Position numbers and translations under genes: made by a program | Virus record (IMG/VR): IMGVR_UViG_2778261687_000002 | Span: 1 to 6,370 of that record | Origin: a virus | Lineage: Duplodnaviria > Heunggongvirae > Uroviricota > Caudoviricetes | DNA length: 6,370 bases | Direction: 5' to 3' (one strand) | Notes under the pieces: generated by a model | Database searches by the model: none | What the model was told of the DNA's origin: nothing | The model's input: only the letters and a program-made list of their open reading frames with translations | In this document: positions 1 through 6,370 of the stretch, one piece after another | Position numbering within the stretch: the first letter of the stretch is position 1 | Layout of the letters: the number at the start of each line of letters is the position of its first letter

Positions 1-77
1 TGTTTTTGTCATGTGAGTCACCTCTGACTGAGAGTTTACTCACTTAGCCGCGTGTCCACTATTGCTGGGTAAGATCA
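1..77 (-). mobile_element. IS3-type insertion sequence, left end only (terminal inverted repeat, leader, first four codons of orfA); the element continues beyond the window start
   Basis: Reverse complement of 1..77 reads TGATCTTACCCAGCAATAGTGGACACGCGGCTAAGTGAGTAAACTCTCAGTCAGAGGTGACTCACATGACAAAAACA, which I recognise from memory as the IS3 left terminus (TG...CA-type end), followed by a GAGGTGA ribosome-binding site and ATG ACA AAA ACA (MTKT, the OrfA/InsE start) at 12..1 on the minus strand. Not verified by search. Confidence 0.75.
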
Positions 78-410
78 TGGATCGTACTTTAGGATATTTG
101 GGAAGTAGAATTGCTGTGAGCCATATGCGTCATACACAGCCATTGAATGACCTTCAACAGTTACAAATTTCGCAATTTGCCCGTTGTATACTGGATACCC
201 TCCAGCATTGATAACGATAGGCTGTGCAACAGGTATGTGCGTTCCATTTTCGTTTTCCAGATAAACCTGAATCTGGTTTTCAGGATTTACCGGGTCCGTG
301 TCAATTTTACCGATATAAATTTTGCCATTGGCTACGGCTTTAAAAGAACGAGCCATAGTGAAGAGTTGCGAAGGCATGCTTACTACAACATTAGCTGTAA
401 TGTCTGTCAT
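75..410 (-). pseudogene. P22-like tailspike, N-terminal head-binding domain only (111 aa), truncated by the IS3 end
   Basis: Translation [42 protein letters not shown]...LKYDP closely matches the P22 gp9 head-binding domain as I recall it. GGAG lies 8 nt upstream of the ATG at 410. The TGA stop at 77..75 is formed by the first three bases of the IS3 terminus. A full tailspike is about 650-700 aa. Confidence 0.85.
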
Positions 411-468
411 TTAATTTGCTCCAGATACAAGGAATCACCGAAGCATGGCTACGGTGAATTTTGGGCAT

Positions 469-491
469 AAAAAAACCCAGCCGAAGCTGGG
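469..491 (-). terminator. Rho-independent terminator (minus strand) upstream of the tailspike start
   Basis: Minus strand reads CCCAGC-TTCG-GCTGGG followed by TTTTTTT: a 6-7 bp GC-rich stem, tetraloop and U-tract. Plus-strand stem is 476..491 with the A-run at 469..475. Confidence 0.6.
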
Positions 492-543
492 TCGTTGCGT
501 TGGTTATCTGTCAGTAGTTATGTACTGGCTGAAGGATTTGTAC

Positions 544-574
544 AAAAAAACCACCTGACGGTGGGTTAATTTTT
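544..574 (-). terminator. Second hairpin terminator, mainly minus-strand, possibly bidirectional
   Basis: Stem CCACC (551..555), loop TGAC, stem GGTGG (560..564). Flanked by AAAAAAA (544..550), which gives a 7-U tract on the minus strand, and by GTTAATTTTT on the plus strand. The stem is short (5 bp). Confidence 0.45.
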
Positions 575-592
575 GCATTTACCTGGGCCATA

Positions 593-621
593 TTGACTAC
601 TTATAAAATGAGATCAATATT
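593..621 (+). promoter_or_regulatory. Candidate sigma70 promoter for the YjzC-like gene
   Basis: TTGACT at 593..598, a 17 nt spacer, then AATATT at 616..621 (4/6 match to TATAAT), about 35 nt upstream of the ATG at 658. Pattern match only. Confidence 0.25.
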
Positions 622-657
622 TAATCGCCCAATAACGGGTGTATGTTGAGGTATATC

Positions 658-837
658 ATGGCGAAAAAACCAGGTGAAAACACAGGAAAAAACGGCGGAA
701 TATACCAAGAAGTTGGCCCACGCGGCGGTAAGAAAGACAATTTTGCCACCGTCAAGGACAACGAAAGGCTTCCACCAACAACAAAGCCAGGTCATGGCTG
801 GGTATTGGATAAGCGAACTCCAGACAGCAAAAAGTAA
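658..837 (+). CDS. YjzC-like small protein (59 aa), accessory gene
   Basis: MAKKPGENTGKNGGIYQEVGPRGGKKDNFATVKDNERLPPTTKPGHGWVLDKRTPDSKK fits the YjzC-like small-protein pattern as I recall it (KPGE..G.Y.EVGPRGG...TV.....LPPT.KPG..W). GAGGT lies 5 nt upstream of the ATG at 658. The ORF-track start at 643 has no ribosome-binding site. A terminator follows directly. Confidence 0.7.
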   Translation: MAKKPGENTGKNGGIYQEVGPRGGKKDNFATVKDNERLPPTTKPGHGWVLDKRTPDSKK

Positions 838-843
838 TAATCA

Positions 844-866
844 AGCCGGTTCACTCCGGCTTTTTG
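844..866 (+). terminator. Rho-independent terminator of the YjzC-like gene
   Basis: AGCCGG-TTCACT-CCGGCT followed by TTTT, starting 7 nt after the TAA stop. It overlaps the last four codons of the convergent minus-strand gene. Confidence 0.55.
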
Positions 867-1216
867 ATATGTCGCTCGCAGAACTCAACAAGCCTGCTCA
901 TTAAGTAGCAGTAAGTCTCGTTGGCTCTTCCTGGTTCAACATCAACACCTACCCTTGAGCAGATATCGAATGCCATGTGAGCGCACTCATGGGCAATAGT
1001 AGATAGTTTGCCATTGAACACGCCTATCACATGCAAAACACCATTCTCGCTACTCATTGTATGAGACGCTCCGTTGGCGTCCGAGTCATGCACGTCAACG
1101 CCAAGTTTTTGATGCAGGCGTTGCCATTCTGGAAAGTCTCTACAAAACACAATTGTACCGCTCTCAAAGAGCGGAACGAGCATCTTTGGTACGTTTCCAA
1201 TGTTAACTTTTTTCAT
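851..1216 (-). CDS. HExxH zinc-metallopeptidase-like protein (121 aa), ImmA/IrrE- or SprT-like by motif only
   Basis: Intact 121-codon ORF containing [15 protein letters not shown], a hydrophobic-xx-HExxH-hydrophobic zincin motif, with downstream acidic residues ([10 protein letters not shown]). No strong ribosome-binding site (AGGA 4 nt before the ATG). Family assignment is from the motif alone. Confidence 0.55.
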
Positions 1217-1246
1217 GGTATCCTGCGCAAAACTAAGGAGGTTGGT

Positions 1247-1741
1247 GTGTCTGATTCTATGAGTTACGCTGTGCTAGTTGCCGCAACTCTATTTATGGGG
1301 ATAGGGTTGCAGATTGCGTGGTTCTTTTTTTCTAGTTTTATTAAACGCAAAAGAATTGAATCAAGGATATCTGAGATTTCTATTGCTATAGGGAAAAATG
1401 CTGAAAATCCAGAGAATGAGGCCTGCGCACTGAATTACCTTAAAGAAAAGTTTTCCCCTGAAAAATTTGAAAATAGAATTACTGATGCTCTTGGATTGGT
1501 AATATCAGTAATTCATATGCCACTAAGTTTGCTGATAACAGTGTGGTACTTCGCCATGATCGCCGGAAGAATATTTGGTTTCATGAATATAGAGCCTGTA
1601 GTTCTTTGGGTTCCAATGATACTGCAACTGTTGTTAAGCGTTGCTATCTTTATTTTTTCTGTTTTTATAAAAATTGTCTTTGGAAGATACCCCGGAGAAG
1701 CTAAGGGATTTAATAAAGAATTCATAAAAACTATAAAATAA
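1247..1741 (+). CDS. AT-rich small inner-membrane protein (about 164 aa, three predicted transmembrane helices), in the sieA-equivalent position
   Basis: Strong ribosome-binding site TAAGGAGG at 1234..1241, 5 nt before an in-frame GTG at 1247 (the ATG at 1259 is an alternative start). Hydrophobic segments [45 protein letters not shown] and [31 protein letters not shown] content is visibly lower (about 35%) than the flanks. The ORF-track N-terminal extension from 1031 lies upstream of the ribosome-binding site and overlaps the HExxH gene. Confidence 0.7.
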
Positions 1742-1763
1742 ATGCCGTCCTTGGCTTACAGTG

Positions 1764-2912
1764 CTACTGCCGGGTCGCTTCGTTAGCTAAGAGCGGGCGC
1801 ACGGCAGTAGCAGCCTGATTTAGCGCTCTTTCATAAGCTGGCGTTCCAGCTTTAGTGTTTGCCAGACGTAAGAGCGCATTCCTTGCTGCTTTGGACTCAT
1901 ACAAACGCATCATTGCACCAAAACCAGCCTCAAGCCCCATTGATACTCCAAGAGTCGCAGTTGCGCCAATCGTCCTTATCCTGTTGGCTTGTGATTGCCC
2001 CGTCTGAGTTACTACATTTGCGGTGTCTGACCTTGCTGTTTGCTGTAGAACTTCATGAAGAGCATCAAGCTCTTTCATGTGCTTTCCAGAAAAAATAGTG
2101 TTGTAAATTTCACCGCCTGACTGAGATTTAAGCTTATTAACTTCAGTGATGAACTTGGCTGGAGAGTCACCGGCCTTTTCCGCTATTTTGCTGACGTAAG
2201 CTGCACGCATAGCATCTTTCCCTTTATCATCCAATGCGCTCCAGATTCGTTTCACGTCAGATGGTTTTCTGCTTAATACAACGGTATTTATAAGTTCAGG
2301 ACTGGCTTCACTGCTTGCCTTGTTGAGCTTGTTAGCAATGTTTTTATTAAGCACCTTATTATAAACGTTTGCATAATCGGAGTTTGCTTTAAGGTATTTT
2401 GCTGCGTCTGATGCACCAAGGTTTTTTGCAACTGCGTTACGAAGATCTTTTGACATTGCATTCTCTACCATATTGGTAGCTGCTTTTGCCTGGTTTGGGA
2501 AGACCATAGCATCTCCCTGAACATTAGATCTAAATGCTGTTCTGTGCTGACGCAAGAGATCAAACGTAACATCCAAATCAGTTGCAGGGTTTGCTAATTC
2601 TTCGCGTAGGTTACGCAAGGATGTAAGCAGACTTTGATTGGCAGACGTCCCAAGCCGTTCCTGTCTTGCGATCGCTGTATTCAGAGCATTCATGGTATTT
2701 GTGGTATCAACTGCGGCATTACCCATTTTATTGGTGACGTCATTGATAACAGCGCCAGCGGCATCCTTCCGCCCCCTTAACGTGGTGGTCAGAGATTTCA
2801 CCACATCATCAGGGTTGTACTCACCAAAACGGTCAAAATAATTGCTTACCAGCTTACTACGCGTTGCATATTGCTCCGCTCGCTTTGAGCCTGTCCCGAG
2901 CAAAGCCCCCTC
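1764..2912 (-). CDS. Phage virion/ejection-protein-like C-terminal region (Ala/Asn/Lys-rich; possibly P22 gp16-like by position), lacking its own start and fused in frame to the ninG fragment
   Basis: Long open frame with low-complexity, helical composition typical of phage injection or tail-associated proteins. No ATG with a ribosome-binding site; the ORF-track start at 2903 is a TTG inside a continuous frame that stays open up to 3143. The gp16-like assignment rests on synteny (next to the sieA-like gene and tailspike), not on recalled sequence identity. Confidence 0.45.
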
Positions 2913-3107
2913 GGCATCCCACTGAGCAGACGTGAGCGTTCCGCACGAGATACATGGTAAGTCGCGGTCTCTTTCTCTGATGAAGGCGTTTACGGCTTGT
3001 TGGGCTTGTTTAATCCAGTAACTGCGGGGCTTTAAGGCGAGTTTTCGAATCTTAAGTTTATCTTTCTGTTTCTGCTCCTCTCGTCGCCGTTTCTTCTCTG
3101 CTGCTTT
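2913..3107 (-). pseudogene. ninG: ninG (Rap-like) internal fragment, in frame with the downstream virion-protein-like ORF
   Basis: The same minus-strand frame translates as [65 protein letters not shown], matching lambda NinG as I recall it. Homology stops at ...AQWDA (lambda continues GHYR...) and there is a TGA just upstream at 3146..3144. Both N- and C-terminal parts of NinG are missing. Confidence 0.6.
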
Positions 3108-3421
3108 TCCCGATAGAGCATGATGATTGAGTCTGCGTCCTGCTCAATGCTTCCTGAATCACGCAAATCTGCGTTTGTCGGGCGTTTGTTTGGTCGCTTC
3201 TCAACATCGCGCGAAAGCTGACTCAGGGAGATAACAGGCGTTTTCAGGTCTTTCGCCATCGCCTTCAGGCTTCCTGAGATGTGAGCAATTGCGAGGTCGT
3301 TGCGGTCTGCTTTCGGCTTCTCAATCAGGCCAAGATAATCCGCCATGATGAGTGACAGGTTTGGATTTTCCTGTTTGTGCCGTTCTGCGATTGAGCGTAT
3401 TTCTTCGACCGATACCCAATG
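3032..3421 (-). pseudogene. DnaB-family replicative helicase, C-terminal fragment (P22 gene 12 / lambda P-region type)
   Basis: Minus-strand frame reads ...[33 protein letters not shown]...[63 protein letters not shown], which is the DnaB C-terminal signature region. The N-terminal roughly 300 aa (Walker motifs) are absent. After LYRE the frame diverges into the ninG sequence read out of frame ([24 protein letters not shown], stop). The ORF-track start at 3346 is an internal Met. Confidence 0.7.
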
Positions 3422-3571
3422 TCCGATAGCTCCCTGTGTGCATCCAACTGCCTTAAGCCTGAAGAAATGTTTCCTGTAATGGAAGATGGGAAATATGTCG
3501 ATAAATGGGCAATACGAACGACGGCAATGATTGCCAGAGAACTTGGTAAACAGAATAACAAGGCTGCCTGA
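3419..3571 (+). CDS. Small plus-strand ORF (50 aa from the ATG at 3419; 34 aa from the ATG at 3467), possibly the 3' remnant of a truncated gene
   Basis: [50 protein letters not shown]. No convincing ribosome-binding site. The TGA stop (3569..3571) sits in the loop of the hairpin terminator that follows. Below the ORF-track size cut-off. Confidence 0.25.
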
Positions 3572-3589
3572 TGGTGGCCTTTATTTTTT
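3562..3589 (+). terminator. Candidate rho-independent terminator (plus strand)
   Basis: GGCTGCC-TGAT-GGTGGCC (7 bp stem with two G:U pairs) followed by TTTATTTTTT. Confidence 0.4.
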
Positions 3590-3630
3590 GGCCGTAAATA
3601 ATTTCATGCTTATTACAATCAAGGGGATAT

Positions 3631-3996
3631 ATGGAAGAACAAGCAAACAAGATTCTCGTAGAACTACTGCAAAAAGCCAGTAATGGAATAGACGCGGCTG
3701 TTTCATTTAGCCAGGCACAGATTCCTGATGTCATCCATCAGCTTTTGATGTGGCACGCCGTATCATCAGCTGGAATTCAGGCTATCTGTGTATTGGTGAT
3801 TATAGCGTGTGTTTATCTGATGATTTTTGCATGGAATAAAGGAGATGATGCGGATGTTGTTCTTTTATCGCTACTTGTAACATCAGGAATAGCGATTACT
3901 TCTATTGTTGTTTTCTTCAATTATTTCGACTGGCTGAAAATCTGGCTTGCTCCAAAACTTTACCTTATCGAATATGCAGCATCATTGGTTAAGTAA
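3631..3996 (+). CDS. Small membrane protein (121 aa, two predicted transmembrane helices), unknown function; superinfection-exclusion or holin-like candidate
   Basis: Ribosome-binding site AGGGG 4 nt before the ATG. Soluble N-terminal roughly 45 aa, then hydrophobic helices GIQAICVLVIIACVYLMIFAW and VVLLSLLVTSGIAITSIVVFFNYF. Followed by a clean terminator. Moderately AT-rich. Confidence 0.65.
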   Translation: MEEQANKILVELLQKASNGIDAAVSFSQAQIPDVIHQLLMWHAVSSAGIQAICVLVIIACVYLMIFAWNKGDDADVVLLSLLVTSGIAITSIVVFFNYFDWLKIWLAPKLYLIEYAASLVK

Positions 3997-4000
3997 TTTC

Positions 4001-4026
4001 AGGCCGCATAGTCGGCCTTCATTTTT
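4001..4026 (+). terminator. Rho-independent terminator of the 121-aa membrane protein gene
   Basis: AGGCCG-CATAGT-CGGCCT (6 bp stem) followed by TCATTTTT, starting 5 nt after the TAA stop. Confidence 0.6.
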
Positions 4027-4089
4027 GGCATAAACAACAGAATAAACACTGCACTGTGTATTCATTCCAACGAGTGAATATCTGAGGTT

Positions 4090-4293
4090 TTGAAACGCAC
4101 TGGCTATAGCAAGGCGTGGGTATATGCTCTGATGAGCCGAGGACAATTCCCTCAATCAGTCAAGATTGGTGCTCGCGCAATAGCTTTTATTGAAAGCGAG
4201 ATCGATGACTGGATCGATCAACGTATAGCCGAATCGCGTAGTAACAAAGAACAGAAACAAACCGGATACAAACAATACGTTATTAGGTATTAA
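4090..4293 (+). CDS. alpA: AlpA/Vis-family winged-helix DNA-binding protein (prophage regulatory protein / excisionase-like), apparently N-terminally shortened
   Basis: (ISEV)LKRTGYSKAWVYALMSRGQFPQSVKIGARAIAFIESEIDDWI matches the AlpA/P4 Vis pattern (..EV...TGLSRSTIY.L...G.FP.PVK.G.R.V.W...E...W). The only in-frame start after the TGA at 4075..4077 is the TTG at 4090; the usual leading residues of the family are missing. Confidence 0.6.
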   Translation: MKRTGYSKAWVYALMSRGQFPQSVKIGARAIAFIESEIDDWIDQRIAESRSNKEQKQTGYKQYVIRY

Positions 4294-4295
4294 GA

Positions 4296-4487
4296 ATGCA
4301 GTTGACCCCCACCAATCAAAAGCTGAACGTAACCCATGTTGATTTTGAGACCTTCGCGGAACTGATTAGATCAGATCCACAAAAGGTAAGCACCAGCACC
4401 TGGGTTTATGATGTGAAATCCACCAACGGTGGAAAAGCTATCGGCATTGTCTCTGGCGATGATTACTTAGTAATCGATCTGATTTAA
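4296..4487 (+). CDS. Hypothetical small protein (63 aa), translationally coupled to the alpA-like gene
   Basis: AGGT ribosome-binding site 7 nt before the ATG, which is 2 nt after the alpA-like stop. No recognisable motif. Confidence 0.5.
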   Translation: MQLTPTNQKLNVTHVDFETFAELIRSDPQKVSTSTWVYDVKSTNGGKAIGIVSGDDYLVIDLI

Positions 4488-4513
4488 TCACACAAAAATT
4501 GTAGAGTGATTTG

Positions 4514-4532
4514 GGAAGACAGGAAGTCTTCC
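4514..4532. promoter_or_regulatory. Perfect 7 bp inverted repeat with 5 nt spacer (GGAAGAC-AGGAA-GTCTTCC); candidate operator or weak terminator
   Basis: Seen directly in the intergenic region between the 63-aa ORF and the HTH gene, about 40 bp upstream of the ATG at 4570. No clean U-tract follows. Confidence 0.35.
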
Positions 4533-4569
4533 TCCGTATTGCATTTTGGTACAACAGTAAGGGAATAAA

Positions 4570-4764
4570 ATGATTAATTATCTGACCGCTAAAGACGCAG
4601 CAGAATATCTTGGTGTCTGTCTATCACGCTTCTATCAGTTAAAGCGATATATCCCCAGCTTTCCCCCCTATGTAAATCAGACCATCAATGGACGCAAGCG
4701 CAGAGTGTGGCTTGCCTCCAGCCTTGATCAATTTGCCGACAGATTTCTGGGGGGACGAAAATGA
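4570..4764 (+). CDS. Excisionase/AlpA-type helix-turn-helix (HTH_17-like) DNA-binding protein, 64 aa
   Basis: Ribosome-binding site AAGGGA 5 nt before the ATG. LTAKDAAEYLGVCLSRFYQLKR...GRKRRVWLASSLDQFADRF follows the Xis/AlpA winged-helix pattern (LT.keaAeyLGvs..t.Y.l......P.....G.r.rW....ld.w). Confidence 0.65.
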   Translation: MINYLTAKDAAEYLGVCLSRFYQLKRYIPSFPPYVNQTINGRKRRVWLASSLDQFADRFLGGRK

Positions 4765-5147
4765 GCACTCTTACACGTACTCAGGTCGCCGCAAATATAC
4801 GCGATAGCCTACTAAGTGGCAGGAAGCTTACCCCAAAGGAGTTTGATGACATATTAAGGAAAGCAGGAAATCACGAACGTAGTCGCGTTTTAACGCTGTT
4901 ACGCAACGATTGGGGAATTCCTGTTGAACAGTGTAAAACAGGGGCGTATCACGTCACAGAACGCAACTTAGAAGCATACCACAGCGATAAAGACGAAACA
5001 TTGAAGCTCTGGAGGACGAACGCCAGATATGTAAAGACATTGCGTAAGGTAAACATAACGTTGTCGTTGTTGCGTGGGCTGGTGGGCAAAGTGCCTGAAG
5101 ACACGCTTAGAACTATTTACAAGGGTATTGAAACCAAATACCTGTGA
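4761..5147 (+). CDS. Hypothetical protein (128 aa), translationally coupled (ATGA overlap) to the upstream HTH gene
   Basis: Start ATG overlaps the upstream stop (ATGA at 4761..4764). GGGGGA ribosome-binding site 5 nt upstream. No motif recognised. Confidence 0.6.
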   Translation: MSTLTRTQVAANIRDSLLSGRKLTPKEFDDILRKAGNHERSRVLTLLRNDWGIPVEQCKTGAYHVTERNLEAYHSDKDETLKLWRTNARYVKTLRKVNITLSLLRGLVGKVPEDTLRTIYKGIETKYL

Positions 5148-5159
5148 TTGACAAAGTAG

Positions 5160-5186
5160 AAAGCCGACTTTGCGAGAGTCGGCTTT
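5160..5186 (+). terminator. Strong hairpin (10 bp stem AAAGCCGACT / AGTCGGCTTT, 7 nt loop) just after the 128-aa ORF; candidate terminator, possibly bidirectional
   Basis: Perfect 10 bp stem seen directly. The U-tract is only 3 nt, contributed by the stem arm. A TTGACA hexamer at 5148..5153 immediately precedes it. Confidence 0.45.
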
Positions 5187-5215
5187 GAATCAATTGAAAT
5201 ATATGAATTTTACAC

Positions 5216-6268
5216 ATGGAATTATACGATAAAGACGCGAGTCTATCCACAAAATCACAAGCCGTAATCAATCGCATCAATGGTCGAACCTTAGCTTATG
5301 TGAAATCAGTTAAGTACAAACGTAATGAATTAAAGGCGGAGAATAAACGACAATCATCAAAGGCTAACCACTGCATACCACCAGCCTGGACAAAGAGGAA
5401 ATGGCGTACAATGAGGCGAGCTTTGTTTACTCTGGATGTCGAATCAACTAGTGGTATCCCCTACTCCTTTACCTTCAGACCCGTTAAGGGAACAACGCCA
5501 GAGAAATTCAACAAAGCGTTAAAGGCACTTACCAGATGGTTGACTTCGAAAGGCAATCAGTGGGTTTACGTCATGGAGTGGGCTCGACACCAGTCAGAGC
5601 CGCATGTACACGCAATAATCATGGTGAACGAAAGAAGCATTAATGGGCAAGCTGGCAAAATTGTCAGCAAATGGGTAACACTGGCAAACAATGCAATCCC
5701 ATCAAATGTTCCTCCTCAGTGGGATCTAGATTTGAAAGGTCAGCAATATTCAGAGCCTACAAAGTGTATAGGTAAACAGATTGATTACATGGCAAAGCCC
5801 GAAACTAAGTTAAATGACTTTAATAGAGAGGCGAGCAAGAGCCTATATGATTGGTCAGATGCCACCGTTTGGGGTTATTCGAATGGCTGGGCGCGGCATG
5901 AGATAAAAAAAGAAACACTTTCTATCACTGGCTTTCATGCTGTAAGACGCATACTAAAAGCCATTCAGGCATCAAGGAAAGACAACTACAAAGTTAAGCG
6001 ACAGATACAGCGTACATTGAAACGACAAGACATAAATCGCTCACCAATCACCCCATTCCAAGCACCGTTAATTAGCAAACACGATTGGGATTTATCAGTG
6101 ATAGCGGTCACCAAAGAGGCAGAGACAGAGCGCAGGGAGTTACTATCCTCACAGATAATAAACTCGAACAAAGTACAAACCTACCCGCTGTTAAGGATGT
6201 TAAGAAAAGCACGAGTGAGAGCATCAAGAGCCAGAAGAGAAAGCGGAGGTTATGACCTTTACTACTAG
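5216..6268 (+). CDS. Putative HUH-type rolling-circle replication initiator (Rep), 350 aa; compare inovirus gene II-like or CP4-57 YfjI-like proteins found next to alpA
   Basis: Long ORF with motif I-like FTLD (aa 71-74), HUH motif EPHVHAIIMV (aa 128-137) and a YxxK tyrosine motif QIDYMAKPETK (aa 188-198), each about 59 aa apart, with a basic C-terminal tail. No ribosome-binding site before the ATG at 5216, so the start is uncertain. Function inferred from motifs only. Confidence 0.5.
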   Translation: MELYDKDASLSTKSQAVINRINGRTLAYVKSVKYKRNELKAENKRQSSKANHCIPPAWTKRKWRTMRRALFTLDVESTSGIPYSFTFRPVKGTTPEKFNKALKALTRWLTSKGNQWVYVMEWARHQSEPHVHAIIMVNERSINGQAGKIVSKWVTLANNAIPSNVPPQWDLDLKGQQYSEPTKCIGKQIDYMAKPETKLNDFNREASKSLYDWSDATVWGYSNGWARHEIKKETLSITGFHAVRRILKAIQASRKDNYKVKRQIQRTLKRQDINRSPITPFQAPLISKHDWDLSVIAVTKEAETERRELLSSQIINSNKVQTYPLLRMLRKARVRASRARRESGGYDLYY

Positions 6269-6370
6269 TAGTGACAGATCGTGACAAGGCTGTGGCTTTG
6301 TTGAATAAATCAGATTTCGGGTAAGTCTCCCCCGTAGCGGGTTGTGTTTTCAGGCAATACGCACGCTTTC

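Follow-up and report, generated by a model that had tools for sequence, protein, structure and literature searches.

In a window of 6370 bp we identified a tailspike gene of the P22 type that ends, directly after its head-binding domain, at the terminus of an IS3 element, and this arrangement is very probably the result of an IS3 transposition into the tailspike gene of a decayed Escherichia coli prophage, leaving a silent fragment behind. The window, i.e., the whole stretch of DNA analysed here, is the complete draft contig NLGV01000072.1 in reversed orientation, belonging to the E. coli assembly GCA_002226155.1. According to the scenario we favour, IS3 would have transposed into the tailspike gene of an HK620/Sf6-type P22-like prophage between codon 111 (CCA) and codon 112, and its left end would have supplied an immediate TGA, giving rise to a 111-residue ORF for the head-binding domain on the near side. 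The structural, lysis, and late-regulatory genes of the prophage would have been deleted, with IS3 as one of several inactivating lesions, and the tailspike fragment would be a non-functional, probably untranscribed pseudogene.

Matches to Pfam, PDB, and PHROG entries identified the N-terminal fragment of the tailspike gene (gene 9 homologue), which comprises 111 codons on the minus strand (78..410; 410..75 including the TGA). A ribosome-binding site, GGAG (419..422, minus strand), could be read directly 8 nt upstream of the ATG. On the minus strand the junction reads ...CTA AAG TAC GAT CCA / TGA TCT TAC CCA GCA ATA GTG GAC.... Comparison with the Pfam family Head_binding (PF09008) resulted in a match over positions 1-111 of 113 (E=1.7e-65; 218.8 bits against a cut-off of 24), the 111 residues aligned without gaps with residues 1-111 of the PDB chains of Sf6 gp14 and P22 gp9, and the crystallised P22 head-binding domain 1LKT covers residues 6-109 of the ORF. 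With this full-length PF09008 match the 111-codon ORF is a complete P22-type head-binding domain. It is not a complete P22-like tailspike, as the TGA of IS3 ends the reading frame behind residue 111, and no receptor-binding sequence (linker, beta-helix) was found in the window. Our reading of the ORF and its upstream region agreed with the original prediction, made from the sequence of the window, which had let the ORF end after ...LKYDP at 111 aa and had given it a ribosome-binding site of its own. Plus-strand ORFs overlapping positions 62..470 were also considered and rejected, since they lie opposite a domain that is well supported and are themselves backed by no evidence.

At the nucleotide level, the closest head-binding allele was that of phage HK620, with about 93% identity in the gene 9 region, and closed E. 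coli genomes reached at most 90% identity to the allele. Compared to the island of strain H1827/12, identity falls from 99.3% (398..1250) to 79% (73..410) at the start codon of the tailspike gene (window 398-410). Judging from the aligned sequences, the whole tailspike gene, and not the receptor-binding part alone, appears to have been exchanged between the window lineage and the H1827/12 lineage.

The first 77 nt of the window (1..77, minus strand) represent the left end of IS3, nt 1-77 of a 1258-bp element. After reverse complementation, all 77 nt were identical to the start of annotated 1258-bp copies in closed E. coli genomes (100% identity to the copies in loci L007, L008, and L009), and BLAST brought up thousands of E. 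coli records in which these nucleotides match IS3 at 99% or more. The left terminal inverted repeat, which begins with TGATC... and lies at roughly 77..39 on the minus strand, and the 77/77 identity of the left end assign the sequence to IS3. At positions 1..12 (minus strand) the first four codons of the transposase gene orfA, ATG ACA AAA ACA (M-T-K-T), could be read directly, orfA and the tailspike fragment pointing the same way; window position 12 is aligned with locus position 8012, where the annotated transposase CDS ends in all three loci.

Elements of the IS3 family transpose by a copy-out/paste-in mechanism and generate a 3-bp duplication. Duplications of this kind (CTT/CTT in G4/9 and CAG/CAG in 2022E04-002; L008 and L009) fix the ends of IS3 independently of the window, and therefore TGATC... 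is the true terminus of the element. The TGA of the truncated tailspike ORF (75..77, minus strand) corresponds to IS3 nt 1-3. Thus, the original prediction was confirmed in taking positions 1..77 for the terminus of IS3 (77/77 nt identical to annotated copies) and in having the stop codon supplied by the first three bases of the element (junction sequence and fixed terminus). Based on the duplications in L008 and L009, the 3-bp target site is predicted to be CCA, the codon for P111 (78..80, minus strand; TGG on the plus strand), and a second CCA is predicted at the other end of the element in the case of a simple insertion. The right end of IS3 reads ...CATATTACGTGGGTAGGATCA, also given as ...GGCCTGTGTCCATATTACGTGGGTAGGATCA. 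The full structure (1258 bp, orfA and orfB with a programmed -1 frameshift) is visible in the comparison genomes only; the element at the tailspike is probably full-length as well, and with 77 nt in view a truncated IS3 or a rearranged junction has to be kept in mind.

Four contigs, three from Logan and one from NCBI, cross the same junction, and since they derive from different samples and pipelines, the IS3/tailspike junction is real and not an artefact of assembly. By an exact-protein look-up of the 111-aa ORF the allele was located on 5-6 contigs only; at NCBI, an identical protein is listed under E. coli. These contigs end 0-77 nt into IS3, those from Logan at 30 nt and that of GCA_002226155.1 at 77 nt, and ends at 30 or 77 nt are the expected signature of an assembler meeting a multi-copy repeat. 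Two long contigs are 100% identical to the window across 6.2 kb; the junction is therefore one event inherited in a small clonal group. A fifth contig, DAPJXU010000033.1 from NCBI (L003), stops at window position 79, just before the IS3 junction, where either assembler trimming or heterogeneity of the junction may be responsible.

The prophage around the tailspike fragment is a heavily deleted, dead remnant. Homology to intact P22-like prophages covers window positions 79..2919 only; identity to two of these prophages (L010 and L011) amounts to 96-98% and ends at 2919. Upstream of the tailspike start, this remnant (528..2919, delimited by homology to L010/L011) carries an hkcD-like ORF (658..837, plus strand) and an hkcC-like ORF (851..1216, minus strand), both assigned by Pfam labels and homology, followed by sieA (1247..1741, plus strand; 164 of 164 PHROG profile positions, E=9e-109) and a 5'-truncated gene 16 for the DNA-transfer protein (1764..2903, minus strand). 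The latter encodes 379 aa matching positions 267-663 of 668 of PHROG 770, so that about 266 N-terminal residues of gp16 are missing. Pfam and PHROG searches revealed further prophage debris at 3032..3571, namely a fragment of a DnaB-like helicase of 104 aa (3032..3346, minus strand; Pfam DnaB_C positions 135-222/255 and PHROG 19 positions 462-545/621) and a ral ORF without the first third of its family profile (3419..3571, plus strand; ral profile positions 24-66/66). Sequences for the portal, coat, tail hub, lysis, the late regulator, and gene 23 were not found in the window. Thus, the window does not hold an intact P22-like (Lederbergvirus-type) prophage; a gene 9 fragment, hkcD, hkcC, sieA, fragments of gene 16 and of the helicase gene, and ral are what remains of it.

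Within 1.2 kb, deletion or recombination has joined the DNA at no fewer than three points, between the gene 16 and helicase fragments, between the helicase fragment and ral, and between ral with a membrane ORF and an adjoining AlpA element; the arrangement at 2900-4100 was found in one piece in no closed E. coli genome. The full-length gene for a SieA-like superinfection-exclusion protein survives intact in the remnant, and sieA is plausibly the one prophage gene here that is still of benefit to the host.

The AlpA element (4079..6293) is unrelated to the prophage and recurs beside argW in many E. coli genomes, where its conservation is 96-99%. It encodes an AlpA-like regulator (4090..4293) and a rolling-circle-type replication protein of 350 aa (5216..6268; weak Pfam match to REP_ORF2-G2P, PHROG 30534), and additionally carries a small HTH gene and ORFs without an assigned function, giving it a satellite-like appearance. 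In strain G47-1, the integrase of this AlpA/Rep element lies directly beside argW, and the element bears an IS3 insertion of its own with non-matching flanks. Longer contigs of the same lineage run into a recombinase gene that adjoins dsdC in two closed genomes. Based on this synteny, the island is most likely located in the argW-dsdC interval, and intS and argW are predicted to lie left of the window. Contig L002, from the same lineage, extends past window position 6370 and harbours a type III-A retron at its positions 913-3456 (PRTase_III-A, E=2.5e-83; RT_III-A, E=7.8e-152), flanked by the AlpA/Rep element's Rep gene on one side and the recombinase gene next to dsdC on the other. This spot holds GapS6a/b in G47-1 and an IS4 together with an HNH endonuclease in H1827/12, and it looks like a variable slot for defence cargo.

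As to the far side of the IS3, two arrangements were compared. After a simple insertion, a full 1258-bp IS3, the duplicated CCA, the rest of the tailspike gene with its linker and beta-helix receptor-binding part, intS, and argW would lie intact to the left of the window. We consider this somewhat better than an even bet, since the two IS3-interrupted tailspikes in closed genomes, those of G4/9 and 2022E04-002, are simple insertions with 3-bp duplications in which the downstream parts of the gene are kept; in related closed genomes, moreover, the 3' end of the tailspike gene adjoins intS and argW. No contig with the allele reaches that far, each ending in or just before the IS3, and the junction was absent from all 5,426 closed E. 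coli genomes (BLAST of window 1..420). Left and predicted right junctions, searched as exact and degenerate patterns, had no match in the genome, metagenome, and viral contig collections either.

The other arrangement, a deletion or rearrangement associated with IS3, or recombination between two IS3 copies, would have removed the receptor-binding part and possibly its neighbours, so that IS3 would now be joined to unrelated DNA. That the remnant already contains at least three deletion joints, near 2919, 3350-3420, and 4079, speaks in its favour. The same holds for the IS3 in the same island of G47-1 (L007), which is flanked by TAC on one side and CAC on the other; of the three IS3 copies examined in related islands, this one lacks a matching duplication, which indicates that IS3-associated rearrangement does occur in this region. 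Direct evidence for a deletion at the tailspike was not found, and the two comparable tailspike cases, both simple insertions, point the other way, making a deletion possible though the less probable course. By analogy with these cases, in which the remainder of the gene is preserved, a simple insertion into a once-intact gene appears more likely.

Eight tailspike N-terminal sequences were aligned, including five from intact genes with different types of receptor-binding part, and no column after P111 was invariant; each intact gene goes on with DQ(L/F)R, and divergence sets in at about residue 117. Residues 1-111 of the ORF also aligned to positions 1-111 of more than 10 distinct tailspike PHROG families with lengths of 343-895 aa, and the head-binding module is therefore common to many otherwise unrelated tailspikes. 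Published limits are close to this position, with residues 1-115 given for the conserved tailspike domain (PMC2629481) and residues 107-123 for the flexible link to the spike body of Sf6 (PMC9728967). Thus, IS3 lies inside the junction zone, 4-6 codons before similarity between the families ends, and the proposed position of the IS exactly at the boundary of the head-binding and receptor-binding domains proved accurate to within a few codons. The annotated "boundary sequence" of CUS-3 was considered as the domain junction and discarded, being the intergenic region upstream of the tailspike gene.

A random insertion into a gene of 2-3 kb would come as close to the module junction as a few codons in less than about 1% of cases. 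IS911, a member of the IS3 family, can insert beside sequences resembling its own ends, and IS3 might by the same token have been directed to this site if the native sequence after ...YDP resembled its left end. Tailspikes of the CUS-3 type indeed read TGATCAGTTACGGCAGCAAT right after GATCC, at an edit distance of 4 from the IS3 17-mer TGATCTTACCCAGCAAT, a match of a quality that occurs about once per 10 kb of background. Because of this resemblance, some megablast matches extend to window position 61. The CUS-3-type sequence served here as a proxy for the progenitor of the window allele. In local-alignment scores against random sites, only this proxy fell into the 5% tail, whereas four other proxies were average, as were the two verified IS3 targets in tailspikes. 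Strain 2022E04-002 has kept an intact end-like site, with its IS3 located 167 bp further downstream, and no second insertion at the codon hit in the window occurred in the 5,426 closed E. coli genomes. On the basis of fuzzy matching and these alignment scores we rejected an IS-end-like target, and directed insertion seems very unlikely. A target preference for the junction could not be demonstrated in the tests of look-alike sites; the cut at the module junction is most simply a chance event, a coincidence noticed after the fact.

Most likely, the fragment is a pseudogene and silent. Terminator scanning revealed two strong intrinsic terminators in the stretch that separates the tailspike ATG from the upstream gene, at 493..474 (474..493, minus strand), which maps to tANT of the HK620 annotation, and at 564..551 (551..564, bidirectional), which corresponds to HK620 tMNT; a third terminator is located on the coding strand at 862..843 (minus). 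A consensus scan of 411..900 found no sigma-70-like promoter site on the tailspike strand. Transcription of gene 9 in P22-like phages is late and relies on antitermination, and neither the window nor the 10 kb that follow it downstream contain the region with the late promoter and antiterminator. With terminators upstream, no promoter-like site, and the late antitermination machinery absent, the ORF is likely to be silent.

A database search returned many head-binding proteins of 109-195 aa, and entries of 109-112 aa were inspected as a putative stand-alone class, which was rejected. One of them (P0097) is a partial sequence at a contig end, and another (P0101; Logan contig L016, 5275-5283) is a nonsense mutant in which an in-frame TAG replaces the conserved CAG at codon 113 (YDPD*); past the TAG, the beta-helix part of L016 continues in the same frame and was called as a separate gene. 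A second head-binding-only copy made by IS3 was not detected among the 109-112-aa entries examined, and we see no evidence among the entries examined for a conserved class of free head-binding proteins.

It is highly improbable that the 111-aa head-binding protein functions on its own, as a decoy that fills the tailspike sites of superinfecting P22-like phages or as an adaptor: though a whole folded domain is encoded by an intact ORF with a good ribosome-binding site, this is opposed by the terminators upstream, the promoter that was not found, and the absent late promoter/antiterminator region; by the presence of the allele on few contigs, with two of them matching the window at 100% identity along 6.2 kb, a pattern that gives no sign of selection or recurrence; by the nature of the other short head-binding proteins examined as contig-end partials or a nonsense mutant; and by PDB constructs of residues 1-110, which were fused to a trimerising zipper and in our own reading hint that the bare domain forms no stable trimer. 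We give as little credence to an expression of the ORF made by IS3, e.g., through read-through during superinfection, that would yield a dominant-negative decoy blocking the attachment of tailspikes to P22-like phages; if this were true, a prophage fragment created by an IS would act as a superinfection defence beside sieA, with a type III-A retron in the neighbouring slot in this lineage.

Altogether, a silent fragment left by IS3 is a case of ordinary prophage decay through an ordinary IS3 transposition, with the loss of an already useless gene as its consequence. Because the surrounding prophage is a gutted remnant, little biological interest is left in the insertion itself. It cleanly illustrates how the tailspike gene of a prophage becomes a pseudogene through an insertion sequence, as part of the routine turnover of E. 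coli genomes. Most short "head-binding domain" proteins in databases are artefacts of truncation or of contig ends and do not form a distinct gene class. Since draft assemblies break at such junctions, prediction of phage host range or serotype from the tailspikes in drafts will miss these alleles.

Compared to IS3 itself (IS3 family; 1258 bp, E. coli), the window shares the terminal 77 nt, the inverted repeat, and the start of orfA, but shows only this end of the element and neither the orfAB frameshift region nor the right end. The nearest counterparts are G4/9 (NZ_CP060073.1) and 2022E04-002 (NZ_CM132301.1), where an IS3 likewise resides in the same orientation in the P22-like tailspike gene of a prophage. 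While the window has its IS3 right after residue 111, that of 2022E04-002 interrupts a CUS-3-like endosialidase tailspike after residue 166, and that of G4/9 lies about 110 codons past the end of the domain. Both strains carry a full 1258-bp IS3 with duplications and have kept the beta-helix or endosialidase part, whereas 77 nt of IS3 are seen in the window.

With regard to complete phages, the head-binding domains of HK620 (gene 9), Sf6 (gp14), and P22 (gp9) are homologous to the ORF over residues 1-111. Phage HK620 shows about 93% DNA identity to the window from the start of the tailspike gene through hkcD and hkcC and has the same upstream terminators. Unlike the tailspikes of HK620, Sf6, and P22, that of the window is without a linker, beta-helix, or catalytic part and does not belong to a complete phage. 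Cryptic P22-like or lambdoid remnants at argW are related through their surroundings, e.g., the island of H1827/12, whose flanks are 97.6-99.3% identical to the window and which shares the AlpA/rolling-circle Rep element and the neighbouring recombinase gene with the window lineage. Its tailspike gene, however, is intact and free of IS3; it encodes 861 aa and has another head-binding allele, at 79% nucleotide identity.

Follow-up and report, generated by a model that had tools for sequence, protein, structure and literature searches.

The stretch of DNA analysed here (hereafter the window) is an entire 6,370-bp contig, NLGV01000072.1, of the E. coli assembly GCA_002226155.1, and is bounded by IS3 on one side and IS903B on the other. 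Nucleotides 1..77 comprise the terminal 77 nt of an IS3 copy with its left inverted repeat, in inverted orientation on the minus strand, which cuts the tailspike gene short at this end of the contig. The terminus is assigned to IS3 by its sequence; database matches to positions 1 to ~77 carry an IS3-family transposase annotation, and in relatives with an intact tailspike gene (L008 and L013) identity with the window ends at position 78. The other contig end (6294..6370) is the end of an IS903B-type element of the IS5 family; the matching sequence in H10 carries an IS903B annotation, and identity to the relatives ends at position 6293. Next to the IS3 terminus lies the head-binding domain of a tailspike, represented by its first 111 codons only (75..410, minus strand; Pfam Head_binding, 1.7e-65, profile positions 1–111 of 113). 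The tailspike found at the same position in the relatives is 722 aa long; the window copy is cut by IS3 after codon 111. It is followed on the plus strand by an apparently intact sieA-like superinfection-exclusion gene of 164 aa (1247..1741), which is 92% identical to P22 SieA over aa 1–164; PF26849 SIEA is assigned to the called sieA-like gene in L007 and L008.

Positions 1764..2919 of the minus strand encode a C-terminal fragment, ~385 of 612 codons, of the DNA transfer (ejection) protein gp16 (denoted gp16'), as identified by blastn, tblastn and PF26808. Positions 79–2919, P22-like late/immI DNA, align without gaps and at 96.3% identity to the arm from tailspike to gene 16 in an intact P22-like prophage (L002), whose gp16 is 612 aa long, and in a tblastn comparison with P22 proteins aa 231–609 of P22 gp16 align at 2915–1767. 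The initial annotation had described this region as a 380-aa virion or ejection-like sequence related to gp16 or gp20: the gp16 assignment holds, the gp20 assignment does not. Nor is it a complete protein of its own, since it corresponds to aa 228–612 of the 612-aa gp16 and is far shorter than the ~590–650 aa of an intact copy. Genes for gp7 and gp20, which normally precede gp16 in the late operon, are absent beside it. The closest relatives of gp16' are alleles of E. coli prophages, at 96–100% identity; against P22 gp16 the value is only 75%. The assignment to PF26808 (Phage_P22_gp16) rests on precomputed hits and on the alignment to P22 gp16; the local Pfam search did not report this family for gp16'. 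Gene callers give gp16' as a 379-aa ORF starting at a TTG at position 2903, with a Shine-Dalgarno (SD)-like GAGGGGG 5 nt upstream.

Adjoining gp16' on the same strand is an internal fragment of ninG (2912..3112), codons ~49–115 of 204, which is 99% identical to lambda DNA (J02459, 42574–42774) and corresponds by blastn to nt 146–346 of lambda ninG. The NinG Pfam match (2.6e-27) covers profile positions 44–109 of 193, the alignment to P22 NinG reaches aa 114 at window position 2913 (tblastn), and both the N- and the C-terminal parts are missing, such that no full-length NinG/Rap structure-specific endonuclease (PF05766) with its own start is present. Next comes an internal fragment of a DnaB-type replicative helicase gene (3107..3417, minus strand), codons ~287–390 of 458, which is 99.4% identical to the helicase gene of the L003 prophage; aa 288–390 of P22 gp12 match 3415–3107 at 96% (tblastn). 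Its DnaB_C match (8.3e-33) spans profile positions 135–222 of 255 and the N-terminal domain is absent; a complete DnaB-type helicase (PF00772 plus PF03796) is therefore not encoded. In the minus-frame translation the helicase sequence runs to ...DSIIMLYRE and is followed by 25 out-of-frame codons up to a stop at 3032. The resulting 104-aa helicase::ninG ORF spans 3032–3346 and is deposited only as a 'hypothetical protein'.

Two further pieces, beyond those noticed in the initial annotation, are a cro fragment and the 3' end of ral. The former is a 41-nt fragment of a cro-type HTH regulator gene (3415..3455, minus strand), in frame with the helicase fragment; it matches with 100% identity over the 41 nt the gene at the cro position of the E. 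coli ATCC 11775 prophage (L149, 3392–3607). The latter (3453..3571, plus strand) extends from ~codon 28 to the stop, is 99% identical to L005 and L006 from ral nt ~83 onwards, covers positions 24–66 of the 66-position Ral Pfam profile, and aligns to aa 28–60 of P22 Ral. It is followed by an intact 121-aa gene of the early-left operon of lambdoid and P22-like prophages (3631..3996, plus strand; exact protein match), and the identical protein is encoded between ral/N and cIII in many intact prophages. The remainder of the window (4079..6293, plus strand) is a separate island with genes for an AlpA-like regulator and a rolling-circle Rep as well as small ORFs. Its identity to L001 9274–11488 is 97.6%, and it has Pfam matches to Phage_AlpA (8e-15) and REP_ORF2-G2P (1.8e-6).

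The structure between positions 78 and 6293 is shared at 99.98–100% identity by at least 13 independent contigs from NCBI, ENA and Logan assemblies, one of which is a 2.0-Mb contig; GCA_019958005.1 is a further carrier assembly. Carrier contigs extend on one side into mlaA-yfdC-intS-gtr-tailspike and on the other into the AlpA/rolling-circle-Rep island, a reverse transcriptase/PRTase pair, a serine recombinase and then dsdC-dsdX, which places the integration between yfdC/argW and dsdC, with an IntS-type integrase gene beside argW; L001, a related locus, has argW annotated in the interval from yfdC to intS. Kapi1, Sf6, HK620 and the K-12 cryptic prophage KplE1 (CPS-53) share this argW-dsdC attachment site, with int adjoining yfdC, and the locus is described as hypervariable, with abundant phage debris (PMC8787464). 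The window thus holds a defective P22-like (Lederbergvirus-type) prophage from which the head, terminase, lysis, replication and immunity functions are missing and in which ~24 kb are absent on the P22 scale. Like KplE1, this remnant has kept the P22-like tailspike, gtr, sieA and ejection-protein arm and is defective after loss of the morphogenesis genes. Unlike the KplE1 group, it has other end points, retains only islands of 41–310 nt from cro, the helicase gene and ninG, abuts the AlpA-like regulator/rolling-circle Rep island (accompanied by the reverse transcriptase/PRTase pair in the relatives), and carries IS3 in the tailspike gene of the window contig.

The fragments occur in the order tailspike - sieA - gp16' - ninG' - gp12' - cro' - ral', which is the order and orientation of the P22 map (primes denote fragments). 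Every fragment of genes 16, ninG, 12, cro and ral aligns in this order, and none of these genes is complete. The gp16'/ninG' join lies at 2912–2919 and has an 8-bp microhomology, GGATGCCG, plus CTCAG just upstream (identity over 13 of about 16 positions). The ninG'/helicase' join at 3107–3108 has 2 bp of microhomology and is out of frame, the helicase'/cro' join at ~3415–3417 has 0–3 bp and is in frame, and the cro'/ral' join at 3453–3455 has 3 bp; a fifth join, between the early-left arm and the neighbouring island, lies at 4079–4080 with 2 bp. Filler DNA is absent at all five. These positions bear out the initial annotation, which had the helicase sequence running into ninG out of frame near 3105..3110 (placed at 3107/3108 by translations and blastn) and the ninG frame continuing open from 3143 to 1764 with NinG similarity lost at ~2913; the NinG-like stretch does align to NinG, with the 99% match to lambda. 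It had also postulated at least two large deletions of a P22-type genome. The collinear fragments agree with this: on the P22 scale, ~17.5 kb (the 3' part of ninG, Q, the lysis, head and tail genes, and the 5' part of gene 16) and ~1.7 kb (the 3' end of the helicase gene through the 5' part of ninG) are missing, and two more deletions of ~2.3 kb each flank the 41-nt cro fragment.

The most conspicuous product of these joins is a minus-strand frame that runs open from 3143 down to its stop codon at 1764 and in which NinG sequence is followed by uninterrupted gp16 sequence. The ninG-gp16 join is in frame because both genes read GGATGCCG, which encodes Asp-Ala, in an identical codon phase. The fused frame contains no ATG, GTG or TTG from the stop at 3144–3146 down to the TTG at 2903 (minus frame), and this sole candidate start falls beyond the fusion point. 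According to the initial annotation, no piece has an ATG with a ribosome-binding site; an ATG is indeed lacking, but the TTG at 2903 is preceded by the GAGGGGG motif. A sigma-70-like promoter site was not found on the minus strand between 1600 and 4200, a consensus scan being weak evidence, and the upstream neighbours (ral', the 121-aa gene and the island) are all on the opposite strand. Thus the fused frame has at its 5' end neither a start codon with a ribosome-binding site nor a promoter or operon context. In loci from NCBI-annotated assemblies (L047, L051 and L054) no gene is listed over the gp16' ORF, and a gp16 remnant in a related genome is flagged as an incomplete pseudogene. With neither a start ahead of the TTG at 2903 nor an upstream promoter, the fusion is presumably not made as a protein, and the NinG-gp16 open frame would be a by-product. 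At most, a C-terminal fragment of gp16 could be translated from read-through RNA. Judged from sequence, the fused fragments appear to be dead scars, that is, an ordinary pseudogene and not a new protein.

The upstream end of gp16' was compared among the loci that encode the exact 379-aa ORF. This ORF has three upstream partners, with joins that fall within 2 nt of each other, 13–16 nt upstream of the TTG. The partner is ninG in the window, L008, L012 and L013, and truncated dsdX in L007, L010 and L011, which represent a sister clone (1 SNP in 11 kb) that differs from the window type by a 9.5-kb deletion ending exactly at the old junction. In L009, a different prophage at the ybhC-bioA locus whose gp16' differs by 15 synonymous changes, the partner is an inverted lambda-type Q fragment. 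A look-up by exact ORF favours lesions that lie at most 72 nt upstream of the TTG, and even inside this 72-nt interval the coincidence of breakpoints has P ~0.003; the L007 case is outside the bias. The site in gene 16 (~2916–2919, CAGG/ATGCCGAGG) may conceivably be a sequence-specific hot spot of illegitimate recombination or template switching in P22-like prophages, although we consider this rather improbable. It is intact in 122 of 122 other contigs (31 metagenome and 91 viral), and in a spread sample of 733 matching complete-genome records mosaic gp16 boundaries were found at nt 145, 390, 546–561 and 1278, with none at ~nt 684. A search of 5,426 complete RefSeq E. coli genomes yielded none of the three types of junction, and two scans of species-representative genomes gave no match.

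Three candidate determinants of breakage at this position were considered, of which the first two are rejected. DNA at the gp16 break folds no better than shuffled sequences (z −0.1 to −1.0), which speaks against a hairpin or cruciform; neither an exact nor a one-mismatch Chi site is found in 1700–3200; and self-targeting by a type I-E CRISPR system is unlikely, the ATG PAM-like triplet ahead of the retained sequence and the putative protospacer being intact in all three products. As a separate observation, a helicase' ORF (P0165, 115 aa) shares the ...LYRE end and then continues into N-leader sequence instead of ninG, a possible second case of recurrence; DNA of this fusion type was matched neither by a chimeric sequence used as query nor by a degenerate pattern for the junction.

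The junctions demonstrate illegitimate recombination at short homologies, and we regard it as very probable that the whole region consists of non-functional scars of a decayed P22-like prophage of the Sf6/HK620/Kapi1/KplE1 type at argW-dsdC, generated by microhomology-mediated illegitimate recombination. Such recombination would have removed ~24 kb, from ral to the middle of gene 16, and left three collinear islands, cro' (41 nt), helicase' (~310 nt) and ninG' (~200 nt). That the junctions are artefacts of a short-read draft assembly is exceedingly improbable: the window is admittedly a 6.4-kb draft contig between IS elements, but the same structure recurs in the independently assembled contigs described above, including the 2.0-Mb one. 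The four junctions from gp16' to ral' may well stem from one replication-based event with multiple template switches (MMBIR/FoSTeS-like), a reading that we favour over four separate deletions. It is the tiny size of the retained islands that favours such a single event: under random breakpoints, three islands all of ≤311 bp have P ~2.4e-4. A contig that has one of the four junctions always has the other three, and intermediates with a subset of them were not found in the gene-position index or in the 5,426 complete RefSeq E. coli genomes; this is weak evidence because the carriers are one clone (0–1 SNP in 6–11 kb). A similar signature is seen in the independent remnant L009, where a 335-bp inverted Q fragment lies between two junctions. 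Alternatively, four (or five) simple short-homology deletions may have followed one another, with the small islands reflecting coincidence or prolonged erosion. Successive deletion is the textbook expectation for prophage decay, remnants at comparable loci (L001, L006 and L157) show single simple deletions with differing end points, and a further simple deletion, that of 9.5 kb, happened in the sister clone. Weighed against the improbability of such small islands (41, ~310 and ~200 bp) in a span of ~24 kb and against the missing intermediates, such a series seems to us somewhat unlikely. Order and orientation do not separate the two, since serial deletions likewise preserve both and all window segments are direct.

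A quite different reading is that gp16' is a domesticated gene, expressed from the TTG at 2903 and under selection, for example as a decoy against DNA ejection by related phages beside sieA. The correct spacing of the SD-like motif from the TTG fits this proposal, as does the persistence of the exact ORF in three junction contexts, each of which spares the SD by 2–3 nt. Furthermore, sieA, the gtr genes and the tailspike side have been kept alongside, and several unrelated remnants keep ejection-protein genes and lose head, lysis and replication genes. However, selection for expression would allow any upstream end point and leaves the 2-nt precision unexplained, a promoter-like site was not found upstream, and the three contexts have no upstream sequence in common. 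In the 85%-identical gp16 allele P0118, the Leu encoded by the TTG is replaced by Ile. Purifying selection is not measurable from carriers that are clonal (0–1 SNP), and the bias of the exact-ORF look-up towards lesions ≤72 nt upstream of the TTG is illustrated by the nonsense mutation in L014 and the frameshift in L015. We therefore consider domestication of gp16' very unlikely and retain the interpretation as scars.

Complex rearrangements have reportedly been attributed to microhomology-mediated break-induced replication or fork stalling and template switching (MMBIR/FoSTeS; Hastings et al. 2009), and junctions of E. coli amplifications are reported as related examples (Slack et al. 2006). 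The window resembles these in its clustered junctions with 0–8 bp of microhomology and in its templated segments of tens to hundreds of bp, and an inverted segment is present in the independent L009 example. It differs in that all its segments are in direct order and orientation, as simple deletions also give, and the mechanism is read from the anatomy of the junctions only. Adjacent deletions mediated by insertion sequences, and deletions associated with their excision, produce nested rearrangements with one fixed end point. The fixed gp16 site in the L007, L008 and L009 types is reminiscent of this, and IS3 and IS903B are active in the lineage, but neither an IS nor an IS remnant is found at any junction, and the 8-bp homology of the ninG-gp16 join is typical of direct short-homology recombination. 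An IS-mediated origin of the junctions is accordingly unlikely.

Taken together, what the window contains is a decayed prophage of an ordinary sort, at a locus well known to be hypervariable. As a gene it is unimportant: it is a pseudogene scar as expected in any E. coli genome. It provides a worked example of how prophage debris comes to be reported by gene callers as chimeric 'hypothetical' ORFs, here the 104-aa helicase::ninG and the 379-aa gp16' ORFs. The tiny collinear islands joined by microhomology suggest that a one-step, complex, replication-based inactivation of a prophage is possible. The repeated use of one breakpoint, if confirmed population-wide, would be of modest interest for genome rearrangement and prophage domestication. 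If the site in gene 16 is truly a hot spot, the decay of prophages would not be random but would in part be channelled through specific break or landing sites.

In three different genomes, the C-terminal gp16 fragment is joined to three different partners at a single breakpoint lying 13-16 nt upstream of the internal TTG codon at window position 2903. In the window itself, the gp16 sequence passes into ninG through an 8-bp microhomology (2912-2919). In the sister clone L007, which differs by 1 SNP in 11 kb, the same sequence is joined to a truncated dsdX gene through a 4-bp microhomology (L007 9985-9988), and at another chromosomal locus, in the prophage remnant L009, it is joined to an inverted lambda-type Q gene fragment through a 2-bp microhomology (L009 9987-9988). 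All three junctions could have been made by crossing over at one and the same AT dinucleotide. The gp16 breakpoint may be a recombination hot spot.

L009 is an independent P22-like remnant residing at the ybhC-bioA (lambda att) locus. Its inverted Q fragment of 335 bp (L009 9654-9988) lies between the start of the replication gene and the gp16 fragment, and is flanked by junction overlaps of 8 bp and 2 bp. The inversion together with these short overlaps is a template-switch-like signature.

Re-use of a breakpoint would have a second instance at the end of the DnaB-type helicase fragment. The 115-residue protein P0165, which falls into the same 90% cluster as the helicase-ninG open reading frame of the window (3032-3346, minus strand), is identical to the helicase portion as far as ...DSIIMLYRE. 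Thereafter, the protein sequence does not enter ninG but runs on into an N-type antiterminator leader, which is read in sense and is therefore inverted. In the window, the helicase and ral fragments are separated by 41 nt of a cro-type HTH regulator gene (3415-3455), which read in frame with the helicase fragment. The region therefore carries four deletions and not two, the minimum proposed in the initial annotation.

The window comprises a whole draft contig, with the end of an IS3 element on one side (1-77) and the end of an IS903B element on the other (6294-6370). The IS3 element interrupts the tailspike gene after codon 111; in relatives devoid of IS3, the gene encodes 722 residues including a GDSL-lipase-like domain. 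A small separate island (window 4079-6293; L008 2108-7688) adjoins the prophage remnant and encodes an AlpA-like regulator and a 350-residue rolling-circle Rep (REP_ORF2-G2P), which in L008, a carrier of the window-type structure, is cut to 230 residues by a single SNP (window ~5906). In relatives, a reverse transcriptase (RVT_1) paired with a PRTase-CE protein comes next, an arrangement resembling a retron-type defence; a serine recombinase adjoining dsdC is also present there.

Three further E. coli remnants, L006 (5712-7118), L157 (1-4797) and L001 (7174-7680), have independently lost the whole segment that separates the ejection-protein genes from the early-left (ral) region. Tailspike, sieA and ejection genes are retained, and the end points differ in each case. 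The survival of these parts of P22-like prophages is a recurrent pattern.

Follow-up and report, generated by a model that had tools for sequence, protein, structure and literature searches.

What does a small membrane protein do for a phage when its gene survives intact at the end of a block of decayed lambdoid DNA, and does its position say anything about its role? The question is raised by the window, by which we mean the whole 6,370-nucleotide stretch of phage DNA analysed here. The initial annotation had described a stand-alone gene coding for a two-helix membrane protein of no assignable family, and had suggested exclusion or toxin-like cargo at a prophage module boundary. The analysis below identifies the family and places the gene, as judged by its surroundings in intact phages, inside the lambdoid early-left (pL) operon. 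The function of the protein is discussed against that background.

The reading frame starts with ATG, is intact and encodes 121 amino acids. The gene and its translation signal are as follows.
3631-3996, + strand: ORF for a small inner-membrane protein of PHROG 3054, homologue of Sf6 gene 34 (ORF call; profile and sequence comparison).
3621-3626, + strand: Shine-Dalgarno-like AAGGGG, 5 nt 5' of the ATG (sequence; phage alignment).

A profile search matched the protein over its full length to PHROG 3054 (E = 6.2e-47, 160.7 bits, residues 1-121 against profile positions 1-137 of 137), which supplies the family assignment that the initial annotation could not give. PHROG 3054 is annotated as an uncharacterised phage family of unknown function; its members include Sf6 gene 34, CUS-3 ECRS218_0047, phi92 gp220 and AEW47744.1 of Salmonella phage SPN9CC. 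The last of these, which is also UDP0047 of a published gene library, and the window protein are one residue apart (V76 in place of I76). A first search for relatives returned 574, and the exact 121-residue protein was found in 574 blocks of the assembly collection, intact prophages among them. Thus, the window protein is already catalogued, with its exact sequence public, and is not new.

The family is widely spread. Profile searching of 1.84 billion representatives retrieved 4,678 clusters at E <= 1e-3 and 1,972 at E <= 1e-10 (clusters counted at 50% identity), and tblastn found a homologue in 178 phage records. The same 121-residue form occurs in HK633 (Hendrixvirinae; E. coli) and in P22-like (Lederbergvirus) Salmonella phages, and prophages carry the family into at least a third of complete E. 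coli genomes. The gene appears dispensable, since neither lambda nor P22 is among the 60 best-matching phage records listed in a search at E <= 1e-5.

Other resources assigned the protein to no further class. Pfam gave no match for the window protein (best Vma12, E = 0.19) and only scattered single matches, none of them to a holin family, for 97 relatives; NCBIfam matches were insignificant, as was the best match to the PADLOC defence effector models (E = 0.065, 10.9 bits), and sequence and profile searches of the PDB found no relative. The PHROG 3054 identifier is mentioned in no paper found, and the genome papers of phages L and epsilon34 assign no function to this gene slot; a preprint on N4 lysis inhibition and a study of experimental evolution in Sf6 had no bearing on it. 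Two observations would have weakened the first description, namely a match to a housekeeping or structural family or a frame that is not kept in relatives; no such match was obtained, and the ORF is strongly conserved. The feature is a real gene, far beyond a chance ORF and under selection, and we hold the identity and anatomy of its product as a PHROG 3054 member with high confidence.

The predicted anatomy of the protein agrees with the first description. Kyte-Doolittle hydropathy over 19 residues peaks at residues 49-67 (2.79) and 76-94 (2.49), preceded by a non-hydrophobic N-terminus of about 45 residues, so the two transmembrane helices and the extramembrane N-terminus of the initial annotation are borne out. 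Two segments were also predicted by TMHMM in the published entry for the one-residue variant, and exactly two hydrophobic segments were present in 255 of the 269 relatives examined. In alignments the window protein contains all three parts of PHROG 3054, namely the N-terminal segment, the two transmembrane helices and the C-terminal motif.
3631-3756, + strand: conserved N-terminal extramembrane segment, aa 1-42, probably a helical hairpin (conservation, covariation).
3757-3924, + strand: hypervariable transmembrane hairpin, with TM1 at about aa 43-68, loop at 69-75 and TM2 at 76-98 (hydropathy, conservation).
3925-3993, + strand: C-terminal helix, aa 99-121, the most conserved part (conservation, codon comparison).

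Conservation was expressed as the mean frequency of the commonest residue per segment in 97 representatives at 50% identity. The value was 0.62 for the N-terminal segment (residues 1-42) and 0.76 for the C-terminal helix (residues 99-121), against 0.30 for TM1 (residues 43-68), 0.32 for the loop (residues 69-75) and 0.22 for TM2 (residues 76-98). The N-terminal segment carries a motif of G19, F26 and Q-I-P32-D-V-x-x-Q-L-L-x-W41, and the C-terminal helix reads W-L-K-I-W-x-A-P-K-x-Y-L-x-E-Y-A-A-x-L. Residues F26, P32 and K109 are invariant across the 97 representatives; G19, V34, Q37-L38-L39, W41, W101, I104, A107-P108, L112, E114-Y115 and L119 are nearly so. The distance between the two 19-residue hydrophobic cores ranges in the relatives from 8 to 69 residues.

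Comparison with the CUS-3 homologue (53% identical) reveals the same division at the level of DNA. The two sequences are near-identical 5' of the gene, over its first 100 nt or so, and over its last 30 nt or so together with the terminator, whilst the centre cannot be aligned. We infer from this pattern that recombination exchanges the membrane hairpin, the crossovers falling in the conserved ends. Of the last 24 codons, counting the stop, 13 are identical in the two genes, 9 differ synonymously and 2 carry conservative non-synonymous changes; on this codon evidence the C-terminal helix is under purifying selection.

Structure prediction by AlphaFold2 returned helices at residues 2-70, 74-97 and 100-120 with an overall pLDDT of 80.7. 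A single unbroken helix over residues 2-70 is doubtful, given a pLDDT of only 59-74 in the N-terminal part and covariation that speaks for a hairpin there. The covarying pairs 5-27, 8-27, 12-27 and 12-21 (Neff about 198) indicate that residues 1-42 probably fold back on themselves as a helical hairpin. A further covarying pair, 50-99, fits the membrane hairpin.

The two conserved termini must be on one and the same side of the membrane. In the relatives Lys and Arg cluster immediately after TM1, at 2.83 per 12 residues compared with 0.32 immediately before it, and the N-terminal tail is negative overall (net charge -2.8); both points speak for a loop in the cytoplasm and termini in the periplasm. 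Conversely, this orientation is not favoured by the total of Lys and Arg, which is 5.2 in the N- and C-terminal tails and 4.25 in the loop, nor by the window protein itself, whose short loop (NKGDDAD) is acidic. On balance these charge patterns make the N-out/C-out orientation the somewhat more probable of the two.

The initial annotation had presented the gene as an autonomous unit with a good ribosome-binding site and a textbook terminator of its own. The ribosome-binding site stands; AAGGGG in the window corresponds to AAGGTG in the phage copies. Two hairpins flank the gene.
3560-3590, + strand: terminator-like hairpin (9 bp) with a T run, overlapping the ral stop codon and adjoining the gene on its 5' side (folding, conserved).
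4001-4026, + strand: terminator-like hairpin (6 bp, 5 of them G-C) with TCATTTTT, 3' of the gene (folding, conserved).

The downstream hairpin (4001-4018, then TCATTTTT) has a dG of -9.7 kcal/mol and z = -2.1 against shuffled sequences, and hairpin and tail are the same in the phage copies except for one base of the tail. It is a plausible and conserved terminator, for which 'textbook' was a generous word. The upstream hairpin (3560-3581; dG -13.9 kcal/mol, z = -2.3) is the stronger of the two and is kept in CUS-3 and HK633. Together with the Shine-Dalgarno site it occupies the spacer of 59 nt that separates the gene from its upstream neighbour. No sigma-70-like promoter was found in 2300-4350 by a simple consensus scan, and an Rfam scan of 3300-4400 gave nothing credible. 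With a second terminator hairpin directly upstream and no promoter-like site, the gene does not stand alone. The claim that it is AT-richer than its flanks applies to the left side only: GC is 0.38-0.41 in the gene region and 0.46-0.52 upstream, against 0.41-0.43 downstream.

The arrangement in intact phages bears on these signals. There, on one strand, the genes run cI - N - (ral, sieB or another small gene) - PHROG 3054 gene - ... - cIII - kil - erf/recT - abc2, as seen in HK633, SPLA1b and CUS-3 and in the prophage loci that encode the identical protein (L007-L011 and L013). Across 80 IMG/VR loci, the markers detected were all on the + strand and never changed sides: N and cI lay upstream of the gene, cIII, kil and erf downstream of it. 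With N upstream and cIII and kil downstream in the same orientation, the gene is, by this consistent synteny, an internal member of the lambdoid pL operon and not independent boundary cargo. Its operon neighbours Ral, SieB, Kil, cIII and Abc2 have host-modulating functions, aimed at the host and at competitors.

RNA polymerase modified by N passes the intrinsic terminators of the pL operon. The flanking hairpins would therefore not make the gene autonomous. The gene would instead be made early in lytic growth or on induction, and not from a repressed prophage. Position, flanking terminators and standard lambda biology make such early expression likely. Lacking its own promoter, the gene is unlikely to be expressed from a repressed prophage in the way expected of an exclusion protein or toxin in lysogenic conversion.

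The gene is carried by strictly virulent phages as well. Homologues were found in phi92/rV5-like myoviruses (phi92 gp220), in N4-like Schitoviridae (FSL SP-058 and Vibrio phage 1.238.B), in Vibrio phages of about 59 kb, in Pseudomonas phage Bjorn and in Rheinheimera phage Barba19A. The copies in virulent phages lie in early or middle gene blocks, and in none of the contexts examined does a homologue lie in a lysis cassette, with endolysin or spanin genes as neighbours. No neighbouring gene is conserved across the contexts of phi92, FSL SP-058, Vibrio 1.238.B, CUS-3 and HK633; the small upstream genes of the first three are unrelated to Ral and to each other. The Barba19A homologue lies close to a block of macro-domain, PRPP synthetase and NAPRT genes.

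How the gene came to a module boundary in the window can be read from the extent of its matches. Matches to phages and to E. coli prophages span only 3453/3454 to 4080, a lambdoid/P22-like pL fragment of 628 bp (about 3453-4080) that holds the 3' end of ral, a terminator, the PHROG 3054 gene and a second terminator. The features that mark its ends are as follows.
3419-3571, + strand: 5'-truncated remnant of ral (anti-restriction), assigned by Pfam PF11058 Ral.
4079-4080, no strand: right joint between the lambdoid fragment and the AlpA/Rep element (match boundaries).

The left joint, at about 3453, lies inside ral. The remnant matches PF11058 (E = 4.4e-25) at profile positions 24-66 of 66, with Ral homology from about 3455, and to its left is an inverted fragment of a DnaB_C helicase (profile positions 135-222 of 255). 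At the right joint the phage and E. coli matches to the fragment stop at 4080 and those to the AlpA/Rep element begin at 4079; AlpA starts there at profile position 7 of 51 and is followed by the remainder of an AlpA - HTH - rolling-circle Rep element. The joints at 3453 and 4079/4080 thus make the gene the last piece of the decayed lambdoid material and no insert. It does not sit between lambdoid fragments and the AlpA/Rep module, as had been supposed, and its boundary position is due to deletion and rearrangement.

The orphan fragment is without pL, N and the 5' part of ral. With pL and N lost, a terminator directly upstream and no promoter detected, the gene is probably not expressed here and would be a silent passenger. 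The same arrangement was found by look-up of the exact protein in a second genome (L012, GCA_019958005.1), which is 99.98% identical over positions 78-6293 of the window. In the complete E. coli genomes of the RefSeq set, no single location matches more than 70% of 3400-4300, and neither junction has an exact match in the species-representative genomes. By itself the window copy, an ordinary and probably unexpressed remnant of a P22-like/lambdoid prophage, matters little.

A near-identical protein has been included in a published screen. UDP0047 in Supplementary File 3 of Silas et al. is AEW47744.1, entered at 121 aa with two TMHMM segments and no functional comment (bioRxiv 10.1101/2023.04.06.535777; PMC12373910). 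The screen expressed 200 accessory genes, this one included, in ECOR strains that were challenged with T2-T7, P1 and lambda (bioRxiv 10.1101/2023.04.06.535777); the conditionally lethal, host-sensitising and phage-excluding genes that it reports do not include UDP0047 (bioRxiv 10.1101/2023.04.06.535777; PMC12373910). Silas et al. call their own detection of exclusion variable (bioRxiv 10.1101/2023.04.06.535777), and their panel held no P22-like, N4-like or rV5-like phage, i.e. no relatives of the gene's carriers. The slot of the gene falls in the 'Ral' accessory region as they define it (bioRxiv 10.1101/2023.04.06.535777). A 'widely distributed' gene of that region, orf184, triggers gop-beta-cII (bioRxiv 10.1101/2023.04.06.535777). 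That the window protein might be orf184 was considered and rejected; it matches UDP0047, another entry of the library.

What, then, might the protein do? As the foremost of several candidate functions, each unlikely when taken singly, we tentatively propose by analogy an envelope-level conflict factor, most likely one that protects the infected cell against secondary infection. The protein would act at the inner membrane early in lytic growth; its conserved termini would engage a conserved inner-membrane component of the host, and secondary infection of the already infected cell would be blocked in a manner functionally like that of T4 Imm. A block of secondary infection leads the candidates because Imm, a characterised early phage protein with two transmembrane helices, does this, because the mosaic and diversifying pattern of the family fits competition between phages, and because the phages of the screen were unrelated to the gene's carriers. 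A role in conflict is further favoured by the treatment of the gene as accessory by Silas et al., by its apparent dispensability, by its host-modulating neighbours and by the occurrence of one form in phages with unrelated virions and different hosts. Taken as a whole, with identity and anatomy, early expression and the functional guess mixed together, this leading proposal falls somewhat short of probable. An exclusion role for the window protein itself is possible.

Some observations run against exclusion specifically. Phages of Escherichia, Vibrio, Pseudomonas and Rheinheimera share strongly conserved termini, a pattern that fits any conserved host target and does not single out DNA entry. 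Additionally, the near-identical UDP0047 has no reported phenotype, and the protein resembles neither Imm nor SieA in sequence or profile.

Nearly as likely as a block of secondary infection, and itself far from probable, is host takeover, in which the conserved N- and C-terminal helices would bind, inhibit or redirect a conserved machine in or near the host inner membrane. Division, envelope synthesis, secretion and proteolysis are candidates, and the protein would work alongside Kil, which acts on FtsZ, and cIII, which acts on FtsH. That the termini are conserved in phages of several gammaproteobacterial genera, and in three virion types, is better explained by this alternative than by exclusion. 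Takeover is also consistent with an operon shared with kil and cIII, which follow a few genes downstream, with the early or middle blocks occupied in virulent phages, and with the absence of a defence-related phenotype in the ECOR screen. Conversely, takeover is without a known partner, the near-identical gene was not reported to be generally toxic or conditionally lethal on induction, and the hypervariability and cassette-like exchange of the hairpin go unexplained, unless the hairpin is merely an anchor.

A wider reading, which we regard as doubtful, takes PHROG 3054 for a new class of phage envelope effector, made early and spread very widely, whose terminal helices would act on a conserved inner-membrane machine of the host whilst the hairpin is exchanged as in an arms race. 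Such a class, without a characterised homologue and with termini that may be periplasmic in view of the Lys/Arg cluster after TM1, may represent a mechanism common to lambdoid, N4-like, rV5/phi92-like and Vibrio phages.

Counter-defence is improbable. The protein would here neutralise a membrane-associated abortive-infection or exclusion system, be it a two-TM effector, a SieB- or Rex-like protein or a system of the Zorya or Kiwa type. The location in the Ral accessory region, beside anti-restriction and anti-RecBCD genes, would suit such a role, as would the neighbourhood of the Barba19A homologue, and the diversifying, recombining centre suggests an arms race. For UDP0047, however, no sensitisation of an ECOR host was reported, the PADLOC matches were insignificant (E = 0.065), and comparison of the three virulent-phage contexts and the two lambdoid phages brought out no conserved partner gene.

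More improbable still is the explanation first offered, in which the gene is autonomous, moron-type cargo of a prophage module boundary and lysogens make its product as a toxin-like or exclusion protein. In its favour, the product is a small membrane protein, the gene brings a ribosome-binding site and a downstream terminator, its GC content is below that of the left flank, and a genuine prophage-expressed exclusion gene, sieA, lies in the same window. Against this, no promoter-like site was found, the gene directly follows a terminator, only 59 nt, filled by hairpin and Shine-Dalgarno site, separate the gene from its neighbour in intact phages, its orientation within the pL operon never varies, virulent phages carry it too, the boundary position is an artefact of rearrangement, and the near-identical protein has no reported toxicity. 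Least likely is an antiholin-like regulator of lysis timing that would pair, through its variable membrane hairpin, with the holin of the same phage: two transmembrane helices and a hypervariable membrane part reminiscent of holin diversity would allow it, but the gene never adjoins lysis genes in the contexts examined, its operon is early and not late, the identical 121-residue form serves HK633 (Hendrixvirinae) and P22-like phages (Lederbergvirus), which belong to different groups, and Pfam returned no holin match.

The significance of the gene lies at the level of the family, which comprises about 4,700 clusters at 50% identity without a Pfam model and is retained in the early regions of unrelated virulent phages. 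The target of PHROG 3054, once known, would fill a gap in the biology of the lambdoid early operon, and could reveal a common route by which phages act on the inner membrane early in infection.

Several known systems invite comparison. T4 Imm (Pfam PF14373), which early in infection blocks the entry of DNA from secondary phages, is likewise a small phage protein with two transmembrane helices. It has no sequence or profile similarity to the window protein (hhalign probability 0.6%; no PF14373 match), and it lacks the conserved N-terminal segment of about 42 residues and the conserved C-terminal helix of PHROG 3054. P22 SieA is encoded in the same window.
1247-1741: gene for P22 SieA (Pfam PF26849), superinfection exclusion.
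SieA too is an inner-membrane protein of a P22-like phage with a part in conflict between phages, and it is reported to be expressed from the prophage. It shows no similarity to the window protein (hhalign probability 0.2%), and its gene, unlike that of PHROG 3054, adjoins the tailspike gene, both in the window and in L012.

The morons of lambdoid phages, of which HK97 gp15 is an example, are units of promoter, gene and terminator. The window gene resembles them as a small accessory gene in a variable slot, with a terminator on its 3' side and a composition AT-richer than one flank; it differs in lacking a promoter, in belonging to the pL operon and in occurring in virulent phages also. Lambda Ea10 and P22 gene 17, soluble proteins not known to be related to PHROG 3054, occupy the ral-proximal slot of the pL operon, downstream of ral and before cIII and kil; position alone is what they have in common with the PHROG 3054 gene. 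The closest likeness is to the other members of PHROG 3054, which the window protein matches in full length, length class and two-helix architecture, and whose slot in the operon of lambdoid phages is the same. Only the detachment of the window gene from its operon sets it apart from them, and otherwise nothing of substance differs.

The PHROG 3054 gene, which encodes the two-helix membrane protein, behaves in a cassette-like manner in the alignment of its family (A3), unusual for a gene so small. Among phages of the same host its centre (window 3757-3924) is unalignable and variable in length, and both of its ends, together with the flanking sequence, are near-identical at the DNA level. The gene lies among the following features of the window.

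1-77, end of an IS3-family element, abutting the tailspike gene
75-410 (-), tailspike gene remnant, N-terminal head-binding domain of P22 type
658-837 (+), YjzC-like ORF, 59 aa (Pfam E = 0.0013, which does not reach the curated cut-off)
851-1216 (-), a second 121-aa ORF, with the HExxH-like motif HECAH
1247-1741 (+), intact sieA, coding for superinfection exclusion protein A of P22 type (the identical gene in L012 matches PF26849)
1764-2903 (-), DNA ejection/transfer protein gene fragment
3032-3346 (-), DnaB_C helicase gene fragment (profile 135-222 of 255)
3419-3571 (+), ral gene fragment (profile 24-66 of 66)
4078-6268 (+), genes for AlpA and another HTH protein, a 128-aa ORF and a gene for a rolling-circle-type Rep (PF23343)

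The sieA gene, 1.9 kb from the PHROG 3054 gene, is a true membrane exclusion gene that is expressed from the prophage. The 121-aa ORF next to sieA had no match in Pfam; in prophages of E. coli it is a conserved neighbour of sieA and carries the annotation 'hypothetical'. Directly 3' of the YjzC-like ORF lie a GC-rich hairpin (approximately 841-865) and a T run, and this ORF with its hairpin, more so than the PHROG 3054 gene, has the look of a small self-contained insert.

The tailspike gene has been truncated by the adjoining IS3-family element end, leaving only the head-binding domain; in L012, a near-identical genome locus lacking the IS, the gene is longer. The ejection/transfer protein, DnaB_C and ral fragments, whose sources lie far apart in a P22-like genome, stand side by side here, which indicates several deletion or inversion events. 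The match to AlpA begins at profile position 7, precisely at the joint with the lambdoid fragment, and the four AlpA/Rep genes together constitute a small integrative or satellite-like element. In L012 this element is followed, just beyond the extent of the window, by genes for a reverse transcriptase (RVT_1) and a PRTase-CE protein (8325-10366), a retron-like pair.

Homologues of the PHROG 3054 gene occur in other phages. The HK633 record leaves the full 121-aa ORF unannotated and instead carries an overlapping, out-of-frame 129-aa ORF (3691-4080) and only the last 58 codons (4190-4366), which looks like a mis-annotation. In Rheinheimera phage Barba19A (L097, 2944-6348), the family member is located two genes upstream of a block encoding a macro-domain protein, a ribose-phosphate pyrophosphokinase and a nicotinate phosphoribosyltransferase, which resembles the NAD+-reconstitution counter-defence modules of phages.

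What the first reader, a model, noticed from the sequence alone, without database searches (positions are those of the whole stretch)
4090..5186. Four-gene coupled operon with two AlpA/Xis-type winged-helix proteins separated by a perfect palindrome
The genes at 4090, 4296, 4570 and 4761 are tightly packed (2 nt gap, ATGA overlap) and all have ribosome-binding sites. Two of them (67 aa and 64 aa) are AlpA/excisionase-type HTH proteins, an unusual duplication within one short operon. A perfect 7 bp inverted repeat (GGAAGAC-N5-GTCTTCC, 4514..4532) sits just upstream of the second HTH gene, and a 10 bp-stem hairpin closes the operon. The 63-aa and 128-aa partners have no motif I recognise. This could be the control region of a satellite-like element or a small regulatory or defence cassette.
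Basis: partly seen in the sequence, partly recalled or inferred. Interest (0 to 1): 0.5.

Follow-up and report, generated by a model that had tools for sequence, protein, structure and literature searches.

The report
Mobile-island replication cassette with conserved hairpin
The four small genes are the damaged control region of a small mobile island of E. coli. They are a broken excision-regulator gene, an orphan gene, and two DNA-binding genes that always sit next to a rolling-circle replication gene, and the 'palindrome' is a conserved stem-loop that looks like a binding site for the global RNA-binding regulator CsrA.

Summary
They do not form one coupled four-gene operon.

- **ORF1** is an alpA pseudogene. 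Homology to intact copies starts at 4079, so the native start and 11 codons are missing. A 1-nt deletion removes its stop codon, and that deletion creates the '2-nt gap'.
- **ORF3 and ORF4** are an HTH_17-like protein and a winged-helix protein, coupled by an ATGA overlap. With the HUH rolling-circle Rep at 5216-6268 they form a triad that stays together in every relative. Relatives include argW islands (215 of 5,426 complete E. coli genomes), der-xseA islands, and small circular Klebsiella and gut-metagenome plasmids.
- **The palindrome** is a stem-loop with strong covariation: at least 12 different stems, and 8 of 9 pairs with compensatory changes. Its loop is nearly invariant, CAGGA(A/U)G, which is the CsrB repeat recognised by CsrA. 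A predicted promoter places it at the 5' end of the mRNA. This argues against a dimer operator.
- **A better origin candidate** lies downstream of rep in relatives. In this window IS903B cuts that region off.

CsrA binding is inferred from sequence, not shown.

The parts
4079..4293 (+). alpA remnant. It is 5'-truncated (native codons 1-8 are lost and the first usable start is TTG 4090, which is native Leu-12). It has also lost its stop codon through a 1-nt deletion near 4246. It is probably a pseudogene of the island's excision/activation regulator.
   Evidence: Phage_AlpA E 8e-15, but only profile positions 11-51 are matched. The alignment with intact loci L001 and L002 shows the truncation and the deletion. 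A terminator-like hairpin at 4001-4018 lies just upstream and no native promoter remains. The junction is unique among 5,426 complete genomes.
4296..4487 (+). orf63: a 63-aa protein restricted to this lineage, sitting in the slot between alpA and the replication cassette. Function unknown.
4479..4507 (+). Predicted sigma70-type promoter of the hth-wH transcript: -35 CTGATT (4479-4484), 17-nt spacer, -10 TAGAGT (4502-4507).
   Evidence: This is a consensus match only (7 of 12). However, a promoter of this type with its -10 ending 2-7 nt before the hairpin base is found in all 12 lineages examined, scoring 7-10 of 12. The generic scan did not list it.
4513..4533 (+). It has a 7-bp Watson-Crick stem at 4514-4520/4526-4532, a G4513-U4533 wobble pair, and the loop AGGAA at 4521-4525. 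Together with the closing pair the loop reads CAGGAAG, which is the CsrB/CsrA-site motif.
   Evidence: The motif is present upstream of hth in all relatives. All 41 hairpins of this type found in about 1.04 Mb of fetched DNA lie there. Covariation: 83.6% of cells paired against 63% in shuffles, 8 of 9 pairs with changes on both sides, score 0.613 against 0.244 (0 of 500 shuffles reach it). It forms in the RNA minimum-free-energy and centroid structures, -11.2 kcal/mol. The CsrB repeat CAGGA(U/A/C)G in hairpin loops is described in PMC7652899.
4559..4572 (+). Shine-Dalgarno region AAGGGAAUAAAAUG of hth64. It contains a second GGA, about 40 nt from the loop GGA.
   Evidence: Read directly from the sequence. 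Every lineage has a GGA-containing SD. CsrA can bridge two sites 10-63 nt apart (PMC7652899).
4570..4764 (+). hth64: a small protein resembling the HTH_17 / excisionase / MerR N-terminal type. It is the first gene of the replication cassette.
   Evidence: HTH_17 E 1.2e-4, 22.7 bits, below the cut-off of 27. It lies immediately upstream of wH and rep in all relatives. dN/dS is 0.14. It has no BLASTP similarity to AlpA.
4761..5147 (+). wh128: a winged-helix protein followed by a long C-terminal helix. It is translationally coupled to hth64 through the ATGA overlap.
5160..5186 (+). Stem-loop between wh128 and rep, resembling a terminator or attenuator (10-bp stem, 7-nt loop, short U-run).
   Evidence: Detected. 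An equivalent hairpin is present in relatives with compensatory stem changes (GCCGACT/AGTCGGC in the window, GCCCGCT/AGCGGGC in the plasmid clade). A good U-tract is seen only in L009 and L012.
5216..6268 (+). Rolling-circle (HUH) replication initiator, 350 aa.
   Evidence: PF23343 REP_ORF2-G2P scores 28.6 bits against a cut-off of 27.8. RefSeq annotates it as 'rolling circle replication-associated protein'. H130, H132 (HUH motif) and Y191, K194 (YxxK motif) are invariant across relatives that are only 21-32% identical.
6295..6370 (.). End of an IS903B copy inserted 26 nt after the rep stop codon. It separates the cassette from the conserved non-coding block (origin candidate) that follows rep in intact relatives.
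   Evidence: The sequence is identical to the IS903B end annotated in L002. In intact islands the backbone continues about 300-517 nt beyond rep.

Best explanation
Window 4079-6293 is the decayed backbone of a small integrative island that targets tRNA-Arg (argW).

**Intact order of the island:** int, a 246-aa gene overlapping int, alpA, orf63, then a promoter and leader hairpin, hth64, wh128, a hairpin, rep, a conserved non-coding block, variable cargo, and a serine recombinase.

**Two units, not one operon**
1. An excision/activation unit made of alpA and orf63. In this window it is dead, because alpA is truncated and has lost its stop codon.
2. A plasmid-type rolling-circle replication cassette made of hth64, wh128 and rep.

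**Proposed workings (inferred)**
- hth64 and wh128 are small DNA-binding partners of Rep. They most likely act in autoregulation or copy control, or as origin accessory proteins.
- The palindrome is not a dimer operator. It is a stem-loop at the 5' end of the hth-wH mRNA that displays CAGGAAG.
- Together with the GGA in the Shine-Dalgarno region about 40 nt downstream, it most likely forms a two-site target for the host regulator CsrA. That would tie translation of the replication cassette to the host's Csr state.
- The hairpin at 5160-5186 limits read-through into rep.

**Shown:** gene identities, synteny, covariation of the stem, and conservation of the loop.
**Inferred:** the transcription start, CsrA binding, and the roles of hth64 and wh128.
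For: **Island context**
- The module lies between argW and dsdC, bounded by a 23-26-bp repeat of the tRNA 3' end.
- At least 80% of the 4296-5200 stretch (orf63 to the post-wH hairpin) is present in 215 of 5,426 complete E. coli genomes, always on the chromosome.

**ORF1 is damaged:**

**The triad hth-wH-rep is invariant**
- It is kept across argW-type islands, der-xseA-type islands and integrase-less circular replicons of about 5.3-6.2 kb.
- The same module is found on real Klebsiella plasmids of 5.3-6.3 kb.
- alpA and orf63 are present in only some lineages.
- Rep carries the HUH and YxxK motifs.
- wh128 has a winged-helix fold.

**The hairpin**
- Covariation and loop conservation.
- All 41 hairpins of this type in about 1 Mb of fetched DNA lie upstream of hth.
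- A -10 element ends 2-7 nt before the stem in 12 lineages.
- Many lineages carry a second tandem hairpin, UUACAGGAUGUA, whose U-G pairs all fall on the sense strand.
- Distant wH homologs next to a non-HUH replicase also have a GGA-loop hairpin in their leader.
- The motif equals the CsrB repeat CAGGA(U/A/C)G, and the spacing to the SD lies within CsrA's 10-63-nt bridging range (PMC7652899).
- CsrA is already known to control plasmid genes, for example ColE7 cel (PMC2896534).

**A better origin candidate exists:** a block downstream of rep, conserved from islands to plasmids.
Against: - No transcript or binding data exist. The promoter in this window is weak (7 of 12) and the generic scan did not list it.
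- The stems are 6-10 bp. SELEX ligands for CsrA favoured short stems (PMC7652899).
- A few lineages have degenerate loops in hairpin 1: CAGAAAG, CAAGAGG, CATGAAG.
- In hairpin 1, G-T and A-C mismatches are about equally frequent, so there is no strand signal there.
- Every Shine-Dalgarno sequence tends to contain GGA, so the second 'site' is weak evidence.
- Neither the origin nor the roles of hth64 and wh128 have been tested.
- Rfam has no matching family.
Confidence: 0.55

Rival explanations
1. One reading: the palindrome is a double-stranded DNA operator bound by a dimer of one of the HTH proteins (hth64, wh128 or AlpA), which autoregulates the downstream genes.
For: It is a perfect inverted repeat. 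It lies at about +1 to +20 of the predicted promoter, a classic repressor position. Two DNA-binding proteins are encoded directly downstream.
Against: The half-sites are not conserved. At least 12 different arm sequences were seen, including differences among near-identical proteins, yet the arms stay complementary. The 'spacer' is the conserved part. Lineages with two tandem hairpins have unrelated arms in the two copies, but the hth64 proteins are highly conserved across the plasmid-clade lineages that have such different hairpin-1 stems.
Confidence: 0.12
2. The hairpin is the double-strand origin of the rolling-circle replicon. It would extrude as a cruciform and Rep would nick in the conserved AGGAA loop, much like the nick hairpin upstream of copG-repB in pMV158 (comparison from my own knowledge).
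For: A conserved loop with a variable stem is also typical of nick-site hairpins. It lies just upstream of a small-regulator-plus-rep operon, and Rep is an HUH enzyme.
Against: A longer non-coding block downstream of rep (CAAAGTCTTAG(A/G)AAAAA ... TGAAGGGC ... CTTATA) is conserved from E. coli islands to plasmids and is a better origin candidate. GGA-loop hairpins also precede wH homologs that sit beside a non-HUH replicase, PF03090 plus PriCT_1. The hairpins lie downstream of the predicted -10 element. Hairpin 2 keeps a T-G pair that would be a mismatch in a DNA cruciform. Two tandem copies would be unusual for a nick site.
Confidence: 0.13
3. The stem-loop acts in RNA without CsrA. It could be a 5'-terminal stabiliser against RNase E or RppH, a target of another RNA-binding protein (possibly wh128 itself), or a kissing-loop target of an antisense copy-control RNA.
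For: It sits at the predicted 5' end of the transcript. The covariation fits an RNA helix. Small plasmids often use countertranscripts for copy control (my own knowledge).
Against: A pure stabiliser would not need a conserved loop sequence. Antisense loops normally diverge between incompatibility groups rather than staying identical. No terminator-like feature for a countertranscript lies on the minus strand beside the hairpin (sequences). The loop matches a known protein-binding motif exactly.
Confidence: 0.15
4. The four ORFs form an autonomous functional cassette in this genome, either regulatory or defensive, expressed as one coupled operon.
For: The genes are closely spaced and have the same orientation. 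ORF2, ORF3 and ORF4 are intact.
Against: ORF1 lacks its start codon, promoter and stop codon, and sits behind a terminator-like hairpin. No PADLOC or defence-type signal was found in the four proteins beyond a sub-threshold HTH hit. ORF3 and ORF4 never occur without a replication gene. In this copy the island has lost int and the int-overlapping gene, and IS903B interrupts it after rep.
Confidence: 0.03

Closest known systems
PICMI (phage-inducible chromosomal minimalist islands of Vibrionaceae; PMC10803314)
   Same: It has the same minimalist layout: int, a gene overlapping int, alpA, one small gene of variable family, a replication gene, and accessory or defence cargo. In PICMI, alpA, int and the overlapping gene are needed for excision. 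Intact argW islands have int, a 246-aa gene overlapping int by 8 nt, alpA, orf63, the replication cassette and variable cargo.
   Different: Replication here uses an HUH rolling-circle Rep with two small DNA-binding partners rather than a DUF3987/DUF5906 primase. Integration is at argW (or der-xseA) rather than beside fis. The host is Enterobacteriaceae. A serine recombinase sits at the far end. No helper phage, induction or packaging has been shown.
Cop-Rep cassettes of small rolling-circle plasmids such as pMV158 copG-repB (my own knowledge)
   Same: One or more small DNA-binding proteins are encoded directly upstream of, and co-oriented with, an HUH rep gene. A structured regulatory leader precedes them. 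The same cassette occurs on circular plasmids of about 5.3-6.3 kb.
   Different: The proteins are unrelated: an HTH_17-like protein plus a 128-aa winged-helix protein rather than a ribbon-helix-helix CopG, and Rep belongs to PF23343. No countertranscript is evident. The cassette is also found inside integrative islands.
CsrA/RsmA target sites: the CsrB repeats CAGGA(U/A/C)G and two-site leaders such as glgC (PMC7652899)
   Same: The loop plus closing pair reads CAGGAAG or CAGGAUG in a hairpin. Hairpin 2 in many lineages reads UUACAGGAUGUA, close to the SELEX consensus RUACARGGAUGU. A second GGA lies at the SD within bridging distance.
   Different: The stems are longer (6-10 bp) than most SELEX ligands. 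The loop has five nucleotides rather than six. No binding or regulation data exist. The target would be a mobile-element replication cassette, for which I found no precedent.
AlpA of Gram-negative PICIs and CP4-57 (PF05930)
   Same: ORF1 is a clear AlpA-family sequence. In intact islands it occupies the canonical position downstream of int.
   Different: In this window it is a truncated remnant without a stop codon. The second HTH (hth64) is not an AlpA paralog. This differs from EcCIMP1, which has two true alpA genes (PMC11773190).
'Integrase-only' defence-carrying mobile islands of E. coli hotspots (PMC10121019)
   Same: These are small tRNA-linked islands with an integrase or recombinase, variable cargo including a known defence system (retron III-A in strain S1-INA-02-A), and no recognised transfer genes.
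   Different: That study did not describe a replication cassette. Here one is identified and shown to be shared with plasmids.

Membership tests
AlpA (Pfam PF05930), for ORF1 | Score above the Pfam gathering threshold | tested here: met
   54.9 bits against a cut-off of 21, E 8.3e-15.
AlpA (Pfam PF05930), for ORF1 | Complete domain and intact reading frame | tested here: not met
   Only profile positions 11-51 of 51 are matched. The native start and 11 residues are missing, and the stop codon is lost through a 1-nt deletion.
HTH_17 / excisionase-type HTH (PF12728, TIGR01764), for ORF3 | Score above the curated threshold | tested here: not met
   HTH_17 scores 22.7 bits against a cut-off of 27. 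TIGR01764 scores 16.7 against 28.8. Only 2 of 9 family members hit HTH_17 at E <= 0.01. The resemblance is probable, but membership is not established.
Paralogous duplication of AlpA (ORF1 compared with ORF3) | Detectable pairwise similarity | tested here: not met
   BLASTP of native AlpA against hth64 gives no alignment at E <= 100.
HUH rolling-circle Rep | HUH metal-binding motif and a catalytic Tyr motif conserved across relatives | tested here: met
   H130, H132, Y191 and K194 are invariant in an alignment of Reps that are 21-32% identical. PF23343 scores 28.6 bits against a cut-off of 27.8.
HUH rolling-circle replicon | An identified double-strand origin or nick site | tested here: inconclusive
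   The candidate is a conserved non-coding block downstream of rep in relatives. It is absent from the window because of IS903B. No nicking data exist.
PICMI satellites | int and alpA co-located | tested here: met
   True in intact relatives. In the window int is lost and alpA is truncated.
PICMI satellites | Primase of the DUF3987/DUF5906 type (mandatory in the published model) | tested here: not met
   The replication gene is an HUH Rep of family PF23343. No primase domain was found.
PICMI satellites | Integration downstream of fis | tested here: not met
   The integration sites are argW, with direct repeats of the tRNA 3' end, and der-xseA.
Phage satellite (any family) | Helper-phage-dependent excision, replication and packaging | not testable with these tools
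   IMG/VR hits are prophage predictions from isolate genomes that run into the neighbouring island. They are not evidence of packaging.
CsrA/RsmA binding site | GGA in the loop of a hairpin, of the CsrB-type CAGGA(U/A/C)G form | tested here: met
   15 of 19 distinct hairpin-1 variants read CAGGA(A/U)G exactly, and 4 are degenerate (L032, L045, L054/L065-type and L064). Hairpin 2 is nearly invariant. The motif definition comes from PMC7652899.
CsrA/RsmA binding site | Located in the transcribed 5' leader, with a second GGA at or near the SD within 10-63 nt | tested here: inconclusive
   The predicted -10 ends 2-7 nt before the stem in 12 lineages, and a GGA-containing SD lies about 40 nt downstream. 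The transcription start has not been measured.
CsrA/RsmA binding site | Binding of CsrA and CsrA-dependent regulation | not testable with these tools
   Needs EMSA, footprinting or reporter assays.
Intrinsic terminator (5160-5186) | GC-rich stem followed by a U-tract | tested here: inconclusive
   The stem meets the criterion, but only 3 U follow on the + strand. The scan listed it only on the - strand. Relatives L009 and L012 have good U-tracts and the plasmid clade does not.

The most novel reading that the evidence does not exclude
A previously undescribed family of plasmid-derived rolling-circle replicons is shared by small Klebsiella plasmids and by satellite-like integrative islands of E. 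coli that carry variable cargo, including a known anti-phage system in one strain. In this reading, the host global regulator CsrA controls the family's replication cassette through one or two CsrB-type hairpins at the 5' end of its mRNA. The element would then replicate, or become active, according to the cell's Csr (growth or stress) state.
Probability: 0.35. Interest if true: 0.65.

Novelty: new variant of a known kind. Interest (0 to 1): 0.5.

Why it matters
- **An uncharacterised replicon.** The hth-wH-Rep cassette is the replicon of small Klebsiella plasmids for which PLSDB lists no replicon type. One of them carries KPC-2. It is also the replication module of islands found in about 4% of complete E. 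coli genomes. These islands carry variable cargo, including a retron in one strain. Assigning a replication module to these 'integrase-only' islands gives a concrete hypothesis for how they amplify after excision.
- **An unusually clean regulatory signal.** The leader hairpin shows strong covariation and an invariant loop. If CsrA binds it, this would link a global post-transcriptional regulator to the replication of a mobile element, and simple reporters could test that directly.

Tried and rejected
- **Rfam (E <= 1) on 3900-6370:** no family matched.
- **hth64 profile against the PDB:** only spurious hits.
- **Is the ORF in the alpA-hth slot of L063 a distant orf63 homolog?** hhalign probability was 0.2, so this was rejected.
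- **EcCIMP1 (a PICI with two alpA genes, helper phage Kapi1 at argW) as the same element.** Rejected: it is integrated at tRNA-Thr, carries a primase and is 20 kb long.
- **IMG/VR hits as evidence of encapsidation.** Rejected: they are prophage calls from isolate genomes that end inside the adjacent island.
- **My early inference that the conserved backbone ends 25 nt after rep.** This was wrong. The IS903B insertion in the window truncates the match, and intact islands stay conserved for about 300-517 nt further.
- **Strand test using G-T versus A-C mismatches.** Uninformative for hairpin 1 (6-8 against 7). It supports the sense strand only for hairpin 2 (7 against 0), and those reflect few independent events.
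- **PADLOC on cargo genes:** only one cargo is a recognised system, retron III-A.
- **Literature searches:** nothing found describing this island or pKP4365.
Full report
**1. What the window is**

The 6,370-bp window is a mosaic of E. coli sequence.
- Positions 1 to about 4078 are rearranged debris of P22-like and lambdoid prophages. They include a tailspike head-binding N-terminus at 75-410(-), a fragment of the DNA-transfer gene at 1764-2903(-), a DnaB C-terminal fragment at 3032-3346(-), Ral at 3419-3571 and a phrog_3054 membrane protein at 3631-3996.
- From 4079 to 6293 the window matches a module found in many E. coli chromosomes, up to 99.5% identical.
- Positions 6295-6370 are the end of an IS903B copy.

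**2. Checking the observation**

The four ORFs, the ATGA overlap, the 7-bp perfect inverted repeat at 4514-4532 and the 10-bp inverted repeat at 5160-5186 are all present.

ORF1 is not an intact gene. An alignment with intact loci shows that the native alpA gene starts with ATGAAAAAGTCGCTGATTCGGCTATCTGAGGTTTTG. Homology in the window begins only at TATCTGAGG (4079). The in-frame codon at 4075-4077 is TGA, and the 'TTG start' at 4090 is native Leu-12. In agreement, the Phage_AlpA match (E 8e-15) covers only profile positions 11-51.

A 1-nt deletion (AGTAAC-AAAG in the window, AGTAACTAAAG in relatives) removes the native stop codon. The frame therefore runs on to 4293. In intact copies the gene is 63 aa long and lies 48 nt from the next gene. 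A terminator-like hairpin at 4001-4018 lies just upstream. No complete E. coli genome spans this junction. The '2-nt gap' and the 'ribosome-binding site' of ORF1 are therefore artefacts of decay.

ORF3 is only weakly HTH_17-like (22.7 bits, cut-off 27). It has no detectable similarity to AlpA, so the two HTH genes are not a duplication.

In relatives all five genes evolve under purifying selection. dN/dS values are alpA 0.23, orf63 0.40, hth64 0.14, wh128 0.14 and rep 0.37.

**3. The element**

In intact strains the module lies between tRNA-Arg (argW) and dsdC. The gene order is as follows:
- a tyrosine integrase of 428 aa;
- a 246-aa gene overlapping the integrase gene by 8 nt;
- alpA;
- orf63;
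- hth64;
- wh128;
- rep;
- a variable cargo slot;
- sometimes a short ORF;
- a serine recombinase.

A 23-26-bp direct repeat of the tRNA 3' end (TTCGATTCCTGCAGGGGACACCAT) follows the recombinase gene. This defines an island of about 7.7 kb or more, with size varying with cargo and IS content.

At least 80% of the orf63-wh128 stretch is present in 215 of 5,426 complete E. coli genomes. It is always chromosomal.

Cargo differs between strains. Examples are a retron III-A reverse transcriptase with its PRTase, a GTPase-domain protein with an unknown partner, an HNH endonuclease, a ParA-like protein, and two large unknown proteins. PADLOC recognises only the retron.

Strain H1827/12 shows an earlier stage of the situation in this window. 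There, a decayed P22-like prophage sits at argW and abuts a truncated island integrase.

**4. The conserved core is a replication cassette**

Homologs of wh128 are rare: 16 representatives among 1.8 billion proteins. Collecting their loci from genomes, metagenomes and IMG/VR and mapping all island genes by tblastn gave one consistent result. The genes hth64, wh128 and an HUH Rep always occur together and in that order, down to 40% identity for wH and 26-34% for Rep. The flanking genes vary:
- (a) argW-type int, the int-overlapping gene, alpA and orf63;
- (b) a 68%-identical int with alpA but an unrelated ORF in place of orf63;
- (c) a different integrase directly upstream, in islands between der and xseA, with an AlpA-domain gene at the far end;
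- (d) no integrase at all, only a serine recombinase, on contigs of about 5.3-6.2 kb.

The contigs in group (d) have 55- or 127-nt terminal overlaps, and two of them are rotations of each other, so they are circular. Real Klebsiella plasmids of 5.3-6.3 kb carry the same cassette. PLSDB lists them as non-mobilizable and shows no replicon type.

Other properties of the cassette proteins:
- Rep keeps H130 and H132 (HUH motif) and Y191 and K194 (YxxK motif) across the family.
- wh128 is predicted with confidence (pLDDT 88.8) to be a winged helix followed by long helices. It matches only generic winged-helix regulators.
- More distant wH homologs (about 30-34% identical) sit next to a different replicase, PF03090 plus PriCT_1, on small replicons that also carry a resolvase.

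One is the remnant of the excision/activation unit (alpA and orf63). The other is the front of a plasmid-type replication cassette whose third gene, rep at 5216-6268, lies just outside the interval.

**5. The palindrome**

Every relative has a hairpin 38-66 nt upstream of the hth start codon. Counting the closing pair, the loop reads CAGGAAG or CAGGAUG. The stems differ. Examples:
- GGAAGAC
- GGGGAGAC
- TTATGGGGC
- GTCGGAC
- GGTTAGGC
- GTGTCGAGC
- TGTCAGGC
- TTCAGAC
- GTGATTGAGC
- AGTTGGAC

I aligned 19 distinct variants anchored only on the loop. The results were:
- 83.6% of cells form standard pairs, against 63% in column shuffles and at most 45% when the partner columns are slid by 1-3 positions;
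- 8 of 9 pairs show changes on both sides;
- the covariation score is 0.613 against 0.244, and none of 500 shuffles reaches it.

In about 1.04 Mb of fetched DNA (both strands), all 41 hairpins with a perfect stem of at least 6 bp and a C-AGGAW-G loop lie at this position.

Many lineages carry a second tandem hairpin, (C)UUACAGGAUGUA(G/A)G. All its non-Watson-Crick pairs are U-G on the sense strand.

The only invariant block in the whole upstream region is CAGGA-G-C.

This pattern, with variable but complementary arms and a conserved centre, is the opposite of what a dimer operator should show. It is what a functional stem-loop should show.

**6. Where the hairpin sits and what reads it**

In all 12 lineages examined, a sigma70-like promoter (7-10 of 12 matches) has its -10 hexamer ending 2-7 nt before the base of the stem. 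In the window this is CTGATT-N17-TAGAGT at 4479-4507. The hairpin is therefore predicted to be the 5'-terminal structure of the hth-wH mRNA. This is an inference, and the window's promoter is the weakest of the set.

The loop motif is the repeat CAGGA(U/A/C)G, which CsrB presents in hairpin loops to bind CsrA. Hairpin 2 resembles the SELEX consensus RUACARGGAUGU. CsrA dimers bridge two GGA sites 10-63 nt apart (PMC7652899). Every lineage has a GGA-containing Shine-Dalgarno region, which lies about 40 nt downstream in the window. CsrA is already known to repress genes on Col plasmids (PMC2896534, PMC5916893).

My preferred mechanism is that CsrA binds the leader at two sites and controls translation of hth-wH, and through them rep. 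I give the CsrA step itself about 40-45% confidence. I found no report of CsrA sites in a replication cassette.

**7. Why not the origin?**

A conserved loop on a variable stem would also suit a nick-site hairpin for Rep. Four observations argue against this reading.
- Downstream of rep, a non-coding block is conserved from E. coli islands to the plasmids at 62-67% identity. Its invariant cores are AAAGTC(T/C)TAG(A/G)AAAAA, TGA(A/T)GGGC and CTTATA. It is a better origin candidate.
- The hairpins lie downstream of the predicted -10 element.
- Hairpin 2 keeps a T-G pair.
- wH homologs beside a non-HUH replicase also have GGA-loop hairpins in their leaders: L014 has CGGGAA-CGGA-TTCCCG, and L011 has GAC-AAAGGAT-GTC.

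In the window, IS903B is inserted 26 nt after the rep stop codon. The origin candidate is therefore separated from the cassette or lost.

**8. The second hairpin**

The hairpin at 5160-5186 has positional equivalents in all lineages, with compensatory stem changes and a similar loop (TTGCGAG in the window, TTGCAG in the plasmid clade). A convincing U-tract follows only in some lineages. I read it as a partial terminator or attenuator between wh128 and rep, not as the end of the unit.

**9. Comparison with known systems, and novelty**

The island's layout parallels that of PICMI satellites: int, a gene overlapping int, alpA, a variable small gene, a replication gene and cargo. It fails the PICMI definition on the primase and on the integration site. 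No helper phage is known.

The replication cassette works like the cop-rep modules of small rolling-circle plasmids, but its proteins are unrelated to those.

The islands correspond to the 'integrase-only' defence-carrying elements noted in the E. coli pan-genome, whose mode of mobilisation is unknown (PMC10121019).

I rate this as a new variant of known kinds. As originally described, the finding (duplicated AlpA proteins, an operator palindrome and a coupled four-gene operon) is partly an artefact of a decayed copy. What lies behind it is an uncharacterised plasmid/island replicon with a strongly covarying leader hairpin that resembles a CsrA site, and that is moderately interesting and easy to test.

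**10. Confidence by step**

| Step | Confidence |
|---|---|
| The module belongs to an argW integrative island, and ORF1 is a pseudogene | 0.9 or higher |
| hth-wH-rep is a plasmid-type rolling-circle replication cassette | about 0.85 |
| The palindrome is a selected stem-loop rather than a dimer operator | about 0.85 |
| The stem-loop acts in the mRNA leader | about 0.6 |
| CsrA is the factor that reads it | about 0.4-0.45 |

Noticed in passing
window 1-4078: A patchwork of P22-like and lambdoid prophage fragments on both strands: a tailspike head-binding N-terminus (75-410 -), a 121-aa ORF (851-1216 -), a SieA-like membrane protein (about 1247-1741 +), a fragment of the DNA-transfer (gene 16) protein (1764-2903 -), a DnaB C-terminal fragment (3032-3346 -), Ral (3419-3571 +) and a phrog_3054 membrane protein (3631-3996 +). 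The pattern suggests a prophage integrated at argW that decayed and recombined into the neighbouring island. Strain H1827/12 shows a similar arrangement.
   Followed up: partly
window 6295-6370 (also L002:10357-11325): IS903B is inserted 26 nt after the rep stop codon in the window. In strain TF5 the same IS sits inside orf63. These are independent IS903B hits in the same small island.
   Followed up: partly
L018:11366-11480, L001:14340-14490, L003:11810-11960, L054:4970-5120 (absent from the window): A non-coding block about 180-270 nt downstream of rep is conserved from E. coli islands to Klebsiella and metagenome plasmids. Its invariant cores are AAAGTC(T/C)TAG(A/G)AAAAA, TGA(A/T)GGGC and CTTATA. 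It is a candidate double-strand origin. In the plasmid clade it is preceded by two copies of the small hairpin GGCGG-TTTCA-CCGCC, 88 nt apart (L054:4843-4857 and 4931-4945).
   Followed up: partly
L069 (OW849042.1), L070 (pKP4365, KX783440), and hits H122-H129: Small Klebsiella plasmids of 5.3-15.7 kb use the hth-wH-rep cassette. They include a plasmid carrying KPC-2 on Tn4401. PLSDB/MOB-suite lists them as non-mobilizable and shows no replicon type, so this appears to be an untyped replicon family of clinical Klebsiella.
   Followed up: partly
L014:2040-2057 and L011:about 3601-3630: Distant wH homologs (about 30-34% identical) lie next to a PF03090 Replicase/PriCT_1 gene and a resolvase. They also have a hairpin with GGA in the loop in their leader, followed by a GGA-containing SD.
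   Followed up: partly
L018:8082-8822 (also L002:9082-9822, L020:8082-8822): A 246-aa gene of unknown function overlaps the 3' end of the island integrase gene by 8 nt. This is the same arrangement as the integrase-overlapping gene (iolg) that PICMI needs for excision. It occurs in two forms about 72% identical to each other.
   Followed up: no
orf63 homologs P0032, P0033, P0034, P0037 (window equivalent about 4389-4400): The length of an (S/T)n run (VSTSTW...) varies in frame between orf63 alleles. This looks like slippage of a short coding repeat that preserves the reading frame.
   Followed up: no
window 4363-4377 and 4476-4490; window 4480-4490: A 15-nt inverted repeat, 93% complementary (TGATTAGATCAGATC / GATCTGATTTAATCA), lies with one arm inside orf63 and the other over its stop codon and the predicted -35. 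The second arm contains the 11-bp palindrome TGATTTAATCA. It is not strictly conserved in relatives, which read ...AATCG... or ...CTAATTT..., so it may be chance.
   Followed up: partly
L003:8559-16091 (also L004, L005, L008, L009, L042-L044): A second island family lies between der and xseA. Its order is a P4-type integrase, hth, wH, rep, cargo (a pentapeptide-repeat membrane protein plus a nucleotidyltransferase-fold protein, with weak PADLOC candidate hits), a 199-aa protein with a C-terminal AlpA domain, and a zinc-ribbon gene. One copy is labelled as a Ligilactobacillus MAG contig (L008), which is probably a binning contaminant.
   Followed up: partly
L001:16139-18682: The cargo of the island in strain S1-INA-02-A is a type III-A retron (reverse transcriptase plus PRTase-like effector; PADLOC E 8e-152 and 2.5e-83). 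An IS3 lies between rep and the retron.
   Followed up: partly

Follow-up and report, generated by a model that had tools for sequence, protein, structure and literature searches.

An HUH-Type Rep, a Probable Rolling-Circle Replication Initiator, in the Remnant of an argW-Integrating Island of E. coli and Klebsiella

Results

The Locus and the State of the Window Copy

In this work we analyzed a window of 6,370 nucleotides (the whole stretch of DNA presented above) in which the gene of a probable rolling-circle replication initiator, rep, is preceded by a damaged alpA gene, three small open reading frames and a GC-rich hairpin, and is followed by the end of an insertion sequence (Table 1). The frame of 350 codons reported for rep in a preliminary description of this DNA is present and starts with an ATG, and the lack of a ribosome-binding site mentioned there also holds, the 20 nt before the ATG being devoid of a Shine-Dalgarno-like purine run. 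RefSeq already labels this gene “rolling circle replication-associated protein.” The PGAP products vary among copies between 215, 285, and 350 aa, with Met1, Met66, and Met136 as candidate starts, and the frequent call of 215 aa drops motifs I and II, so that the catalytic domain is hidden by automated annotation. The open frame was kept in 10 of 10 rep copies and dN/dS was 0.2–0.5 in pairwise comparisons, each of which comprises just 5–30 substitutions; judged by open frames and dN/dS the rep gene is maintained. In 321 of the 542 E. coli genomes with the island described below, rep was less than 80% complete and present as fragments only.

Table 1. Features of the window and of the encoded Rep protein.
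Feature	Position (nt)	Strand	Remarks
IS3 end	1–77		
alpA remnant	4079–4293	+	PF05930, E 8e-15; compared with the intact alpA of L012
h63	4296–4487	+	63 aa; integration/regulation module; absent from plasmids
HTH64	4570–4764	+	HTH_17-like, small DNA-binding protein; first backbone gene
h128	4761–5147	+	128 aa; 4-nt overlap with HTH64; conserved rep partner
GC-rich hairpin, 10 bp	5160–5186	.	just past the stop of the 128-aa gene, ahead of rep
rep	5216–6268	+	350 aa; HUH (single-Tyr) rolling-circle Rep
Rep catalytic domain (~aa 55–235)			
Rep C-terminal region (aa 236–350)			helical
FTLD (aa 71–74)	5426–5437	+	unconserved column in alignments A2 and A5; end of predicted helix 60–72
Motif I, YSFTF (aa 83–87)	5462–5476	+	from alignment A2; beta-strand 81–87 of the model
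E121	5576–5578	+	invariant acidic residue, 9 aa ahead of the HUH motif (A2, A5)
Motif II, EPHVHAIIMV (aa 128–137)	5597–5626	+	H130/H132 at nt 5603–5611; P129, H130, H132 invariant
Q177	5744–5746	+	invariant, between motifs II and III
Motif III, IDYMAKPETK (aa 189–198)	5780–5809	+	Y191 at nt 5786–5788, K194 at nt 5795–5797 (YxxK)
IS903-type (IS5-family) end	6294–6370	.	100% identity over 77 nt to the IS903B end in L004

The window copy is a broken, decayed remnant of an island, lodged between two IS ends amid debris of P22-like prophage DNA. As had been noted before, there is no integrase gene in the window, and h251 is missing as well. The AlpA-type gene recognized earlier upstream of rep is genuine, though damaged, as its promoter and first seven codons are missing from the 4078/4079 junction onward and its normal stop has disappeared through the deletion of 1 nt. 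At the other side, the IS903 end begins 25 nt past the rep stop and parts rep from the region which in intact islands holds the candidate origin. Independent deletion junctions occur in different strains at window positions 4079, 5135, and 5550, and in the chimeric open reading frames P0007 and P0008 parts of rep are fused to Rad52-like or integrase sequences. The rep of the window differs from that of an intact island at ~2% of positions, with the 350-codon frame unbroken, and is probably an intact yet stranded gene.

Catalytic Motifs, Fold, and Family of Rep

An alignment of 21 relatives (A2) at ~20% identity showed residues E121, P129, H130, H132, W153, Q177, Y191, and K194 to be invariant, with the invariance of motifs II and III holding at 14–27% identity, and the same residues were also invariant across the Reps of islands, plasmids, and inoviruses (alignment A5). 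The assignment of EPHVHAIIMV as the HUH motif II and of IDYMAKPETK as motif III with the catalytic tyrosine, both put forward in the preliminary description, is thus upheld; H130-V-H132 sits on the predicted beta-strand 130–137, as befits an HUH motif. The invariant E121 may be the third metal ligand. FTLD, which had been taken for motif I, has to be abandoned as such, its column being unconserved and placed where a predicted helix ends. Conservation singles out YSFTF as motif I; the consensus of the family reads YxxTLT, and T86 hardly varies among the 21 relatives. Since T86 lies 44 aa before H130, the regular spacing of 59 + 59 aa that had been claimed also falls, and only the distance from H132 to Y191 is of 59 aa. 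On the strength of the alignments the three-motif signature is beyond chance. The order of the motifs, i.e., motif I, HUH, and then the tyrosine C-terminal to the HUH, is that of the Rep class.

An AlphaFold model built from the 21-sequence alignment had a pLDDT of ~90 in the core of Rep, while the N-terminal aa 7–50 were poorly predicted. The best fold matches of the core were HUH nucleases (SIRV1 Rep, parvovirus NS1, Helraiser, and RepB), so that the predicted structure has the HUH nuclease fold, and matches of the model in BFVD included microvirus initiators, ORF2/G2P-domain proteins, and Inovirus Gp2. In profile searches Rep scored 28.6 bits on PF23343 (REP_ORF2-G2P), marginally above the gathering score of 27.8; this family was matched by 21 of 21 relatives (best E 8e-11), ten of which also matched Helitron_like_N, while the plasmid homologue L023 remained under the threshold with 24.7. 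Rep had no match in NCBIfam or PADLOC, and a PDB sequence-profile search gave no significant one. Profile searches, structure prediction, and conservation of the histidines and the tyrosine had been proposed as checks on the HUH identity of the protein, and all three support it. Rep is a genuine HUH-type Rep protein and most likely a rolling-circle replication initiator, kin to the initiators of filamentous phages and small plasmids.

Relatives in Inoviruses and Klebsiella Plasmids

The distant relatives of Rep are encoded by Rep genes of metagenomic inoviruses, at 14–16% identity in the multiple alignment and 18–22% in local BLASTP. In the inovirus relatives L009 to L011 rep adjoins genes for gpI/Zot, a gpV-like single-stranded DNA-binding protein, and the major coat protein, and such genes are absent from both the island and the window. 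Closer relatives, with 24–29% identity, were found on circular Klebsiella plasmids of 5.3–6.3 kb, such as NZ_AP022186.1 (5,747 bp), NZ_CP073059.1 (5,657 bp), and NZ_CP141860.1 (dimeric, with a unit length of 6,066 bp). The gene string of these plasmids is composed of an HTH gene, a gene for a protein of 126–128 aa, a hairpin, rep, a conserved non-coding block, cargo, a small open reading frame, and a serine recombinase gene, and the syntenic proteins of plasmids and island are 43% (HTH64), 40–47% (h128), and 28–45% (serine recombinase) identical. Besides the Rep homologue no other recognizable replication gene was present on the small Klebsiella plasmids, which have no replicon type in PLSDB. 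The excisionase-like nature that had been suggested for the second HTH gene of the window, HTH64, finds an echo in a sub-threshold match to HTH_17 (22.7 bits, threshold 27), but the gene belongs to the backbone and not to the integration module, its 43% identical homologues being located on integrase-less plasmids. HTH64 may regulate the rep operon. For h128 no Pfam, PHROG, or PADLOC match was obtained.

The argW Island

In intact islands of E. coli and K. pneumoniae the plasmid-type backbone is joined to a tyrosine integrase gene and alpA at the tRNA-Arg gene argW, over a size of roughly 9.5–11 kb; E. coli 600468 (NZ_CP025849.1) is one strain with an intact island. The integrase, encoded upstream of rep, has 428 aa and the domains Arm-DNA-bind_3, Phage_int_M, and Phage_integrase. 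The attL site lies in the 3′ end of the tRNA-Arg gene, and a direct repeat of 24–26 bp, TTCGATTCCTGCAGGGGACACCAT(CC), recurs beyond the recombinase gene. The guess that the window derives from an integrative element was therefore correct: the intact relatives are tRNA-integrative elements, and the window itself is without int and attL. The K. pneumoniae island has the identical architecture at the identical site. We regard the island as a chimera of two modules, of which the backbone, that of a small rolling-circle plasmid, comprises HTH64, h128, the terminator-like hairpin, Rep, the candidate origin, a cargo slot, a small open reading frame, and the serine recombinase, and the module for integration and regulation comprises the tyrosine integrase, h251, AlpA, and h63.

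The island was detected in 542 of 5426 complete E. coli genomes (~10%), where it was always chromosomal and no episomal copy was found. A search for the attP junction of an excised circle in a metagenome collection, which held 12 island ends only, returned none. The variable slot often carries defence-type genes (SIR2-family, GapS6, reverse-transcriptase/PRTase, AIPR, and HNH-type). At argW the island also occurs in tandem arrays with the IntS prophage, in both orders. No tra or trb genes were present in L004, L005, or L012. Literature on the name of the Pfam family, on the argW/yfdC-dsdC hotspot, and on islands with HUH and AlpA proteins yielded no account of this element.

Hairpin and Candidate Origin

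A search of the DNA flanking rep for an origin-like hairpin with a nick site had been proposed; the hairpin found ahead of the gene looks like a terminator. In the plasmids L023, L024, and L025 a hairpin of other sequence, with compensatory changes, occupies the equivalent position, and in L024 it is followed by a T-run. Because the plasmids have this equivalent GC hairpin and T-run right after the stop of the upstream gene, the hairpin of the window was rejected as an origin or nick hairpin; a function as intrinsic terminator or attenuator upstream of rep is most likely. The DNA of the E. coli and K. pneumoniae islands is ~100% identical up to the hairpin and divergent beyond it, and by this comparison the two types of island have their recombination boundary at the hairpin.

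Islands and plasmids, the DNA of which cannot otherwise be aligned, have the conserved blocks AAAGTCYTAGAAAAAAA, GAWGGGCWTCC, and CTTATA in common downstream of rep; in L012 the region with these blocks spans positions 10235–10540. This conserved non-coding block is a candidate origin, with a function as promoter, res site, or single-strand origin being equally conceivable. RNAalifold returned for it only a 5-bp hairpin with weak covariation and no convincing conserved hairpin, no nick site could be delimited in it, and Rfam scans of the window, of one plasmid, and of the candidate origin region gave nothing. Repeats of TTGACGT cluster in the E. coli islands, with three copies within ~110 nt; their enrichment across elements is modest, and as a possible iteron they represent a lead.

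Discussion

Taken together, we consider it probable, at about 0.65, that Rep is a single-tyrosine HUH endonuclease which acts as the replication initiator of a chimeric, argW-integrating island. Its most likely function is to nick an origin and drive the rolling-circle replication of the excised island. From the established fold, motifs, and family of Rep, the boundaries of the island, and its kinship with plasmids and inoviruses, we infer a cycle of excision, nicking at an origin placed downstream of rep, and island replication. In such a cycle Int, helped or activated by AlpA, would excise the island as a circle and Rep would bind its cognate origin downstream of its own gene. Y191 would then nick one strand by means of a metal bound to H130/H132 and probably to E121 or Q177, and leave Rep covalently attached to the 5′ end. 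The 3′-OH would be extended in rolling-circle mode by a host helicase and polymerase, Rep would close the displaced strand, and the serine recombinase may resolve multimers.

Among the other functions considered for Rep, it could be a relaxase-like nickase that works at an oriT-like site, as its sole or an added role, with the excised island or the plasmids being mobilized via the type IV secretion system of a helper conjugative element. Proteins of the Rep_trans/MOB_T type mobilize streptococcal IMEs. Rolling-circle replicases serving as relaxases are a recognized MOB class, MOB_T (bioRxiv 10.64898/2026.01.13.699239). Such a role could be accommodated by the island and the plasmids, for which no transfer function is known (PLSDB types 14 of 16 records of Rep-homologue-bearing plasmids, the small ones among them, as non-mobilizable), and Rep aa 76–145 do resemble the Pfam family Relaxase (MobA/VirD2; PF03432), but weakly, with 17.6 bits against a cut-off of 24.6 and with only one of the 21 relatives matching this family. 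In classical relaxases the tyrosine precedes the HUH, the reverse of the order in Rep, whose score and motif order do not fit the conjugative (MOB) relaxases and whose nearest kin are initiators of inoviruses and plasmids. As Rep is the only candidate replication gene of the small plasmids, a replication role would be needed even then, and we consider the relaxase reading unlikely. For a transposase of the IS91, Helitron, or IS200/IS605-like HUH type, which would move by rolling-circle or single-strand transposition, copies with conserved subterminal hairpins would be expected at many unrelated genomic sites; none were seen, and this reading is highly improbable.

The island could also be a phage satellite, whose ssDNA circles, made by Rep, would be packaged by a helper filamentous phage in the manner of RS1 and TLC of Vibrio cholerae, or which would be amplified by Rep for the P22-like phages of argW. 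The Rep lineage derives from inoviruses, ssDNA is a product of rolling-circle replication, P22-like prophages repeatedly form tandem arrays with the island at argW, and the int-alpA-replication-cargo layout is like that of Gram-negative PICIs (PMC10111431). The tandem arrays are sufficiently explained by the shared att site alone, however, and no coat, assembly, packaging-signal, terminase, or capsid-redirecting gene was detected in the island. Furthermore, tblastn of Rep against 50,697 phage records gave no homologue, the IMG/VR matches seem to represent prophages called in isolate genomes (contigs of 40–47 kb with prophage DNA and the island) and not virion DNA, and stable dsDNA plasmids, which encode a recombinase for the resolution of multimers, are the closest kin. 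A satellite is therefore decidedly unlikely. We judge it just as doubtful that the rep of the window is a functionless relic, open but unexpressed and drifting toward decay, even if the loss of int and h251, the damage to alpA, the IS ends on both sides, the missing ribosome-binding site behind a terminator-like hairpin, and the deletion junctions and chimeric frames of other strains all point that way. Its frame is intact and close to that of an intact island, and Rep can act in trans if the origin survives beyond the IS. This reading is also compatible with a role of Rep as replication initiator, because it concerns the state of the window copy and not the identity of the protein.

At the protein level there is little new, since the RefSeq label and the Pfam family pre-exist. 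What is new is the context, in which one Rep-centered backbone recurs in inovirus genomes, in autonomous Klebsiella plasmids, and in an argW island with integrase and AlpA. A more far-reaching proposal, to which we give somewhat less than even odds, is that the argW element stands for an undescribed family of “integrative rolling-circle plasmids” in Enterobacteriaceae, in which an inovirus-derived HUH Rep, the HTH and h128 genes, and a resolvase are coupled to Int and AlpA; upon induction the island would excise and amplify its anti-phage cargo by rolling circle, and it may spread as ssDNA or dsDNA via a helper phage or a conjugative element. Excision and replication via Rep would provide a testable mechanism for the maintenance, the copy-number boost, and possibly the transfer of small “integrase-only” defence islands. 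The mobilization of such islands in E. coli is unexplained (PMC10121019), and integrative rolling-circle plasmids would offer a mechanism for some of them. The small Klebsiella plasmids without an assigned replicon type could be typed by this Rep.

Comparison with Known Systems

The preliminary description likened the locus to P4-like elements. The island shares with Gram-negative PICIs and P4-like elements a unidirectional arrangement of int, alpA, replication module, and cargo at a tRNA gene, the cargo being rich in anti-phage genes (PMC10111431). The comparison with P4 is nonetheless a loose one, because the island has no primase or capsid-related gene, and its nearest kin are plasmids and inoviruses. 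The definition of Gram-negative PICIs rests on int, alpA, and a primase (PMC10111431); PICIs and P4 have a primase-type replicase together with capsid or packaging genes where the island has an HUH nickase, and an identity as PICI, HE-PICI, or P4-like satellite was rejected, int and alpA being present without primase or late genes. PIMEs resemble the island in int, alpA, replication module, and anti-phage cargo at a tRNA site, but in PIMEs int, alpA, and a replicase (repA/repC) co-occur with trbJ/trbL (10.64898/2026.01.12.698999), and as trbJ/trbL and repA/repC are absent from the island this identity was rejected too.

The initiators of ssDNA phages in PF23343 (gpII-type proteins of some Inoviridae and Reps of Microviridae and Spiroplasma viruses) belong to the same Pfam family as Rep and share with it the motif order, the invariant E...HUH...Q...YxxK, and a single-domain size of ~280–380 aa without a helicase domain. 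They are just 14–25% identical to the enterobacterial Rep, which has a longer N-terminal segment (aa 7–50) and, in common with the plasmid proteins only, a helical C-terminal extension, and whose gene resides in an integrase-bearing island without virion genes. The small Klebsiella plasmids have the syntenic backbone, with protein identities of 24–47% to the island, but are autonomous circles without integrase, AlpA, or att, carry an extra MerR-like HTH gene, and encode a Rep that has diverged to 24–29% identity. AICEs of the pSAM2 type integrate into tRNA genes, are of ~10 kb, and once excised replicate in circular form; the island agrees with them in site and size and, as proposed here, in the replication of a circle. 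The rolling-circle Rep of pSAM2 is RepSA (PMC2440964), and the Rep family of the island is a different one, a weak RepSA match being seen in one of the 21 relatives. AICEs are also found in another host phylum and carry an FtsK-like transfer gene, whereas in the island we detected no gene for transfer. Excision and replication via Rep, if they do occur, would make the island the counterpart of these pSAM2-like elements in Gram-negative bacteria.

Rep and Its Family

The ATG-initiated ORF at 5216-6268 on the plus strand (rep) encodes 350 aa, as claimed in the preliminary description, and its translation carries EPHVHAIIMV at aa 128-137 and IDYMAKPETK at aa 189-198, also as reported there. The FTLD taken at that stage for motif I (aa 71-74) falls in a column which is unconserved in the alignment of relatives, the conserved motif I being instead YSFTF (aa 83-87; family consensus YxxTLT). 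Pfam REP_ORF2-G2P (PF23343) matches aa 85-146 with 28.6 bits (gathering score 27.8), PHROG 30534 (unknown function) spans only aa 136-350, and scans against NCBIfam and PADLOC gave no match. The family is small: when 1.84 billion representative proteins were searched by profile, 28 were found at E ≤ 1e-3. Among 21 full-length relatives, aligned at about 20% identity and all matching PF23343 (10 of them Helitron_like_N as well), the sole invariant columns are E121, P129, H130, H132, W153, Q177, Y191, and K194, with T86 nearly invariant. Loss of the His and Tyr residues among homologues had been named as grounds for rejecting the HUH assignment; since H130, H132, and Y191 are invariant in this alignment, the assignment stands. 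The catalytic residues together with R64, G80, R107, W122, and W225 are also invariant across island, plasmid, and inovirus Reps. The identity of Rep as an HUH-Rep is thus well supported and hardly in doubt. At the protein level it belongs to a known family, and the gene is annotated already, RefSeq naming the product "replication protein" or "rolling circle replication-associated protein."

As noted before, no Shine-Dalgarno-like run is present in the 20 nt before the rep ATG (gaaatatatgaattttacac). The starts called by PGAP/RefSeq in six E. coli copies (L001-L004, L012, and L013) are inconsistent, giving 215 aa (Met136), 285 aa (Met66), or 350 aa; the Met66 form retains all three motifs, whereas the Met136 call, like the truncated form on which PHROG 30534 is based, strips motifs I and II. 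The full 350-codon frame is kept in 10 of 10 copies examined, overall dN/dS amounts to 0.2-0.5 and that of the first 60 codons to about 0.13-0.4 (from few substitutions), and the N-terminal M-x-x-Y is common to plasmid and other relatives. We favor Met1 (5216) as the start despite the missing ribosome-binding site.

The Island at argW

The window is E. coli DNA of an island at the tRNA-Arg gene argW, between yfdC and dsdC, and 4079-6293 is a conserved block. Of 5426 complete E. coli genomes, 542 carry the rep segment, on the chromosome in every case, and 221 of these have at least 80% of it. Intact islands, such as L012 of strain 600468, are composed of the tRNA-Arg, a 428-aa tyrosine integrase, h251, AlpA, h63, HTH64, h128, and Rep, followed by a non-coding stretch of about 700 nt, cargo, a small minus-strand ORF, and a 208-aa serine recombinase. 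The tRNA 3' end recurs as a 24-26 bp direct repeat immediately beyond the recombinase gene, which delimits the island to roughly 9.5-11 kb. The same island occupies the same site in K. pneumoniae, where its Rep is 50% identical. The AlpA-family ORF proposed upstream of rep was recovered at 4090-4293 (PF05930, E 8e-15); for the excisionase-like gene proposed there, a small ORF does exist at 4570-4764 (HTH64), but its HTH_17 match is only sub-threshold (22.7 bits). The cargo slot that follows rep and precedes the serine recombinase holds defence-type genes that vary by strain (see table), and the two large uncharacterised proteins of L004 and L013 are possible new defence candidates.

Tandem occupancy of argW was seen in both orders, an IntS prophage then the island (L001, L002) and the island then an IntS prophage (L032, 3201-3245); each of the two has thus entered the shared att core on its own.

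Coordinates of features in the window, in island copies (L001-L005, L012, L013, L026), and in Klebsiella plasmids (L023-L025)
Feature	Location	Strand	Remarks
IS3 end	window 1-77		100% identical to IS3 end as in L001, L003
Tailspike, head-binding domain only	window 75-410	-	111-aa ORF; PF09008, E 2e-65
phrog_1365 gene	window 851-1216	-	
236-aa hydrophobic ORF	window 1031-1741	+	position of superinfection exclusion protein A annotation in related genomes H6, H8
DNA-transfer/injection protein, N-terminally truncated	window 1764-2903	-	C-terminal 379 aa; phrog_770 positions 267-663
DnaB-type replicative helicase fragment	window 3032-3346	-	104 aa, C-terminal domain only; PF03796, E 8e-33
phrog_3054 gene, membrane-like	window 3631-3996	+	121 aa; adjoins DnaB fragment
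Terminator-like hairpin	window 4001-4018		3' of phrog_3054 gene
IS903B end	window 6294-6370		100% identical to IS903B end as in L004; 25 nt after rep stop
Recombination boundary	window 5160-5215; L005 9940-10000		DNA identity break at hairpin; Reps only 50% identical
Conserved non-coding block, islands	L012 10311-10395; L005 12882-12960		
Conserved non-coding block, plasmids	L023 ~3054-3135; L024 ~1502-1585; L025 ~5194-5110		L025 on minus strand
Cargo, SIR2-family protein	L012 10826-13306		
Cargo, GapS6a/b	L003 15547-19173		
Cargo, reverse transcriptase + PRTase-like protein	L001 16139-18682		
Cargo, HNH endonuclease	L002		
Cargo, HNH_2/PDC-M68A-like protein	L005 11327-12766		
Cargo, AIPR	L026 1930-3636		
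Cargo, two uncharacterised proteins	L004, L013		329 + 824 aa; no Pfam or PADLOC match

Plasmid and Inovirus Relatives

The closer relatives of Rep (24-29% identity) are encoded on circular Klebsiella plasmids of 5.3-6.3 kb carrying a 68-aa HTH protein, a 126-aa protein, a 369-378-aa Rep, cargo, a small minus-strand ORF, and a serine recombinase, a gene string that is the right half of the island. BLASTP identities between plasmid and island are 43% for the HTH protein, 40-47% for the 126-aa protein, 24-29% for Rep, and 28-45% for the serine recombinase. Because the plasmids match this half and lack the integrase, AlpA, h251, and h63, the island joins the backbone of a small Rep plasmid to an Int-AlpA module. 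No recognisable replication gene besides the Rep homologue was found on these plasmids and, by elimination, it is probably their replication initiator. The plasmid record L024 (NZ_CP141860.1, 12,132 bp) consists of two head-to-tail copies of a 6,066-bp unit, with every feature recurring at that period; the dimer is either a genuine multimer of a rolling-circle-type plasmid or an artefact of assembly.

Of the most distant relatives, three, on metagenomic contigs of 4.5-6.2 kb, belong to inoviruses. Their Reps are 18-22% identical to that of the window by local BLASTP (14-16% in the multiple alignment), and the same contigs encode a morphogenesis protein resembling M13 protein I (E 7e-129), a gpV-like ssDNA-binding protein, a major coat protein, and Zot-like proteins. 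A tblastn search of 50,697 phage records with Rep found no homologue.

Decay of the Window's Copy

An IS3 end and an IS903-type end bound the window, a mosaic in which P22-like prophage debris (75-3996) is joined at 4078/4079 to codon 8 of alpA, whose stop codon was removed by an additional 1-nt deletion. The DnaB fragment is a pseudogene remnant, as only its C-terminal domain is left. The integrase gene and h251 are missing; h63, HTH64, h128, and rep are intact, rep differing at about 2% of positions from intact-island copies. The window gene is a real HUH Rep in a decayed copy, best regarded as a remnant left stranded. Independent deletion junctions within or beside rep occur in other strains at window 5135 (L018) and window 5550 (O157:H7 genomes H58-H79), the latter adjoining a tail-needle knob gene, and in chimeric ORFs (P0007, P0008) portions of rep are joined to sequences of Rad52/Rad22-like or integrase type. 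The island has been eroded repeatedly, along with the neighbouring P22-like prophage.

Hairpin and Candidate Origin

A 10-bp hairpin at 5160-5186 lies directly 3' of the h128 stop codon, and we read it as a probable terminator or attenuator ahead of rep. A nick site at this hairpin is disfavored, since at the corresponding place in the plasmids there is a GC hairpin with another sequence, followed in L024 by a T-run. E. coli and K. pneumoniae island DNA is about 95-100% identical through HTH64, h128, and the hairpin and divergent right after; this sharp recombination boundary, with Reps that are only 50% identical, suggests that rep, with its origin, is exchanged as a cassette.

Downstream of rep, a span of about 90 nt contains three blocks common to islands and plasmids, AAAGTCYTAGAAAAAAA, then after about 15 nt GAWGGGCWTCC, which is a 5-bp hairpin, and after about 40 nt CTTATA, outside which their DNA is otherwise unalignable. 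On this sequence conservation the region, which lies outside the window, is a candidate origin. A GC palindrome is found upstream of it, and in E. coli islands inverted TTGACGT repeats flank an AT-rich stretch nearby (L012 10413-10528). Its consensus structure is weak and no Rfam family matches it. Cargo lies between rep and the block in K. pneumoniae and after the block in E. coli, implying two cargo insertion points.

Role of Rep and Comparison With Known Elements

Our preferred reading, to which we assign a probability of about 0.65 as a whole, is that Rep is the rolling-circle replication initiator of the excised island. Int/AlpA-mediated excision would release the island as a circle, and Rep would nick its cognate origin via Y191, with H130 and H132 binding the metal. 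Rolling-circle replication primed by Rep would then use the polymerase of the host and, since Rep is without a helicase domain of its own, the host helicase, and multimers would be resolved by the serine recombinase. A search for attP in metagenomes was negative, in a set that holds only 12 island ends.

A relaxase-like role in mobilisation is unlikely; a Pfam Relaxase match exists at a sub-threshold 17.6 bits, and the motifs run I, HUH, Y, as in Reps and not as in relaxases. Slightly less probable again is a phage-satellite lifestyle. The island has neither primase nor capsid genes and so falls outside the PICI/P4-like definition. We give the same low weight to rep being a functionless relic in the window's strain, where the integrase is lost and the rep frame is whole; this is compatible with replication initiation in intact islands. 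That Rep is an HUH transposase is very improbable.

Our literature search found no paper on the argW Rep island. "Integrase-only" defence islands of E. coli, whose mobilisation is unknown, have been noted (PMC10121019), and the argW island may be one of them. Lacking trbJ/trbL it is not a PIME, and lacking virion genes it is not an inovirus. Conceptually closest to the island are pSAM2-type integrative elements, which also have a rolling-circle Rep; they differ in Rep family and host, and the island is without a transfer gene.
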